Shown here piece after piece: positions 1-64,000 of a stretch of 64,000 bases of DNA. This DNA is from Candidatus Dojkabacteria bacterium (GTDB lineage Bacteria; Patescibacteriota; Dojkabacteria; J137). The notes beneath the pieces were generated by a model, which was given only the letters and a program-made list of their open reading frames with translations, searched no databases and had not been told where the DNA came from. The stretch is taken from the NCBI GenBank assembly GCA_025999215.1, contig AP024679.1, positions 36,007 to 100,006 of the forward strand, written 5' to 3'. Each line of letters starts with the position of its first letter. Within the stretch, counting starts at the first letter, position 1. The position numbers were made by a program, and so were the translations under genes.

Positions 1-1
1 A

Positions 2-220
2 TATTTATGCTCTTTTCCAGACACTTACCTTTATCAAGATGTTTACTATGATGTTTTGAATGTTAGCTTCGCTTCATACATGGATAAGGATATAGAGTTT
101 GAGCCAAACGATGATGTAGAAAGTGTAAAATGGTTTAAATATGATGAAATAGATTTTAATCTAGTTGCTTTTGACAGCGTAAAAAAAGCTCTAAAATTTG
201 TTAAACAAAAATTAAAATGA
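2..220 (+). CDS. 3' end of an upstream gene (partial; C-terminal fragment ...NVSFASYMDKDIEFEPNDDVESVKWFKYDEIDFNLVAFDSVKKALKF*); function unknown, possibly NUDIX-like
   Basis: Frame 2 is open from the window edge to a TGA at 218-220 that overlaps the rfbB ATG (ATGA). The C-terminal E..W...E motif is weakly NUDIX-like. Confidence 0.3.
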   Translation, partial: YLCSFPDTYLYQDVYYDVLNVSFASYMDKDIEFEPNDDVESVKWFKYDEIDFNLVAFDSVKKALKFVKQKLK

Positions 221-1245
221 ATATATTAGTAACCGGAGGCGCAGGTTTTATTGGATCAAATTTTGTACATTATTGGATAGAAAAATATCCCAGTGACAAT
301 CTGGTAGTTTTTGATAAATTAACTTATGCTGGAAACTTAGAAAACATTAAGGAAGTTTTGAGAGATTCAAGACCTAATGGTGCTATTTTTGTAAAAGGTG
401 ACATATGTAATAGAGATCTGTTGGAGAAAACATTAAAAGATTTTGAAATTGACTCCATTGTGCACTTTGCAGCAGAAAGTCACGTTGATAGAAGCATAGA
501 AGCTCCGGACGATTTTATACAAACGAACATAATTGGCACTTTTAATATTTTAGAATTACTTAAAAAATATCCTCATATTAGATTACATCATGTTTCAACT
601 GATGAAGTGTATGGAGATTTGCCTCTCGACAAACCAGAAGTTAAATTTACTGAAAACAGTAAATATTCTCCAAGTTCACCCTACTCAGCATCAAAAGCGG
701 CAAGTGATCATTTGGTAAGAGCTTATGTGCGAACTTATGGAATTAAAGCGACAATTTCTAATTGTTCAAACAATTTTGGACCTTTTTGTTTCCCTGAAAA
801 ACTCATACCCTTGGTTATTACCAGAGCGCTTTACAATCAAGAAATTCCTGTTTATGGAACAGGTGAACAAGTGAGAGATTGGATTCATACTAGAGATCAC
901 GTCTACGGTATAGATTTAATTTTACGAAAGGGCAAACTTGGTGAAACATATTTACTTGGAGGTAATGGTGAGAGACAGAATATTTGGGTTGTACGAAAAA
1001 TTTTAGAAATTTTAGGAAAACCAGAAAATTTAATTGTTCATGTTGGAGATCGAAAAGGCCATGACCAAAGGTATGCAATTGACTATTCAAAAGCTAGAAA
1101 AGATTTAGGTTTTGAACCTTTAAAAAATTTTGAAGAAAGATTAAAAGAAACAATTGAATGGTATAAAAATAATGAAGATTGGTGGAAAGAATCTAAAAAG
1201 AAAGCTGATATTATTGCTGAAAAATATTTAGCACAAAGATTATAA
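217..1245 (+). CDS. rfbB: dTDP-glucose 4,6-dehydratase
   Basis: N-terminal Rossmann motif VTGGAGFIGSNF, the YSASKAASDHLVRAY catalytic YxxxK motif, a length of 342 aa, and rfbA immediately downstream. Confidence 0.9.
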   Translation: MNILVTGGAGFIGSNFVHYWIEKYPSDNLVVFDKLTYAGNLENIKEVLRDSRPNGAIFVKGDICNRDLLEKTLKDFEIDSIVHFAAESHVDRSIEAPDDFIQTNIIGTFNILELLKKYPHIRLHHVSTDEVYGDLPLDKPEVKFTENSKYSPSSPYSASKAASDHLVRAYVRTYGIKATISNCSNNFGPFCFPEKLIPLVITRALYNQEIPVYGTGEQVRDWIHTRDHVYGIDLILRKGKLGETYLLGGNGERQNIWVVRKILEILGKPENLIVHVGDRKGHDQRYAIDYSKARKDLGFEPLKNFEERLKETIEWYKNNEDWWKESKKKADIIAEKYLAQRL

Positions 1246-1274
1246 TTTTAATTTTAAAATTTAAATTCTATTTT

Positions 1275-2141
1275 ATGAAAGGAATAATTTTAGCTGGGGG
1301 AAAGGGAACCAGACTTTACCCAATAACACTCGCTATTAGCAAACAACTAATGCCAATTTATGATAAACCAATGATTTATTATCCTCTTTCAACACTAATG
1401 ATGGCAGGAATTAGAAAAATTTTAATCATAACGACTCCACAACATCAAAGTTTATTTAAACAGTTGCTTGGAGATGGAAGTCAATTGGGTTGCGAGTTTC
1501 ACTATGAAATACAGGAAGTTGCAGATGGATTAGCGTCAGCTTTGGTTATAGGTGAAAATTTTATTGACGGAGATAATTCTGCTTTGATACTTGGAGACAA
1601 TATATTTTATGGGGCAGAATTTGATGATAGTTTAGAAGAAAATATGAATCCACAAGGAGCAATTGTTTATGCTTATCAAGTGTCAAACCCTGAACGCTAT
1701 GGGATATTTGAATTTGATAATAACATGAATGTTATCGGAATCGAGGAAAAACCCGCTAAACCAAAATCAAACTATGCGCAAACGGGACTTTATTTTTATG
1801 ATAACCGCGCTGTTGAATTTGCAAAACAATTAAGACCAAGCCAAAGAGGAGAATATGAAATTACTGATCTTCATAAGTTATACATTAATGATGGTTCACT
1901 GCAAGTTAGATTACTTGGTACTGGAAATGCTTGGTTAGATACAGGTACATTTGAGTCAATGAATCAAGCTTCACAATTTGTAGAGGTAATTGAAAAAAGG
2001 CAAGGTGTTAAAATAGGTTGTATCGAGGAGATAGCTTATCGTAAAGGTTACATTGATTCTAATCAGTTAGAAAAACTAGCCCAACCTTTACTCAAAAGTG
2101 GTTATGGTGAGTATTTGCTAAATATTTTGGAAAATAATTAG
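1275..2141 (+). CDS. rfbA: glucose-1-phosphate thymidylyltransferase
   Basis: N-terminal GIILAGGKGTRLYPIT motif, a 288-aa length typical of RmlA, and co-location with rfbB. Confidence 0.9.
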   Translation: MKGIILAGGKGTRLYPITLAISKQLMPIYDKPMIYYPLSTLMMAGIRKILIITTPQHQSLFKQLLGDGSQLGCEFHYEIQEVADGLASALVIGENFIDGDNSALILGDNIFYGAEFDDSLEENMNPQGAIVYAYQVSNPERYGIFEFDNNMNVIGIEEKPAKPKSNYAQTGLYFYDNRAVEFAKQLRPSQRGEYEITDLHKLYINDGSLQVRLLGTGNAWLDTGTFESMNQASQFVEVIEKRQGVKIGCIEEIAYRKGYIDSNQLEKLAQPLLKSGYGEYLLNILENN

Positions 2142-3515
2142 ACTTCGCCAATTCCAACTCCCTGATAATTAAATCCTGCGCTTTTTAGCTCTTTGCGATT
2201 CAAGGCATTTCGAGCATCAATAACTACTCGAGCTTTGGTTTGTTTAGAAAGTTTTTTCCAGTTTATATTTTTAAATTCATTCCATTCAGTTGCAATTACT
2301 ATAATTTCTGCTTGCTCTACTGCTTCTTCAATACTTTTACAAATCTTGATTGATGTATCTAAGTCTCGTCGAGCTTCTTCATTTGCTTGTGGATCAAAAG
2401 CAAAAACATAGAGTTTATGTTTTGCTAGAGTGTTAGCAAGTTTGATCGATTGAGATTTTCTAACATCACTGGTTCCTGGCTTGAATGAAAGCCCTAGTAT
2501 AGCTACTTTACTCTTGTTTATTTTTAATACTTTTTGAGTAACAAACTCCGGCATAAAATCATTAACCTGAACCGCTCCATCTAAGATTGGATTACTAAGA
2601 CCAAAAGCTTTAAAAGTTGACATCAACCCACTTACATCCTTCGGAAAACAACCACCACCCCAACCTAATCCTGCATAAAGGAAAGATCTTGAAATTCTTC
2701 TATCTAAGCCTAACCCATCCATAACTTCATTGATGTTTGCTCCGGTTTCGTCGCATAAAAGTGCAATAGAATTAGCAAATGAAATTTTTAAAGCTAGAAA
2801 AGCATTTGCTGTTACTTTAATCAATTCTGCACTTTCTATACTTGTCAAAACAAGTTTGCTGACAAAGTTACCTTTACCGTTATCGTCAGTGATGTAAGTT
2901 TTAGCGTATTCTTGAAAATTTTGTGTATCAACTGTATTTTTAAACTCATCGACATTTTTAAAAACTTCAATTATCTTAATTTTTGCATTTTCGTCACCAC
3001 CACCAATTACAACTCTATCTGCATGAAGCGTATCATAAATTGCCGAGCCTTCACGCAAAAATTCTGGATTTGAAATATATGAAAATTTTAAATTCGGATT
3101 TATTTTTTTAACTAAATCAATGATTTCTCTCCCTGTCCCTACTGGTACAGTACTTTTTTGAACGAAAATAACTTGGTCTTTCGAATGATTAGCAACAACT
3201 TCCTGCTACTTCAAAAACGTATCTGAGATCAGTGCTTCCATCAGGTAAATCTGGAGTTCCAACACAAGAAAAAACAATTTTGCAATTTTGTAAAGCTTCT
3301 TTATGATTTACTGTAGATATTAAATTTCCTGTTTTGATTCCTGACTCTATAAAACTATCAATTCCTGGTTCGTAAAAATAAGATTTTCCCTTTTTAATTG
3401 TTTGAATTTTACTTTCATCAACATCAACAGCCCAAACTTTATAACCAACATTTGCCAAAATTGCTGCAGTACTAAGTCCAACATACCCTGTTCCTATTAT
3501 TGCTATATTATCCAT
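2138..3515 (-). CDS. ugd: UDP-glucose 6-dehydrogenase, interrupted by one frameshift near 3205-3215
   Basis: The N-terminal piece carries MDNIAIIGTGYVGLSTAAILA. The downstream piece reads ...HSKDQVIFVQKSTVPVGTGREII...GFNYQGVGIG in a frame offset from the first by one base. The offset corresponds to one missing base in GCAGGAAG. Confidence 0.8.
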
Positions 3516-3696
3516 GGGAATTTTAATAAAAATTAATTTAGAAAATTATAGAAAATAAAATACAACAAATCCAAAAATTAATTAAAAAATGTAGGATTAA
3601 GCAATAGTCTTAAAAATTTGAAATATAAAAATGTTTTAGAATTTTTACTAAAAGTTTCAAGAATAGATGGAGACAAAAACCAGACCTATAGCAAAC

Positions 3697-4686
3697 TTAT
3701 TTATAATAACTCAAATACCAATCGATAAAAGCCTTAAGTCCAGCTTCAAGGTCTACTTTTGGATCAAAACCTACTGCATTTTTAATTTTCGAAGTATCTG
3801 CATAGGTTATCTCTACATCGCCCGGTGCTGGTTCGGTCAAAACAAGATTAGCTTTTTTATCAAGATATTTTTCAATCAAATTTACAAAAACTTTAGTACT
3901 ATAGGGTTTGCCATAACCAATGTTATAAACTTCATAATTTGGTAATATCTCAATTTTTGATTATTAAATTTATAGCTTCAACTATATCTGAAATAAAGGT
4001 AAAATCTCTTTTATTATTACCGTAATTAAACAATTTTATTGGTTCATTGTTCAATATAGATTTCGTAAAAATGATGGCAGCCATATCTGGCCTACCCCAA
4101 GGTCCATAAACAGTGAAAAAACGCAGTCCTATAGTTTGGATGTTAAACAAGTGTGAATAAACATGGGCCATAAGTTCATTTGATTTTTTAGTTGCAGCGT
4201 AAAGACTAATTGGCTTGTCCACATTAATTCCTTCATTAAAGGGTACTTTTTCAATGTTACCGTAAACAGAAGATGAACTTGCATAAATAATTTTTTTAAT
4301 TGAAAAGTTTCTTGCAAATTCTAAAATATTAAAAAAAGCTATAATGTTAGAGTCAATGTATTTTTGCGGATTAGTTATTGAATATCTCACACCAGCTTGA
4401 GCTGCAAGATGGATAATAAGATCAAAATTATATTTTTCTAATTTTTGAAAATTGGAATTATTGGATAAATCAAGTTTTAAAAATTTGTAATTACAAATTT
4501 ATTACTCTTGACCAAATTAGATTCGAAATCATCAATTCCCTGTAATTTTAATCTTTCATGCTTTAGTGAAACATCATAATAATCATCTATAGCATCTACC
4601 CCAATCACTTCATGATCTTGATTTAGTAATTGAAGTACTAAATGATGACCTATAAAACCTGCTACACCTGTAACTAAAATTTTCAT
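3697..4686 (-). CDS. NAD-dependent nucleotide-sugar epimerase (UDP-glucuronate/UDP-GlcNAc 4-epimerase-like), split by two frameshifts
   Basis: Three ORF pieces read the N-terminus MKILVTGVAGFIGHHL, the middle IHLAAQAGVRYS...SLYAATKKSNELMAHVYS...GLRFFTVYGPWGRPDMA and the C-terminus EVYNIGYGKP...VGFDPKVDLEAGLKAFIDWY. The frame changes at about 4485 (an A3 versus A4 run) and about 3950 (an A5 versus A4 run). Confidence 0.8.
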
Positions 4687-4782
4687 ATTATACTATTATA
4701 TCATCAAAGTATTAGAAAAAATTGCACAAAAGAAAAAAAAATATTAAAATACGTGGTAATTTGTTAGAAAATGAAAATGAGT

Positions 4783-5518
4783 AATTTACTTTCGATAGTA
4801 GTTCCTGCTTACAATGAGGAAAAAACTTTATCAAAAATAATTGAAAGGGTTGTTAATATTAAACTTCCAAGATGGTTGGTCAAAAGAGATAATTATAGTT
4901 AATGACGGTTCCAAAGATAAGACCTTCGATATAATGAAAGATCTTGCTAAAAAGTTTCCTGAAGTTAAAATTTTTGAAAATGAAAGGAATATGGGTAAAA
5001 CTCAGACTGTTAAGAATGGTCTACTGAAAACCAAAGGTGATGTTGTAGTTATTCAGGATGCAGATTTTGAGTATTATCCAGAAGAAATTCCCACTCTATT
5101 AGAAAAAATGATTAAAGAATCACTAGATGTAGTTTATGGAAATAGGTTTGGCAAAAAAAATAAAGTTATTTACTGGAAAAACTACTATGGTAACAGATTT
5201 TTATCGGCTTTTTCTAATTTATTCACTTATCCAAGAATTAAAACTTGGATTCCAGACATGGAAGTTTGCTACAAAATGGTAAATGGTGATATTTTTAGGG
5301 AACTTGCAAAAACGATTGAATCAAAAAGCACTTTTGGATTAGAGCCAGAAGTTACTGCCAAATTATCTAAATATAAAAAAGATGGCAAGCATTTGAAATT
5401 TGGTATAATCGCAATATCATACAAACCTAGAACAATTGAAGAAGGCAAAAAAATGCACGCTTTTAAAGATGGCTCCAAAGCGCTTTTCGAGATATTGAAA
5501 TTTAATTTATTTAAATAA
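4783..5518 (+). CDS. GT2 glycosyltransferase (polyprenol-phosphate / dolichol-phosphate mannose synthase-like), one frameshift near 4868
   Basis: The N-terminus MSNLLSIVVPAYNEEKTLSKII is in one frame. The remainder, DGWSKEIIIVNDGSKDKT...VVVIQDADFEY (DxD motif), lies in the +1 frame. A single extra A in CCAAGATGG explains the shift. Confidence 0.75.
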
Positions 5519-5521
5519 AAC

Positions 5522-5749
5522 ATGGATTTCAAACTTAATGACAGTATCAAAAATCTTGAAGTAAAAAGAGCTAGAGAGATAATTTATTTTATCACCAAGA
5601 CCAGGACTCAACACATTGGACTTGTGCCAACTTTTGAGCAATTGACTGATCATTACCAACGAACAAATAGAAAAGCTATCAGGCTTTTTTTGAAAATTGA
5701 TAGTAAAATTTTACAAAGAGTTAAGCATTTTGTTAGAAAAATTTTATGA
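5522..5749 (+). CDS. small hypothetical protein (75 aa)
   Basis: Open frame only, packed between two glycosyltransferase genes. No recognisable motif. Confidence 0.25.
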   Translation: MDFKLNDSIKNLEVKRAREIIYFITKTRTQHIGLVPTFEQLTDHYQRTNRKAIRLFLKIDSKILQRVKHFVRKIL

Positions 5750-7764
5750 AATTAAAAGTTCCTAAATCAGAAAAACCTAAAGTTTCAATTGTAATTCCAA
5801 TATACAACCAACTCAAATTAACTCTGGATTGTCTTAATTCCATACAAAATGCAAACGACAGCACCCCAGTTGAAGTTATTTTAATGGATGATAATTCACC
5901 AGACCCTAAAGTTCAATCAACTCTTTCTCAAGTTGAAGGTTTAATTTATGTACGAAATGAACAAAATTTAAGATTTGTGAAAAATGTGAATAAAGGCGCC
6001 AAAATGGCAAAGGGTGAATACGTTTATTTTTTGAATAATGATACCAAAGTTACAGATCATTACCTAGAAACTTGTCTTGAGTTATTTAAAAGATTTGATA
6101 ATGTTTTTAGCGTTGGATCAAAACTTATTTATCCTGATGGAAGACTGCAAGAAGCCGGATCGATACTGCATACTGACGCGACTGGAATTAATTTTGGAGC
6201 TTTTGATGATCCTGATCATTTTGAATACAACTATGTCAGGGAAGTACACTACTGCTCTGCTGCAGCACTGTTAGTTAAAAAAGATTTATTAAAAAAAATT
6301 GGTTGGTTTGATGAGGATTTTTCACCAGGTTATTATGATGATTCTGAGTTACAAATGAGAGCAAAAAAATTGGGCTATTTGACACTTTATCAACCTAAAA
6401 GCGTAGTTATTCATTACGAAGGAATGAGTCATGGAAAAGATAAAGATAAATTTAAAAATAGAATTTCATTCACACAAAAACTTAAAAACAAATTTATTCA
6501 GAAAGATAAACCTGTAGCTAACCTAAAGCCTTACCAACTTGAAAACAGAAAGAAAATACTTAAAAAGCGTAAAGCAGAATTTGAAAAATATTGTTATGAT
6601 GCAAGTGATCCTATTGGAAAAAAAATTTTTTTAAAAACCAAACCGCAGTTATTTTTCTTTGAAGATAATTTGCCCGATTTCGATAAAGCTTCTGGATCTC
6701 TAAGAGCCCTTAATTTACTAAAAATTTTACAAAAAGAATTTTCTGTAACATTGATTACTAGAAACAATAGCCAAAATTTAAAATATTACGATGAAGTAAC
6801 TCAAAGCGGAATTAGAGTCTTGATAGATAAAAACTTAAACATGGCAGATATTTATGATTTTGTAGTTAAAAATATTGAATTTGCAAAAGTTCTTGTTTTT
6901 TCTAGACCAGAAGTTTTCGCTTTCTTTTACGATTTTATTCATAAAACTTTAAAGGATAAAAATTTAGAGATTCCAATTGTATATGATACTGTTGATTTAC
7001 ATTTTTTAAGATTTAACATGCAATTACAGTTCATAGAAAACAGACATGAAAAAGACTACATTCAAAAAATGTTTGAATATCACAAAGCCCTAGAAACTCT
7101 TTTTATTACTGAAAGCAATGAAACATGGGTTGTAACACTTGATGAAAAAGATTTTCTATTAAAAAATAAATTTACAAAAAATGTTAGGGTTTTATCTAAC
7201 ATTATCGATCCCTCTCCTTCGCAAAGTCCTTATGAAAAAAGAAAAGATATGTTGTTTATTGGTAGTTTTGGCCACGAACCTAATGTTGATGCAGTTGAAT
7301 ATTATTATAATGAGATAGTACCTCTTTTGAAAAAAGAAAAGATTAATATAAAACTTCATGTAGTTGGATCTCAAATAGAGAGGTTACCCTCAGATATACA
7401 AAATAACAAATTTATTAAACTTCATGGTTTTGTTGAAAATTTAGATGAAGTATTTGAAAAATTTTTATTTGCTTTTTACCCATTGAGATTTGGTGCTGGA
7501 ATTAAGGGAAAAGTTACACAAGCGATGGCAATGGGACTTCCTATAATTACAACCAACATTGGAGCTCAAGGTTTAGAAAATCCTGACAAATTGATGCTTA
7601 TAGCAAACACAAAGGAAGAAATGATTAAAGCTATAAAAAGATATCTAAAATCAAAAAGTCTTTGGAATAGTAATCGTCAAAACTCAATCAAATACATTGA
7701 AAACAACTTCAGTTTTCAAGCTACCCACCAACAAATTATACAATTCAAAAATGAAATTATCTAA
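5746..7764 (+). CDS. two-domain glycosyltransferase (N-terminal GT2/GT-A fused to a C-terminal GT4-like/GT-B domain)
   Basis: The N-terminus carries VSIVIPIYNQ...LMDDNSPD...FLNNDT (a GT2 signature). The C-terminus carries HVVGSQ...GFVENLDEVFEKFLFAFYPLRFGAGIKGKVTQAMAMGLPIITTNIGAQG, which is a GT4-type C-terminal motif. Confidence 0.7.
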   Translation: MKLKVPKSEKPKVSIVIPIYNQLKLTLDCLNSIQNANDSTPVEVILMDDNSPDPKVQSTLSQVEGLIYVRNEQNLRFVKNVNKGAKMAKGEYVYFLNNDTKVTDHYLETCLELFKRFDNVFSVGSKLIYPDGRLQEAGSILHTDATGINFGAFDDPDHFEYNYVREVHYCSAAALLVKKDLLKKIGWFDEDFSPGYYDDSELQMRAKKLGYLTLYQPKSVVIHYEGMSHGKDKDKFKNRISFTQKLKNKFIQKDKPVANLKPYQLENRKKILKKRKAEFEKYCYDASDPIGKKIFLKTKPQLFFFEDNLPDFDKASGSLRALNLLKILQKEFSVTLITRNNSQNLKYYDEVTQSGIRVLIDKNLNMADIYDFVVKNIEFAKVLVFSRPEVFAFFYDFIHKTLKDKNLEIPIVYDTVDLHFLRFNMQLQFIENRHEKDYIQKMFEYHKALETLFITESNETWVVTLDEKDFLLKNKFTKNVRVLSNIIDPSPSQSPYEKRKDMLFIGSFGHEPNVDAVEYYYNEIVPLLKKEKINIKLHVVGSQIERLPSDIQNNKFIKLHGFVENLDEVFEKFLFAFYPLRFGAGIKGKVTQAMAMGLPIITTNIGAQGLENPDKLMLIANTKEEMIKAIKRYLKSKSLWNSNRQNSIKYIENNFSFQATHQQIIQFKNEII

Positions 7765-9313
7765 ATTCCCTATTCTTAAAAACAACTTTGTTTTAATAGT
7801 ATCATTGTTAGCTTTTTTTGTATTTAGTTTTATAAATTTAAAATATCCTGGTTTACAATATGATGAAGTTTTATTTGTAAATGCCGCAAGAGGAGGAGTA
7901 GGAAATGATAAAAGTTTCATTTATAAAGAATTTTTTGATATACCTGTTTTCTTAATGCAATATATTGGAGCTTTAAAATCTTATATTTATTTTCCTATTT
8001 TTTATATTTTTGGAGTTAATGTTTACACTATTAGAATTCCTACAATAATTATCTCTTTATTTTCTCTTGTAATCATTCATAAAGCAATTAAAAAATTTAC
8101 AGATCAAAAGCTTGCAAATCTTGTGGTGCTTCTTTTAAGCATTAACTCTGTTTTTATTAACTTAACAAGAACTGATGTTGGTCCAAATACGATTGAATTT
8201 TTTCTAAAATCGATAGCAATATTTTTACTTTTGAATTCCAAAGGTTTCAAAAAGTATTTTCTAACATTAATAATATTTTTGCTAGGTATTTTTAACAAGT
8301 TTAATTTTATATGGTTTGTAAATGCTTTTTTGGTAGTAACAATATTCTTAGAAATTATAAATTTTGATTTTAAAAAGCCTAAAATTAAACTGTTGAAAAG
8401 AATTGTTCCATCTACACTAATTTGGTTTGTAAGTGTATTTTTTCTGTTTAGACTTAACTCATTAAATAATAATGAAAGCAGTCTGATTTTTAATTTAAAT
8501 TTAATTCCTAAGTTTTTTAATCATATTATTTCTATTGTTGATCAAACTGCTTTTTATGAATATGCAATTAACAATTCTCAAATGTGGCTTAAAGGCCCTT
8601 ATTTGCTTATTGTATTTATTACAATAAGCTTGTCTATTTTAAAATTGATTAAAAATCGAGATTTACAAGATAACATAGTGAAACTCTATGTTATATCATG
8701 GATTTACTTTATTTTACATTTTGTTCAGATTTTAGTTACTCCCAAAGCTACTGCCCCATGGCACTGGTTCACAATTGAACCTTTTTTTACTTTTATTTTA
8801 AGTATCTCAATTTATATTAATTTTAAAAATAAAAAATTATATTTGCTAAATTTTATATTGTTAGTATTCATTCTTTTTTACTTATTGCTTCAAATTTTTT
8901 ATCATCAAGCGAATTATAAAAATGCTAGAAACCCCATCTGGAGCGAGGAAATTTATAATTTAATGGATTTTGCTAGTAATTCTAATAATAACTTTGTATC
9001 CATTGATTGGGGCTTTCACAATCAATTTTTAATAACAACATCTAACAATTCATCGAAATTTGTTGATTTGAGTTTTATTCTTAATTCGAAAAATGTTGAT
9101 AGTACAACTATCCAAAACTTACTTAAATTAGCAAGTGAAGAAAATAATTATTTTGTATTACACTCTGATAACTCTACAATTTTTAAAAATTCAAGGAATA
9201 ACTTTTTTCAAATTTTCGATAAAAATGGTGTAAAATTAGTCTTAGTAAAAACTTTTTATGATAATGAAAAGCCAATTTATGAAATATACAAAGCATCTGT
9301 TACAAACAATTAA
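7751..9313 (+). CDS. polytopic membrane glycosyltransferase, GT-C fold (PMT/ArnT-like GT39/GT83 type)
   Basis: About 12 predicted hydrophobic helices. There is an N-terminal loop YDEVLFVNAARGG and an overall architecture like dolichyl-phosphate-mannose protein mannosyltransferases. The ORF track start at 7697 overlaps the preceding gene, so an internal ATG at 7751 was chosen. Confidence 0.5.
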   Translation: MKLSKFPILKNNFVLIVSLLAFFVFSFINLKYPGLQYDEVLFVNAARGGVGNDKSFIYKEFFDIPVFLMQYIGALKSYIYFPIFYIFGVNVYTIRIPTIIISLFSLVIIHKAIKKFTDQKLANLVVLLLSINSVFINLTRTDVGPNTIEFFLKSIAIFLLLNSKGFKKYFLTLIIFLLGIFNKFNFIWFVNAFLVVTIFLEIINFDFKKPKIKLLKRIVPSTLIWFVSVFFLFRLNSLNNNESSLIFNLNLIPKFFNHIISIVDQTAFYEYAINNSQMWLKGPYLLIVFITISLSILKLIKNRDLQDNIVKLYVISWIYFILHFVQILVTPKATAPWHWFTIEPFFTFILSISIYINFKNKKLYLLNFILLVFILFYLLLQIFYHQANYKNARNPIWSEEIYNLMDFASNSNNNFVSIDWGFHNQFLITTSNNSSKFVDLSFILNSKNVDSTTIQNLLKLASEENNYFVLHSDNSTIFKNSRNNFFQIFDKNGVKLVLVKTFYDNEKPIYEIYKASVTNN

Positions 9314-11402
9314 AAATTTTACCGAAAGTTCAAAATCATCTTTTGTTGGTATTTTTTATTTAGTATTTTTTTGGTTAGTTTATTTTAGAAGTATATTCAC
9401 CGAAAAATCTTCTTTTTTTATTTTTTTCGATAATGTTGAACAATTTTATCCATGGTATCAAAAAATTAATTTTGCAATCCAAAATGGTTACATTCCGCTT
9501 TGGGACAACAATGTTCTTGGTGGACATTCCTTTGTAGGAGAATTTCAATCTGGAGCAATGTACTTACCAAATATTTTATTATCATTAATTTTTGGCAATA
9601 GTGATGGTATTTCTCTGATTTATATTGAGCTACTTGTTGCTTTGCATTTTCTATGGATGAGCATGGGAATGTTCTTTTTGTTAAAAAGATATAAGTTTGG
9701 TAATATTGCATCAATAACGGGTTCGATCGTTTTTTCATACTTTGGAACAACCATTGCAAGAGCGCCTGCGCAAACTTCAATATTTTATGGCCTGACTTAC
9801 ATTCCATGGGTATTGCTAACAACGCACTTGTTTTTTGAAAAAAAGTCAAAAAAATATTTAGTTATTACTGGAGTATTACTTGCTAGTCAAATTTATTCGG
9901 GACATATTCAACCTTTTTTTCACGCATCTTTAATGGTAGCTTCCTACTCTTTATATAAATTTATAATCTCTTTAGAATCAAAATTTGATTTTAAAACTAT
10001 ATTAAACAAATTAAAAAACTATACTTTTTCCATGTTGTTAGTGTTTACGACAGCATTGTTTTTAAGTTTTCCACAGCTTTATCTTTCACTTCAATATTTA
10101 AGCAATGCTTACAGGTGGTACGGTCCAGGATCTGTTGGACCAGACGATAAAATACCTTATGGTGTTTTTGGTTATTTATACAATGTTGAACTTGGAGGGA
10201 TTTTTAATTTGATTGATTGGAGAATATTCGTTGATGATGGAAATATTTTATATATCGGAATTGTATTTTTTACATTACTATTATTTGGGATATATTTTAT
10301 ATTTAAAAAAGATTTAGGCAAAAATAAAGAGGTAGATTTTTGGTTTCTCGCATCAATTATAGCTCTTTTAATTTCCCTTGGACATAGAAGTTTTTTAACT
10401 GCTATTATTTACGTGCTTCCATTACTTGATAAGGTTAGGCAAACTGGAAGGTACATAATTATTTTTCATTTTGCCATATCGGTTATAATAGCGTATGCTC
10501 TTTATAATCTTCAATCTAGGTCTTTCAAAATTCAAAATAAATATAAACTTATCTTACTAGCTATTGCGGGGTATATTTTCTTGAACGCTATATTTATGAG
10601 ATTTGTTATTGAAAAAGGGGCAATTTCTAATTTTGAATTATATCAGTGGATTGCTGTATCAATCATAATTTTGGCAATATCAGCAATAGAAAAGTTTAAA
10701 AAATATGCTTTGTTAACAATATTTATTACAGTAACTGCAACCTCACTAATGAGCGAAAGCTTGTTTGTTTATAAAATAAATGCAAGAAGCACATACCCTG
10801 ATGCTTATTTTGCTTCAAATGAGGCCATTGAATTTTTATTATCTCAAACTCAGAAAGAACAATTTAGAATATACAATTATGAAAATGCACTACCTCGCAA
10901 TATTGGTGATGTTTACGATATTCAAACAATTCTAGGGCATGGCGCAACAATGTATAAGCCATATTTTGATTTTTTGATGAGCGATATTAGTTTTGATAGT
11001 GATAAGTTAAATTTGTTAAATGTTAAGTACATTGTTAGTAAAAATGAACTTGATGACGATAGTGTTAAATTAGTTCTTAGAGACAATAAAAAGAATATTT
11101 TTGTCTATGAAAGAAATAATTACTTCCCACGAGTGTTTAGCTTAAATTATTTAGAAAACCAAACAGAAGATGAGATTAGTGAGATAAAGCTTTTGGAATA
11201 TTCAGATCATCATATAAAATATGATATCCAAATGAAAAATCCTGGCCAAGTAATTTTTTCAGAAGTTTATTATCCAGGATGGCATGCGTATGTAAACGGC
11301 AAAAAACAAGAAATACTTCCATTTGAAATATTAAGAAGCCTAAACTTAGAAGAGGGAGATAATCTAGTTGAATTTAGATACCAACCTTTTAAGTTTTTTT
11401 AA
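9258..11402 (+). CDS. YfhO-family-like polytopic membrane protein (GT-C-like glycosyl transferase/flippase used for glycosylating cell-surface polymers)
   Basis: The N-terminal motif FYPWYQKINFAIQNGYIPLWDNNVLGGHSFVGEFQSGAMYLPN resembles the YfhO signature. There are many TM helices and a large C-terminal extracytoplasmic domain. Confidence 0.55.
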   Translation: MIMKSQFMKYTKHLLQTIKNFTESSKSSFVGIFYLVFFWLVYFRSIFTEKSSFFIFFDNVEQFYPWYQKINFAIQNGYIPLWDNNVLGGHSFVGEFQSGAMYLPNILLSLIFGNSDGISLIYIELLVALHFLWMSMGMFFLLKRYKFGNIASITGSIVFSYFGTTIARAPAQTSIFYGLTYIPWVLLTTHLFFEKKSKKYLVITGVLLASQIYSGHIQPFFHASLMVASYSLYKFIISLESKFDFKTILNKLKNYTFSMLLVFTTALFLSFPQLYLSLQYLSNAYRWYGPGSVGPDDKIPYGVFGYLYNVELGGIFNLIDWRIFVDDGNILYIGIVFFTLLLFGIYFIFKKDLGKNKEVDFWFLASIIALLISLGHRSFLTAIIYVLPLLDKVRQTGRYIIIFHFAISVIIAYALYNLQSRSFKIQNKYKLILLAIAGYIFLNAIFMRFVIEKGAISNFELYQWIAVSIIILAISAIEKFKKYALLTIFITVTATSLMSESLFVYKINARSTYPDAYFASNEAIEFLLSQTQKEQFRIYNYENALPRNIGDVYDIQTILGHGATMYKPYFDFLMSDISFDSDKLNLLNVKYIVSKNELDDDSVKLVLRDNKKNIFVYERNNYFPRVFSLNYLENQTEDEISEIKLLEYSDHHIKYDIQMKNPGQVIFSEVYYPGWHAYVNGKKQEILPFEILRSLNLEEGDNLVEFRYQPFKFF

Positions 11403-12299
11403 AATTAATTTCAAAAAATTCTTTCTTTTTCTTTCATAAGCTTCAACAACTCCTTTGTAAATCTTTACTTGCTCATCTTTTTCTCTCACATATTTTTTAA
11501 AATATTTGATATGCTCTTCTCTCTCTTTTACAATTCTTTGTAAATTTTCATTTTGAATAGCTAAATTATGAGCAGCCTTTAAAAATTCAAACATATTATC
11601 AATATAAAGTGCTTGGTGATTTTTAATGATTGTTTTTAAGGAATAATCTACTTTTTCATTTTGCATTTGGGATATGGAATGTTGAGTAATTGCTTGTTTG
11701 TGTTTTCTGTAATAAAAAATTACTTCAGGTTCAAAAACAACTTTTTTATTCATTTCAATTATAGATAGCCAAAAATCATAATCTTCATATCCAAATTTCA
11801 TGGATCTTTTAAAACCACCAACCTTTTCCCAATCAGATTTATAAAACATGGCACATGAAGGTATTAAATTTCTAATTAACATTTCCCCAATGCTAAAAGG
11901 TGGCAACATTCTCTCCCCTTCTAAATCTCCAAAATAAACAGTCTTACCATAGCCAATACCTGCATTTGGAGTGGATATCATTTTATTAACAATTTTTTCT
12001 ATAAAATACTTGGATATTTTATCGTCTGAATCTAAAGTTAAGATTAAATCACCTTCAGAGTTTTTTACACCTGTATTTCGTGCTTCAGGTAAACCTTTAT
12101 TTTTTTTGTGAGTTACAACTTTATATTTTTTTGATAATTTGGATAAGTGTTCGTTTGTGTAAACGTCTGTTGACGCATCATTAACTATTACTATTTCTAT
12201 ATTTTTATATGACTGTTTTTCAACAGAAGCTATTGTTTCATCAATTAAATGCCCGTAGTTATAACAAGGGATAACGACAGAAACTTTTATTTTGCTCAT
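11364..12299 (-). CDS. GT2 glycosyltransferase
   Basis: Carries VSVVIPCYNYGHLIDETIASVEKQSYKNIEIVIVNDASTD and a DSDD motif. Confidence 0.8.
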   Translation of the reverse strand: MSKIKVSVVIPCYNYGHLIDETIASVEKQSYKNIEIVIVNDASTDVYTNEHLSKLSKKYKVVTHKKNKGLPEARNTGVKNSEGDLILTLDSDDKISKYFIEKIVNKMISTPNAGIGYGKTVYFGDLEGERMLPPFSIGEMLIRNLIPSCAMFYKSDWEKVGGFKRSMKFGYEDYDFWLSIIEMNKKVVFEPEVIFYYRKHKQAITQHSISQMQNEKVDYSLKTIIKNHQALYIDNMFEFLKAAHNLAIQNENLQRIVKEREEHIKYFKKYVREKDEQVKIYKGVVEAYERKRKNFLKLILKKLKRLVSKFN

Positions 12300-13228
12300 T
12301 AAATTAATTTTAACAGATATTTATGATACGTTTTTCCAACGAACTTTTGATAAATCAAATCAAATTGAACTTGGTTCTCTTTGCTTATATTATACCTTTT
12401 TTGTAAATTTTTATTTAAATTTCTGATTAACTTTTTTAAATTTATACATTTTTGAAAATCACTAATCTCCCTGTGCCAAAAATAAACGTGTCTCATTGTT
12501 TCTATTTCTTCTCTTTCTAAATTTATTTTTAAAATTTCTTTATAGGCCCACTCCAAAACTTTCAAAGCATATTCCTCTTGTTCGTTACTTTTCGATTTAC
12601 TAATGCTTTTTTGATGAATTCTATATAACAATAATTCCTGGTCTAAATTTTTTAAAATTAAATTATGTGCCAAATATTTTAAAATTAGGTGGTAATCTTG
12701 AGCCTTTTTGAAATTTTCATCATACATTCCAACCTTTAAAATAGAATCTTTTGTAAACATAAGTGTCGGATGTACAAAAACATTTTGAATAAAAATTTTT
12801 GATAAAATTTGTTCAAAAGAGTTTGGAACATTAATCTCACCTAAAATTTTATTTTGTTCATTAATTATTTTTGCTTTAGTTCCAATTAGAGATACTTCTG
12901 GATTTGATTTTAAGTATTCATACTGAATCTTAAGTCTATCAGGTTCCGCAATATCATCTGCATCCATTCTAGCGATGTAGGGCGAATTTGATTTTTGAAT
13001 CAAATAGTTTAAATTTGCCGTCAAACCATGATTTTTATCTCTTTTAAATATTTTTAATCTTTCATCTGTAAAAGTTTTTATGATTTTATAAGAATCATCA
13101 CTTGAATTATCATCAACTATCAAAAACTCAAACTCCTTAAATGATTGCTTTAAAATACTTTCAATGGAATCTCGCAAAAACGCTTGAGAATTGTAAACAG
13201 ACATAATTACGCTAATTTTTGGCTTCAT
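12299..13228 (-). CDS. GT2 glycosyltransferase
   Basis: Carries ISVIMSVYNSQAFLRDSIESILKQSFKEFEFLIVDDNSSDDS and an ARMDADD motif. Confidence 0.8.
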   Translation of the reverse strand: MKPKISVIMSVYNSQAFLRDSIESILKQSFKEFEFLIVDDNSSDDSYKIIKTFTDERLKIFKRDKNHGLTANLNYLIQKSNSPYIARMDADDIAEPDRLKIQYEYLKSNPEVSLIGTKAKIINEQNKILGEINVPNSFEQILSKIFIQNVFVHPTLMFTKDSILKVGMYDENFKKAQDYHLILKYLAHNLILKNLDQELLLYRIHQKSISKSKSNEQEEYALKVLEWAYKEILKINLEREEIETMRHVYFWHREISDFQKCINLKKLIRNLNKNLQKRYNISKENQVQFDLIYQKFVGKTYHKYLLKLI

Positions 13229-14229
13229 AAAACTTGCTTAAAAATTTGAAGATAATCTTCACCCATCTTTGATAGAGTGTAAAGTTTAGAGTTTTTTAAT
13301 GAATTACTTTTGAATTTATCAAAATCAGTAATAGCCAAAAAGATTTTTTCAACTAAGCTTTCAATATTTATATCATCATTTTTATGAAAAAGTTTATTGT
13401 TTAAAGGAGCTAAAAGGTCTTCATTAAAGAAAAGTAGTTCTTTCATAGATCCACTATCAAATGTTACAATAGGCAAACCAGAACTTACAGCTTGAATTAT
13501 TGAATTTGGGCAAGGTGGGTTAAGTTGTGTAAAGATATAAATATCAGCTTTTCTTAACTCTTTAGCGATATAATCTAAATCTTTAAGTCCATGAAAAACT
13601 ATATATTCTCGATCAAGGTGTTTTTTAAGATCTTCTTCAACCTTTCCTATGACATGCAATTCAATATTAAATTTTTTTGAAACTTCATCTAAAGCTAAAA
13701 CCATCGGTTCAATCATTGATAAATTCCGAATAAATCCATCGGTAATAAACTTTACTTTAGCTTTTGGATCGAAATCTTTGTTTGAAGGAAAAAATTTTTT
13801 TGTATCGCAACCATTAATAATTTTAAAAACATTTGAAGTTCTTGGCTCTCCATAAGAATAAACACATTGTTTTTTTGAATATTCGCTTTGAAAAATATAA
13901 TGAGTAGTATAATTTTGATAAATTTCTTTGGCGTACTTGTAATCTGGAATTTCTTGATAACCCTCTCCATGAATTTCAAAAGAATATACCCCATCTAATC
14001 TTTGTATGATAGCTCCACCTCTTTCTTTAATAAATTTAATTTTATCTAAATAATATCTAGTAGCAAAAAAAATAGCTTTAGCTTCATTAATGTTTTTAGT
14101 GGTAAAAAAATTTTGAGATTCAAGATATTTTTTAAGATTCATCATGAAGCTTCTTGGTCCACCCGTATATTGATATTCATAATCTATAAAAATTTGGGCG
14201 CGTTTTTTCAAAAAAAAATTTAATTTCAT
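13225..14229 (-). CDS. GT4-like (GT-B) glycosyltransferase
   Basis: C-terminal CPNSIIQAVSSGLPIVTFDSGSMKEL motif. Sits in an operon with the GT2 genes, with 4-nt overlaps. Confidence 0.55.
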   Translation of the reverse strand: MKLNFFLKKRAQIFIDYEYQYTGGPRSFMMNLKKYLESQNFFTTKNINEAKAIFFATRYYLDKIKFIKERGGAIIQRLDGVYSFEIHGEGYQEIPDYKYAKEIYQNYTTHYIFQSEYSKKQCVYSYGEPRTSNVFKIINGCDTKKFFPSNKDFDPKAKVKFITDGFIRNLSMIEPMVLALDEVSKKFNIELHVIGKVEEDLKKHLDREYIVFHGLKDLDYIAKELRKADIYIFTQLNPPCPNSIIQAVSSGLPIVTFDSGSMKELLFFNEDLLAPLNNKLFHKNDDINIESLVEKIFLAITDFDKFKSNSLKNSKLYTLSKMGEDYLQIFKQVL

Positions 14230-14232
14230 TGT

Positions 14233-14946
14233 TTATTTCCAAACAAATCTTATGTTTTTGATTTTTTCTGCTCTCATTCTATCTCTCATTTTGTCATCTT
14301 TTATTTTCAAATATCCAATTTTATGCGCATGTAACTCAACAAAAATGTAGTCACAAATTTTATGTAATTTATTATCAAATAAATCATTAAGCAGGTCATA
14401 TTCTGCTCCTTCAACATCAATTTTTAGAACTTTAATTTTATCTATTTTATTTTCTTTTATAAAATCAACCAACCTTACCACTTCAACTTCCACAAAATCA
14501 TTTTTATTAACATTATTTTTTTTGTGAAAGAGTGACGAACCTTCTGAATACAAAACTGGATCTTTGGCAGTATCATTATGTCTATAAAGCTTCATCTTGC
14601 CGTTCTTGGAATATACAGCTTTATTATAAATATGCACATTTGGAAGATCTTTAACTTTCTCCTTAAGAATATCAAACGCAATTGGTTCGGGTTCAAATGC
14701 ATACACTGTTGCACCTCTTTTTCCTACCGGAACGGTTTCTTGTCCTACATTGGCACCACAATCAATAAACACTTCTCCTTCAGTATAAGAATTTACAACT
14801 TCCGCCATATCGATTGGCTCAAACCAATAATCATCAATTTTTTTGCGAATTTTTATTTTTCTAAATAAGTTTTGAATTTTATTTAGCACTTTATTGATAT
14901 TAAAAATTAACACCAAAATTCTATCACTTAAACTATGAGTATACAA
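14233..14946 (-). CDS. FkbM-family SAM-dependent methyltransferase
   Basis: Carries VFIDCGANVGQETV...ATVYAFEPEP...KIKVLKIDVEGAEYDLL, which is the FkbM signature. Confidence 0.7.
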   Translation of the reverse strand: MYTHSLSDRILVLIFNINKVLNKIQNLFRKIKIRKKIDDYWFEPIDMAEVVNSYTEGEVFIDCGANVGQETVPVGKRGATVYAFEPEPIAFDILKEKVKDLPNVHIYNKAVYSKNGKMKLYRHNDTAKDPVLYSEGSSLFHKKNNVNKNDFVEVEVVRLVDFIKENKIDKIKVLKIDVEGAEYDLLNDLFDNKLHKICDYIFVELHAHKIGYLKIKDDKMRDRMRAEKIKNIRFVWK

Positions 14947-15064
14947 ATGTAAATCTGCTAAAACTTACAGTATAAGCATTTATCTAACAAACAGTTAAAA
15001 AAATGAAAAATGCTATAATATCTCTGATTTACAATAAATCAAATCATAAAGAAAACAAAAAATC

Positions 15065-15500
15065 ATGAAAAATTTTTATGAATGGTACTATGAAAAATAT
15101 TTTTCAAAAAATGAAATTTATGAATTTGAAAACGGTTTTAGGTTGGTATTAGTTGAGAAGAAAAATTTACTAGATTTTAATGTAGACATAGTACTTCAGG
15201 CTGGAAGTTTTTTTGATTCTTTCTATGATTTCCACAAGGAACATCACATTTTCTTGAATACATGATCTGTAGACCTAATAAAAGGTTTAAAAGCAAAAAA
15301 GCTCAAGATAAATTTAAGTTTGGTAATATCAATCGTCCTCATATTTATACCAATGCTTCCGTGTCTCCCAAACTCATGACTTTTACGGTTGGGGGCACTT
15401 CAAGGGTGCAAATAGAATTTTTGAATATCTTTATTATCAAATTGACTATCCAATTGAAAGATTTAGCGAATTTTTGATCAAGAAAAAGATAATACTTGCA
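15065..15500 (+). pseudogene. decayed remnant of an M16 (pitrilysin-like) peptidase N-terminal region
   Basis: The fragments LVLVEKKNLLDFNVDIVLQAGSFFDSF...HKEHHIF and ...YTNASVSPKLMTF align with the intact M16 at 34776 (LVVVEEEN..VTVTTIYKVGS...GFAHLFEHLMF...NAFTAQDYTNYY). They are broken by stops and shifts, with AT-rich noncoding DNA out to about 15860. Confidence 0.35.
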
Positions 15501-15861
15501 GAATATAAAAGTAAAAGTTTACCTAAAAACAAAGATGCTAATCTAAAGTATAATCAATTTATTTTTAGTAAATTCTATGCTGGTTTTGTAAATTATCCTA
15601 TTGGTGATGAAGATAGCATAAATAAAATAACACTTAAACATCTAAAAATTTAGATTGGATAAAAAAATAGTTAATAGCATCCCTGACAGGCCAATAAGTC
15701 ATTCGTTAAATGATAATATTTTTATAAAAAGTTGGAAATTAAGTTGTTATCATTTCAAAGATAACAACAATCAAAATATATCTCTGTCTATAAATTTTAA
15801 TAAAAAAATTATTAAAAAACGATACACAAGCAATAGTCAATGAAGTAGTGCTAAGTTTTCT

Positions 15862-16893
15862 TTAGTTTATTGATAATCTATAATCAAGCCCCAAATCAAG
15901 TACTTGATTTATAAGTGCAATTCCCTGAACAAACATTGCTGTACCATGAATATCTGGTTCATCCAAGCCTTGAGTGATTTTTTTTCCGTAATACTTATCG
16001 TTTGCCTTATGCCTATAAAATGAAAAGCCTCCTTTATCTTCATGATAAAACTGTTTGTATAATCTTAACCTTTGATACATAAAATCTTTAATTTCATCAT
16101 GTCTATGCTTGGAAAATCTCGATGTTATATACAATACATAGACAATATTAAAGTTAAAGCATGCCTCTTTGTCATGAACAGCAGAAAGAGCTGTGTCAAT
16201 AATCATATCTACCTTCGGTATATTTTCAATCCCTATTACATCAAGCCCAATTAATATTTTCATTGCTCCATTGATTTTCTCTGAAAGTGGCGTGTTACCG
16301 CGATACCATGTTCCGTCCGATGGAGATTGAATGGATAATAACCAATTTTTAATAAAATTAACATTTTCTTCTTTTAGTCTTTGACTTTTAGGAAAAAACA
16401 TCTCGTTCATCTTCATGAAAAAAAGAAGAGTGCCAAGATGACTTCCAGCATCCCAAGGTCTAGACCAATCGAAACTTTCAAGATATTTTTCAATTTGTTT
16501 TGTATTTTGGGGTAGGTCTTTGAATGGTTTGCTAGGTTTTGAGCCTAGCATATTCAAAGCTGCAAAAGATTGCCTCGTTTCTGCTCTTCGAGTTTTTTTA
16601 GCTTCATGATTTTGTTTGGTAAATAAAAATCTTCTTGTATTTCCAGTAATAAGCGGATCAAATATGTAACCATTTTTATGTTCAAACTGCTTAATTTGAG
16701 TAGCTATCTTTTCTTTTTGGGATGTTTTTAAGTTTTTTAATTTTCCGGTTATGTAGAGAATTTTTGTTAAAAAAACAAAATTACCTAATCCCCATTTATC
16801 TTTTTCATCAAACAAGTCACCACTATATGAGTACTTAACATGTTCAAAATCTCCAACAATCTGTTTTTGTAAAAAAATTATCCAGATTATCAT
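15862..16893 (-). CDS. hypothetical protein with prenyltransferase / squalene-oxidase-like (alpha-alpha toroid) repeats
   Basis: Repeats of the PFTB repeat type: DGTWYRGNTPLSEKINGAMKILIGLDVIG and KGGFSFYRHKAN...DIHGTAMFVQGIALI. Embedded in the glycan operon. Confidence 0.35.
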   Translation of the reverse strand: MIIWIIFLQKQIVGDFEHVKYSYSGDLFDEKDKWGLGNFVFLTKILYITGKLKNLKTSQKEKIATQIKQFEHKNGYIFDPLITGNTRRFLFTKQNHEAKKTRRAETRQSFAALNMLGSKPSKPFKDLPQNTKQIEKYLESFDWSRPWDAGSHLGTLLFFMKMNEMFFPKSQRLKEENVNFIKNWLLSIQSPSDGTWYRGNTPLSEKINGAMKILIGLDVIGIENIPKVDMIIDTALSAVHDKEACFNFNIVYVLYITSRFSKHRHDEIKDFMYQRLRLYKQFYHEDKGGFSFYRHKANDKYYGKKITQGLDEPDIHGTAMFVQGIALINQVLDLGLDYRLSIN

Positions 16894-16910
16894 TTATTTT
16901 ATAAATCCAA

Positions 16911-17892
16911 TCAATGCTTTTCATTTACTAAATTTTTAAAAATACTAATATATTCTTGAGTTGCTCTCTCAATAGAAAAATTTTTCCTATCAATCTTTAT
17001 TTTTTCGACTAATTTCGGGTATTTTTGTATAGCTAACTTTAAAGTTTCAGAAAGATTATTAGTGTTTATTTTATCAGGTAGCGATACTCCATAATTTTGA
17101 GCTAATTCCTTTGTGCCTCCTGAATTGTGATAAATTACAGGTAATCCTACAGATAATGCCTCAACTACAACATTGGGGCATGGATCATTACTTGCCGCAT
17201 GCAAAAAAAAGTCGCATTCACTTAAACTTTTTGCCACTTCAGTGTAAGTTTTCTCACCTAGAATCTTAACATTTCTTTTTGGCACTTCTTCATTCCATCG
17301 CCCAATAAAACTCATTTCAACTCCTGGTACCTCGGACATCAAGGATATAGTATCAAAACCTTTTAGCCTATTTGTGGACCAGCTATTTGCAATTAATTTA
17401 ATTTTTTTTCCTAATTTAAAATCTTCCTTTAACTTAAAAACATTATGATCAGCTCCATTATAAATAATTACATGTTTATTATCAGAGTAACCAAATTTTT
17501 GGAAAGCGTTTAGACTTTCAATACTTTGAAAGATTCTAAAATCAGCTATTTTAGATAATTCAATTTGTTTTTGATCATTTTCTATAAACTGATTGGCATA
17601 TGTTGCCCTCAAGCCATCTAATCTGTGTATCAATTTAAATTGATACCTATTAAATAACTTATTTAATTTACTTTCTCTTCTACTTAATATTTTTTTTTAT
17701 TTCATTTACATCGAGCTCCTTATTTTGACCGGCACTCGCTGCTGAAATTAGTACTATATCTGTTTTTGGTGTAATTTTTTTTTCTAAAACAATCCCTTGT
17801 GTTCGACTTAACTCTTTCTTCAAACTTCTCAAAAAGGAATTTATACCACCCCAAGCTCCTTCAATTGTTTCATACCACACAAATACTCTCAC
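16911..17892 (-). CDS. GT4 glycosyltransferase, one frameshift near 17634-17680
   Basis: The N-terminal piece is MRVFVWYETIEGAWGGINSF. The C-terminal piece carries ASNDPCPNVVVEALSVGLPVIYHNSGGTKEL. Confidence 0.65.
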
Positions 17893-17893
17893 T

Positions 17894-18892
17894 TTAATTT
17901 AATAAAAAATTAAATAATTCAAAATATTGTTTACCTACTTGTTTCATTGTCAAATTTGATTTTATATATTCCTTATTTCTCCTACCAATTATTCTTCGCA
18001 ACTCATAATTTTCAATTAAATTACTCAAAGCGCTATACCATTCTTCATCACTTCGACATATTGTTATTCCTCGATTAAGATAAGATGGAACCGGTGAAGC
18101 CACCACAGGTAATCCAACAGCCATCGGGTAGGCAACTTTACTTAGCGCATGCCCTAAATTATAAGGCACACTCAAATCTCTGGGTGCAATTTTTATATCT
18201 CCTCGTAAAAAGCTCTTGTGAACTGTTTTAAAATTGAATTTAATAAAAGTATTTGGTATAAAATCAATTTCTGGTTTTTGATCTGAGACGAAAAGCAAGT
18301 TCAAATTCTTATATTTATTTTGAAGCTCTATCAAAATCTCAGAAATCAAGCTAATATCTTTTGCTTTTTTAGAGTAACCATTGTATAAGAGGTTTATCAT
18401 ATCAGTATTTTCATGTATTTTATTAGTCTTAATAAATTTATCTTCTATTGCTTCCTCAATTAAAAAGGTTAATTTATTGTATTGAGAATAAATTTGCTGT
18501 AAATGTTCAGAAGAAACAATAATGCAATCTGCTAAATTTAACATATCCTTTATATCTTTTTTCATTTGATTAATCTTTTGAATTTGTTCCTCATTAAAAA
18601 TACCAATATCTGCCTCTAACGCAAATACATCGATGTTTATGTCAAAAATAATTAAAGTTCCTTGATTTTTAAGTTTCTTAGCTATGGTTAAAAATTCGCC
18701 AAAATAAGCCTTTTGAAAAATAACAGCATCATATTTTTGAGATTCATTATAAATCTCTAATTTGTAACGCAAAAAATATTTTTTCTTGAAATGGTTTATA
18801 ACATTGTATACACGTAATCTTGTAGATGCCCAAGCATCATTATAAGGCTTTAAATCATCACTTATGAATCCAATTCTTTTAGTTTTTTTCAT
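17894..18892 (-). CDS. glycosyltransferase (GT-B / GT4-like)
   Basis: C-terminal KVAYPMAVGLPVVASPVPSY motif. Position in the operon. Confidence 0.5.
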   Translation of the reverse strand: MKKTKRIGFISDDLKPYNDAWASTRLRVYNVINHFKKKYFLRYKLEIYNESQKYDAVIFQKAYFGEFLTIAKKLKNQGTLIIFDINIDVFALEADIGIFNEEQIQKINQMKKDIKDMLNLADCIIVSSEHLQQIYSQYNKLTFLIEEAIEDKFIKTNKIHENTDMINLLYNGYSKKAKDISLISEILIELQNKYKNLNLLFVSDQKPEIDFIPNTFIKFNFKTVHKSFLRGDIKIAPRDLSVPYNLGHALSKVAYPMAVGLPVVASPVPSYLNRGITICRSDEEWYSALSNLIENYELRRIIGRRNKEYIKSNLTMKQVGKQYFELFNFLLN

Positions 18893-18895
18893 GTT

Positions 18896-19751
18896 TTATC
18901 TGCTAAAAAATTGTTTGATTTTATTAACTTTTTGAATTCTCTTAAATTTTTTATAACATTTTTTTGTTTTAAAACTCTTAATTTTATTATTTAATTCCTC
19001 TTCAGTAATAAAAAATGAAGAGTCCTTTTCAGTTAATTTTATACCATTTTTGTCGAGAAAATCATTTATTAAGTTTTTATTGAAAGCATCCTCTGCACGA
19101 ACATTTTGAGCAAAGCTAATCGCTAGCAGCAAAATTTTAAAATCTTCATCTGATTGTGATTCTTGTTTCCAGCATTTTTCAAAAATCCTAATATACCTGT
19201 GATGTTTATGAAAGTGTGCAATTCCTTTTCGGAAAATATCTTCATAAAATTGTTCAAAATCGTGTAAACCAACCACATCTTTTTTTTCAGATGATTGGTA
19301 ACCTTGTTTTAACATTGCTTTGATAGTATAAGTTTCTGGTCTTAGTGAAACGCTTTCTGATGGAATTTCTTTGATAGCTTTTTTTAAAAGATTTGTTTTA
19401 TAGATCCTAAATCCTGCTGATCTTGGGCCGCCAAAAAATTTATCAATTACATACGCTCTACCTTCAAAAAAAGAGTCTGTATATCTATTAATAATTTTAT
19501 TTATAAATTTTACTACCAACTGAGGACTGGGAAGCAAATCAGCATCAATCATTACAGTCCAATTTTTTTTGGAATCAATTGCTAGTTCATATGATTCTTT
19601 CAATGCTTTACTAAAAGGCGCAACATTTTTAACGACTTTAGGCGAAATTTGAAAATGGTTTTTCAATTAGACTACAGCATGCTTGAGTTGTTCTTTCCCC
19701 AACACTTCTTACAATGAAAGTAATGTCATTAGAATTTAATTTTGTATCCAT
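18896..19751 (-). CDS. GT-A-like hypothetical (putative glycosyltransferase), one frameshift near 19660
   Basis: Start MDTKLNSNDITFIVRSVGERTTQACCSLIEKPF, then a +1 shift into ...NWTVMIDADLL (DxD-like). The ATG overlaps the stop of the upstream ABC ATPase gene. Confidence 0.35.
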
Positions 19752-20962
19752 TTGTATTTTACTTTAAAATATCCCCCAAAAGGTACAAGTTCGGGTTCAG
19801 ATTGAATAGCGAATCTACCACCAGTAGCACTAACCAAAGAAAAATTATCTTGTTTTCTCCACTTAAATGCAATTCTATACGTTCCAGGCATTAAAGAATT
19901 ATCTTCTAAAATAACTCTAAAGTTGTTATGTCCAACTTTAATGCTTGGTCTTTGATGTCCAAATATAACATTTTTTAGAGAAGTAATCGTAATCCCTTCT
20001 GGTGAAACTATATCAAGACCTAGTATAGGGTTTTGATACTCTGATCTACTTTCAAAATTAAACTCAAAAACTATTTTTTCCTTATGCTTAAAAATCTCAG
20101 TATTTTCACCTTTTTCATTTGTAATATTCAGTGTAATGTTGTAAATATCCCCTGTAGATTCATAAACTATCAACTTTGGATCAATATTTTGAACTTCCTT
20201 TGCAATAGTATGCTTGTAATAAAAATCAATTGCATTTAAAGTTTCTCCTGTATAGAGTTCTTTTCCTTTATCAATAACCATAACTCTATTACAAATTCTT
20301 TCTACTTGTCTCATATCATGAGAAATGAATATAATTGAAGTCTTTTTTCTAATATCCTCCATCCTTTCCATGCATTTTCTCTTGAAACTAATATCACCTA
20401 CAGCCAAAACTTCATCAACCAATAAAACTTCAGGAACTCTATGAATAGCAATTGAAAAACCTAAACGAACTTTCATTCCTGATGAATAAGTTGAAACTGG
20501 TGCATCTAAAAAATCTCCAATATCTGCAAATTTTACAATATCATCAAACTTTGCTTTTATCTCACTTCTCGACATCCCCAAAATTGTTCCATTCAAAAAT
20601 ATATTCTCTCTTCCAGTCATGTGAGGATGAAAACCTGCCCCAACAGCAATTAATGATCCAACATTACCGTTTACAACTATTCTTCCATCATCTGGTGGGA
20701 AAATACCAGCTATTAGTCTCAATAAAGTAGACTTCCCAGAACCATTTTCGCCAATTATTCCAAAAATCTCTCCTTTTTTAACTTCAAAAGAAACATTTCT
20801 TAATGACCAAAACTCTGATTTTCTGAGTTTTGTAGTATCAGGCGGCAAATTTACAAAGCTTTTAGCTAAATCTAAAGTACCTAAAAAAAGGCTTCTCCGT
20901 AAGTTTCGTGAGAACTTTTTACTAACATTTTCTACTTTTATTGCAAAAGGATCCTCTTTCAT
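19736..20962 (-). CDS. wzt: ABC transporter ATP-binding protein, Wzt/TagH type, with a C-terminal substrate-binding domain
   Basis: Walker A GIIGENGSGKSTLLRLIAG, LSGG-like YSSGMKVRLGFSIA, Walker B LLVDEVLAVGD, plus an extra roughly 150-aa C-terminal domain. Confidence 0.85.
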   Translation of the reverse strand: MKEDPFAIKVENVSKKFSRNLRRSLFLGTLDLAKSFVNLPPDTTKLRKSEFWSLRNVSFEVKKGEIFGIIGENGSGKSTLLRLIAGIFPPDDGRIVVNGNVGSLIAVGAGFHPHMTGRENIFLNGTILGMSRSEIKAKFDDIVKFADIGDFLDAPVSTYSSGMKVRLGFSIAIHRVPEVLLVDEVLAVGDISFKRKCMERMEDIRKKTSIIFISHDMRQVERICNRVMVIDKGKELYTGETLNAIDFYYKHTIAKEVQNIDPKLIVYESTGDIYNITLNITNEKGENTEIFKHKEKIVFEFNFESRSEYQNPILGLDIVSPEGITITSLKNVIFGHQRPSIKVGHNNFRVILEDNSLMPGTYRIAFKWRKQDNFSLVSATGGRFAIQSEPELVPFGGYFKVKYKWIQN

Positions 20963-21807
20963 ATCATTTTTTCGATTACTCTATCTTCACTAACATAAAA
21001 AAGTCTAAGAGCTAAGAGGAAAATTAAAAATGTAACTAAAGAAATAATCAAATAAATATCTAAATTTTGAACATTCTTTTCTATCAATAAATCTCTAGCA
21101 ACACCAAGTAAATAAGTTAATGGATTATATTTCAAAGCAATTTGCAAGTTTTCATTTTCGGTATTTGAAGCAAAAAGAACCGGTGTAACGTACAGTAGCA
21201 ATTCCATGAGTTTGTTTATTACTCTTCCAATGTCTACTGCCACAATATTTATTACTCCAACAATCAAGCCAATTGAACTTCCTAAAAAAAATAAAGGTAA
21301 AATTGTAAGAGGAAAAAAAATACTCAAAAAACTAAATTTTACTCCAAAAAGCATTAAAGTCGTTATAATGATCACAAAAGAAATTGTAAAATTCACCAAA
21401 TGCTGAAAATTTTCTTTGAATAACAAAGCTTCATGAGGGAATTTTACTTGCATTATAAATCCAGCTCCTGCATTTAAAGTATTACTTGACGCAACATAAA
21501 AACCCATAAAAAGCCCCCAAATTGAAGTACTTAATAGAACATATGCAGGATATGGAATTGTTGTTTCACCTGGATCCAAAACCCCTGTGTAATTCAAAAA
21601 TGCCCAGTTAACAATGCCTACCAATGGTGTAATCAATATCCAAGCTATTCCTAGAAAAGATTTTTTATAAGTCATTAAAAAATCTCTTTTAAACAACTGA
21701 AAAATTAGTTCACGATAATCATAAACATTTCTAAACATTATGTACCAAGTTTTGAATATGTTTACTTTGAATCTTTGATTAGGTGTGTAGATAGTTTTAT
21801 ATTCCAT
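20959..21807 (-). CDS. wzm: ABC-2 type polysaccharide/teichoic-acid export permease (Wzm/TagG)
   Basis: Six TM helices and a 282-aa length. It overlaps the wzt start by 4 nt. Confidence 0.8.
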   Translation of the reverse strand: MEYKTIYTPNQRFKVNIFKTWYIMFRNVYDYRELIFQLFKRDFLMTYKKSFLGIAWILITPLVGIVNWAFLNYTGVLDPGETTIPYPAYVLLSTSIWGLFMGFYVASSNTLNAGAGFIMQVKFPHEALLFKENFQHLVNFTISFVIIITTLMLFGVKFSFLSIFFPLTILPLFFLGSSIGLIVGVINIVAVDIGRVINKLMELLLYVTPVLFASNTENENLQIALKYNPLTYLLGVARDLLIEKNVQNLDIYLIISLVTFLIFLLALRLFYVSEDRVIEKMI

Positions 21808-21853
21808 AATTTTTTATTAACATATGATTATACAACCTTGAGCTTTTAAAAGT

Positions 21854-24140
21854 CTAGTTTGGTAAATTTCTTGTAAAAATTTTTCTACTCTTCCCTACCA
21901 CAGTTATGTAAGGTTCTGAATTAAACTCTATCAAATCTATTTCACCTGGAGTTTCGCCATCAAGAGTTAGAAAATACCTCTCTTGCCCTTCTGTTATATA
22001 GCCTAAAAATATACTTCCATTTGTACCTCTTGCAGAAACTAAAATTTTATCATTCAACTTTATAAAATCTGTTTCACCAACAACAAAAGAATTTGGTAAA
22101 TACTCCCAATTTGACAAATTGTTTTCTGATGTTCCAAATCTAAAATAAATTTTTCCGCTCCATCCTTTAACTACTTGAAACAATTTTGAATTAAAAACAC
22201 CAATATTGCTTGAACCAGGAACACTACCACCAGTGTGGTACCAGTTTGTAGCTGAAATTTCATCATAACTTCTGACCCAAATTCTACCATCCCAACCTTT
22301 AACTCTCTGATACAGCTTCCCACTATAAACCGTACCATTCCTACTGTTTGTGATCATCCGGCCCTGATCCTCCCCAATTTTCCGGAACTGAACTCCAACT
22401 CGACTTCCATCAAACGCATCTTGTAATGATTTCGCCATTACTTTTTAATGTATGAGATATAAAGTTTTGAATCATGTACTTCCATAGTGAAATCTCAGCT
22501 TGCCGAAACATCGCCTATGTGCTCCCAATTGCGCTCCAATGTACTACCGTCATAACTTCTCACCCATACTCTTCCGTCCCAACCTGGCACAGCAGAGTAC
22601 AACAATTTTCCGTCAAAAGTTTGTAGGGATACGATCAAACTTTGATGATCCTCCCGTGTGTTGCCACTGCGCTCCAACGTACTGAACCATCATAAGCTTC
22701 TCACCCATATTCTCCCGTCCCAACCATGTACTGCTTGATACAACTTGTTATCATAAACTCTTCACTCACAGACCTTGTTATTTCTAGGTGTGCTTCCTCC
22801 ATTCTCTCCCCAAGGGTTCCAGGTACATTAGATAAACTAAATTCAGCATTTATCAACCCATATCCAAATTCTTGATCCCAACCAGGAGTTCCTAAATCGA
22901 TAACTGCAGTTGAAATTACACGTTCTATAGTTTTATTAGAAATGCTGGAATTTTTGGATTTCATTAACGCTGCTAGCGCACTCACTTGCGGAGCAGCGAA
23001 GCTAGTACCAGCGCCACTAATGGGGTTATCTTGTTGTGTAAAATTTTGAAACAAATCCCCAGAGGATTCATCTGAACAAGTATTAGTCAAAAAACATGAA
23101 AATGTTTGAGATACGACCTTAGATGTTGAAAATTGTCCTACTGGTGCTACTACATCAAGTTTTTGACCAAAATTTGAATATTGAGCCCTTGTATCGTTCG
23201 GGTTGATTGCTCCTACAGCTATCACATAATCCATACCTGCAGGAAAATATTGATTTATATCTGAATTATTATTTCCCGCCGAAGCTACAACCACCACTCC
23301 ATTTTGATAAGCATAAGAGAGAGCATTTTGAAGATTTTGATCATAACCTTTACCGCTCAAACTCATATTGATTACATCTGCACCATTATCGACAGCATAT
23401 ATTATTGCATCCGTTAAGAATCAGCCGTATTTGTAACGCCTCTTAAGTCGTTGTCTGGATTGCTACATGTGGGATCATTGTTTCCTTGAGAATCATAGCA
23501 AAAAGATGTGTCGTTTGGGATAAAAAGGTTTTATTGGCATTATTCTGACATTGTGTGCGATTCCTACTAATTTGTCTGGCGCATCCTCGCCTGCTTTTCC
23601 TGCTATTATTGTCGCTACAAAAGTTCCATGCCCATCATCATCATTTGCGTGATTTATCTTTTCTAAGTTCTTGAGTATTGCATGGATATGCTGTACTTTG
23701 TCTCGAATATCGCATATGTATTTTTGAAAAGCATCATAAGGTGAAACAAAATTCATAGTGTGCAAGTTCATTCTGGACTTTGAAAATATCTCCTGTCATA
23801 TCCCTCGTTGATAAACTCGCATTTGGTGCTGATCTAACGGCACCTCAATATTGAGGCCTAGAAAATTTTTGTAGCTGATAGTTTCCTCCTGCGTCATAGT
23901 CGTAGTTTTCATAAGCAACTCCAGTATCAATTACAGCAACAATTACATTTGGATCACCTCCACCATGAAGAATCTACGCTTCACATCCTCCCAATAATTT
24001 CCAAGCTTCTGGAATTTTTATTTTTTCCAAATACCAATGAGTGATAGTGGAATAATCAGATGGTAAAGCTCTGAATGCATCGTATTATCCCAAGTTTCTA
24101 ATTTACTAAATTATATTGGGTTGTATTTTGCATATTTTCA
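21854..24140 (-). pseudogene. degraded subtilisin-like (S8) serine protease with C-terminal lectin-like beta-propeller repeats
   Basis: Pieces in several frames read: N-terminal PEAWKLLGG...VIVAVIDTGVAYENYDYDAGGNY (Asp site); HGTFVATIIAGKA (His site); DAIIYAVDNGADVINMSLSGKG...VVVASAGNNNSD...GTSFAAPQVSALAALM (Ser site). The C-terminal repeats are GKLYQRVKGWDGRIWVRSYD, SKLFQVVKGWSGKIYFRFG and GKLLYSAVPGWDGRVWVRSYDGS. There are in-frame TAG/TGA stops plus multiple frameshifts. Confidence 0.6.
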
Positions 24141-24438
24141 TTAATTAATAAAATGTCTTTCAATAATTTTTTATGCTAAGGTTTTATTAACCAAGATCTA
24201 CCTATAAAAATTTTTAAACTCTTTTACACTTTTAACATAATGTAAATCCTTGATATATAGTCTAAGATGTTCTTCTGATCTATTGTAGATCTTTCTTATT
24301 AAGATTTCAGCATAACTCACCAACGAGTTCACAACTGTTTTCTCCAACTAATGACTTATCGACATAATTTATTGCTTTTTCAATTTTTTGATTTGTATTC
24401 TTTAATTTTTGCACTTGATACCAAAAGCCAGGTTCACC

Positions 24439-25365
24439 TCAAAATTGAATAAAGATTTTGGCCAGGGCAGAGAGTTGCATCTTCTGTTTTTGTGCCCTAC
24501 AACATTTTCTTGCCATTCTCAATTCAACTTCCCAATAATCACTTAATCCTGGCAAGGAGTAGCCTGTAAGGAAGCAAGGGACTTTGATGAAGGGTTTTCC
24601 TGCTCAAAATCCCCAATCAAAGCTATACCTAAAGTTGCATAATTTGGTGGAGAATGAGCTCCAGTTACACCCAAACTACCAGCACGACCTTCATAAATAT
24701 TTCCTTCTTTATCGATTAAAAAGTTGTATCCAATATCTTGCCAAAGTTCATGCGGTTCATCACAATCTTGGTTAGATGGATCATAATACCCCAGAATTAT
24801 TTACACATCTAATTTTATGATATTCATAAATAGCCCTAACTGCACTAGATAAATCATCAGTTGTGTTTTGAAAAACAGTATGATGAATTACAAAATAATT
24901 TATATGTGGAGCAATATATGGTTGCCAAAGAGAATTAGTTGGTGCCCCCCAATCTTCTCGTAATTTTACATCTAATCCTAAATTTCTAAAAAATGATCTT
25001 TTAATATCTGGATCAGGAAAATTATCAGAAGTTAAGTATCTTCTATCTTTAAAATAATGTATTTTCAAGTTATGTCCACTCAAAATTTGAATTTCACTAA
25101 CATCTGAAGAGTATGGAAATAACTCTGAAACAAATGATGAACTGGCATCTTGATTAAATTCATAATCACCATGTAAGTGATCAAATATTTTTTCATTTCC
25201 ATCTTTGTAAATTATTTTAAATTTTACTTTACCCCAATCTATTGCTTCATTAGAAGAAAAACTAAATGCAATGATTTCAGAGTCGTTTGAATGGATACTC
25301 TGTGCAATGACTGTAGAAATTAAAATTGAAAAAAATGAAATAGCAAGAATCAAAAACTTTCTCAT
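24439..25365 (-). CDS. N-acetylmuramoyl-L-alanine amidase (Amidase_2 / PGRP fold) with signal peptide; two frameshifts
   Basis: A signal peptide is followed by an N-terminal domain and then YFVIHHTV...VRAIYEYH. After a shift at about 24780 it reads WQDIGYNFLIDKEGNIYEGRAGS...GAHSPPNYATLGIALIGDF...ATPC. After a further shift at about 24500 (CC versus CCC) it reads PGLSDYWEVELRM. Confidence 0.7.
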
Positions 25366-25371
25366 AAATTA

Positions 25372-26498
25372 TTATTGCAATAATTTCAAAGTTTTTAAAC
25401 TTAATCTATCATAACTAATTTGATCAACAACTTTTTGTGCATTATACAATTTTTCTTTAGTTAACTCTGGGTTTTTAAGTAAAGCCATTATCTGATTAGA
25501 GATGCTTGTTTTATTTAAATTTTTAATTTTTACAACTTCATCTTGAAAATCTTCAAATTGTGGTATATATGAGGTTATAACAATAGCATTTGATGCTAAA
25601 CATGTTCGTACCGCTCCACTCGCTGATTCACCAACATGCTGGTAAGGTAAAACAAAGAAAGTCAACACATGCTTGCGTAAATTTCTAATCTCTTCTCGTT
25701 CTAAAAAATCTGTTATAAAAACTACTCTATCTTCTATATTCTAAACTTTTAGCTAAATTTAAAGACTTTTTTATATTCTGATTGCGCATAAATGTTATTA
25801 GGACTCAACTGCATTTAAACCTAAGAACATAAAGCTTGAGGGTATTGATTCCAAATTTCTTCTAAAAGCTTCAATAACCAGTAGGAATGTTTTTGTTTTT
25901 ATTAAAAAGTCCATGCGTCCCAATTATCGGATAATACTCACTCAAACCAAGATCCTTTTTAACTTTAAATTTTGCTCTTGGATAAAATAACTTTTCACCC
26001 AAAGGGATAAAAACTACATTATTTAGTTTTTTGCTCATATAAACTTGATCGTTTTTATTATGAACAATTATTTTATCTGCAAGTGATAAATTTTTACATG
26101 ATTTAGTCAAATCAAACGTATCTGATCTAACTGCATGTAGCTCTAAAATAATTTTTATGTTTAGTTTTTGTAAATCTGAAAGCAACTTATCTAGCGTTTC
26201 ACTTGAGTAGTAAGCTCCAGAATGATATTGAATGTGAACTGAATCAAAATTTTCATTTTTAATTTTTTTGGTTACATCATTAAAATCATTCTCCCCCATA
26301 TTCCAAAGTCTAACAACATTTGAATTATCTCCTCTAACTCTATCAGCAATATCTTTATTTGCGATGATTAATAAATTTTTAAAGACTTTTTCGCATGATT
26401 GATAAAGAAGTCTAGTATCTTCTGCAATACCATCTTGAGAATTGTATGGAGAAATTACCGCATGTTTACTGTTTTTTATATTTAACCAAATTGGGCAT
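25372..26498 (-). pseudogene. GT4 glycosyltransferase, heavily fragmented (at least 4 frame changes in 25690-25870)
   Basis: N-terminal part MPNLVKYKKQ/HAVISPYNSQDGIAED...; linker LVIEAFRRNLESIPSSFMFLGLNAVES; C-terminal part DRVVFITDFLEREEIRNLRKHVLTFFVLPYQHVGESASGAVRTCLASNAIVITS. Confidence 0.55.
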
Positions 26499-26512
26499 CA
26501 AATCAAAAATAT

Positions 26513-27611
26513 TTATAATTCTTTCAGCAACATTCGCCCAAGATATTTCATCAGCTTTCCTTTTCGCTGAGAGCTACATATTTCATTTATGTTTTCAATT
26601 TTTCGTTCATAAATTTTCCTCATTATTTCCGAGAGATTTTCTACTGACGGTTCTGCCCATCTAGCTCCAACATTTCCCAGATTCTGATTGATAAGCTAAA
26701 TCAACTTCAAAATCAAGTAAAAATGCGCTATTTTCGTCTACAAAGTCTAAAACTCCACCATACCCAGTTGTTATTAGTGGTACTTCACAATAAATTGTTT
26801 CAGCCATTGGCAAACCAAATCCTTCTGCTCGTGATGGATAAACGCAACAATCTGAATTTTTAGTTAAAAATTTCATTTGTCCGGGTGTCAAATCAGTTCT
26901 ATCTATTACCTCGACTTCAGGAGCATTCTCATTTTGCAATTCTTTCAAAAGATTTGGAACCATGTTGTTTGGATTAGGAAAAGTTTTAATTATTAACACA
27001 CAATCATCATTTTTATCAAATGTTTTAAAATACGCTTTCAATAAAACATCTACTCCTTTTCTTGCTCTGCCTGTGCTTGCATGAAAAAATTTAAAGTTTT
27101 TTTTGGTTTTTAGTTCAAATTTCTCTGGTTTAGCATTAATAAAATCATTATCAATTCCTTCAGAGATATTAAATATAGGTACTCTAATACCTGAATCTTT
27201 CATTATGTGATATACAAACTTACTTGTTACAAACATTAAATGCGCATATTCGTTAATTTCATCAACAAGTTTCTTTGGAAAAATACTTTCTTCCCAAGCA
27301 ATGTATGGAATAATTATTTTTGAAGGTATTTCACTTAAACCATATAAGCCATCAGTATCTCTAGGAGTATTATTAAAAATAGCAATGTCACTTTGTTTTC
27401 TTTCTAAAGAAATCAAATTTTTTAATTCCGATTGCTCAATTTCTTTTTTTGTAGGTAAATAATCAATTCTATCTTTTGGACACCAAAGCCAAACATTCAA
27501 ATTTCTGTATTGAGAGCTCAAGGCCAAAGCTAAATTTCGATTTACTTGAGCCAAACTATAATTTGTGAAATACGGACCAACTATCTGTACGGATTTACTT
27601 TGCAAGTTCAT
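26513..27611 (-). CDS. GT4 glycosyltransferase, one frameshift near 26660
   Basis: Carries KGVDVLLKAYFK...CVYPSRAEGFGLPMAETIYCEVPLITTGYGGVLDF. The tail SESG then continues in another frame as ...ARWAEPSVENLSEIMRKIYE. Confidence 0.7.
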
Positions 27612-27612
27612 T

Positions 27613-27969
27613 TTAATTTTTAGTTTTACTCTTTAATTTTTCTAAGTCGCTTTTTAAATTTTCAATTTCTTTTGTTATCTCTTCAATGGCTTTGAATGTC
27701 AGGTTGTTGAACTTTTGTTGCCTCATACTAGGTTTTTCAATAACATTAATTGTTGTAAAAATAATTTTTTCCTGCACAAAAGTTTTTATTTTTCCCATTA
27801 GCCCAAATCTTTTGGGTGGTTTAAAATAGATAGTTTCAAGAATATTTTTTGATGCTTCAAGACCTGGCAAAATAAAATTCTTAAGAAAATTTTCATTACT
27901 TTCTTTTAGTTTTCCTTCTTTTTTTAGTATAGATTTTGCTTTTGATCTAAGCATTTCAGAATCAATCAT
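27613..27969 (-). CDS. hypothetical small protein with C-terminal coiled coil
   Basis: An ORF of 118 aa ending ...EEITKEIENLKSDLEKLKSKTKN. Confidence 0.3.
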   Translation of the reverse strand: MIDSEMLRSKAKSILKKEGKLKESNENFLKNFILPGLEASKNILETIYFKPPKRFGLMGKIKTFVQEKIIFTTINVIEKPSMRQQKFNNLTFKAIEEITKEIENLKSDLEKLKSKTKN

Positions 27970-29035
27970 TGTTTACAAAAGGGATAACATCTACATAATT
28001 CTTGAACTCCAGTTTTTCTTTGACTTGTTTATTTTGAATGTCTATTTCAAACCAATTTGATTCACTATCTTTTGCAAAAGCTACAAAATTAGAGCAGGTA
28101 ATTTTATTTATATCTGATAGCTTCACCAAAGGCTCCACTTTCTTGTTTTCATACAAAACTTTAAATAAGTCGTTATTTTCGTAATTAAAACCTATTGCGT
28201 AATCACTTTGGCTGCACATAATTTCAGATCTTTTCATATTTTCAATTGGATTAATTTCGCTTGAACCTAAAAATAAATATCCTACATTCATATCATCATC
28301 TCTAGTGTAATTAACAAACAGAATATTGTCGTCGCTAGTGAAAAAAACATCTGTAATTGATTTATTTTCAATTTTGTACATTAGCTCTCCACCTATTGTT
28401 GCGAGATAAAAGCTAGAATCACTATCTTTCAACAATATCCTATTTTTCAAATCATTAACTTCCAAAATATTCGCATTAAGTCTAGAGATTTTTAATATTT
28501 CTCCTGAAACTAAATCAAGGCTATGTAACCACATGTTGTTTTGAGGACCTTGAGTAAAATAAATTTGATCATTACTTATCCAGATGTAGCTAGAAACTCC
28601 TTCCTTGGCGTTTTGAGAGTAAAAAGTAAACTGGTTTAAATCTTTTGATTCTAAATCGTAAACATAAATATCATATATATCATTAGTCATACCAACCAAA
28701 GCTAAATTTTTACCATTTGGTGAAAATTTAGCATCTATCCAATTTTTCCTACTTAAACTTGCTGTAAGCATTGTTTCGTTTTCCAATATTTTTACAACAT
28801 CTTGATCGGTTATTTGAGCAATCTTAACTTTTTGTGTATTTAAATTTGTTGGAGTATCCCCATCATTTGAGTACTCATCAAGCGGATTTGATACAGGGTA
28901 TGATGTGATTTTCTCATCTAAATCTTTATTCTCATTTGGCATAGTAGAAAACATGTATATTCCTAAGGAAAATCCCACCAAAAGTGAACTTGAAATAAAT
29001 ATCAAAAAAAGAATAAATTTTATTAAAGACTTCAT
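27962..29035 (-). CDS. signal-anchored beta-propeller protein (TolB/PD40-like repeats)
   Basis: N-terminal TM helix. Repeats such as WIDAKFSPNGKNLALVG...IYVYDLESKDLNQFTF and SDQIYFTQGPQNNMWLHSLDLVSGE. Confidence 0.5.
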   Translation of the reverse strand: MKSLIKFILFLIFISSSLLVGFSLGIYMFSTMPNENKDLDEKITSYPVSNPLDEYSNDGDTPTNLNTQKVKIAQITDQDVVKILENETMLTASLSRKNWIDAKFSPNGKNLALVGMTNDIYDIYVYDLESKDLNQFTFYSQNAKEGVSSYIWISNDQIYFTQGPQNNMWLHSLDLVSGEILKISRLNANILEVNDLKNRILLKDSDSSFYLATIGGELMYKIENKSITDVFFTSDDNILFVNYTRDDDMNVGYLFLGSSEINPIENMKRSEIMCSQSDYAIGFNYENNDLFKVLYENKKVEPLVKLSDINKITCSNFVAFAKDSESNWFEIDIQNKQVKEKLEFKNYVDVIPFVNND

Positions 29036-29076
29036 ATCCTTATTTTAAATTATTTTTAATTAAAATAAAACTTTAA

Positions 29077-29613
29077 TTAAATAATTTTAGTAAACAACTT
29101 AATTGACAAAATTAAACTTTCCCAAAATGAAAAATTTTCTACATTTGTTTCGCTAAAACTTTTTCCATACACCACCATTCCTTCTTGAGAGCAATCATAA
29201 GCTAGGTAAGGTAGCAAATATTCAAAAGTAACTAATCCTATTTGAGTATTTTTTTTCAATTGACTGCAAAAATCTTCTATTTTTGTTACAACGTCAGCGC
29301 TAACCTCTTCATTAAAACTGAAAGTTTTGTATTCAACACCTTGACTATCTAATTCTTTTTTTAATTCATTAAATTCTAAAACTGAAACATTATTTCCTTT
29401 TTTGTCAGATACATTGATATATACTTCATCAAGCTCACGCCAATCTTTAATTTCTAATGGCCTTTTGTAGCTGACGATAAAATAGCTTAAAAAGGGTATA
29501 CAACATATAAAAACTAAAGAACCCACAAAAATGCTCCATAAAACCTCCTTTGATAATATTTTTCGTAATTTTCTTTTTATCTTATAATTTTTATTTTTTC
29601 TTGAATACTTCAT
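29077..29613 (-). CDS. membrane-anchored hypothetical protein
   Basis: Lys-rich N-terminus, then one TM helix (VLWSIFVGSLVFICCIPFLSYFIV). Confidence 0.3.
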   Translation of the reverse strand: MKYSRKNKNYKIKRKLRKILSKEVLWSIFVGSLVFICCIPFLSYFIVSYKRPLEIKDWRELDEVYINVSDKKGNNVSVLEFNELKKELDSQGVEYKTFSFNEEVSADVVTKIEDFCSQLKKNTQIGLVTFEYLLPYLAYDCSQEGMVVYGKSFSETNVENFSFWESLILSIKLFTKII

Positions 29614-30265
29614 ATTTATTTAAGTTATTATTTTTTCCATCAGCACAAAATTCATCAATTAACTTAAGTTTACAGTTATTTAAAATCTCTCTCAATTCTT
29701 CCTCTGTAGTGTTATGAACAAACCTTACTGCACCTTTTTGTCCAAACGACAATAAGTAATTATTTTCTCCTAAATCCTCAATTATTTTTTCTTTTAATTT
29801 TGGATCTTTTAAAAATTGCCATATTGTCAATATAAATATTCCTTCTTTTTCTAAAAGATTTTCAACTTTTTTAAAAAAAGTTATTCTGCTAATTTTAGAC
29901 TCAAAATGATGAAATAACCCAAAAGCAACAACAAAATCAAATGAAAAACCTTGCAATACACTCCAATTGTCTTCTTCAAGATCAAAACAAAAAAATGAAA
30001 AACTGGAAGTGGTTTCATAATTTCGCGATTTTGCTAAATTTAGCATTGCTTCTGAATTATCTACACCTACGTATGATGAAAATTTGATATTGTTATCAAT
30101 CAAAAATTTCAAAAACCTTCCATTACCACAACCCAAATCTAAAACTCTTAAATTATTTTTTTTCAAATATTTTAAAATTTCGAACCAACCCCTCCATGGG
30201 CTTAGTCTCGTCTGAGAAAATTCATGCGCATATTCGGAGTAAAGATTTGTTGATTTTCTCATTTT
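29591..30265 (-). CDS. Trm9/ALKBH8-like class I SAM methyltransferase (tRNA wobble cm5U to mcm5U methyltransferase-like)
   Basis: Carries YSEYAHEFSQTRLSPWRGWFEIL...VLDLGCGNGRFL, matching the Trm9 N-terminal signature (HFS.TR..PW..V..FL...DVGCGNGKYL). The start was moved to the internal Met (MRKSTNLY) to remove the 5' overlap with elp3. Confidence 0.65.
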   Translation of the reverse strand, partial: KMRKSTNLYSEYAHEFSQTRLSPWRGWFEILKYLKKNNLRVLDLGCGNGRFLKFLIDNNIKFSSYVGVDNSEAMLNLAKSRNYETTSSFSFFCFDLEEDNWSVLQGFSFDFVVAFGLFHHFESKISRITFFKKVENLLEKEGIFILTIWQFLKDPKLKEKIIEDLGENNYLLSFGQKGAVRFVHNTTEEELREILNNCKLKLIDEFCADGKNNNLNKYEVFKKK

Positions 30266-30309
30266 TTCAATAATAACACAAAAATTAAAGTCAATGATAT
30301 AATCTAAAA

Positions 30310-32103
30310 ATGTCAAAATACAAATTTGATCCCAAAATTTATCAACAAGAATTAATAGAAATCGCAAAAGAATTGGCGCTATCAGAATCTTTGAGTAAAA
30401 AATATATAGACAGAGTAATAAAAAAACACCCTCAAGATGGAAATAAAGTCTTCAGCAGGGATAAACTAATTTTAGGATTAAAGTGGTTGTGGAAAAATGG
30501 TTTAGTTGATTTTGATCAAGCAAAATTAAAACACATAATTAAATGTTTAAAACTCAAACCTACCAGAAGCATATCAGGAGTTACAACTGTTACAGTTTTA
30601 ACAAAACCCTTTGCATGCCCAGGAAAATGTATTTTCTGCCCAAATGACGTGAGAATGCCCAAAAGCTACATTGCAACAGAGCCCGGAGCACAAAGAGCTC
30701 TTATGAATAGATTTAGTCCCTATCTTCAAGTTTGGAATAGATTGAAAGCTCTACAAAACATTGGGCACCCTACCGATAAAATTGAATTGTTAGTTTTAGG
30801 TGGAACGTGGTCTTATTACCCTGAAAAATACAAAGTATGGTTTATTGAAGAATGTTTTAGAGCAATGAATGATTTTGGCAAAAATTTAAAAAATACAAGT
30901 GATAAAATAATCGAAATAAAAGAATATTTACAAAATGATTACAATGATGAACTTAGAAAAGAAACAGGCGATAAACCATACAATCAATTAATTCAAACTC
31001 CTCAATTTAAAAATCATTTTAAAAAATTCCTATCACCTGAGCCTAATTTAGAATTAGATATTTTGTGGAAGAAATTAGAAGAAGAGCAAGTTAAAAATTC
31101 AAAAGGCAAGGTCCGGTGTGTAGGGTTAGTGCTTGAAACAAGACCTGACTGTATCACACCTCAAGAAACGCTAAGACTTAGAAAATTAGGGGCAACTAAA
31201 ATTCAACTTGGAATACAGACTTTGGATGATAAAATAAGCGAATTAAACAAAAGAGGTGAAACTAAAAAAGACACAATAAATGCTTTCAAATTATTAAGAT
31301 CAGCTGGATTTAAAATACATGCACATATAATGCCAAATTTGTATGGCTCCAATCCAAAAACCGATTTGAAAGTTTACAAAGAACTATTTAGCTCTCCTAA
31401 TTTTCGACCTGATGAAATTAAAATTTATCCAGCATCAATCATCAAGCACACAGAACTAGAAAAACTTTACAAAGAAGGAAAGTATAAACCCTACAGCACA
31501 AATGAGCTTGTAGACTTAGTGGCAAAATGTATAGAAGTAACACCTGAATATTGTAGAATCACAAGAGTAATACGAGATATTCCGTCTACCGAGATAACAT
31601 CTGGCAACAAAACTACTAATTTACGAGAAGTGGCGGAAGATAAGTTAAAAAGGGAAGATAGACCAAACAGAAATATCAGAGCACGAGAAATTAAAAATCA
31701 AAAAATTAATCTGAAAGAACTTAAACTTGATCAAATAAAATACGAAACAATTAATAGCTTGGAATATTTTTTGCAATTTATAACAAACGATAGAAAAATT
31801 GCAGGTTTTTTAAGATTATCGGTTCCTAAACAATTTAAAAACCCTATTACCAGTGAGCTTGATGATTGCGCAATTATCAGGGAAATTCATGTATACGGAC
31901 CAAGTTTGGGGATCAACACCAAATCTTTTGGAGAAGCTCAACATCTTGGTTTGGGAACGAAATTAATCAAAAGAGCTGAAGAAATAGCAAAAAAGTATAA
32001 TTTTCCCAAACTTGCTGTAATTTCAAGTATTGGAACAAGAGAATATTACAAAAAGCGTGGTTTTGAATTGATCAAGCTTTACCAGATTAAAGAATTGTTC
32101 TAA
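30310..32103 (+). CDS. elp3: Elp3 homologue: radical-SAM plus GNAT tRNA U34 carboxymethyl-modifying enzyme
   Basis: Radical SAM cluster FACPGKCIFCPN; Elp3-specific PKSYIATEPGAQRAL and LVLGGTWSYYPEKYKVWFIEECF; C-terminal GNAT REIHVYGPSLGI...HLGLGTKLIKRAEEIAKK. Confidence 0.85.
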   Translation: MSKYKFDPKIYQQELIEIAKELALSESLSKKYIDRVIKKHPQDGNKVFSRDKLILGLKWLWKNGLVDFDQAKLKHIIKCLKLKPTRSISGVTTVTVLTKPFACPGKCIFCPNDVRMPKSYIATEPGAQRALMNRFSPYLQVWNRLKALQNIGHPTDKIELLVLGGTWSYYPEKYKVWFIEECFRAMNDFGKNLKNTSDKIIEIKEYLQNDYNDELRKETGDKPYNQLIQTPQFKNHFKKFLSPEPNLELDILWKKLEEEQVKNSKGKVRCVGLVLETRPDCITPQETLRLRKLGATKIQLGIQTLDDKISELNKRGETKKDTINAFKLLRSAGFKIHAHIMPNLYGSNPKTDLKVYKELFSSPNFRPDEIKIYPASIIKHTELEKLYKEGKYKPYSTNELVDLVAKCIEVTPEYCRITRVIRDIPSTEITSGNKTTNLREVAEDKLKREDRPNRNIRAREIKNQKINLKELKLDQIKYETINSLEYFLQFITNDRKIAGFLRLSVPKQFKNPITSELDDCAIIREIHVYGPSLGINTKSFGEAQHLGLGTKLIKRAEEIAKKYNFPKLAVISSIGTREYYKKRGFELIKLYQIKELF

Positions 32104-32111
32104 AATTAATT

Positions 32112-33602
32112 ATGAAACCAGAACAAGCTCCTAAACAAGCTCCTAACAATCCATCTGAAAATCCGCAAGAAACAAATTTAATTCTGGGAATTTTTGCAGA
32201 AATAGAAAAACTGCTTACAGATTTAGAAGATAACTCTGATTTGGGAAATTGGTTAAAGAATTTTAAGCAAGTTGATGAAGATAACTCCTCTGATAACAGT
32301 GAGCAACAAAAAATCCCTAATGTTCCAATTGGAAAAATTAAGGGTGATATAACATATTGCTTAGACCTCCTATTTACAGAAGGTGTTAGCGAAGATAGAG
32401 CTGTAAAAATATTAATTATTCTTACTCTTTTAAATACTAGAAATGGTAATATTCCCGAAAAATTAAAGATAAACTTGATATCTTTTTTTATACAATACTT
32501 AGAAGATAAAAGAGATGAAGATTTCGTTAAAAAGGTGATTAAACAATACTTCTACATATCACTAAACACAAATCTTGACATTTTAAATTTCATAGTTACT
32601 TCTTTGCTTAAAAATTCACACTTACACTTATTCAAACTTACAATAGAAGGTTTATTTAATGATGTCTTGAATAGTCGAAATATTAGTGACAATCCGTCAA
32701 AACAAATATTAATTAATATCCTTAATGCTCTAGAATCTATAAATCAAGATAAAAAAAATATAAACGAAACAAAAGCTGAGCTTTCATTGTTACTATTGTT
32801 AATTGAAAGTTTCAATAAAAATAACAAAGAATCTCAAAATTTCAATGGAAATATTGAATCGCACTTGAACAAGTTTATTGAAAATAAAAAAAATTTTAAA
32901 GATGAAAGACTATGTATTAATCCTCCCTGTAACATAGTACAAAATTTTTCCATAAAAAAAGAAGGAAACGTCATTAAAATTACATTTAATATTGGAAGCA
33001 AACCTGTATTTTTGATATTAAAAAATTTTGAACTATCGCAGGTCTCTATCTCTAATACTAGTATTTTAGAAATCTTGGAGAAAATTATTTTAGTCGTAAC
33101 ATTTTTTAATTTACACAATCAAAATAAGTCAGTCTATTTAGATTTAGAAAATTTAAATATTAAACATGTAATATCAAAATTAGTAGAATTAATTTTGAAG
33201 GATTTTGTTACATTTCTTAACCACTCATCAATTCATTTTCGTAGTATGAATGAAAGTATAGATCTTACTGTAACAGAAAGAATTGAAAATAATCAAATTC
33301 ATACTGCATTTGAAAATCCAAGTCAACTGGTTCAACTAATGATATGTGCACAAATTTTTAGAAGTTCTGAAATACCCTCCATTAACGTTCATGGAGAAAA
33401 AGTAACACTCACAATTAAAATAGATTCAAATTTTTTAGAAGAATTTGAAACAATATTTGGATACTACAAGGCATCAAAAGTTAATGGTAAGACTGCGTAT
33501 GTGACACAAAATATTGATAATAAAAAAGTTATAATAACCATAGTATTGCTCAAGGAGGCAGATAACTTTAATATTATTACAACTTATCCAACAATTACTT
33601 GA
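32112..33602 (+). CDS. hypothetical cytoplasmic protein (496 aa) with a Pro/Gln/Asn-rich low-complexity N-terminus
   Basis: Long ORF with no signal peptide and no recognisable motif. Confidence 0.35.
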   Translation: MKPEQAPKQAPNNPSENPQETNLILGIFAEIEKLLTDLEDNSDLGNWLKNFKQVDEDNSSDNSEQQKIPNVPIGKIKGDITYCLDLLFTEGVSEDRAVKILIILTLLNTRNGNIPEKLKINLISFFIQYLEDKRDEDFVKKVIKQYFYISLNTNLDILNFIVTSLLKNSHLHLFKLTIEGLFNDVLNSRNISDNPSKQILINILNALESINQDKKNINETKAELSLLLLLIESFNKNNKESQNFNGNIESHLNKFIENKKNFKDERLCINPPCNIVQNFSIKKEGNVIKITFNIGSKPVFLILKNFELSQVSISNTSILEILEKIILVVTFFNLHNQNKSVYLDLENLNIKHVISKLVELILKDFVTFLNHSSIHFRSMNESIDLTVTERIENNQIHTAFENPSQLVQLMICAQIFRSSEIPSINVHGEKVTLTIKIDSNFLEEFETIFGYYKASKVNGKTAYVTQNIDNKKVIITIVLLKEADNFNIITTYPTIT

Positions 33603-33638
33603 TTTGGTTTAACAAAATGTTAAAATGTATATAGTCTT

Positions 33639-34088
33639 ATGCCAGAAATTATGCCAAATTATAACCAACAAGAAATACCCGATAGGTTAAAGGAGGGAAT
33701 ACGGTGGTTAATTAACAAACTTAGCCCTATCTATAATCAGGATGTCAAAGAAGGACCCTTGCCTTTAATGAAAATCTTAATAAATGAAGAAAAACGTCAA
33801 CAAGATTTGGACTACATTAAAAGGATTGCTAAATATTGGCAAAATTACAGGAATTATATACAAAATAACTCAAAAGAGATTATAATAAATCAACTAAAGG
33901 AACTTTTAACAATTACAGATGGGTTCTATGGAATAGAAGAAATTGAAGGATTAACTCAACCTCCTTTTAACTTTGATGGTAGTAATCCACCATATAATAC
34001 TGAACAACTTGCTGAAATGCTTGTTCAGATATTAGATATTTTACCAAAATTATTGAACCAACTTGATCAAACCCCAGATGAATTCTAA
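33639..34088 (+). CDS. hypothetical protein (149 aa)
   Basis: ORF only. Confidence 0.3.
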   Translation: MPEIMPNYNQQEIPDRLKEGIRWLINKLSPIYNQDVKEGPLPLMKILINEEKRQQDLDYIKRIAKYWQNYRNYIQNNSKEIIINQLKELLTITDGFYGIEEIEGLTQPPFNFDGSNPPYNTEQLAEMLVQILDILPKLLNQLDQTPDEF

Positions 34089-34754
34089 TTATTTATATTT
34101 TAAAATTAAAATACCAGAAACAAAACTAACTAGAAAACTAACTGATAAAACTAGTGTTAATTCAAAATTTGGATTATATAATTCACTTGATTGGTAGGGC
34201 TTTTGGGTTTCACTATAATTATTATTAAAATTTTCATCCTCCACATAACTTGGCACAACAATTTCAAAGTTTGAATCATCTTCTAATTCTTCATCTTTAT
34301 AATTTTGTAAAGAATTCAAAAGAATTTCGTTTTCATTAATAACTATTTTAGTATTATCATTAACATTAAAACTTAGATTTTTAGCTTCATTTGATATCAA
34401 ATGTATTTCACCCAAAACTTGCCTATCATCAAAACTTCCACTCGTACTAACAATGCTAACGCAAATTCTACCATCAACTACAAAATTTTCACCACATTGT
34501 GATGGTAAGTAAAATAGTTTTGAATTTTTATTTTTTATAAATTCTAGACTTTCAAAGTCACCGTTCACGCTAATATCTAAATCAATCGCATTAGTAACAC
34601 TCGCAGATTCAAAAACAACTTCAAATATTACTTCCCCAGAACCATTTAAATTTTCATCTTTAAGCTCAAAAACAACTTCTTGAGCAAATACTGGGAAAAC
34701 AAGCACCAACCAAAGAATTGTTATCAAAAAAAACCTCATATTTAATACTAGCAA
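34089..34754 (-). CDS. secreted/cell-surface protein with signal peptide and C-terminal TM anchor
   Basis: N-terminal signal peptide FLITILWLVLVFPVFAQE. C-terminal hydrophobic segment LTLVLSVSFLVSFVSGILIL followed by KYK. Confidence 0.35.
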   Translation of the reverse strand: MLVLNMRFFLITILWLVLVFPVFAQEVVFELKDENLNGSGEVIFEVVFESASVTNAIDLDISVNGDFESLEFIKNKNSKLFYLPSQCGENFVVDGRICVSIVSTSGSFDDRQVLGEIHLISNEAKNLSFNVNDNTKIVINENEILLNSLQNYKDEELEDDSNFEIVVPSYVEDENFNNNYSETQKPYQSSELYNPNFELTLVLSVSFLVSFVSGILILKYK

Positions 34755-34775
34755 ATAATTAATTTTTGTAAAATT

Positions 34776-36041
34776 ATGATAAAATTAATCATGGCGAAAG
34801 ATTTAAAATTCACAAAAGAAATTTTAGATAATGGATTAACCCTTGTAGTCGTAGAAGAAGAAAATTCACCAACAGTCACTGTAACAACTATTTATAAAGT
34901 CGGCTCCAAAAACGAACACCCAGAGCACACTGGATTTGCTCATCTTTTTGAACATCTGATGTTTGGAGGTTCTAAAAATATTACTAACTTTGATAAAGAA
35001 CTTGAAAAAATCGGAGGTTCATGTAATGCATTTACTGCTCAGGACTATACCAATTATTACACAAGAGCTCTCGCTTCAAACTTAGAAGTTCTTCTGTGGC
35101 TTGAATCAGACAGAATGTTAGAATTAAAGTTAGACCAAAAAAGACTGGATGTTCAAAAAGGAGTGGTCATTGAAGAATTCAAAGAAAGATATCTAAATAG
35201 TCCATACGGAGATTACTGGCTTGAAGTTTATCCTCTTGTGTTTGGTGAAAATAATGCTTATGGTTGGCATGTGATAGGTAAAAGTTTAGAAGACATTAAA
35301 AAATCTAATTTAGATGATGTAAGAGATTTTTTTTATACTTTTTATAGACCGGATAATGCTATTCTAGCAATAGCAGGGGGTGTTGATACCAAAGAAACTA
35401 TTGAACTTGTTAAAAAATGGTATTCAGACATTCCAAAAGCAAAGAAACAAAGCTATGAAGTTGGCAAACCTCAACCCATCAAAGGTATCAAAACCAAAAC
35501 TGTTTATTCTGATGTACCGAATGATGCTCTTGGAATTTTTTTCAATGCTCCTAGCGTTCGTGACAAAGACTATTTTTCTTTTCAGATTTTAATAGAAATT
35601 TTAGGTGGTCGCTCAACAGCAGTACTACCTTACACTTTGGTGAAAGAAAAGGAACTATGCATTTCTTTTGGTGTCGATGAATTTGAACATTTAGATCTAA
35701 ATGCTCTTTGTTTGACTACGACAATTAATTCAAACGCGAATATATCTCAAGTTGAAGATGAAATTTGGACTATTTTAAAAAAGGTATCCGATTTAATTAC
35801 TCAGGAGGAACTTGATCGGACAATTAACAATAAGCTCTTTGCAAAAGAATATGGTTTAATGACTAACCTTGCAAAAGCCAACATGATTGCTTTTTATGAG
35901 TTGATAGGTGATATTGATAGAATAAATAATTTTTATGATATGTACAAAAAAATTAAACTCAATGATGTGAAAGATTTAGCTAATAGAATAATTTCAGAAC
36001 AAAACTATGCAGTACTTTATTATCGCGCCCAAAATGCTTGA
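34776..36041 (+). CDS. M16 family zinc peptidase (pitrilysin-like, active subunit)
   Basis: Inverted zincin motif HLFEHLMF (HxxEH) and the M16 N-terminal fold signature. Confidence 0.8.
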   Translation: MIKLIMAKDLKFTKEILDNGLTLVVVEEENSPTVTVTTIYKVGSKNEHPEHTGFAHLFEHLMFGGSKNITNFDKELEKIGGSCNAFTAQDYTNYYTRALASNLEVLLWLESDRMLELKLDQKRLDVQKGVVIEEFKERYLNSPYGDYWLEVYPLVFGENNAYGWHVIGKSLEDIKKSNLDDVRDFFYTFYRPDNAILAIAGGVDTKETIELVKKWYSDIPKAKKQSYEVGKPQPIKGIKTKTVYSDVPNDALGIFFNAPSVRDKDYFSFQILIEILGGRSTAVLPYTLVKEKELCISFGVDEFEHLDLNALCLTTTINSNANISQVEDEIWTILKKVSDLITQEELDRTINNKLFAKEYGLMTNLAKANMIAFYELIGDIDRINNFYDMYKKIKLNDVKDLANRIISEQNYAVLYYRAQNA

Positions 36042-37344
36042 TAGATCCAAAAAACCTAAAACAAAAAACTATTTTGAATTGCAAAATATCGTACCAGAGG
36101 TTTTGTGTGATGATAAGGTTGAAATTTTTTATCATGATCAAACAAAAGAAGATGTGATTGTTTTGAAATTATACTATCCACTTAATGCTCTCGACATTCC
36201 AAACGCCCTTGTTACAAGTTATCTGGCAAAGGTTTTACTTGAATGTGGCACTCAAAAATATAGTTTCAAAGAATTATTAGACGCATACACTTACCATGGT
36301 ATTTCCTTGTCAATGTTCTCTAATCCTTTTGCCTTGGAGATAAACGGAGAATGTCTAACATCTAAATTTTCAGAACTTCTACACTTTTTAGATGAAATAA
36401 TTTATCAACCTAGATTTGATGTTAAAGAATTTAAAAAAATAATGTTGAGGGCAAAGCAGAATTTTAAAATAAACATGAATGATAATAGTTATCTGGCTGA
36501 CGTTCTGATGGGGCAAAAAATGTTTGGAAATAACAATCCTTATGGGTATTTTCTAAAAGAAAAAGATTACGATGACATTGCAATTGATCAATTCAAAACT
36601 CTTCACGAGGAAAGAGTAATTCCTAGAACCCCAACTGTTAGCATAGCTGGAAATTTAAGCGAAAAGCAACTTAAACAACTTCAAAAATTTTTAACTGAAA
36701 GAGCAAGTAAAAAAGTTCCTTTTGACACAGGAATTAAATTTACAAAACCTGCTACAAACAAAAAGTTGTCACAAAAAATTAAAAAGAAAGCAACCCAAAC
36801 TTCAATTAGAAGTTTTTCTATTATTTCAAATATAGATTGCGAAACAGAAGAATTTTTTAATTTAAAAATTACTAATTTTATTTATGGTGGATCTTTTTTC
36901 AATTGTAGATTAATGCAAACTCTCCGCGAAGAAAAAGGCTACACATACGGAGCACACTCTTGGTTGTCAGACTATAACTCTCATGCTTTAGCTTTAGAAA
37001 TCAGCACTGAAGTAAAATCTGAAACAACACAAGATTCAATTAAAATAATTTTTGATGAAATGATCAATCTATCTCATAACAAATTGCAAAAAAACCTAAT
37101 TCCTATGGTAAAAATCAAACTAAAGACAAAGCTAGCAGATAGCCTTTCTCATGCATTCCGGCAACTTGATTTTTATATTGAACGAAAACTTAAAAATATT
37201 GATCCTCAGGAATCTTTAAAGAATTATGTAAGAGCAATAGAAAATTTTAATCACGATGTGCTTGTACAAACAGCGGAGAATTTTTTGAGACCGGAAAATT
37301 TCTATACGGTCTTAGTAACTCCTCAAAAAGTTTCGTTGGATTAA
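36007..37344 (+). CDS. M16 family peptidase, second (likely non-catalytic M16B-type) subunit
   Basis: Paralogous M16 fold without an HxxEH motif. It overlaps the first M16 gene by 35 nt, a pair organisation typical of two-subunit M16 enzymes. Confidence 0.65.
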   Translation: MQYFIIAPKMLDRSKKPKTKNYFELQNIVPEVLCDDKVEIFYHDQTKEDVIVLKLYYPLNALDIPNALVTSYLAKVLLECGTQKYSFKELLDAYTYHGISLSMFSNPFALEINGECLTSKFSELLHFLDEIIYQPRFDVKEFKKIMLRAKQNFKINMNDNSYLADVLMGQKMFGNNNPYGYFLKEKDYDDIAIDQFKTLHEERVIPRTPTVSIAGNLSEKQLKQLQKFLTERASKKVPFDTGIKFTKPATNKKLSQKIKKKATQTSIRSFSIISNIDCETEEFFNLKITNFIYGGSFFNCRLMQTLREEKGYTYGAHSWLSDYNSHALALEISTEVKSETTQDSIKIIFDEMINLSHNKLQKNLIPMVKIKLKTKLADSLSHAFRQLDFYIERKLKNIDPQESLKNYVRAIENFNHDVLVQTAENFLRPENFYTVLVTPQKVSLD

Positions 37345-37348
37345 AGCG

Positions 37349-39841
37349 TTAAGTATTTTTTACAACTTGAAATTTACCGTTTTTATAATCAATTATAACT
37401 TTATCACCACTCGCTATTTCTTCTTTTAGCAATGCCTCAGCAAGTAAATCGTCAATTTCTTTTTGCACTACTCTCCTTACTGGTCTAGCACCAAACTCTG
37501 GTTGATAACTAATTAATGCCAACTCTTCAATTGCTTTTTTTGTTACTTCAAGCTCAATATTTTGATCTTTCATCATTTTCTTAGTCTTGTTCAAGAAAAG
37601 TTCAACAATTTTTATAATTTGATCTGGCGATAACGCTTGGAATACTATGATTTCATCAAGCCTGTTTAAAAATTCAGGTCTAAAATGTTTTTTCAATAGT
37701 TCAAAAATTGCTGCCTTAACATCATCCCAATTCGGAACGAGTTCCTTAGTTTCTTTCATCTTAATTATTTTTGTATCATTTTCCTTTTTCATTGAATCAA
37801 CCATTTTCCCTATTTGTTGAGCACCAAAAGCACTTAAGATTAAATCTGAACCAATATTGCTCGTAGCAATAATAATCGTATTTTTAAAATCCACAGTTCT
37901 ACCTTTTCCATCAGTTAGCTTTCCATCATCCATAACTTGAAGCAATATATTAAACACATCAGGATGAGCTTTCTCTATCTCGTCAAAAAGAATAACTGAG
38001 TATGGTTTTCGTCTAACTTTCTCAGTTAACTGACCACCTTCATCATAACCCACATAACCAGGTGGGGATCCAATTAAACGAGTTACCGCGAATTTTTCCA
38101 TATACTCACTCATATCAATTCTAATCATTGCATCCTCATCACCAAAAACAAGTTCTGATAAAGCTTTAGCAAGCTCAGTTTTTCCAACTCCTGTTGGACC
38201 CAAAAATAAAAATGAGGCAATAGGTCTGTTAGGATCTTTCATTCCAGTTCTAGCTCTTCTGATTGCTCTAGCCACAAGATGCACGGCTTCATCCTGTCCT
38301 ATCACTCTTTTGTGTAATTCATCTTCAAGATTCAAAAGTCTATCTTTTTCCTCTTTATTTAGCTCAGTTATTGGAATACCTGTCATTCTTGAAATAATTT
38401 CATGTATATCACTCACTTTAACAACAGGAGTACCTGTACCTCGCTTTCGTTGCCACTCTTCCTCTATTGGCTTCATTTGTTCTTTGATTTTTTCAATTTC
38501 AACCTTTATTTCAGCTGCTTCTTTATGCTGTCCTGCTCGTGTTAAAGCTTCTCTCTCAGCTTCTAGCTTATTAATCTCATTTTTGTATTCTCTAAGCTCA
38601 TTTGGCTCACTTGTAAAATTTAGTTTAACTCGACTACAAGCTTCATCAAGTACATCAATAGCTTTATCTGGTAAAAATCTATTTTTTATGTACCTGTGAG
38701 ATAGTTCTGAAGCTGCGGCTATTGCTTCATCATCGATTTTTAACTTATGATGAGCCTCATAACGCTCTTTTAAACCTTTTAAAATTTTTATAGTATCTTC
38801 AACACTTGGCTCATTTATGAGCACAGGTTGAAATCTTCTTTCTAAAGCTGCATCTTTTTCAATATATTTTTGATATTCATTTAGAGTTGTTGCTCCAATT
38901 ACTTGCAACTCTCCTCTTGCTAAAGCGGGTTTGATCAAATTTGAAAAATCTAGTTCTCCCTGTTGAGCTCCAGAACCAACAATTGTATGTAATTCATCAA
39001 TAAACAAAATAACCTTTCTTTCTACTTTTTGTAATTCATCGAGTAATTTTTTTGCTCTTTCTTCAAATTCACCTCTATATTTCGATCCAGCAACCAAACC
39101 TGCAAGATCAAGCGCTTTAACTTTTTTATCTTTAAGCACTTCTGGTACTTGACCATTTACTATCCTCAAAGCCAGACCTTCCGCTATTGCTGTTTTACCG
39201 ACTCCTGGTTCTCCTATCAAAACAGGGTTGTTCTTTTTTCTTCTTGACAAAATTTCTATAACCCTTGTTATTTCCTCATCTCTTCCAATCACAGGATCAA
39301 TTTTGTCTTCCATAGCAAGTGCAGTTAGATCTTTTGTAAACTCATCCAATGTTGGTGTTTCAGTTTCACCTAAATTTTTTCCTTCTTTATCGCCTTGCCC
39401 AACAATTTTTATTACAGCTTGTCGCGCTTGTGGATGCGTTATTGCGTACTTTCTCAAAATTTGTGCAGCAATTCCCTCGCTTTCTAAAATTAATCCTAAA
39501 AACAAATGTTCAGTTCCAATGTAGTTGTGATTCAATTCAAGTGCTTCTCTATAAGCTAACTGAACAACTTGTTGCGCCCTTGGTGAAAAGGAAGGTTTAT
39601 CAATTGAAAAATTTCCAACAGAACACTGCTTATCAACCACATTTTTTAATTCTTCAACCTTTATTCCAAGCTCCTTAAAAACCCTATTCATTACCACATC
39701 ATCAGATGTTAAAGCATACAGCAAGTGTTCGGTGTCAACTGACCGCTGTTTTTTTGAAACGGCATATTCTACCGCATTCTGCAGTGCTGTTTCTGTTCTT
39801 TTGGCAAATAGATCTGATAGGTTCATACCTAATTTTAGCAC
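37349..39841 (-). CDS. Clp/Hsp100 AAA+ chaperone (ClpB/ClpC family; short ~75-aa middle domain resembles ClpC more than ClpB)
   Basis: Two Clp_N repeats; NBD1 [13 protein letters not shown]; NBD2 [14 protein letters not shown]; sensor and arginine-finger regions; 830 aa. Confidence 0.9.
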
Positions 39842-39865
39842 ACTTTATTAAAGAGTGCTAATTTT

Positions 39866-40867
39866 TTATGAATTTAGAATTTTTTTTATTTCAGGTAATA
39901 AATCAATAAATTTATATATTTCGTTTTTTTGTACTGAATAGACTTCTCCATGATATCCAAGTGCTGAAATACAGTAGTTAAATGCTTTTGTAGTTCCATT
40001 ATTTTGAAAATTTTGTGGTTCTACGCTTGGAATGGTTTGAGATGAAATAAAAGCCTTGAAAATGTTTAAATCATCTAACTTTTCTCTCAAGACTGGATGC
40101 AAAATATGGCTTCCTGCTCTGTAAACTATCATGGGTCCCTCTCCAATTTTTGGCACCACATCTTCATTTGACATCATATGATTAGATGGAAAATAGTCAA
40201 GCACACAACAATATTCAACCGTGTATTCATAACCAATACCGTTGCCAGCATGATTTTGCATTTCTTCATCATCGTGAAAAGCAATGCAAGCATTATCTAA
40301 GAAATTTTTACTTGTTTTGAGTATGGTGAGTAGTGAAAAAATTGAAACAGCATTGTCAATACTACTCGAAAAAATGGCAGAATCAGTCTCCCAGTATTCT
40401 TTTTTAAATGATCCAAAAACTCCAGGTACTATTCCATTTTTTTCTAACTCTTCTTTGCTATTAAATCCAAGGTACAAAAAAAGTTCCGAAAATTTTTCAA
40501 TATTTTCAGACTTGAGATTACTTTTATGGTAAATTCCTCCATGGAAAATTCCCTTTTTAGTTTTGACATAAACAGCAGAATGATCAAATCTATTGGGAAA
40601 AACCCAGCCAATAGGTAAAATACTACATGTTCCATCTTCAAAAACCTTTGTTATTTGAAAACCAACCTGATCAATATGAGCGCTAAACATAACTTTAGAA
40701 TTTCTTGGATCACCAACAATTATAGTTCCAAATCTATTTACAAAATATTCAACACCGATATCATCTAATTCTCTTAAGATAAAATTTTTCATACCTTCTG
40801 TGTCACCAGTAACAGAATGTATCTTGCTTAATTTTTCAAGCAGTTTAAAACTTAATTTATTTTTCAT
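39866..40867 (-). CDS. M42 family metallo-aminopeptidase (TET/FrvX-like)
   Basis: Carries SVTGDTEGM...AHIDQVGFQITK and has the M42 length and layout. Confidence 0.75.
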   Translation of the reverse strand: MKNKLSFKLLEKLSKIHSVTGDTEGMKNFILRELDDIGVEYFVNRFGTIIVGDPRNSKVMFSAHIDQVGFQITKVFEDGTCSILPIGWVFPNRFDHSAVYVKTKKGIFHGGIYHKSNLKSENIEKFSELFLYLGFNSKEELEKNGIVPGVFGSFKKEYWETDSAIFSSSIDNAVSIFSLLTILKTSKNFLDNACIAFHDDEEMQNHAGNGIGYEYTVEYCCVLDYFPSNHMMSNEDVVPKIGEGPMIVYRAGSHILHPVLREKLDDLNIFKAFISSQTIPSVEPQNFQNNGTTKAFNYCISALGYHGEVYSVQKNEIYKFIDLLPEIKKILNS

Positions 40868-41798
40868 TATTAATCAAATTAAAAATTTTAAATGTTGTTT
40901 CTTCAATGTCTTTTTCACTAAAAAAATTAATGTCATCCAATTTTGAATGATAAATTGTCATCAGTTTATTCAAATCACAAGAAAACATTCGGGTTTGACT
41001 GAAAACAGACTGATCTTTGATTGGAAAACCTAGCATCAAAGTTTCTACATCATTATAAACTTTAAGCTCACCAAAAGCTATGCAATCAACGATTAAATGT
41101 TTAGCTTTGTTAAAGATTGTACTATATTCTTTTTCAAATTGCCTATATCCATAACCCCAATATGTAGGAAAATCGTAAGAGAGTTCTTCATTTCCAGAAA
41201 ACACAAAAAGTGAATTCTCGAGAATTAAAGAATTTTTTGATAAAAGATTTAGCATCACTAAAGTTCCACTCAAATTATCAACGACTCCATTTTCAACTGT
41301 ATCAAGGTGAGAATAAACGATAAATTCAGGATTTTGAAAATTTCCAACCAAAACATTAGCGGTAGTATAATTGTATTTTTCAACTTCAATGTAGCTTTTT
41401 ATGTTTCGGCTTTTCTTTGTTTTTGATGAATTCAAAAACACTTGGCTTGACCGCCCATGAAGGAGTCCTTTCGTAAAGGTGTGTTTGGAGATTGCGCTGC
41501 AATGTGGATTAGTAGCGATATAATTTCTTTCGAAATCTAAGTCTTCTTCAAACGTACTTAACGTAAAATCATTTTGCTCACCTGATTCAAAGCATATCGG
41601 CTCCGCTTCAATCTTTTGACCATCAATTTCTAACCCATAATCCTTGTAAACGGGAACACTATTTTTAAATTGTTGGATAACAGGGTTAAATTCTTTCAAA
41701 AAATCAACCAAAATTTCTGTTGCCGCCTCTTCTCCTTGGGCATTTCTTTTAATCAGGTTTTTTTGAATAACTTTTTCTAGAAATTTTTTATAATTCAT
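40857..41798 (-). CDS. M28-like zinc peptidase
   Basis: Motifs YSHLDTV (HxD), DNLSG and GNEELSY (EE) in the order expected for M28 metal ligands. Confidence 0.45.
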   Translation of the reverse strand: MNYKKFLEKVIQKNLIKRNAQGEEAATEILVDFLKEFNPVIQQFKNSVPVYKDYGLEIDGQKIEAEPICFESGEQNDFTLSTFEEDLDFERNYIATNPHCSAISKHTFTKGLLHGRSSQVFLNSSKTKKSRNIKSYIEVEKYNYTTANVLVGNFQNPEFIVYSHLDTVENGVVDNLSGTLVMLNLLSKNSLILENSLFVFSGNEELSYDFPTYWGYGYRQFEKEYSTIFNKAKHLIVDCIAFGELKVYNDVETLMLGFPIKDQSVFSQTRMFSCDLNKLMTIYHSKLDDINFFSEKDIEETTFKIFNLINNEK

Positions 41799-41820
41799 AA
41801 TGTAACTTTAACTAAAACGA

Positions 41821-42912
41821 TTATACTTCATTTTTTACAAAATTCTGGAGAATATTATAGAACTCAATCAAACTATCTATATCTACCCATTCCTCGTCGC
41901 TTGCAATTCCACCTCCGATTGGTCCAAACTCTACTGCTGGTATCCCTATACGTGCGTAGTGCCTTGCATCGGAAGAACCCATAGCAGAATAAAATTTTTG
42001 TTTTCTTTTTGTTATTTGCTCAGTGATAGATTTTAATTGTTGCAAATAAGCATTATTTTCTTCAACATTTAGACACGGTTCGTCAACTACAATCTCAACA
42101 CCATCCGCCCTACTTTCTTTTTAATTTTTTCTATCAAACCTTCTTTATCTTCTGGTAAATATCTCAAATCCAAACTTAAAATACATTCATCAGGAATTTT
42201 ATTGAAAGCTTTATTGTTTGTTTCAATGTTACTAAAATTTACAGAAGTTACCCAGACATTTTTTTCTTGAGTTTTTGGAATAGGAAACAATTTCAAAATT
42301 CTTCTCAATTGCTTCACTTGCTTTGCTGGATTGAATTTAGCCCAAGCCAAGGATAAGCTCCATGAGCTGTTTTTCCTTTAAATTTTAGTTTAAGCCATAC
42401 TATTCCTCTTGCCCTTTATTGACTATATCAAAATTTGTAGCTTCACCTGCTATCACAAACTTTGCTCGAACGCCTTGATCAATCTGATATTTCGTTCCAT
42501 AAAACCCTCCCACCTCTTCGTCAGTAACTATTTGTAGGGCAACTGAAGTGTTGGTTTTGTGAGCTATATCTCTAAAAGCATAAACCATACTAGCAATATT
42601 GCCTTTCATATCCATGCTCCCAATACCATAAATTTTATTATCTTCTATTCTAGCCTGATATTTTTCAAATTTTGCAGGTATGACATCTAAGTGCCCGTTA
42701 AGGATTAAATCAAAGTTTCTGTGTCCTGTTGATTTGTTGTGAATCAGTAAACTTTTGTAGCCATTACTTTCAAACTCTTCGATCGTATAGTCAGTTAGCT
42801 CACTTTTAACAATTTCTAAACTATTTTCTAATTCGGCAAAATTAGTAGGGTTAGTTTTTATTTCAATGAGTTTAACTGCAAGGTCGATTATTTTTTGTTT
42901 TATTTGTTTCAC
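41821..42912 (-). CDS. M20 family metallopeptidase (ArgE/DapE/CPG2-like), split into three ORFs by two frameshifts
   Basis: Piece 1 carries GHLDVIPAK...YGIGSMDMKG. Pieces 2 and 3 carry the C-terminal dimerisation and catalytic part (...GSSDARHY...IPAVEFGP). Gaps lie at about 42060 and about 42370. Confidence 0.65.
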
Positions 42913-42973
42913 AGCATTTGATTAAACTATAAGTTTAATTTTTTTAATTTGCAAAGATTCAGTTTTGTATTGT

Positions 42974-43426
42974 TTATGGTTCAAGCGCTAATTCGTGTTG
43001 TCTTGAACTTTCTCTTTTAGACGCATTTCCGCCTGAGCCGGCTCTTATTTCTTTCCAATTGTAAAAATTTTTTCCAAATTTTTCATAAAATTCTTGAAAT
43101 TTGTCATTAAAAATTTCAGAAATTTGCGCCTTAATTTTGAAATCTGAAATCTGCTTTCCTGCAGCAATCATGAAAATCCCTTTTTTAGCTAGGCGTTTCT
43201 GTTCTCGCTTTGATTTTGGCTGCCGACAAACCTGCAATGCAATATTTATTTCAATTTCATTAATTTTAAACTTTAATAGCACATCTGTCTTCGCGCCATA
43301 ATCCAAGTCAGGACTTGCTTCTACTGTAAACCCCATTGCTTTGGCTATTTCTTTAACACGCTCTTCAGCTCTCTTACCTACTTCTTGAGCTTCTCTCCCT
43401 TGATTTTGTCTTAGCTTTTCTTTCAT
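42974..43426 (-). CDS. small hypothetical protein, possibly restriction-endonuclease-like (PD-(D/E)xK-type fold, loosely reminiscent of archaeal Holliday-junction resolvase Hjc)
   Basis: The N-terminus GKRAEERVKEIAKAMGFTVEASPDLDYGAKTDVLLKF loosely resembles Hjc/restriction-endonuclease-fold N-termini (GS.ER.....L...GF.V.R...S.....D.IA). No canonical E-x-K (catalytic lysine) triad was identified, so the call is weak. Confidence 0.3.
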   Translation of the reverse strand: MKEKLRQNQGREAQEVGKRAEERVKEIAKAMGFTVEASPDLDYGAKTDVLLKFKINEIEINIALQVCRQPKSKREQKRLAKKGIFMIAAGKQISDFKIKAQISEIFNDKFQEFYEKFGKNFYNWKEIRAGSGGNASKRESSRQHELALEP

Positions 43427-43482
43427 AGAAATGAATACACTAACGAATTAAAATATTTAAAAATGCATAAATAAACTATTTT

Positions 43483-44955
43483 TTATGCTTCTAATTGATT
43501 AACATCTCTTGAATGCGTTTGTTGGTTTGGAACATCCTTTCTTACGTTCGTCATATCAACAAAAAATTTAAAAATCTCGAAAATAATGTGTTGCAAAGCT
43601 TGTAACAAAGCTTCTTTAGATTCAAATTTATTTTCCTTAATTCGGTTTATCGCATCTTGGTGAATATTAATGATCATAGAAACATATTCGCTCCTTTGAT
43701 TATCGTCTAATCTTATGTAGTGACCTGTATTTTCTACATAGCCGTTTATTTGAGATAAATCAGGGATTTGAAGAGCGCCAGCATCCCTAAAAATATCATT
43801 TACAATTTCTAAAACTGCCACTACGACATCTTTGCTAGGTAATAAGAGAGAAACATCTTCTTGCCACTTTTCTTGAATATATGGTTGTTCTGGTGGGACT
43901 CCTCTCAGCGTAAGTCCATGTGTTTGGGCTTGGTTTATGAAATCTTGCAGTGGATTTATCATGAAGCCTCCAAGATCTTCCATCCAAAAAACATCAACAT
44001 CAAGCATTGCATTTAATGCCATGAAAATTCCTGGGTATATGCCTGAATAATAAGTTTCAGCAGTTGGTCGACATAAAACAGTTTCGTTACTCCTTATTGC
44101 TTCAATTAGTGCGTTCTGATCAACTGTCTCAAACTCATTATTTCCATCTGAATATGTGTTCATTTTCCGGAAAACTCGACCTTGACTTACTACATAATAT
44201 TGTGTTGTTGTACCTTCCCCATAAATCACAAATCCAAATGGTTTATTTGGTAGCGAAACTTGGTCATAATTCTCAGTTGGAGGAGAACTTAGTCCTTCTA
44301 ATATATTTAAGACTGCATCCTTGAAAAAAGCGTCTAAATCTAGTTCTGGTACTTTACAAACAGGAATCATTTCTACGTACATATTCATAAGTTTGGTATA
44401 AAAATCTTTTAAGTCCAAAATTTCATCAGAGTTATTATATTCGGTATCTTTACCCAACAAAGTTTTTGCCATATTATTAGCATTTTTTGGAACAACAGAA
44501 TGATTATGCAATGGGTGACCTGCTTTCCCTCCATTTTCATGAAGACTTTTATGCTGGGATATCCTAGGCCTTACACTTTTATCTTGGATGTAAGGTCTGT
44601 CTGATGGCATATTGAATTTTAGAACTTGTGGAATTATAGTTCTATACTTCTCTATATTTTGTGACGAAAATATATCATTAAGATCTAGAACTATATATTT
44701 TGCGCCAACTAATGAAGCTGCAATTGCGCCTGCTATATTTCTCACATTTGGAACATTTAAGTGCTGGACTGATATTACTACTGGATCTGTTTCACCATTT
44801 AATATTGTTTGAATATATTTTCCAAAATGTGACCGTACTAAATCACAATACTCTCTAATACCAAACATATTCTCCATAAATTCATTAATAATCTTAATAC
44901 GCTCGCCTCTATTTTCATAATTTGGCTCTGATTCATTAAAGTAATTTAGCTCCAT
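43483..44955 (-). CDS. hypothetical protein (490 aa), no recognisable domain; composition is less AT-biased than its neighbours
   Basis: Long intact ORF. It is preceded by the promoter / structured leader / terminator described below. Confidence 0.4.
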   Translation of the reverse strand: MELNYFNESEPNYENRGERIKIINEFMENMFGIREYCDLVRSHFGKYIQTILNGETDPVVISVQHLNVPNVRNIAGAIAASLVGAKYIVLDLNDIFSSQNIEKYRTIIPQVLKFNMPSDRPYIQDKSVRPRISQHKSLHENGGKAGHPLHNHSVVPKNANNMAKTLLGKDTEYNNSDEILDLKDFYTKLMNMYVEMIPVCKVPELDLDAFFKDAVLNILEGLSSPPTENYDQVSLPNKPFGFVIYGEGTTTQYYVVSQGRVFRKMNTYSDGNNEFETVDQNALIEAIRSNETVLCRPTAETYYSGIYPGIFMALNAMLDVDVFWMEDLGGFMINPLQDFINQAQTHGLTLRGVPPEQPYIQEKWQEDVSLLLPSKDVVVAVLEIVNDIFRDAGALQIPDLSQINGYVENTGHYIRLDDNQRSEYVSMIINIHQDAINRIKENKFESKEALLQALQHIIFEIFKFFVDMTNVRKDVPNQQTHSRDVNQLEA

Positions 44956-44985
44956 CTATTCAAACATAAAAGCTATAACAAAAAC

Positions 44986-45009
44986 TAAAAAATCTCCCTT
45001 TCGGGAGAT
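44986..45009 (-). terminator. rho-independent terminator (stem UCUCCC-GAAA-GGGAGA followed by UUUUUU) located 30 nt upstream of the 43483..44955 start codon
   Basis: Perfect 7-bp inverted repeat ATCTCCC/GGGAGAT at 44992-45009 with an A6-7 run at 44986-44992 on the plus strand, which is a U-run on the minus strand. Confidence 0.5.
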
Positions 45010-45091
45010 TAATATTTATTTACCATCTCCCCTACCTCTAGATATTCACTAGAGATAAGATGATATTTGAGCAGATGGTAAAGTTTTTCAT
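44986..45091 (-). ncRNA. candidate small structured RNA or cis-regulatory leader (~106 nt), containing a 17-codon mini-ORF (MKNFTICSNIILSLVNI)
   Basis: Minus-strand sigma70-like promoter TTGACA-17nt-TAGAAT (plus coordinates 45097-45125). Predicted transcript GUGUCAUGAAAAACU[UUACCAUCU]GCUCAAAUAUCAUCUUAU[CUCUAG]UGAAUAU[CUAGAG]GUAGGGG[AGAUGGUAA]AUAAAUAUUAA[UCUCCC]GAAA[GGGAGA]UUUUUU. It has a 9-bp outer stem, a nested 6-bp hairpin and a terminator hairpin followed by a U-run. Confidence 0.35.
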
Positions 45092-45096
45092 GACAC

Positions 45097-45125
45097 ATTC
45101 TAGCATAGTCAGCGTAGTTTGTCAA
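45097..45125 (-). promoter_or_regulatory. sigma70-like promoter (-35 TTGACA, 17-nt spacer, -10 TAGAAT) reading leftward
   Basis: Plus strand 45120-45125 TGTCAA (reverse complement TTGACA); 45097-45102 ATTCTA (reverse complement TAGAAT); the spacer 45103-45119 is 17 nt. Confidence 0.4.
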
Positions 45126-45189
45126 CACATTTTGCTCTAAAACTCAAAACATTATTAACAAATTATGCTTTTTAATTTATACTTTTATA

Positions 45190-48171
45190 ATGATCTCAGA
45201 AAGTTTAAGGAAAATAGTCAAAAAATCTAACATCCTTGCAATTTTATTTGCATTAGTTGCAATTTTTTCAGTAAGCAATATTTCGAGTCAAATAGAAGAA
45301 GGGAGAATTATACCTTTCGGGATACTCAACAATGTTTTTGCTGAATTTTCTCGGTCTGCACCAAACAGCACGAAACTTGCTAAAAATTTATCAACATCAT
45401 CAAATATCCAAGACCAATCGGATAGATGCCAAATTGTTGACCCAAATAGACCTGATATTTTAACTGCTTGGGAATACGAGGGAGTCAGTGGCGCTCAAAT
45501 TAAAGGAGATAATATTGCTGGAGCTAACCCTGGAGTTTCTTATGGAGCAGGCTTTGATGCGCCCAAAGATGAGACCGTTAGAGATTACGCAAGTAGTCTC
45601 GGAATGAGTTATAATCTTGCTATATTTAGTGCACCAAATGAAGTTGGCAATGCGATTGCATTTGTGAATGCCAACATTGATGCTGGATTCATACCCATCG
45701 TAAGGCTTTGCGTTGCAGTTGCTGATTCATGCCAATTTAATAGCCCAAACGATGTAATTGGTTTTTATACAGCGCTTCACGATGGAGCTAACGGAGAATT
45801 TATAGCTATGGTTGGACCAAATGAGCCCGGAACTGGTGAAGATGGTTACATTGAAATGAATGGATTTGGCGGAATCAATTCTTATGCTCAAATAATAAAT
45901 TTTGTAAACGAAGCTGCTACAGGACTTCAAAAGTATAGAAGCATTAATGGAGGAAAAATGTATTTATCCCCTGGAGCTTTTAACCTAACCAATCCAATAA
46001 ACCGTGATGTATATGAGTATCTCTACAATCCATCAAACCCAAAGCTCAAAATTAATTTGTTTGATTATCTTATGGGAAATGTCTATGCTCAAGGCGAGCC
46101 TGCTGTTAAAAATGTGCCCTACCCTTACGCAACTTACAGAGATGGAGAAAACCATGATGGAAATGGACTTGGTAATTTTGCGGAAGAAAATAATATTCCT
46201 GTGATTTTGACAGAATTTGGCATTTTCAAAGAAGCAGGTGATAGTAAAACAGTTCTTTTAAATGAAGCTATAGAATCTTTTAAGTTATTTTGCGCAGATG
46301 AAACAATTGCTGGAGTGTTGTTTTTTCAATCATTTTTAAATGACGATGGAACAGTTTTAATAAGTGATATAGAGCAAAGAAAGGAATTTCATGGGTTAAC
46401 CAAACAAGAACATAGCTTAATAATTGGAGACTGTACGAAATCTAGTCCATTTAAAGATTGGGCATGGGCTAACTGTAATTTTGACTCTTGTATCTATAAA
46501 GATTATGAGTATGATCCAAAATCAACTGCATCAGCTTGTGGTGTTGAAGATAAACCTTTAACGGGTGATGGTAAACCTGCACTCAAAGTCGTATGCTCTA
46601 ATGGAATTTGTAGTACCAGAGCTATTAAGACTATCGATATTGGAATGCCAATTAGACATTTTGGAGGAAATAGTTTAAATGGTTCACCAACTCACCAGTA
46701 CCCATCAATTTGTAGTGAACTTTCAACTCAATTTGCAAATAAAAATTATGACACCATAAACCAATTTGCAGGTGTAATTAACATGGGTGGAACCCAATAC
46801 CCAATGCCATGGCTTGGATCGGCTATAAATTGCGCGAGCCAATTATTGCTAGCTACTCAAGAATTTGCATACCTTACACCAGATAAATATACATTTAACC
46901 CACATCCAGGAAGTAAAATTGAAGAAATCGTTAACGAAATAAACTCAGACGAAATTTACGGCATGCCATGGGAAACATACAACGGCGCTATACCAGGCGA
47001 ACCACTTTATGATGCAGCGCCAACCATGAATGAAACGCGCTCAATTATCGATGAAGCAGCAATATGCTTGATGCGCGATGAAGCAACTGATCTGGACGAT
47101 AGATTATTTTGCCTTGATAAACGAAAAAATCCCAACCAAGTATTTGCTTTCAACGATTATGATCCGTACAAAAGCGATTTAGAGTGGGAAAAGTCTACCT
47201 GCAACACAAATATGGTCTATAGAAAAGACCCCAAAAATATGATCTATGGACCTGAAATTCAAGTGTCAGACATTGAGACAGTAGAAACTATTTCTGAATC
47301 AGAACTATGTTATGAATTTGCACGCAGAAACTCAGAAGGAGTAACCTCAAAAATACTAGCAGGTGTTGATTATCCTAGGTATTTCCCTGATGGTGACACA
47401 TCTAACGCTACTCCAAATTGTCAAATAGATCGTACAAAATTTGTAAATGGAGTTTCATGTGCTGCTCTTAGTTGTTCAAGCTCTGATATTTTAAAAGGAA
47501 AATGTAAGGCTGACTTAAGGTTTAAAGATTGTTTTAACTATGTAAATTCTTCACAATCAAGTGAACATCAAATTTATTTGAAAGCAGATAGCAATGTTTT
47601 CGCGCAAGTTCCACAAGTTGAAATAGAAGGAATTTACGATGCTTTGTACTGGATGTACCTACGCACTCAAAATTCTTTCAAAAATAAAAAATTCAAAATA
47701 GTATTTAGAGAAAACATCGGAATGAATGTTGAGGTAAACTCTAAAATTAGGGATGCCAACAGAGGAAAAGATGATGCGCTTAATCCGAAATTTCCAGCTG
47801 GCGAGTCCGAAAATCTGTACGCTCAGGAATTAAACTCTTGTGAAGTGCCAGACAACATGTACTCGTATAACAACCTGCTAGCAAAAAATAGCCCAATTAA
47901 AACTCAATATCAATACTTTGATTGGCTTGGATATTTGGACATTTTGCAAGAAATACAGAAAGTTTATTTTGGTAACACTCATACTTGCCTGATATCAACT
48001 TTGAGACAAAATCTAGACTCTTTGGTACAGAGGGCAGCTCCAAATAGCGATAGAGAGTTTATTTTGGTGAGTGGTTCCGCGTTAAAAACAATGAGTTATC
48101 CCCTATTCACTTGTGATGAACTCAACTTAAGAATAGCCAAAGATCCATATTTTACGCTTATATGGAAATGA
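45190..48171 (+). CDS. large secreted protein: N-terminal TIM-barrel glycoside hydrolase of clan GH-A (GH5-like), plus a ~600-aa Cys-rich C-terminal region of unknown function
   Basis: Signal/TM ILAILFALVAIFSV. The MVGPNEPG (NEP acid/base motif) and ILTEFGIF (nucleophile motif) sit about 135 aa apart. There are many conserved Cys residues in the C-terminal half. Confidence 0.5.
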   Translation: MISESLRKIVKKSNILAILFALVAIFSVSNISSQIEEGRIIPFGILNNVFAEFSRSAPNSTKLAKNLSTSSNIQDQSDRCQIVDPNRPDILTAWEYEGVSGAQIKGDNIAGANPGVSYGAGFDAPKDETVRDYASSLGMSYNLAIFSAPNEVGNAIAFVNANIDAGFIPIVRLCVAVADSCQFNSPNDVIGFYTALHDGANGEFIAMVGPNEPGTGEDGYIEMNGFGGINSYAQIINFVNEAATGLQKYRSINGGKMYLSPGAFNLTNPINRDVYEYLYNPSNPKLKINLFDYLMGNVYAQGEPAVKNVPYPYATYRDGENHDGNGLGNFAEENNIPVILTEFGIFKEAGDSKTVLLNEAIESFKLFCADETIAGVLFFQSFLNDDGTVLISDIEQRKEFHGLTKQEHSLIIGDCTKSSPFKDWAWANCNFDSCIYKDYEYDPKSTASACGVEDKPLTGDGKPALKVVCSNGICSTRAIKTIDIGMPIRHFGGNSLNGSPTHQYPSICSELSTQFANKNYDTINQFAGVINMGGTQYPMPWLGSAINCASQLLLATQEFAYLTPDKYTFNPHPGSKIEEIVNEINSDEIYGMPWETYNGAIPGEPLYDAAPTMNETRSIIDEAAICLMRDEATDLDDRLFCLDKRKNPNQVFAFNDYDPYKSDLEWEKSTCNTNMVYRKDPKNMIYGPEIQVSDIETVETISESELCYEFARRNSEGVTSKILAGVDYPRYFPDGDTSNATPNCQIDRTKFVNGVSCAALSCSSSDILKGKCKADLRFKDCFNYVNSSQSSEHQIYLKADSNVFAQVPQVEIEGIYDALYWMYLRTQNSFKNKKFKIVFRENIGMNVEVNSKIRDANRGKDDALNPKFPAGESENLYAQELNSCEVPDNMYSYNNLLAKNSPIKTQYQYFDWLGYLDILQEIQKVYFGNTHTCLISTLRQNLDSLVQRAAPNSDREFILVSGSALKTMSYPLFTCDELNLRIAKDPYFTLIWK

Positions 48172-48309
48172 AAATTTAAAAATTACCTGCGTTACTGATT
48201 TAAGCGATGAAAGATACTCTGATGAATTAGGCGAATTTTTATGTTCCAAAGGATACGAAGTACCTGGCATTTGTGATAATTTATTCTGCCCTGTTCAAGT
48301 CAAGCCAAG

Positions 48310-50342
48310 TAAATACTGGTAACTGTCGTTGAGGACGGAATTATTGACGAAGGAGGAGTTTACGTGAAAGATTGACAAAGACGCTAAATATGTTGCCAGC
48401 CAAAGTAATGGCGGAAGTATTGTTGAACCAATTGAAAATTTTGTAGAAAAAACAGGTGCCAGTGTTGCTATAAATGCAAATTTATACAACCAATTTGGTG
48501 TTCCAGAAGGGCTGTACGGAGGGCAAGGTCAGATTTCATATGTAGTCCCCAGGTCCAGAGCGAAGTGACTACAAAATTTCAATGCTTATTGGTAATTTAA
48601 ATACTGATGCTCCGTACATAGCTGGTAATGTTGTAGCTGAACGTGATAATAAATTTTATTTAGTTGATATAAGTAAGTGGAATGCTTTGGATGCTAATAC
48701 TATTAACGCACTTACCCAAGGTACGTTAGCAGGAATAGATGTAGCAATTACCGGTTCGGCTATAGTTGGTGTAGATTCTCAAATTTATAAAGATTACACA
48801 ACAATGTCTTTAGAAGAATTTAATCAGAAACACTCATATTCTGACTACTTACAAAAAACTGTACGTACTATTATTGGATGGGATAACAGATCTAATGTTG
48901 TATTTTTAATTTTAGATAACGCAGACTTTTATACAATGCTTGAAAAGTCAGCTGAGGTAGGCATATCTTACGGAATAGTGATGGATGGAGGTGTATCATC
49001 ACAATTGTTTTATGAAAATGGATTTGAAAATGTTGATAGCAAGCTAAGAGAAAATAATCCAAAAGTTTATGATCCATCAGGTCAAGGACGTAGCGTAGCA
49101 GGTTATGTTGGAGCAATTTTAAATCAAACTTCTCAACAACTAACAAGAGCTTCCGCTACGGGCAATTTTTCGCTTATTTATCCTACAGATTATAAAGAAA
49201 TTGAGCATGAATCACTTGATTACGGTTATGAAAGATCAGAAACTTGGACGCATGCAGGACTTGATTTTGTAGGTACAAAAGGATCACCTATTTATGCATC
49301 AGCTTCAGGAACAGTTATTGTGGCTAGACCCGTAGAGCCAAACCACAACAGAGACGCTCAACCCTACGGAAATTTTGTGATGATAGAACACTCTAATGGT
49401 TATGTAACGCTTTATGCTCACTTGGATAAAATTTCGGTTAAAAAGGGTGATATTGTGCTTGCTGGAGACACGATAGGAACAATGGGTAATACTGGAAATG
49501 TATATTGTGAAGGTAACAGGCGTCCTAGTGGTCCTGATGATGATACTTGTGGTGTTCACTTACACTTTGAACTTAGAAAAAATAAAAATTGTAAATGGGA
49601 TGGTAACCCTCTAACTTCAGTCTTTGGTAGTTGTACTATGGATCCAAAACCATTTCTCTCTGGGTCAGTAAGAGGTAGACAAGTCTTTTGCGGTGTAGAT
49701 AACACTCTTAATCTTGATCAAACTGGTGTGCTTGGATGTAATTTGAACATAAAAGATATTAATGACAACCCAGATTTTGCAAAATTAACACCAATAATCT
49801 CAACTAGAATCAAATCTTACAACCTTGATGATAATTTGAGTCATACTTGGCTATATTCACCATACGAAAGTGAAGAATTATTTAACCAGATTAAAGATCA
49901 AAAATTTAATGGATCGTTTGATGCAGCAAAATTACATGCTCAATTCAGAAAAGAAGTTACAGATTTTGTAATCAGTAAATCAAAACAATTAGGAGTAAAT
50001 CCAAGATTAGCATTAACTCTTTGGATAGAAGAAAGTGGAGGAAGCGCGCTTGGCAGAGCTGCAATGGGTTGTCTATATTTCAGAGGCACTGCTCAAGAAA
50101 CATCTACTCTACCCCTTGATTATGATCCACTTGATGAAAGTTATAAACAAAAAACTTTAGATCATTTGAATGAGCAAATTGAGTGTTTAGCAAGTTATGT
50201 AAATGAATTTGATAACTTTAGAGAATTCATGTGTACATATTCTGGTGAATCTGATAGAAAAAATTGTCAAATATTTACAAACAATCCTAATTTTCCGGTA
50301 AATGTTTGTAGAATTTATAATTATCAAGAACAAAAATTCTAA
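48310..50342 (+). CDS. peptidoglycan hydrolase: phosphodiester-glycosidase (NAGPA-like) domain fused to an M23 (LytM/lysostaphin-like) metallopeptidase domain; N-terminal region frameshifted at least twice
   Basis: NAGPA-like KTGASVAINANLYNQFGVPEGLYGG...GIVMDGGVSSQLFYENG. M23 HAGLDFVGTKGSPIYASASGTVIVA...GNFVMIEHSNGYVTLYAHLD...GNTGNV...GVHLHFE. The upstream pieces (ILVTVVEDGIIDEGGVYVKD / KIDKDAKYVASQSNGGSIVEP...) lie in different frames. Confidence 0.6.
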
Positions 50343-50803
50343 TGAGTAAAACCAAGTCAAAAACAAAAGGGCGACTTTTTAGCTTAACTACTATTCTTAT
50401 GTTTAGTTTTGTTATTGCGCTTTCAGTTTTGACAGTGTTTTTAAATTTATATAACTCTAACGATACGAAGCCGCAAAACTCACAAAATGACGAAGGAATT
50501 ATCAACAACTTAAACAGAGATGAAGTGAATTTTGAAAATTTTGAAAACTTGGAAAATTACACACAATACGAGTTATTAATCAAAAATTTGCCATTTGAAA
50601 ACGATACGTTTACGGTTTCTTTAATATCTTTTGAAGATGAACAAAAACCTAAACTTTTAGTTAAAACGATTACGTTGAGTGGTAAAAGTGATTTTTCACG
50701 GTGGCTTAAAGCCTTTGGTTTGACAGAAAACGATGTAGAAGCAATTTATTCAAGCTCACCAGATAGTTCATTTGAGGGCGCATACGATGCTGAGAATATT
50801 TAA
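50342..50803 (+). CDS. membrane-anchored hypothetical protein (153 aa)
   Basis: N-terminal TM helix LFSLTTILMFSFVIALSVLTVFL. The start overlaps the stop of the upstream hydrolase (TAATG). Confidence 0.35.
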   Translation: MSKTKSKTKGRLFSLTTILMFSFVIALSVLTVFLNLYNSNDTKPQNSQNDEGIINNLNRDEVNFENFENLENYTQYELLIKNLPFENDTFTVSLISFEDEQKPKLLVKTITLSGKSDFSRWLKAFGLTENDVEAIYSSSPDSSFEGAYDAENI

Positions 50804-50920
50804 AATATTTATTTTTTATCCTTCACAACCTAACGCATGAAGTTTTAATTATTCCATAACTCTCAAAGCAAGCTTTTCTGTAAAAAGTATATTAAACTTT
50901 TTAAGCACCTAATCTTCAAT

Positions 50921-51358
50921 TTACCTATTCGTTTTTAATTCTCCTCTTTCTCTTTTTTCTAGCATTTCTGCTACATAGCCTAAAAGCTCTTGAGGATCGG
51001 TTGTGCTTTTAAGTTTGTAACCATGAGCGCCCAACTCCAAAGCATTTTGTACTGCTATATCACCCCCTATATTGGTTAGCATTATAATCGCCGGATCTCC
51101 ATATCTTTCTTTGTTGTCTAGCAACTCTGTTAAAGTTTCTATTCCATCTTTCTTGGGCATAACAATATCTAGCAATATTAAGTCGTATTTAGTTGCCTCA
51201 GCTTTGGCAAGAGCATCATCACCATCAGAAGCGCCAGAAACTTCGTAATTGTCAACTGTAGATAACAATTCAATGAATGTTGTTCTAGCATCGGGTTCAT
51301 CTTCCACTACCAAAATATTGTAAGTTTTTGGTAAGGTTTCGTTAGTCTGGTGATCCAT
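50921..51358 (-). CDS. stand-alone response-regulator receiver (CheY-like REC domain only)
   Basis: Carries ILVVEDEPDARTTFIELL...YDLILLDIVMPKKDGIETLTEL, a 145-aa length and no output domain. Confidence 0.8.
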   Translation of the reverse strand: MDHQTNETLPKTYNILVVEDEPDARTTFIELLSTVDNYEVSGASDGDDALAKAEATKYDLILLDIVMPKKDGIETLTELLDNKERYGDPAIIMLTNIGGDIAVQNALELGAHGYKLKSTTDPQELLGYVAEMLEKRERGELKTNR

Positions 51359-51505
51359 ATTTGAAAAACTTAATATTTAATTAAAATATGATCATACTTT
51401 TTTATCAAATTGTCAAGTAAAAGTTAAAATCACATCAAAATCTAGTCATGGAGTTTTGAGTAAGTTTTTGTTAAAATTAGGAGATTATTTATTATCTTCT
51501 CAAAT

Positions 51506-52999
51506 TTGACTGTTCGAACAAGATTAGCACCAAGCCCAACAGGTTCTATGCACATTGGTGGAGTCCGAACTGCGCTATACTGCTATGCACTGGCAAAAAA
51601 GAATGAAGGGCAATATATTTTGAGAATTGAAGATACGGATACAAAAAGGTTCGTTGAGGGTTCAATTGAGGAGATTTTAAAAGTTCATGAAATTTATGGA
51701 ATCAAACCTGATGAGGGTCCAACATACGGCGGCAATTATGGCCCATACATTCAGACACAAAGGAAAGAAATTTATCAAAAGTATGCGCACGAATTAGTCG
51801 AAAAAGGGCATGCGTACTATTGCTTTTTGTTTGGTGACGAACTTGAAAACCTTCAGAATGAATTTCTCAAAAAAGGTACAGGCTTTAGATCTCCGTACAG
51901 GGACATGCCAATTGAGGAAGCTAAGCAAAAAATAGATTCTGGCGAAAAATATGTTATTAGAATGAAAACACCAAATAACGAAAAAATTGAATACACTGAC
52001 GGAGTGCAAGGCAAAGTTGTTTTTGATAGTAACATGGTTTCAGACCAAATTATTCTAAAAAGTAATGGATTGCCCACTTATCACTTAGCTGTTGTGGTCG
52101 ATGATCACTTGATGGAAATTACTCATGTTTTTAGAGGTGTTGAATGGCTTACCAGTACACCCAAGCAAATATTATTGTATAGATTTTTAGGTTGGGAAAT
52201 GCCTCCTTTTTATCATTTATCAACAATTCTTGATCCTGATACTGGCAAAAAATTATCAAAAAGATCAGGCACAGTTTCTGCAATGGAATTTATACGTGAA
52301 GGATACATTCCTGAAGCTGTAAATAATTTTTTGATGCTTTTGGGTTGGTCCCCGCCTATTGAGAGAGCTCACGGCGAAAAAGAACGAGAAATTTTTACCC
52401 TAGATGAATTTATTGAATTGTTCGATCCAAAAGATTTAAACAAAAGTAATCCTGTATTCAATCGTCAAAAACTTCTTTGGTTTAACAAAGAATATATTAA
52501 AAATATGAATACTCTTGATCTAGCAAACAGAGTTGTTGATTGGGTAAAAAACTATTTACCTGATAGAAATCTACTTAGCCACCTTGAAACAGACCCAAAC
52601 CTTGAAGATAAAGTTAAACTCGTCAAAGATCGATGCTATTTAATCAAAGATTTGGTCGAATCAATTAGCTTTTTTTATCACAGGCCTGAAAACATTGTTT
52701 GGGAAATAAAGCAACTTAAAAACGTACCCCGCAATCAAATTCCTCAAATACTAGAAGAATTAAAAAACTTCTTAACCGACTTTTCTGAAAATTCTAGTGA
52801 TTGGTTACACGAAAAATGGGAAAAAGGAATTAGAAATATTGCAGATAAATTTACAATGAAACACGGCGATGCTTTCATGATTTTGAGGTTAAGTGTTACT
52901 GGAAAACCTGTATCTCCTCCACTTTTTGAAGCACTGCAACTTCTTGGAAAACAAGAAATTATTAGTAGAATTGAAAGTGCTTTAAAATCTTTTAAATAG
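51506..52999 (+). CDS. gltX: glutamyl-tRNA synthetase
   Basis: Carries VRTRLAPSPTGSMHIGGVRTALY (HIGH region) and KLSKRSG (KMSKS). The start is inferred as TTG at 51506. Confidence 0.9.
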   Translation: MTVRTRLAPSPTGSMHIGGVRTALYCYALAKKNEGQYILRIEDTDTKRFVEGSIEEILKVHEIYGIKPDEGPTYGGNYGPYIQTQRKEIYQKYAHELVEKGHAYYCFLFGDELENLQNEFLKKGTGFRSPYRDMPIEEAKQKIDSGEKYVIRMKTPNNEKIEYTDGVQGKVVFDSNMVSDQIILKSNGLPTYHLAVVVDDHLMEITHVFRGVEWLTSTPKQILLYRFLGWEMPPFYHLSTILDPDTGKKLSKRSGTVSAMEFIREGYIPEAVNNFLMLLGWSPPIERAHGEKEREIFTLDEFIELFDPKDLNKSNPVFNRQKLLWFNKEYIKNMNTLDLANRVVDWVKNYLPDRNLLSHLETDPNLEDKVKLVKDRCYLIKDLVESISFFYHRPENIVWEIKQLKNVPRNQIPQILEELKNFLTDFSENSSDWLHEKWEKGIRNIADKFTMKHGDAFMILRLSVTGKPVSPPLFEALQLLGKQEIISRIESALKSFK

Positions 53000-55259
53000 C
53001 ATTTTTTTCTTCATTTCTTTTCTTTTTAAGCTTGTTTTCAAATAGTTTACTTATATCTGATTTTTTAATTTCTTTGCGAGGTTGTCCATTATACTTAGGT
53101 AATGACACTGTAAATGTGCTTCCTTTGCCGACTTCACTTTCTACTTTAATTTGACCATTCATATTTTTAATTAAGCTAAAAACAACATAAAGCCCAATAC
53201 CCGTACCACCTGGACGAACAATTTGCCTTTTTCCTATAGTTCCTGAAGAATCAAGATAAGGGTTGATTCTATAAAACTTTTTACCTAAATTTTTAATTTC
53301 ACGCTTTGGTATGCCCTCACCAGTATCAATTGTACCAAATAAAATTTGGTCATCTTTTTGTTTTGCGAAAATAGTAACTACACCTTCCTCTGTGTATTTC
53401 ACAGCGTTACTTACTAAATTATCTAAAATTTGTTGTACACCAGTTTTATCGGCATACGCTTTCAAATTATCACCCACAATTTTTGTTTGCATCTTTAGCC
53501 CTTTCTTTTCTGCTTGAGGTTTATATGCATCCAAAGAATTTTGTACTGCAACCTTAATATCTACTCCCTCAAAAGTCAAATCTAATCTATCATTCTCAAT
53601 TCTTGCAGATGAAAGTATGGTTTCTAAAATTTTTATCTCTCTATTTATGTTGTCTCTTGCAATTTGAATATATTTTTCAACTTTTGAATCTTTTAATCCT
53701 GCCTTATCAGTTAAAACTTTGAGCATAAATAGAGCGTTTCTAGCGGTACCCAGAGGAGTTCTCAGTTCATGCCCCAAAATATCTAGCATATCTCTCTCTT
53801 TTCTAAGTGCTTCAGCAAGGTCTTCATTCTTCCTCTTTAGTTCTGCAGTAGCTTCATCAATTTTCTTTTGGAGAGTTAGGTTAAAGTTTTGGATTTCTTG
53901 GTAATAGTAAGCCCTTGCTACAGAAGCTACAAATATGTCAAAAATATTTTTTAAAAAATCAGTTTCTGAACTACCGAACGGAATGCTTCCGTTTCTGTTT
54001 GAAAATAAGGCAACAAGATTTATTCCTCTAGCCTTACTTTTAAAACTTAAAATTAAACCTGTTTCCTGTTGGAAATTTAGACTAAAATTTCTAATTATTT
54101 CTTCTTGAATATTTTGGTCAACCAAATTGTAAACTATTATTTTATCTTTTTGCTTTAAGTAATTAAGTAATTTAATTACAATTTCGTCCTCAATTTGAGA
54201 AAAAATAATTTTGCCAGAAAAACTTAAATGTATTTTTATAAATTTAGGTTGAAGATTTTTCGAAATAACATTTATCGTTTTTTCGTATATTGTCGAAATA
54301 TTTAATTCATAATTAATTTCCTGAATATAATTACTTATAACAATTTTTGGATCAAAACCTGGATTAATTATGCTTGATGTTACTTTTTGGCTTACAAAAT
54401 TTTTAAAAGAGTCAAAAAATAAGATATACAACACAGCAATAAAAATCCCAAAAATATACGAAGGGAGACTAAATATATCTTTAAATAAAATTATATGAAT
54501 ATATACTAAGAAATAAAAAGAGAAAAATAACAATGATGATATTATTGCAACATAAATTATTCTTCCTAAAATTAGCCGAAAATCAAAAAGCCTATATTTA
54601 AGAACCGCATAGGAAATTGCTAGTATCCAGATTATAGAGGCTACTTGTCCAAACCAATTCAGTGAAAAAATATTTAGGCTAGGCAAAAATAAATTTGTGA
54701 TCATTGCAAGTAATGAACTTATTAACGATCCTCCAAGTATTATTATAATTTGTATTTTTTCTATAAATCTTACTTTGTTTAAAGATTTTAAAAGTAAAAA
54801 ATAACAATATGAAAATACTATTGGGAAATAAGGAAAATAAATAAAAAAATATAACTTACCAAAAACAATCTTTTTTTCACCTTCGACAGGAATTTGAATA
54901 CTATCAATAATGTAATCAGTATTTAAGGTTACAAAAAAAATAAGTGCTACTATAATAAAGAGCAAGTTAACAAAGACATGCCTGCTTAATTTTAGTTTTT
55001 CGTAACAAAATACTAAATACATGAAAGGTGTCATCAAAGCAGAGGCATATAATATTTTACCCCAAAGTTCTGCATTTTTTACTTCTAAGGCTGATCTATA
55101 AAAAATCATTGAAATACACCAAATAAAAATGCTTAGACACAAAAAACTAAATAAAAGATATAATTCATCTTTTTTATACAAACCTCTTATACAAAAAATT
55201 AGAAATAAAAAGAAATTACACAGAGCAATAAGAAGTATTATTGAGTTAATAAAATCCAT
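52992..55259 (-). CDS. sensor histidine kinase with a ~7-TM N-terminal domain
   Basis: Multiple N-terminal TM helices; HisKA LGHELRTPLGTARNAL; HATPase_c G-box GGTGIGLYVVFSLIKNMNGQIKVESEVGKGSTFTVSLP. Confidence 0.8.
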   Translation of the reverse strand: MDFINSIILLIALCNFFLFLIFCIRGLYKKDELYLLFSFLCLSIFIWCISMIFYRSALEVKNAELWGKILYASALMTPFMYLVFCYEKLKLSRHVFVNLLFIIVALIFFVTLNTDYIIDSIQIPVEGEKKIVFGKLYFFIYFPYFPIVFSYCYFLLLKSLNKVRFIEKIQIIIILGGSLISSLLAMITNLFLPSLNIFSLNWFGQVASIIWILAISYAVLKYRLFDFRLILGRIIYVAIISSLLFFSFYFLVYIHIILFKDIFSLPSYIFGIFIAVLYILFFDSFKNFVSQKVTSSIINPGFDPKIVISNYIQEINYELNISTIYEKTINVISKNLQPKFIKIHLSFSGKIIFSQIEDEIVIKLLNYLKQKDKIIVYNLVDQNIQEEIIRNFSLNFQQETGLILSFKSKARGINLVALFSNRNGSIPFGSSETDFLKNIFDIFVASVARAYYYQEIQNFNLTLQKKIDEATAELKRKNEDLAEALRKERDMLDILGHELRTPLGTARNALFMLKVLTDKAGLKDSKVEKYIQIARDNINREIKILETILSSARIENDRLDLTFEGVDIKVAVQNSLDAYKPQAEKKGLKMQTKIVGDNLKAYADKTGVQQILDNLVSNAVKYTEEGVVTIFAKQKDDQILFGTIDTGEGIPKREIKNLGKKFYRINPYLDSSGTIGKRQIVRPGGTGIGLYVVFSLIKNMNGQIKVESEVGKGSTFTVSLPKYNGQPRKEIKKSDISKLFENKLKKKRNEEKNAI

Positions 55260-55297
55260 ATGCTTATTTTAATTATAAATCAATTAACAAAATAAAA

Positions 55298-56953
55298 TTA
55301 TTGCTCAGCATGGCGGCTCTCCTCCTCATAGCTTCCATTTACAGTTACGTAAGGATAACTTAAATTTCCTATCCACTGTAATTGTTCTAAGATTTTAATG
55401 ACTTTTTGAAAAATTTTTACTCTTTCTGGAGTTAAGCCTTCTTTATAACTTGAAAAAAAATACTCGAAAAGTAAATTTACATCTTCATAACATATATTTT
55501 TACGCTCTTCCTTGATAATATAATCATAAATTAATCTTTTCAAAGAATCTTTCGATTTTTTGTTATTATAATCTATTAAATCATTCCTATTGCACAAACC
55601 TAAAATTTCCTTTATTTTATTGATAAACATAGATCTTATATAAACCTCAAACTCACATCCATACATAATACATTCTGAAGTTTTATCAGGTAATGTTGTA
55701 GGGTTCAAACCCAAATCATACTTCTCATCATCAAATGTACTGCGTATAATTGGTGAATTATCTATGCCTGCTAGTGGCTTGATTACAGTTATAATTATTC
55801 CCATTTCTCTTAAAAATTCAATACTTGATGGAGTAACTGCACCTGGTTCGCTATCATCTATAATTATTGCTCCATCCAATGCCATTTGAAATTCCTGTTT
55901 AACACAACTTTTTATCCATTGTTCATCACTAGGATAGTTCCGTTTTAATTCAGCTACTCTTTCCCAATATAGTTTTTCAAAATCAAGGGGTGTAGTTATT
56001 GCTAATACAACTATTTTACTTTTTTTGAAGACATCAAGCCAGTTTTCTGCAACAGTTACTTTTTCCCTGTTTTGCATTTCTGCTGATTTTTCTTTTCTAG
56101 AATCATAAACAATCATATCTTCTGCAAGTATCTCTACTACACTTTTACCAATTCTACCTAATCCTATAACACCTATTTTATTTTTAGGCTTTTGGTTTCC
56201 ATTGACTATAGCATTTAATTCCTGATCTTTTCTTAAACTTTCAACTAACCTCAATATACAGTTAACAGTACCTGCATGTCCTGTTGTAGTTGGGTATTCA
56301 AGCAACTGACCATATTTAAATAAACCTGGAAGCGTTGCACCTAAACCTAAAAATGGTGTAGATGGAAATTTTGATAATAATTTCGTCAACAAAAAAATTC
56401 TTTTATTCCTATCTTTCTTTAAGCGCCAAAGTAACCTAGTTTTAAAAAATAAAGGATCACCTTCTGCAAGTGCCCGAAATAATTTATAAGTACTGACTAA
56501 ATCTACAGGAATCACAATTACTAACATGTTATCCAAACCTTTATAGTACGCAATAGGTATGGGCGGAAGACAAGATAATAATTCCATATAACATTTAACC
56601 TGTGCAGGATCTTCAAAATTAATAACTTCAGCAATTGGAAGAAACATTTTAGCTTCCGCTGAATTGTTTCCCCGAGGCGGCACTAAAAAAATATTTAAAT
56701 TATTAACATCAATACCTTTTTCGTCTAAAAAAGAGTAAGGGTTTTCATAGATTTCAAAGATAAGATTAATACTTTCTTCTGTTCTTTGGAGCTGATCTTC
56801 AGCCAAATTATTTAGTTTTTTTTTAATTTCTTCTAGTTTTTTTAATGCTTTTTGCTTCATTTTATTCAATAATCTTTCAGCCGAAAAAATTTCTTGCTGT
56901 CCACCATTTGTTACTTCAGGTGTAAATGTTTGGTCTTCAACTGTTGGCTCCAT
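55298..56953 (-). CDS. hypothetical 551-aa protein with a central NAD(P)-binding Rossmann motif
   Basis: The KIGVIGLGRIGKSVVEIL GxGxxG motif resembles 2-hydroxyacid/prephenate dehydrogenase-type dinucleotide-binding sites. The flanking regions are unrecognised. Confidence 0.4.
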   Translation of the reverse strand: MEPTVEDQTFTPEVTNGGQQEIFSAERLLNKMKQKALKKLEEIKKKLNNLAEDQLQRTEESINLIFEIYENPYSFLDEKGIDVNNLNIFLVPPRGNNSAEAKMFLPIAEVINFEDPAQVKCYMELLSCLPPIPIAYYKGLDNMLVIVIPVDLVSTYKLFRALAEGDPLFFKTRLLWRLKKDRNKRIFLLTKLLSKFPSTPFLGLGATLPGLFKYGQLLEYPTTTGHAGTVNCILRLVESLRKDQELNAIVNGNQKPKNKIGVIGLGRIGKSVVEILAEDMIVYDSRKEKSAEMQNREKVTVAENWLDVFKKSKIVVLAITTPLDFEKLYWERVAELKRNYPSDEQWIKSCVKQEFQMALDGAIIIDDSEPGAVTPSSIEFLREMGIIITVIKPLAGIDNSPIIRSTFDDEKYDLGLNPTTLPDKTSECIMYGCEFEVYIRSMFINKIKEILGLCNRNDLIDYNNKKSKDSLKRLIYDYIIKEERKNICYEDVNLLFEYFFSSYKEGLTPERVKIFQKVIKILEQLQWIGNLSYPYVTVNGSYEEESRHAEQ

Positions 56954-56957
56954 TTTA

Positions 56958-57752
56958 TTATAATTTAGAAGTTAAAATATACTCTATCACCATAAACCTT
57001 TCATCCTTGTAAAAAGGTATGGTAGAAAACTTAATAGGTACCTTTATACCATGAAAATTAAACTTAACAGTCCTATTGTCATGGTGATTAAAGTCTAAAG
57101 GTTTAGATTTAATTATTTTATTCCAATAATTCCACGCAAATTTTACTTTCTTTATTTTCTCTATTGTATCTAAATATATAGGATCATCCACCATGTAACC
57201 ACACTCAGAATAATACAAATCCAGTAAATGCTTTATAGTCTCTTCATAAGTATTTTTATCAACAAATTTTCCACCCCATTCCGGATCTAGCGCAATATCT
57301 AACAAACTCCGTCCATAAACATTTTCATATTCTTTCTTAGACACGCCTGATAGTTTTATAAACAAATTAGAAGCTTTCCAAACTCTGTACCTATCGTCAA
57401 TCATATACCCAAACACCCACGGCTTATTAAAAAGCTCTCTTACGGATTCAACTGCTTTTGTTACGTCTTCTTCACTTGGTGGATCCATTCGTTTACCATA
57501 TGTGTATTCTCTCTCAAGTAAACTCATCTCTAACACATCTGCTATCGCGTTTAGAGTTTCTTTGTTGGCGTTTGTTACTCCATTTTCTATTCTTGAAATT
57601 GAGCCTGAAGCAGCTCCTATTTCTAACTCCACATCAAACTGTGATAATCCAGCTCTTTTTCTAAAATATCTTAACCTTCTACCTGTTTTCATTGCTTGCA
57701 TTGTTCTTTGATCGGTATAGTCTATTTTAAATTTATTTTGTTGCTTAATCAT
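56958..57752 (-). CDS. XRE-family helix-turn-helix protein with a ~150-aa C-terminal domain of unknown function (paralogue 1)
   Basis: Carries LRYFRKRAGLSQFDVELEIGAASGSISRIENGVTNANKETLNAIADVLEMS (HTH_XRE). Confidence 0.6.
   Translation of the reverse strand: MIKQQNKFKIDYTDQRTMQAMKTGRRLRYFRKRAGLSQFDVELEIGAASGSISRIENGVTNANKETLNAIADVLEMSLLEREYTYGKRMDPPSEEDVTKAVESVRELFNKPWVFGYMIDDRYRVWKASNLFIKLSGVSKKEYENVYGRSLLDIALDPEWGGKFVDKNTYEETIKHLLDLYYSECGYMVDDPIYLDTIEKIKKVKFAWNYWNKIIKSKPLDFNHHDNRTVKFNFHGIKVPIKFSTIPFYKDERFMVIEYILTSKL
57378..57686. repeat. direct repeat copy A (~309 nt, near-identical to 58165..58473)
   Basis: The encoded residues 23-125 and 37-139 of the two XRE paralogues are essentially identical. 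The plus-strand antisense ORFs 57458..57664 and 58245..58451 translate almost identically (differing only near one end). The period is 787 bp. Confidence 0.8.
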
Positions 57753-58581
57753 GTTTACGAATTAAGTATTCCACTAAATTAAACCTTTCGTCAAGATGTA
57801 ACGGTACTATAGAAAAATACACTGGATAACTAAACAAACCCGTATTAAACGTAACTTTTCTTCTTTTAACATCTTGAAGCTTCAATGGTCTCGATGATTT
57901 TACCCGTGGCCATAGCTCTTTAACTTGATCATTTGTATCTAAAAAGTAAATAGTTTTACTAACCACATCATCATCTACCATAAATCCACACTTTGTATAA
58001 AAAGACTCTAACAAATCTTTTAGAATATTAAAATAACTATTTCTTTTGAGAAATTTTTTTCCAAGATTATCATCCAATACAATCTCAATTAGCGATCTAC
58101 CCTTGTTTTTATCTACTTCATCTTGATTTAGTCTTAAAAATCTCCTCATCGCATTTGATATTTCCCAAACTCTATACCTATCATCCAATAAATACCCAAA
58201 CACCCATGGCTTATTAAAAAGCTCTCTTACGGATTCAACTGCTTTTGTTACGTCTTCTTCACTTGGTGGATCCATTCGTTTACCATATGTGTATTCTCTC
58301 TCAAGTAAACTCATCTCTAACACATCCGCTATCGCGTTTAATGTTTCTTTATTGGCATTTGTTACTCCGTTTTCTATTCTTGAAATTGATCCTGACGCTG
58401 CTCCTATCTCTAATTCAACTTCAAACTGAGAGAGATTGGCTCTTTTCCTGAAGTATCTTAGTCGTCTTCCAGTGATGAAGGCATCCCCCAGCATACTTGT
58501 AGTGCTGTGTTTTTTTTTGGCTGTAAATGATGCCTGTAGTTTCATTGCGGTGATTTTACAACAAGTACAAGTTGATGTCAA
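57745..58581 (-). CDS. XRE-family helix-turn-helix protein (paralogue 2; the true start is probably the internal Met at about 58494)
   Basis: Same HTH as paralogue 1. The C-terminal domain is homologous but diverged. Confidence 0.6.
   Translation of the reverse strand: MTSTCTCCKITAMKLQASFTAKKKHSTTSMLGDAFITGRRLRYFRKRANLSQFEVELEIGAASGSISRIENGVTNANKETLNAIADVLEMSLLEREYTYGKRMDPPSEEDVTKAVESVRELFNKPWVFGYLLDDRYRVWEISNAMRRFLRLNQDEVDKNKGRSLIEIVLDDNLGKKFLKRNSYFNILKDLLESFYTKCGFMVDDDVVSKTIYFLDTNDQVKELWPRVKSSRPLKLQDVKRRKVTFNTGLFSYPVYFSIVPLHLDERFNLVEYLIRKHD
58165..58473. repeat. direct repeat copy B
   Basis: See copy A. Confidence 0.8.
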
Positions 58582-58661
58582 TTGAATTTGACGAATTTGA
58601 AAAATACTTGAAAATTTTTATGGTTGTGGTATACTGAACAAGATTAATTTAAATTTAGATT

Positions 58662-58928
58662 ATGGCAAACACGAAATCCGCAAAAAAAGCTATCAGATCT
58701 CAAGAAAGAAAAAGGCAATACAATCTAAAAAGACTTACAGAATTCAGGCTTGCAAGAAAGCAAGTTAAAAAGGCTGTGGAAAGTGGGAATGCAGAAGAAG
58801 CAAAGAAACTTCTTTCATTTGCTTACAAAAAGATCGATAAAGCTGCAAAATCTGGACCAATTAGCAAAAATGCAGCTAGCAGGTACAAATCTAAGCTTGC
58901 AAAACTTGTTGAATCAATAACCAAATAA
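58662..58928 (+). CDS. rpsT: 30S ribosomal protein S20
   Basis: Carries MANTKSAKKAIRSQERKRQYNLKR...; 88 aa, basic. Confidence 0.9.
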   Translation: MANTKSAKKAIRSQERKRQYNLKRLTEFRLARKQVKKAVESGNAEEAKKLLSFAYKKIDKAAKSGPISKNAASRYKSKLAKLVESITK

Positions 58929-58944
58929 AAATTTGATATTTTGT

Positions 58945-58979
58945 CCTAACAAGTATAGAATTTTCTAGTTAGGCTTTTT
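58945..58979 (+). terminator. possible intrinsic terminator after rpsT
   Basis: CCTAAC ... GTTAGG inverted repeat followed by CTTTTT. The loop is long (17 nt), so the call is tentative. Confidence 0.3.
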
Positions 58980-58981
58980 CA

Positions 58982-59515
58982 ATGAAATGGAGTTTTTTGA
59001 ATATTTTAAATGACGCACTGTTACCTGCTTCGTTAATGATAGTCTCAAAGTTTATTGGAGTTTTTGTAGTTGTGCTTTTATTTAACCTTGATTGGAGTTT
59101 GGAGGAATATTCAAACCAAATATTTGCATTCGGTACAACAAAAAGTGTAGATGACGCTATTATTATCACTAGCTATTCAGATTTGTTTATGTATTTAGTC
59201 ATGGTTTTGTTTTTGAGCTTTTCTATAATTAGAGCAGTTTTTTTTCATTCAACTCACATTAATCCAGAAATTTTTTACAAACTTACTCTCAATAATCTTT
59301 CGGACTTGGTTAAGAATTCTTTTGTTATCTATAAATCTGCAACTATTTGGCTAATTTTTACAATTTTTGCAAACTTAGTTATTCTTGCAAATTCAGTCCT
59401 TGGCAAAAGTTTTGCGTGGATTGGATTACTTACCGCTTCAATTACAATTAGCCTTGCGGTAATTTTAGCTAGCGATGTTTCTAGGGAAATTAAATCTCAG
59501 AAAAACATTAAATAA
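58982..59515 (+). CDS. small integral membrane protein (about 4 TM)
   Basis: Hydrophobic segments LLPASLMIVSKFIGVFVVVLLF, LFMYLVMVLFLSFSII, IWLIFTIFANLVILA and IGLLTASITISLAVILA. Confidence 0.4.
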   Translation: MKWSFLNILNDALLPASLMIVSKFIGVFVVVLLFNLDWSLEEYSNQIFAFGTTKSVDDAIIITSYSDLFMYLVMVLFLSFSIIRAVFFHSTHINPEIFYKLTLNNLSDLVKNSFVIYKSATIWLIFTIFANLVILANSVLGKSFAWIGLLTASITISLAVILASDVSREIKSQKNIK

Positions 59516-59627
59516 TTTTATTTTTTTCTAGATTTAAGAATTGCCACCCCTAACATTAATTAAGTTTCTCGAGAGAAATTATTAAACAGCTGTTGAAAAA
59601 ATTTTTATAATGTCCTAGTCTGTAAGT

Positions 59628-59870
59628 ATGGAATATCCAAATTACATTTCAAGGTTGTTTTGGGAATACGATATATCTCTTTTAAATCACAAGTTACATA
59701 AAAATTTAATTATCGAGAGAGTATTGGAAAAAGGAAATTTTGACGCTATCTCATGGCTATTTAAAAATTATTCTTTTTCTGATATTTGTGAATCATTGTC
59801 GTCTCCAAACATTTCATCACCTACACGCTTTTTATGGCAAAATTATTTTGCTAAAATCACTCAAGCTTAA
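59628..59870 (+). CDS. small protein (80 aa), putative partner/antitoxin-like component of the downstream nucleotidyltransferase
   Basis: Its stop lies 9 nt upstream of the start of the NTase gene, a gene pair on one strand. No HTH was recognised with certainty. Confidence 0.3.
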   Translation: MEYPNYISRLFWEYDISLLNHKLHKNLIIERVLEKGNFDAISWLFKNYSFSDICESLSSPNISSPTRFLWQNYFAKITQA

Positions 59871-59879
59871 AATTATTCC

Positions 59880-60521
59880 ATGAAAATATTTAACGAAGTT
59901 TTACCTGATTACTCTTTTGATTTATTTCAAAAAATTAGCACAAATTCTAGTTTTAATAATTTCTACCTTGCTGGTGGGACATCACTTGCTCTTCAGCTAG
60001 GTCATCGTGAATCCATCGACCTAGATTTTTTTACCAATGAACCATTTACAACTTCAATCATGAATTCATTTCCTGCAAAATATGAAGTTATTCGTTTATT
60101 TGATAACTCAATTGAAATCTTTGCGCAAGACACCAAAATCATGTTTTTTTATTTTGCTTTTCCACTCTACAAACCTTTAATGAAACATAAAGGTATGAAA
60201 TTAGCTCATCCAATTGACATTGGATTAATGAAACTTTTAGCATTGCAAGGCAGAACTACAAAAAAAGATATCATTGATCTTTATTTTATTGATCAAAAAA
60301 TTATTGCATTAGAGAAATTATTAGAAATTTTTGAAAAAATTTACCCTAAGGAAGGTTTCAATAGCTACAGCAGTATTAAATTACTTTTTGATGAAAATTT
60401 ATTAAAAAGTGAACCTCTTCCTAAAATGTTTCACGAAATAAATTGGGAAGAGTGTTTCGAATTAGTAACTAGCAAAGTTTTACAACACATCAATAAACTA
60501 CTCAATGGTTATTCCACTTAA
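59880..60521 (+). CDS. nucleotidyltransferase-fold protein of the AbiEii/DUF1814-like (type IV toxin / abortive-infection) class
   Basis: FYLAGGTSLALQLGHRESIDLDFFT matches the minimal NTase motif G[GS]x9-13DxD and the AbiEii-type (K/A)GGTAL...R.S.DiDf signature. Confidence 0.5.
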   Translation: MKIFNEVLPDYSFDLFQKISTNSSFNNFYLAGGTSLALQLGHRESIDLDFFTNEPFTTSIMNSFPAKYEVIRLFDNSIEIFAQDTKIMFFYFAFPLYKPLMKHKGMKLAHPIDIGLMKLLALQGRTTKKDIIDLYFIDQKIIALEKLLEIFEKIYPKEGFNSYSSIKLLFDENLLKSEPLPKMFHEINWEECFELVTSKVLQHINKLLNGYST

Positions 60522-60568
60522 AATTATAAATTTAGGTTAAGTTTTAATTCTACAAAGTTAATGGTAGA

Positions 60569-61021
60569 ATGCTAGTGTATTTAATTTTAAATATGAATAA
60601 CGATTTAACTCAGCTTACTAAAAACATCAAAGTTGCTCAAATCATTGAAATAAACAAGCATCCAAATGCTGATAGATTAGTACTCGTAAAGCTAGATATT
60701 GGAGCTAATCAAGTTGTAGAAATTGTAACAGGTGCCACCAATATTAATGTTTCTGATTTTGTGCCATTTCTCTCTTCCGGGTCGATAGTGCCCGGTTACA
60801 AAATATTTGAAAACAAAACCATACTTTTGCAACCAAAAGATATACGAGGAGTGGTTAGTAATGGAATGATTTTATCTGAATTTGAGGTCGGTTTTAGTGA
60901 TGATCATAGTGGTATATTTATTTTGAATGAGTTTGGAATCAATGAGGATGATATTGGAAAGAGCTTAATTGAAGTAATACCTGAAATTTTAGAAAAAGTA
61001 AGTAATAATTTTAATTATTAA
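60569..61021 (+). CDS. stand-alone tRNA-binding domain protein (CsaA/Trbp111-like, EMAP/Myf fold)
   Basis: Carries KVAQIIEINKHPNADRLVLVKLDIGANQVVEIVTGATNI...VVSNGMILSEFEVG. Confidence 0.75.
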   Translation: MLVYLILNMNNDLTQLTKNIKVAQIIEINKHPNADRLVLVKLDIGANQVVEIVTGATNINVSDFVPFLSSGSIVPGYKIFENKTILLQPKDIRGVVSNGMILSEFEVGFSDDHSGIFILNEFGINEDDIGKSLIEVIPEILEKVSNNFNY

Positions 61022-61030
61022 ATTAATAAA

Positions 61031-61537
61031 ATGTCGCTAAGAACCAAAGCTAGGATAGCTGCATTTATTTTGTTAATACTAGGTTTAGCAGGCATAGTTC
61101 TAGCTTACCCTTCCAGTGAAGATGATAGTTTTACTCAGGAAAAAGTAGAAATGAATAAAAGTTTAGATAAAGCTTTAGATAATTCTGAAATTTCAGATAC
61201 AAATTCACAAACAAATGCTTTCGAAACAAGATTTCTCGATTATGATGATGAATTATTACAATTGGCCAATGAGTACAAAATAGTTCTTTTTTTTCATGCT
61301 GATTGGTGCCCAACTTGTTTAGCCTTAGAAAGAGATATCAATCGAAATATTGATTCAATCCCTCAAAATGTTTTAATTCTGAAAGCGCCTTACGGCAACA
61401 ATGGTGAAACGGAACTAGCGCAAAAGTACAATGTGAAGGTGCAACACACTCTCATTCAACTTGACAACGAAGCTAAACCCAAAAAAACTTGGGTTGGAAG
61501 TTTTAGGCTTGAAGAAGTTATTAGTGAATTAGTTTAA
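61031..61537 (+). CDS. membrane-anchored thioredoxin-fold thiol-disulfide oxidoreductase (TlpA/ResA-like) with a variant WCPTC active site
   Basis: N-terminal TM helix AAFILLILGLAGIVLA, then ...VLFFHADWCPTCLALERD. Confidence 0.6.
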   Translation: MSLRTKARIAAFILLILGLAGIVLAYPSSEDDSFTQEKVEMNKSLDKALDNSEISDTNSQTNAFETRFLDYDDELLQLANEYKIVLFFHADWCPTCLALERDINRNIDSIPQNVLILKAPYGNNGETELAQKYNVKVQHTLIQLDNEAKPKKTWVGSFRLEEVISELV

Positions 61538-61539
61538 TT

Positions 61540-62277
61540 ATGTTACTACAAATTTTTGCATCTTTTTTTGCTGGAATATTAACTGTACTTTCACCGTGTA
61601 TTTTTCCCTTTTTACCTGTAATTTTGACTAATGGAGAAAAAAAATTAAAAAAGCCTTTAATTATAGTTGCATCGCTTTCTATTTCAGTAATAATTTCTAC
61701 TTTAATTTTTAAAACTTTAGTTGAATTATTAGATCTTCCTAAAGATTTTTTGAGAGACTTATCGGCAATACTTCTTTTTGTGATTGGTTTTTTTATCATT
61801 TTTCCAGAAGTTTGGAATTTTATTGAAAACAAATTAGAAATTAATTCAAAGTCAAACCAACTCCTCTTGATATCGAGTAAAAAACGGGGTGCATTGGGTG
61901 ATATTGCGATTGGCGCATCCCTTGGCCCTGCTTTTGCATCGTGTAGTCCTATTTACACAATAATTTTAGCTCAAGTTTTGCCAGCAAATTTTTTTGAAGG
62001 AACTATTTATTTAGTTTTCTACGCCATAGGTTTAGGATTAATTTTATTGGTAATTTCATTTTTGGGAGATGTTTTTGTCAGAACTCTTAGGTTTGCTGTT
62101 AACCCTCATGGTAATTTCAAAAAAATTGTTGGTTTTACTTTAATTATCGTGGGTTTTCTAATATTTTTTGATTATGACAAAACAATCTCATCATTTTTAC
62201 TCCAAAATGAAACTTATCTTAATTTTTTGGAAAAGGTTATAGATTTAGAATCTCAGTTTACAAATAGCTTTAATTAA
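61540..62277 (+). CDS. ccdA: CcdA/DsbD-family thiol:disulfide interchange membrane protein
   Basis: Carries AGILTVLSPCIFPFLPVIL and a second Cys motif region GASLGPAFASCSPIY. About 6 TM helices. Confidence 0.75.
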   Translation: MLLQIFASFFAGILTVLSPCIFPFLPVILTNGEKKLKKPLIIVASLSISVIISTLIFKTLVELLDLPKDFLRDLSAILLFVIGFFIIFPEVWNFIENKLEINSKSNQLLLISSKKRGALGDIAIGASLGPAFASCSPIYTIILAQVLPANFFEGTIYLVFYAIGLGLILLVISFLGDVFVRTLRFAVNPHGNFKKIVGFTLIIVGFLIFFDYDKTISSFLLQNETYLNFLEKVIDLESQFTNSFN

Positions 62278-62279
62278 GT

Positions 62280-62891
62280 TTAATTTTTTGAGATCTTGAG
62301 TGCATCCCTGATATTTTTGTAGTCAAACCCTAGATTAATTAATTTCATTTTAAGTGTTTCATTATTTGAGTGTTTATTTTTCTGCAAGTACGTCATTATT
62401 TTCTCTATTTCTTTTTCTGTTTGATAATTTTTATTTAAAGCTTTATTGATAATTTGGTTACTGACTCCTTTATTTTTTAATTCAAACATAATTTTCCTCC
62501 TACCAATTAATTTGTGCTCTACCCTATTTTTTACATACCAATCAGCAAAATTATCATCATTTAATAAATTTTTTGATTTTAAGGTATTTAAAATTTCTTC
62601 AATTTGATTTTGCCTTAATTGCAATTTGTATTGAGCATATTGCAAAAATTCTTGGATACTTCTTGGTCTCAAACTTAACCATCTTTTCACTCTTTCATAA
62701 ATTCTAGGATCAATAGCATTAGATTTAACATTTTCAAGTTCTATTGAACGTAAAGTTTTTCCTTTGTATAAATTATGTTCAACCACACTATCAATATGAA
62801 CTGTGGCAAATAATTTATCATTAATGTAAATCTCAACATAATTTTTATATTTTGGAGATTTTGCAATTTTGGTTATTATATTACCTTTCAC
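62280..62891 (-). CDS. recX: RecX-like regulatory protein
   Basis: Three-helical-repeat architecture and conserved ...RSIQEFLQYAQYKLQLRQNQIEEILNTLKSKNLLNDDNFADWYV; 203 aa. Confidence 0.65.
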   Translation of the reverse strand: MKGNIITKIAKSPKYKNYVEIYINDKLFATVHIDSVVEHNLYKGKTLRSIELENVKSNAIDPRIYERVKRWLSLRPRSIQEFLQYAQYKLQLRQNQIEEILNTLKSKNLLNDDNFADWYVKNRVEHKLIGRRKIMFELKNKGVSNQIINKALNKNYQTEKEIEKIMTYLQKNKHSNNETLKMKLINLGFDYKNIRDALKISKN

Positions 62892-63924
62892 GTGTAAAGA
62901 ATCCTATTTTTAATTTTTCTAATAAAAGATTGAGCGAAATTAGGGTAATAAATTTATAAAAGCTAAATATACAAATCAAAAGTCTAAAAATATACTCTGG
63001 ATTGTAATTTGTAACTAACCAATATGTAAAACTAAGCATTACTATTCTTCCAAAAAGTTGTATTGTTTCTAAAATTATATTTAATTCTTCAATATTTTCG
63101 CTTTTAAAATCTTTTAAAATCAAGTCTTTGGTACTTGTTTCTAAATCTTCTTTAACCGTATCAGATGTTGATGAAGTAATCACGACAAGCGCACTACGCA
63201 CAAAAAGAGCTGGAAAATTCCATAATGCTGCAAATACTACATTAAAAACACTTCTTAAAAAATATCCCCAAAGCCCAATTTTGTATTTAAAGTTACTAGA
63301 TCGTTTAGCTTCAAAATATGAACTCAATGCTGAAATTAACCCAATCACACTTAAAAATGAACCAACACCGAGCTCACTTTCCAAAAACAAAAAAGGAATA
63401 ATTGCAAATATTGCAACAAACAATGAATTTATACCCGAATCAAAAAAGAAAATTATACCTTGGAACAAAAAACTCTTTCGTTTAACTATGTTTAAAATGC
63501 TTTTCGAGCTAATTTTATTTTGTGGTAGTTTATTATATTTCCACGGAACCAAAAACAAACCTAGCTGAACCAAAAAACCAAGTAAAAATAACGAAACATA
63601 ACTTTCATCAAAAGAGACTAAACTACCTACCATGAAAGGTATTACTATCCCCAAAATTAACTCCAAACTTTTTTGAGTGTTTATAAAAACACTTCTTTCT
63701 TGGCCATGTAATTCTTTTATATAAAAAGTATGATGAACTGCCCAATAAAGTCCGTGCGGAATCGATCTTAATACTGCTATAACCATGTATTTTTCCCCAA
63801 TCTCATCAATCAAAAGTAAAGTTGCAATTATAGGTATCAAGCTCATAGAATACATAAACCTCATTGCAAAAAGATACCCAGCGGAATCCAAAATCATTGT
63901 TCCAACAATAAAAATAACCCACAA
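62881..63924 (-). CDS. polytopic membrane protein, transporter-like (possibly MFS); the N-terminus may extend toward the window edge
   Basis: About 10 hydrophobic helices. The ORF start at 63924 is only 76 nt from the window end. Confidence 0.35.
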   Translation of the reverse strand: MWVIFIVGTMILDSAGYLFAMRFMYSMSLIPIIATLLLIDEIGEKYMVIAVLRSIPHGLYWAVHHTFYIKELHGQERSVFINTQKSLELILGIVIPFMVGSLVSFDESYVSLFLLGFLVQLGLFLVPWKYNKLPQNKISSKSILNIVKRKSFLFQGIIFFFDSGINSLFVAIFAIIPFLFLESELGVGSFLSVIGLISALSSYFEAKRSSNFKYKIGLWGYFLRSVFNVVFAALWNFPALFVRSALVVITSSTSDTVKEDLETSTKDLILKDFKSENIEELNIILETIQLFGRIVMLSFTYWLVTNYNPEYIFRLLICIFSFYKFITLISLNLLLEKLKIGFFTRER

Positions 63925-64000
63925 AGATAAATAAAAAATTAAATATTCTAAAATTATAATTGTTAAGTCGTTTGTTGCTCTGTAAAGTAGAATTTGATAA

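Follow-up and report, generated by a model that had tools for sequence, protein, structure and literature searches.

How can two neighbouring regulators be nearly identical over their DNA-binding halves and still differ at most positions of their remaining parts? The question is raised by two genes of a Candidatus Dojkabacteria bacterium that lie in a 64-kb stretch of contig AP024679.1 (hereafter the window, in whose positions all coordinates are given). Both open reading frames are on the minus strand and run in the same direction, confirming the tandem XRE-HTH paralogues described in an earlier note on this DNA. Gene A, the downstream paralogue (56958..57752, minus strand), encodes 264 aa comprising an XRE HTH, a linker and an "A type" PAS-like C-domain. 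Gene B, the upstream paralogue (57745..58545, minus strand), encodes 266 aa with a "B type" PAS-like C-domain and was defined from its open reading frame, its Pfam matches (HTH_3 and HTH_31) and the public annotation (KatS3mg085_102, 266 aa). The earlier note had started gene B at the TTG at 58581, a choice that was rejected, as this TTG forms part of a −35 hexamer, that of the region's best-matching promoter. Since the public annotation and the aligned start of the orthologue L001 (see below) both agree with the ATG at 58545, this is most likely the start of gene B. The N-terminal tails of A, B and their orthologues are short and strongly diverged. The stop codon of B lies within the start of A in an 8-nt overlap, ATGATTAA (57745..57752, minus strand), implying that the two genes are translationally coupled. 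An ATGAnTAA overlap of the same kind is found in a Doudnabacteria pair (L004), and ATGA overlaps in L005 and L007.

The two genes share a direct repeat, whose copies (57366..57665 in A and 58153..58452 in B, both minus strand) lie exactly 787 bp apart; no further copy was found within the 64-kb window. The repeat and its period were thus as first described, but instead of ~309 near-identical nucleotides we measured 300 nt with 34 mismatches (89% identity), and the likeness is graded. The front halves are indeed essentially identical as proteins, with differences at four of 102 positions when A residues 24–125 are compared with B (G35N, D41E, M117L, and I118L), whereas the nucleotides range from 76% identity to exact. 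In the coordinates of gene A, identity is ~76% at 57603–57665 and falls further, to ~47%, in a 30-nt segment upstream of the repeat (57678–57707); this part corresponds to HTH helices 1–2, with third codon positions near saturation. Identity is 96.5% at 57405–57602, a stretch that contains a core of 149 nt with two mismatches (57405..57553 in A and 58192..58340 in B, both minus strand), including an exact run of 119 nt (57421–57539 and 58208–58326, respectively). A run of at least 119 nt was obtained in none of 200,000 permutations when all mismatches were shuffled and in four of 200,000 with third-position mismatches only (p ~2e-5), and is therefore beyond chance expectation. The core encodes residues 67–116, covering HTH helices 4–5, the linker, the N-cap helix and strand 1. 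These residues mark the recent tract, and an older or leakier zone reaches back to the recognition helix.

The HTH-coding segments (57498..57683, residues 24–85 of A, and 58285..58470, residues 26–87 of B, both minus strand) match HTH_3 in Pfam (E 3.9e-8 and 5e-8, respectively) and exceed the gathering score of HTH_31; the modelled HTH has five helices, and the recognition helix, SGSISRIENG, shows no difference between A and B. Scanned against Pfam and NCBIfam, A and B gave the HTH only, with no match for the C-domain, and PF17765 (MLTR_LBD) had no match in either protein at E ≤ 1. A C-domain profile search collected 169 clusters of ~250 aa each and reached P0111, which carries PF17765, at E 2e-11. 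PF17765 is matched by nine of 129 family members (best E 8.3e-8), and the profile of these 129 sequences hit 3pxp_A in the PDB with E 1.9e-5 (profile positions 34–202; identity to 3pxp 11%), while a four-sequence C-domain profile had given spurious matches only. This structure is that of MltR (Caur_2278), a member of the MmyB-like transcription regulator family, PF17765 (Xu et al. 2012, PMC3406030).

The sensor domains of A (56973..57419, residues 112–260) and B (57760..58206, residues 114–262, both minus strand) are 32–38% identical to each other, in line with the earlier claim that the C-terminal halves are homologous yet mostly different. The A domain runs through two strands, a helical insert and three strands, forming a five-stranded antiparallel sheet with flanking helices that resembles solved PAS domains. 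A and B share the two-domain plan of the MltR family at the fold level: an Xre-type HTH, a short linker and a PAS-related domain with additional helices. The C-domain, formerly an unassigned probable sensor, is by profiles and fold a PAS-like domain of the kind found in MmyB-like regulators and putatively binds a ligand. A type II antitoxin reading (HipB, MqsA or HigA) was rejected: NCBIfam scores were 13–27 bits against cut-offs of 62–79, a 150-aa PAS-like domain is present in A and B, and no toxin gene is adjacent. The RNPP/Rgg/PlcR/ComR, SinR and HipB/MqsA proteins have C-terminal TPR or short oligomerisation helices, and their matches to A and B are confined to the HTH.

Close relatives of A and B were found in only three Dojkabacteria genomes. 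L001 and L002, from two related genomes, are syntenic single-copy orthologues at the same S20-flanked site, for which the divergently transcribed rpsT (ribosomal protein S20; 58662..58928, plus strand) serves as the anchor, and the flanking genes are equidistant among the three genomes (58–78%). Separate phylogenies of the two halves, a check suggested in the earlier note, were discordant: the HTH tree groups A with B (bootstrap 96–100), whereas in the C-domain tree the partner of A is L001 (100) and that of B is L002 (98–100). Amino acid identity of the C-domains is 61–65% for A and L001 and 41–45% for B and L002, both above that of A and B; the corresponding dN values are 0.27, 0.51, and 0.75, with four-point sums of 0.77 versus 1.33 and 1.43. 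Between A and B, the C-domains have reached synonymous saturation (pS 0.69, third-position identity 38%) and pS over the whole HTH is 0.58, while the 30 codons of the linker are 100% identical in nucleotides (dS 0). The same linker is the least conserved region among the orthologues (53–75% at the amino acid level), and its nucleotide identity to them is 62–67%.

A and B therefore contain a bounded tract of synonymous identity between saturated flanks (pS 0.58–0.69), in which the tract pairs the paralogues by genome and the flanks pair them by orthology. The discordant trees support ancient sensor types combined with recent segmental gene conversion, and the conversion limited to the 5′ half that had been proposed from the sequence is borne out by these values. 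As an overall account, we consider it likely that A and B are tandem, co-transcribed and coupled MmyB-like regulators with old sensor types and a segmentally converted 5′ half. Segmental gene conversion and concerted evolution are familiar from bacterial paralogues such as tufA/tufB and the rRNA operons. As in these cases, A and B are more alike within the genome than between genomes, and the homogenised tract is bounded, synonymous and discordant with its flanks in the trees; in contrast to them, it is restricted to one functional half of a two-domain regulator, and several genomes of the family repeat this pattern.

The second sensor type could have had another origin than an ancient tandem followed by reciprocal loss, although we regard this as rather unlikely: a single ancestral gene might have been joined later by the other type, through transfer or allelic recombination, with conversion afterwards. 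The two closest genomes do hold one copy each, of different types, and the type order varies in CPR tandem arrays (X-Y in L004 but Y-X-X in L009). However, the A–L001 identity of the C-domains falls within the range of the flanking orthologues, so that a sign of recent transfer is absent; the GC content of both genes (32–34%) is near the 30% of the window, and tandem pairs are common throughout the family.

Far less probable is an assembly artefact, in which a collapsed, expanded or strain-chimeric repeat would hide one real gene only. The source is a metagenome-assembled genome (KatS3mg085), each of the two proteins is known from one contig, and an exact repeat of 119 nt is difficult for short-read assemblers. 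Nevertheless, most positions outside the core distinguish the copies, the B/A junction is unique, with its in-frame overlap and no second copy of the promoter, and independent assemblies of other CPR lineages show the same overlapping tandem layout.

It is even harder to believe that no conversion took place and that the 5′ likeness reflects purifying selection on the protein or an embedded RNA or DNA element. Selection alone would suffice at the start of the HTH, where third positions differ at 15 of the first 27 codons; HTH protein identity to the orthologues is 79–89%, and as the protein identity of helices 1–2 is seen with the orthologues too, purifying selection explains that part. It does not account for the linker, so poorly conserved in the orthologues yet free of any difference between A and B, nor for the run length under the third-position permutation. 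An embedded element should be conserved at the nucleotide level in L001 or L002, which the tract is not, and an RNA element was rejected because an Rfam scan of 56.0–59.2 kb gave no match. Finally, a very recent tandem duplication of a single gene followed by positively selected C-terminal divergence, the other origin offered in the earlier note, would suit the tandem placement, the period of 787 bp and the identity of the 5′ core, but has almost no chance of being right, because the C-domain synonymous sites are saturated while those of the core do not differ and because each C-domain is nearer to the orthologue of another genome.

Under segmental conversion, two old and distinct sensor types, each with a single-copy orthologue at the S20 site of a different Dojkabacteria genome, would have had their 5′ halves overwritten by exchange between the copies, the last event leaving the ~150-nt near-identical tract. 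The shared linker is nearer to the A-type orthologue (75% vs 56%) and the shared HTH to the B-type orthologue (88–89% vs 79–80%), resemblances that are only suggestive of the direction of conversion. The tract might end where divergence became too high for recombination or where selection acted against homogenised sensors. The elements inside it, namely HTH helices 4–5, the linker and the N-cap helix, correspond to dimer-interface elements of MltR, for which a ligand-activated dimer was modelled with an interface made of H4, H5, the linker, H6 and the sheet; in solution, MltR is monomeric (PMC3406030).

The same architecture is found in ~170 protein clusters, many of which are coupled tandem pairs or triplets adjoining a histidine kinase. 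Discordance of the HTH, grouped by genome, and the sensor, grouped by type, was seen in at least two other genomes: the HTHs of L004 and L009 group by genome (bootstrap 99 and 91, respectively), and their sensors group by type across genomes (bootstrap 100 and 96). The L004 HTH copies have 90–97% nucleotide identity and 70–90% third-position identity. A scan of GTDB representative genomes returned one locus, L003 (Saccharibacteria), with an HTH match only.

Directly downstream of the pair come first a 551-aa Rossmann protein and then a 7TM histidine kinase, as gene positions and Pfam matches confirm. The gene of the 551-aa orphan protein (55298..56953, minus strand), which contains a Rossmann NAD(P)-binding segment, starts 4 nt past the stop of A and probably belongs to the same operon. 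Its Pfam scores are marginal (2-Hacid_dh_C, 25.9 bits against a cut-off of 25.1); among 5.8 billion proteins it matched only itself, and no homologue was found among the cargo genes of related loci. The 7TM-receptor histidine kinase (52992..55259, minus strand; 755 aa; Pfam HisKA_7TM, HisKA, and HATPase_c) closes the predicted operon, and the kinase that follows the Doudnabacteria pair is its orthologue (31% identity along the entire length, E 2e-109).

Upstream of gene B, a promoter-like site, TTGACA-17-TAAAAT (58553..58581, minus strand), matches at 11 of 12 positions, is the best within 6.2 kb and is conserved in L001 and L002. As its −10 element ends 8 nt ahead of the A in the ATG at 58545, the mRNA probably has no leader, or hardly any. 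B, A, the orphan Rossmann enzyme and the kinase would probably be transcribed from one strong, near-leaderless promoter, which the two regulators may themselves control. A candidate operator, GTCAA-N6-TTGAC (58577..58592, not strand-specific), overlaps the −35 element and is the single exact match in the window, in AT-rich DNA where chance palindromes are many; L001 carries the motif at the orthologous site, and L002 does not. Another palindrome, TGTATTGCAATACA, which other loci of the family carry, is perfect in L011 and degenerate in L004 and L009, often in multiple copies, and is absent from the 64-kb window. The promoter spacer also holds the palindrome CAACttGTACttGTTG, which was found in the window alone.

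With their 5′ halves homogenised, A and B may read a common operator, and they could possibly form heterodimers with distinct ligands; a putative small molecule in the PAS pocket, for example a fatty-acid-like one, might steer their DNA binding. If they share an operator and are able to pair, which is probable for the pairing, one promoter would integrate two different small-molecule signals. A wider conjecture, which we regard as rather unlikely, is that co-resident CPR paralogues act as heterodimers or as competitors for one operator, with recurrent domain-restricted conversion keeping the DNA-binding and dimerisation half identical while ancient sensor types are mixed between genomes. Such paralogues, a swappable small-molecule enzyme (a pyruvoyl decarboxylase, a GNAT acyltransferase or the orphan Rossmann protein) and a 7TM histidine kinase would jointly make up a portable metabolite-signalling cassette, that is, a signal-synthesis-and-sensing module in bacteria otherwise deemed minimally regulated.

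Neither the underlying processes nor the protein family is new, so the locus adds no principle, yet it is informative. It shows, cleanly and in measurable form, gene conversion that halts at a domain boundary: the DNA-reading, dimerising half evolves in concert within the genome and the sensor halves stay old and separate, a pattern present in several CPR genomes. The logic proposed for A and B, in which two sensors would act on one operator and be co-transcribed with a 7TM kinase and an enzyme that varies, can be tested, and as very few regulators have been characterised in CPR bacteria, it would be useful. Moreover, ~170 clusters labelled only "XRE HTH" can now be assigned to the MmyB-like family, with its HTH-plus-PAS fold.

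The MmyB-like family was earlier described mainly from actinomycetes and proteobacteria; the host of A and B is a CPR bacterium, outside the phyla listed in 2012, and our literature search found no paper tying MmyB to Patescibacteria. SDR/MDR dehydrogenase or antibiotic genes were reported next to genes of this family (PMC3406030), an arrangement that may be echoed by the adjoining gene, which is co-directional and whose NAD(P)-type Rossmann segment has marginal Pfam scores. Unlike the described members, A and B themselves have no PF17765 match, the presumed targets lie in an operon with them, in the same direction and not divergently, and genes of their kind come as tandem pairs that are coupled in translation and associated with a 7TM histidine kinase. 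Also comparable are the XRE-GAF regulators of CPR bacteria (P0005 and P0180–P0199), proteins of ~250–265 aa with a closely related HTH (41–57% identity there), although their sensor is a GAF domain (PF13185 or PF01590) and not a PAS-like domain of the MLTR type. Several of them also have a second copy on the same contig.

The tandem XRE-HTH regulators are encoded by two co-directional minus-strand ORFs, the downstream gene A (56958-57752, 264 aa) and the upstream gene B (57745-58545, 266 aa). B was delimited by an ATG at 58545 that is aligned with the starts of its relatives, lies 8 nt past the -10 of its promoter and yields the annotated 266-aa protein; in the public annotation of the Candidatus Dojkabacteria MAG (KatS3mg085; contig of 862 kb), the pair corresponds to genes _101 and _102. 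This promoter, a minus-strand sigma-70-like site, TTGACA-17-TAAAAT (58581 to 58553, 11/12 match, the best in 6.2 kb), is kept in both related loci, L001 and L002. The frame of B reaches 58581 when read from a TTG, which was rejected as a start because it sits inside the -35 hexamer. The B mRNA probably has no leader or almost none, and the arrangement is shared by L001 and L002. The B stop overlaps the A start (ATGATTAA), the gene of a 551-aa protein begins 4 nt past the A stop and a histidine kinase gene begins 38 nt further on. Given this overlap, the short gaps and the lack of any terminator-like site between these genes on the minus strand, B, A, the 551-aa gene and the kinase gene are predicted to form a four-gene operon.

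The A and B proteins are 60% identical over their full comparison, but this identity is unevenly spread: only four positions differ within A residues 24-125, and the remaining C-terminal domain is 32-38% identical. At the DNA level, a 300-nt direct repeat (57366-57665 and 58153-58452) recurs with a period of exactly 787 bp, and no third copy is present in the window. The tandem genes and the period described in the earlier note are confirmed, and its near-identity holds for the proteins, but the nucleotide identity is graded. It amounts to 89% over the repeat (34 mismatches in 300 nt) and 96.5% over 57405-57602, with two mismatches in a 149-nt core (57405-57553 = 58192-58340) that contains an exact run of 119 nt (57421-57539 = 58208-58326). 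It drops to ~76% in the repeat segment closest to the gene starts (57603-57665) and to ~47% just upstream of the repeat. The 119-nt run was reached in none of 200,000 permutations of the mismatches, and the 39-codon clean stretch in 4 of 200,000 permutations of third-codon-position mismatches only.

A search of 5.8 billion proteins gave only two further full-length close relatives, P0002 in L001 and P0004 in L002. Both are encoded by single genes at this site, divergent from rpsT, with a 7TM histidine kinase one or two genes on. P0004 (called 251 aa) probably starts 16 codons upstream of its called start (~267 aa; L002:9953-10000), as an in-frame ATG there aligns with the window and L001 starts. 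Judged by flanking orthologues, the three genomes are about equidistant (58-78% aa). In the linker (A residues 80-109), A and B are 100% identical in nucleotides, compared with 62-67% nt and 53-75% aa identity to the orthologues. The HTH is 96% identical in amino acids between A and B (pS 0.58) and 79-89% between either and the orthologues. In the rest of the C-domain, A-B identity is 32% aa (pS 0.69), against 61% for A-L001 and 41% for B-L002. The C-domain dN values (0.27 for A-L001, 0.51 for B-L002 and 0.75 for A-B) strongly favor ((A,L001),(B,L002)) under the four-point condition. Neighbor-joining trees built separately for the two domains (200 bootstraps) were discordant, grouping A with B for the HTH (bootstrap 96-100), but A with L001 (100) and B with L002 (98-100) for the C-domain.

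The region-wise divergence and the discordant trees indicate that the sensor halves are old and distinct and that the 5′ half was homogenised within the window genome. The earlier note had proposed either gene conversion limited to the 5′ half or a very recent duplication with accelerated C-terminal divergence. The latter is excluded, as the synonymous sites of the C-domain are saturated and its tree contradicts a recent duplication, while the former is supported by the fully identical linker next to this saturated C-domain and by the tree discordance. That the tandem would be an assembly artefact is countered by the divergence of the copies at most positions beyond the core, by a unique, in-frame A/B junction without a second promoter and by the same tandem layout in unrelated assemblies. 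A and B differ at 15 of the first 27 third positions of the HTH; purifying selection suffices for the likeness of the first helices, without conversion. Gene conversion is required for the segment spanning the recognition helix through strand 1 of the C-domain, and its youngest tract is placed by the sequence comparison at residues 67-116. Of the shared parts, the linker is closer to the A-type and the HTH to the B-type orthologue; there are thin hints that conversion events ran in both directions.

A Pfam scan of A and B returned the HTH only, and MLTR_LBD (PF17765) was not matched by the window proteins. A profile built from four C-domains and searched against 1.84 billion representative proteins retrieved 169 clusters, almost all ~250 aa long with the domain at the same position. 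In the AlphaFold2 model of A, made with 129 of these clusters as alignment (pLDDT 94.4, pTM 0.89), a five-helix HTH is joined by a linker to an N-cap helix (94-108), followed by a PAS-like domain in which a helical insert separates two strands from three more. The family profile matches 3pxp (E 1.9e-5, profile positions 34-202), the structure of MltR, which represents the MmyB-like regulators and combines an Xre-type DNA-binding domain with a PAS-related ligand-binding domain, with myristate bound (Xu et al. 2012, PMC3406030). MLTR_LBD is matched by 9 of the 129 family members (best 8.3e-8). On the basis of fold and profile-level homology, with no direct Pfam match, A and B are filed as a divergent CPR branch of these regulators. 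The C-domain, left unassigned in the earlier note as a probable ligand or sensor domain, can now be assigned, as a putative sensor, to the PAS-like MmyB type from its modelled fold and this profile-level homology. The hosts listed in 2012 were actinobacteria, proteobacteria, firmicutes and chloroflexi (PMC3406030), whereas the window host is a CPR bacterium outside these phyla; within the literature library searched, no paper connecting MmyB with Patescibacteria was found. The pair belongs to a known regulator family and reflects a known evolutionary process, the member itself being new and divergent.

Tandem arrays are frequent among the other relatives: L004 (Candidatus Doudnabacteria), L006 and L007/L008 have pairs, L005 has a triplet, and L009 has a pair with a third gene nearby. 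HTH and sensor histories are discordant in L004:5244-6741, L009:7001-8497 and 10716-11459, and L007:1162-2660. In trees of 19 sequences, paralogues cluster by genome for the HTH (bootstrap 99 for L004, 91 for L009, 96 for the window and 69 for L007) and by type, irrespective of genome, for the C-domain, with (L004_1, L011, L009_2, L009_3) at 100 and (L004_2, L009_1) at 96. The L004 copies share 90-97% nt and 70-90% third-position identity in the HTH against 20-40% in the rest of the alignment; the homogenisation signal is weaker in L009. Concerted evolution restricted to the DNA-binding half thus recurs in the family and is not unique to the window. The interest of the system lies in this recurrence across CPR genomes and in the confinement of conversion to the DNA-binding and dimerisation half. 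XRE-GAF proteins (P0005, P0180-P0199) have a similar length and a closely related HTH, and the pairs P0184/P0186, P0183/P0190, P0191/P0195 and P0189/P0199 each appear to share a contig, as their longest contigs have identical lengths, so the paired-regulator habit may reach beyond PAS-type sensors.

The MltR dimer interface combines the linker and HTH helices 4 and 5 with the sheet and the helix that opens the ligand-binding domain, and the authors of the structure proposed ligand-stabilised dimers on a palindromic site (PMC3406030). The recognition helix is identical in A and B, and the youngest conversion tract spans precisely the counterparts of helices 4-5, of the linker and of the N-cap helix. 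From these two features, we infer that A and B should read the same operator and should be able to pair with each other; their different PAS pockets would respond to different ligands. The window shares a stop/start overlap with L004, L005 and L007, where it is seen independently, and such overlaps fit proteins made jointly at a constant ratio. The best operator candidate, a weak one, is the palindrome GTCAA-N6-TTGAC (58577-58592) overlapping the -35, found at the orthologous position in L001 and absent there in L002. A 14-bp palindrome, TGTATTGCAATACA, is perfect in L011 (4494-4507, 6894-6907 and 12502-12515), with degenerate TGTRTTRCAAYRCA variants in L004 (5173-5186) and L009 (4412-4425, 4712-4725 and 10578-10591); these sites include spots just upstream of regulator genes in L004 and L011. 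For these relatives, the palindrome is a likely operator; the window has no copy.

Every locus with sufficient context has a histidine kinase within a few kb of the regulator. Pfam recognises it as a 7TM-receptor kinase (HisKA_7TM) in the window, L002, L004, L010 and L011; the L001 kinase is incomplete but aligns with that of the window over 539 residues, and those of L006 and L009 lack a HisKA_7TM match. The window and L004 kinases are orthologous over their full length. The genes between regulator and kinase vary between loci. In the window, this cargo is the 551-aa orphan (55298-56953, minus strand) with a Rossmann NAD(P)-binding segment, for which only itself was found among 5.8 billion proteins and no homologue at the equivalent position in related loci. 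L001 carries a GNAT Acetyltransf_5 protein, L002 and L011 pyruvoyl-dependent histidine-decarboxylase-like proteins, and other loci proteins without assigned identity. The cassette of regulator(s), variable cargo and (mostly 7TM) histidine kinase is seen in the window (52992-58545), L001, L002, L004, L010 and L011, and also in L006 and L009. On the other side, a 351-aa methyltransferase-like gene (NpmA/Methyltransf_4 matches) lies between a 178-aa gene and a DUF6922 gene in L001 (951-2006) and L002 (7927-8982) and is absent between these genes in the window (59515-59628). Two genes past the window kinase, a 145-aa stand-alone response-regulator receiver without output domain (50921-51358, minus strand) could be a partner for the 7TM kinase; L002 has a stand-alone receiver placed likewise near its kinase.

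Follow-up and report, generated by a model that had tools for sequence, protein, structure and literature searches.

A conserved gene pair encoding DUF6922 and a minimal AbiEii-family nucleotidyltransferase is a probable toxin-antitoxin-type cassette in Candidatus Dojkabacteria

Results

Two adjacent genes at the locus

Two short genes lie side by side on the plus strand of the window, by which we mean the whole 64,000-nucleotide stretch of DNA analysed here (Table 1). The upstream gene encodes an 80-aa protein and is followed, after a gap of 9 nt (59871-59879), by a gene for a 213-aa protein, an arrangement that a prior reading of the letters alone (the sequence-only reading) had described correctly. 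The flanks that it had named were also borne out, as the upstream neighbor encodes a protein with four hydrophobic stretches and the downstream neighbor matches a tRNA-binding family. Both exact proteins of the pair are already recorded as hypothetical, under KatS3mg085_105 and KatS3mg085_106, on an 862-kb contig of a Candidatus Dojkabacteria MAG (Patescibacteria/CPR). The 213-aa protein matched PF08843 (AbiEii) with 52.5 bits against a curated cut-off of 22.5 (E = 8.5e-14), and the 80-aa protein matched PF21956 (DUF6922), its sole family match, with 54.2 bits against a cut-off of 27 (E = 9.9e-15). Because both matches exceed the Pfam curated cut-offs, the two open reading frames are not chance, and homologue searches returned many homologues of both proteins. 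NCBIfam held no model for either.

Table 1. Features of the two-gene locus, in window positions
Feature	Position	Strand	Details
Upstream flank	58982..59515		177-aa protein, four hydrophobic stretches, without Pfam family
Promoter-like site	59583..59611	+	TAAACA, 17-nt spacer, TATAAT; 10/12 in consensus scan
Conserved block TAGTCTGT	59616..59623	+	Shortly before the start codon of the small gene
DUF6922 protein, putative antitoxin/neutralizing partner	59628..59870	+	80 aa
Minimal DUF1814/AbiEii/MenT-class nucleotidyltransferase, putative toxin	59880..60521	+	213 aa
Nucleotidyltransferase motifs I and II, LAGGTSLALQLGHRESIDLDFF	59967..60032	+	Residues 30-51; G32, G33, R43, S45, D47, D49
Nucleotidyltransferase motifs III and IV	60231..60278	+	K118 ... 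R125 ... K129 D130 .. D133
Downstream flank	60569..61021		PF01588 tRNA_bind match, 56.6 bits

The small gene and the nucleotidyltransferase (NTase) gene share one reading frame, split at 59868-59879 by a TAA stop followed by AAT TAT TCC, such that read-through of the stop would yield a DUF6922-NTase fusion. No natural DUF6922-AbiEii fusion was found in the homologue lists. No Rfam family, tRNA and rRNA models included, reached the gathering score across the 64-kb window, and near the cassette there was one sub-threshold chance match only; an RNA antitoxin is therefore unlikely. Elsewhere in the window, two XRE-HTH genes lie in tandem on the minus strand with an 8-nt overlap, one of 264 aa (56958-57752) and one of 278 aa (57745-58581). 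The two paralogues are 60% identical overall and almost identical over about 100 residues that comprise the HTH and the region after it, and the gene is single-copy (251 aa) in a syntenic relative, locus L081. The tandem pair suggests a lineage-specific duplication or gene conversion.

The large protein as an AbiEii/DUF1814-family nucleotidyltransferase

Motifs I and II of the NTase fall within LAGGTSLALQLGHRESIDLDFF, in which S45 is the predicted phospho-acceptor and D47 and D49 are the metal-binding residues. The general motif hG[G/S]...DhD, which supplies metal-binding carboxylates (PMC3985639), is present as A31-G32-G33 followed by D47-L48-D49. Likewise, the active-site loop R-x-S/T-x-D is present as R43-E44-S45-I46-D47, and its longer form, R-x-S/T-x-D-x-D, extends to D49. 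In an alignment of 32 NTases, the invariant residues were L30, G32, G33, T34, L36, G41, H42, R43, S45, D47, D49, F51, K118, R125, K129, D130, and D133. The published catalytic residues are R37, T39 (the phospho-acceptor), D41, D43, K137, and D152 in MenT1; R76, S78, D80, K189, and D211 in MenT3; and S67, D69, K171, and D186 in MenT4. The window residues R43/S45/D47/D49, K118, and D133 follow the pattern of these three enzymes, with equivalence of the loop drawn from motif pattern and an alignment to JHP933 and not from a direct MenT alignment. The spacing of 15 between K118 and D133 equals that of K137/D152 in MenT1 and K171/D186 in MenT4. We conclude that the catalytic motifs are intact and the active site complete.

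Database and fold comparisons pointed to the same family. About 200 relatives of the NTase were found, roughly 210 aa in length, and PF08843 was present in all 120 among the matches listed; the PADLOC AbiEii models gave weak, partial matches. JHP933 was the one PDB sequence match, in an alignment spanning the same motifs. The structure of the NTase was predicted with high confidence, and its best structural matches were DUF1814 NTases. ANT(2'') was present in the fold search but ranked below JHP933, MenT4, and MenT3. A housekeeping identity, as an aminoglycoside or pol-beta NTase, which would have told against the sequence-only reading, was rejected. The AbiEii/DUF1814-style motif proposed by that reading was upheld. 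We conclude that the 213-aa protein is, by sequence and predicted fold, a member of the AbiEii/DUF1814 family.

The small protein is a DUF6922 protein

An AbiEi/COG5340 identity was rejected for the 80-aa partner, as its Pfam match is DUF6922. A single-sequence word-index search with the 80-aa protein returned only itself, and homologues were reached with a profile built from the neighboring open reading frames of NTase loci. An exhaustive search with the DUF6922 profile retrieved 3,561 cluster representatives at E <= 1e-3 and 1,366 at E <= 1e-10, most of them stand-alone proteins of 94-135 aa. Pfam labels DUF6922 a family of unknown function. Its members are named "hypothetical" or "DUF6922 domain-containing" at the source, with fusions named "helix-turn-helix transcriptional regulator," and PGAP calls the partner "hypothetical" or "HTH regulator." No paper in the searched literature carried the name DUF6922. 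Moreover, its obligate link to short AbiEii NTases is absent from these labels and from the searched literature, and curators' free text may record the association.

DUF6922 was predicted, with confidence, to form a compact, all-helical domain of five helices. No solved structural relative was found, and neither sequence profile nor fold gave a match to MenA1 or other solved antitoxins. When the DUF6922 profile was compared with PDB sequences, the only matches were to Pumilio proteins; they covered one segment of about 28 residues with a per-repeat E of at least 2, such that likeness to a single Pumilio RNA-binding repeat is a weak lead only. Pfam detected no DNA-binding domain in the 80-aa protein of the window.

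The identity of the partner bears on whether the pair is a canonical AbiE (AbiEi/AbiEii) abortive-infection system. The PF08843 match, the weak PADLOC AbiEii matches, and the bicistronic order with the partner first are all in keeping with AbiE, but the partner that defines AbiE is COG5340/AbiEi and the one found here is DUF6922, for which PADLOC had no matching model. We consider it extremely improbable that the pair is canonical AbiE.

DUF6922 and the nucleotidyltransferase are paired across phyla

With each species represented by one genome, a scan turned up at least 561 loci that encode NTase relatives, and 80 of these were kept. The loci span CPR groups, Bacteroidota, Chloroflexota, Proteobacteria, Planctomycetota, Acidobacteria, Bacillota, and others. 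When an iterated profile was run against every reading frame lying no more than about 2.5 kb from the NTase, DUF6922 adjoined the NTase in 78 of 78 testable loci, the other two (L014 and L028) having no upstream DNA. DUF6922 was immediately upstream on the same strand in 76 loci and immediately downstream in two, mostly being encoded before the NTase with short gaps or overlaps between the genes. In the two downstream cases, L029 (3929-4811) and L072 (4004-4890), the NTase comes first and DUF6922 lies 15-26 nt 3' of it. All 68 aligned partners independently matched PF21956. Moreover, clustering of neighboring open reading frames recovered only the NTase and DUF6922 as recurrent families, the next cluster being an antisense shadow of the NTase.

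The association also held in the reciprocal direction. Of four DUF6922 proteins found without reference to the NTase, three had an intact AbiEii gene downstream, overlapping the 3' end of DUF6922 by 46 nt, and the fourth had a truncated one. Finally, pairwise identities of the two proteins correlated across the 78 loci (Pearson 0.63), a value reached in none of 2,000 permutations. The pair also has the generic genomic layout of toxin-antitoxin (TA) systems, with adjacent co-oriented genes, a 9-nt gap in the window, and retention of the pair in varying contexts. We conclude that the two genes are obligately linked and codiverge.

Partner fusions, mobile contexts, and decay of the nucleotidyltransferase

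In some relatives, an HTH domain of one of two unrelated types is fused N-terminally to DUF6922. XRE/HTH_3/HTH_31-DUF6922 fusions were found at L009, L060, and P0319 and in a Phocaeicola vulgatus plasmid gene, and an HTH_17/MerR-DUF6922 fusion was found at L027. Such a union of a DNA-binding module with one that binds the partner is the classic design, and a hallmark, of antitoxins.

The cassette occupies at least three different contexts within Dojkabacteria. A functional tie to the tRNA-binding gene that adjoins it in the window was considered and dropped, as that neighbor is missing from all other cassette contexts. Plasmid copies adjoin ParG, CopG, VapBC-like, TacAT-like, and MbcA-like genes and transposases. 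Two plasmid copies come from cultured organisms. One, on P. vulgatus plasmid pPvulCL10_1 (L085, 1489-2672), has an HTH_3-DUF6922 fusion as the partner, which RefSeq labels only "helix-turn-helix transcriptional regulator." The other, on Aquifex aeolicus plasmid ece1 (L086, 1781-2585), has an upstream "hypothetical protein" that is a divergent DUF6922 (profile E of 3e-7) below Pfam detection. We note also a tandem array at L022 (1168-4612) with three NTase genes and two DUF6922 genes. Neither gene had relatives on IMG/VR viral contigs or a PHROG match, and a role in phage defense is therefore without direct support.

At four loci, the NTase was damaged and the adjoining DUF6922 gene was intact. 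The NTase is split at L032 (3971-4582) and internally deleted at L091 (2719-2991) and L092 (409-681). At L089 (2761-3353), a 10-nt deletion puts it out of frame by comparison with L088, which is 98% identical and in which the NTase is intact and the DUF6922 protein is identical to that of L089.

The fusions and the asymmetry of decay bear on which of the two proteins would be the toxin. Minimal NTases serve as antitoxins in MntA/HepT systems, and polarity could be reversed here as in MNT-HEPN, with the small helical protein as the toxin and the NTase as a modifying antitoxin. That arrangement would accord with the small, all-helical partner and with the two loci in which the NTase is encoded first. 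However, sequence and fold both place the NTase in the DUF1814 toxin clade, Pfam gives no HEPN match for DUF6922, the alignments of DUF6922 have no conserved R-x4-6-H motif, and the HTH fusions, an antitoxin hallmark, sit on DUF6922. Moreover, the NTase decays and DUF6922 persists, where reversed polarity predicts the opposite. We regard reversed polarity as very improbable and retain the NTase as the putative toxin.

Expression signals upstream of the cassette

The -10 box of the promoter-like site, TATAAT at 59606-59611, lies 16 nt before the ATG of the small gene, and the 10/12 score of the site is weak alone, as the DNA is AT-rich. Of 67 loci, 23 had a perfect TATAAT in the 60 nt that precede the DUF6922 domain, against 2.5 expected, and most of these boxes were 9-24 nt ahead of the point where the domain begins. 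At many loci in different phyla, -10 boxes that were perfect or extended, such as tgcTATAAT, stood only some 5-15 nt from the small gene's start codon. Because the -10 boxes lie so near the gene start, very short leaders and near-leaderless mRNAs are predicted. No Shine-Dalgarno-like motif was present in the 25 nt upstream of any of the 18 gene starts inspected between 45000 and 64000 of the window, and no terminators were found by scan. Judged from the enriched -10 boxes, the cassette seems to have its own promoter. Its two genes are probably cotranscribed.

The TAGTCTGT block is common to the window, L081, and L084, the last in a different genomic context. In these three closest Dojkabacteria cassettes, the block has the consensus TA(G/A)TCTGT and lies a few nucleotides before the ATG (about 3737-3744 in L081 and 3743-3750 in L084). 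The block is missing upstream of more distant cassettes and of neighboring genes; candidate roles are those of an operator, an initiation element, or an element of the 5' UTR. A palindrome around CTCGAG (59556-59585) was rejected as an operator; it is 76% complementary in AT-rich DNA and is not kept in L081 or L084.

A resident gene pair in Dojkabacteria

Locus L081 keeps the pair in the same slot, in the order HTH gene, rpsT, membrane protein, cassette, tRNA_bind, thioredoxin-like, DsbD-like, RecX. Between the window and L081, identity was 61% for both cassette proteins, the NTase included, and 60-62% for the flanking genes. The GC content of the cassette (0.28) and its GC3 (0.22-0.25) were inside the range of its neighbors. 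Retention of the slot, divergence equal to that of the flanks, and the absence of a compositional shift argue that there was no recent insertion, and the description of the pair as "inserted" in the sequence-only reading is to be withdrawn. We conclude that, in this lineage, the cassette has long resided in a very small genome and has been inherited vertically.

Horizontal acquisition, as judged from GC, GC3, and skew, was rejected, with the cassette falling within the range of its neighbors. The one oddity was a locally negative GC skew, with values of -0.09 to -0.23 across the cassette (59750-60250) and +0.17 to +0.22 in flanking plus-strand genes. We also note that L081 carries, on the minus strand at 2638-3693, a gene for a 351-aa NpmA/Methyltransf_4-like methyltransferase inserted between the membrane-protein gene and the cassette; tblastn found no homologue of it in the window.

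Residence of this kind would also suit a nontoxic two-subunit enzyme, in which the NTase modifies or tags the 3' ends of RNA or tRNA, DUF6922 is a recognition or activating subunit, and the pair has a housekeeping or regulatory role in reduced CPR genomes. Vertical inheritance at the divergence rate of flanking housekeeping genes, a composition without anomaly, the weak likeness of the DUF6922 profile to a single Pumilio repeat, and the tRNA-binding-domain gene that adjoins the cassette in both the window and L081 speak for such an enzyme. It is, however, a poor fit to the HTH fusions, the TA-island contexts, and the asymmetric decay, and we think it unlikely.

Discussion

We conclude that the pair is probably an autonomous, bicistronic cassette of the TA type, a reading to which we assign a probability of roughly 0.65. 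Family membership, intact motifs, obligate linkage, and codivergence form its basis, together with HTH fusions, mobile contexts, and decay of the NTase beside an intact partner. Several points call for caution: in this lineage, the pair acts as a resident gene, the partner in the window has no DNA-binding domain, neither gene was seen on viral contigs or in PHROGs, and MenT1, which is not toxic in E. coli, shows that membership of the family is no guarantee of toxicity. What the sequence-only reading had called an AbiEii-like nucleotidyltransferase toxin/small partner pair survives in the NTase family and in the pairing, which was conserved in every testable relative. Its AbiEi-type partner gave way to DUF6922, and its "type IV" label is dated, as current accounts have AbiE and MenAT act through auto-phosphorylation of the toxin, induced by the antitoxin (PMC11375011; bioRxiv 10.64898/2026.01.19.700257).

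For the TA-type cassette, we infer toxicity, a tRNA target, direct binding, and auto-phosphorylation by analogy. On the model of MenT1, MenT3, MenT4, and AbiEii, free NTase would extend the 3' CCA ends of tRNAs with nucleotides, and modification of tRNA ends would block aminoacylation and translation. DUF6922, encoded first, would bind the NTase directly as its cognate neutralizer. Most likely, DUF6922 would push the active-site loop such that the NTase phosphorylates its own S45 and shuts itself off, as unrelated antitoxins cause other toxins of the family to do: the structurally unrelated MenA1, MenA3, and AbiEi each make the toxin phosphorylate its active-site Ser/Thr. Our confidence in the auto-phosphorylation step, which is drawn from these analogues, is lower than that in the TA-type cassette itself. 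The partner in the window is a bare DUF6922 domain, and any autoregulation would thus differ from that of HTH-fused relatives.

DUF1814 toxins, as in AbiE and MenAT, are among the most abundant defense and TA systems. The partner families described for them in the searched literature are COG5340 (AbiEi, MenA3, and MenA4), COG4861 (MenA2), and the MazE-like MenA1. DUF6922 is a fourth partner family beside these three. It accompanied a short NTase at all of the examined loci that could be tested, and it most likely represents an antitoxin class not described before. The cassette is widespread, from CPR bacteria to human-gut Bacteroides and Phocaeicola, and detection that requires an AbiEi partner would miss it, as PADLOC lacks a matching model for DUF6922. 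If DUF6922 neutralizes the NTase, the pair would allow the universality of induced auto-phosphorylation among DUF1814 toxins to be tested independently, and it would provide structural studies with a compact inhibitor domain of 80 residues. If DUF6922 does not neutralize, the two proteins would together form a conserved RNA nucleotidyltransferase of two subunits in minimal genomes.

A more specific proposal, which we put forward tentatively and with somewhat less than even odds, is that DUF6922 is a fourth, structurally unrelated class of DUF1814 antitoxin that acts through induced auto-phosphorylation of the active-site serine. If so, auto-phosphorylation would be a general property of the toxin, not tied to one antitoxin fold. 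Moreover, retention of one chromosomal slot in Dojkabacteria through about 40% protein divergence would point to domesticated control of tRNA charging in a reduced, host-dependent bacterium.

Comparison with known systems

DUF6922 is unrelated, by sequence profile and fold, to MenA1 and AbiEi/COG5340, for which structures are solved. COG4861 was compared by its described size: its proteins are much larger than their cognate toxins, whereas the partner here is 80 aa and has DUF6922 as its only Pfam match. AbiE of Streptococcus agalactiae and Lactococcus, like MenAT3 and MenAT4, has a COG5340 partner with a winged HTH and a C-terminal domain, and the toxins of these systems are about 290-300 aa, whereas the partner here is DUF6922 and the toxin is 213 aa. 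Phage resistance is a demonstrated feature of AbiE.

In functional terms, the nearest analogue is MenAT1 (Rv0078B/Rv0078A) of Mycobacterium tuberculosis, which likewise pairs a short toxin with a short partner without a DNA-binding domain; MenT1 is not toxic in E. coli. The NTase of the window is about 12% identical to MenT1, and homology of its partner to MenA1 is absent. MenA1, a relative of MazE with 68 aa, is predicted to be disordered and uses a single extended helix for binding, whereas DUF6922 is predicted to be a compact five-helix domain. Among solved structures, the nearest is JHP933 of Helicobacter pylori (PDB 4O8S and 4OK0), labelled in the PDB only as a putative nucleotidyltransferase, to which the NTase of the window is about 20% identical.
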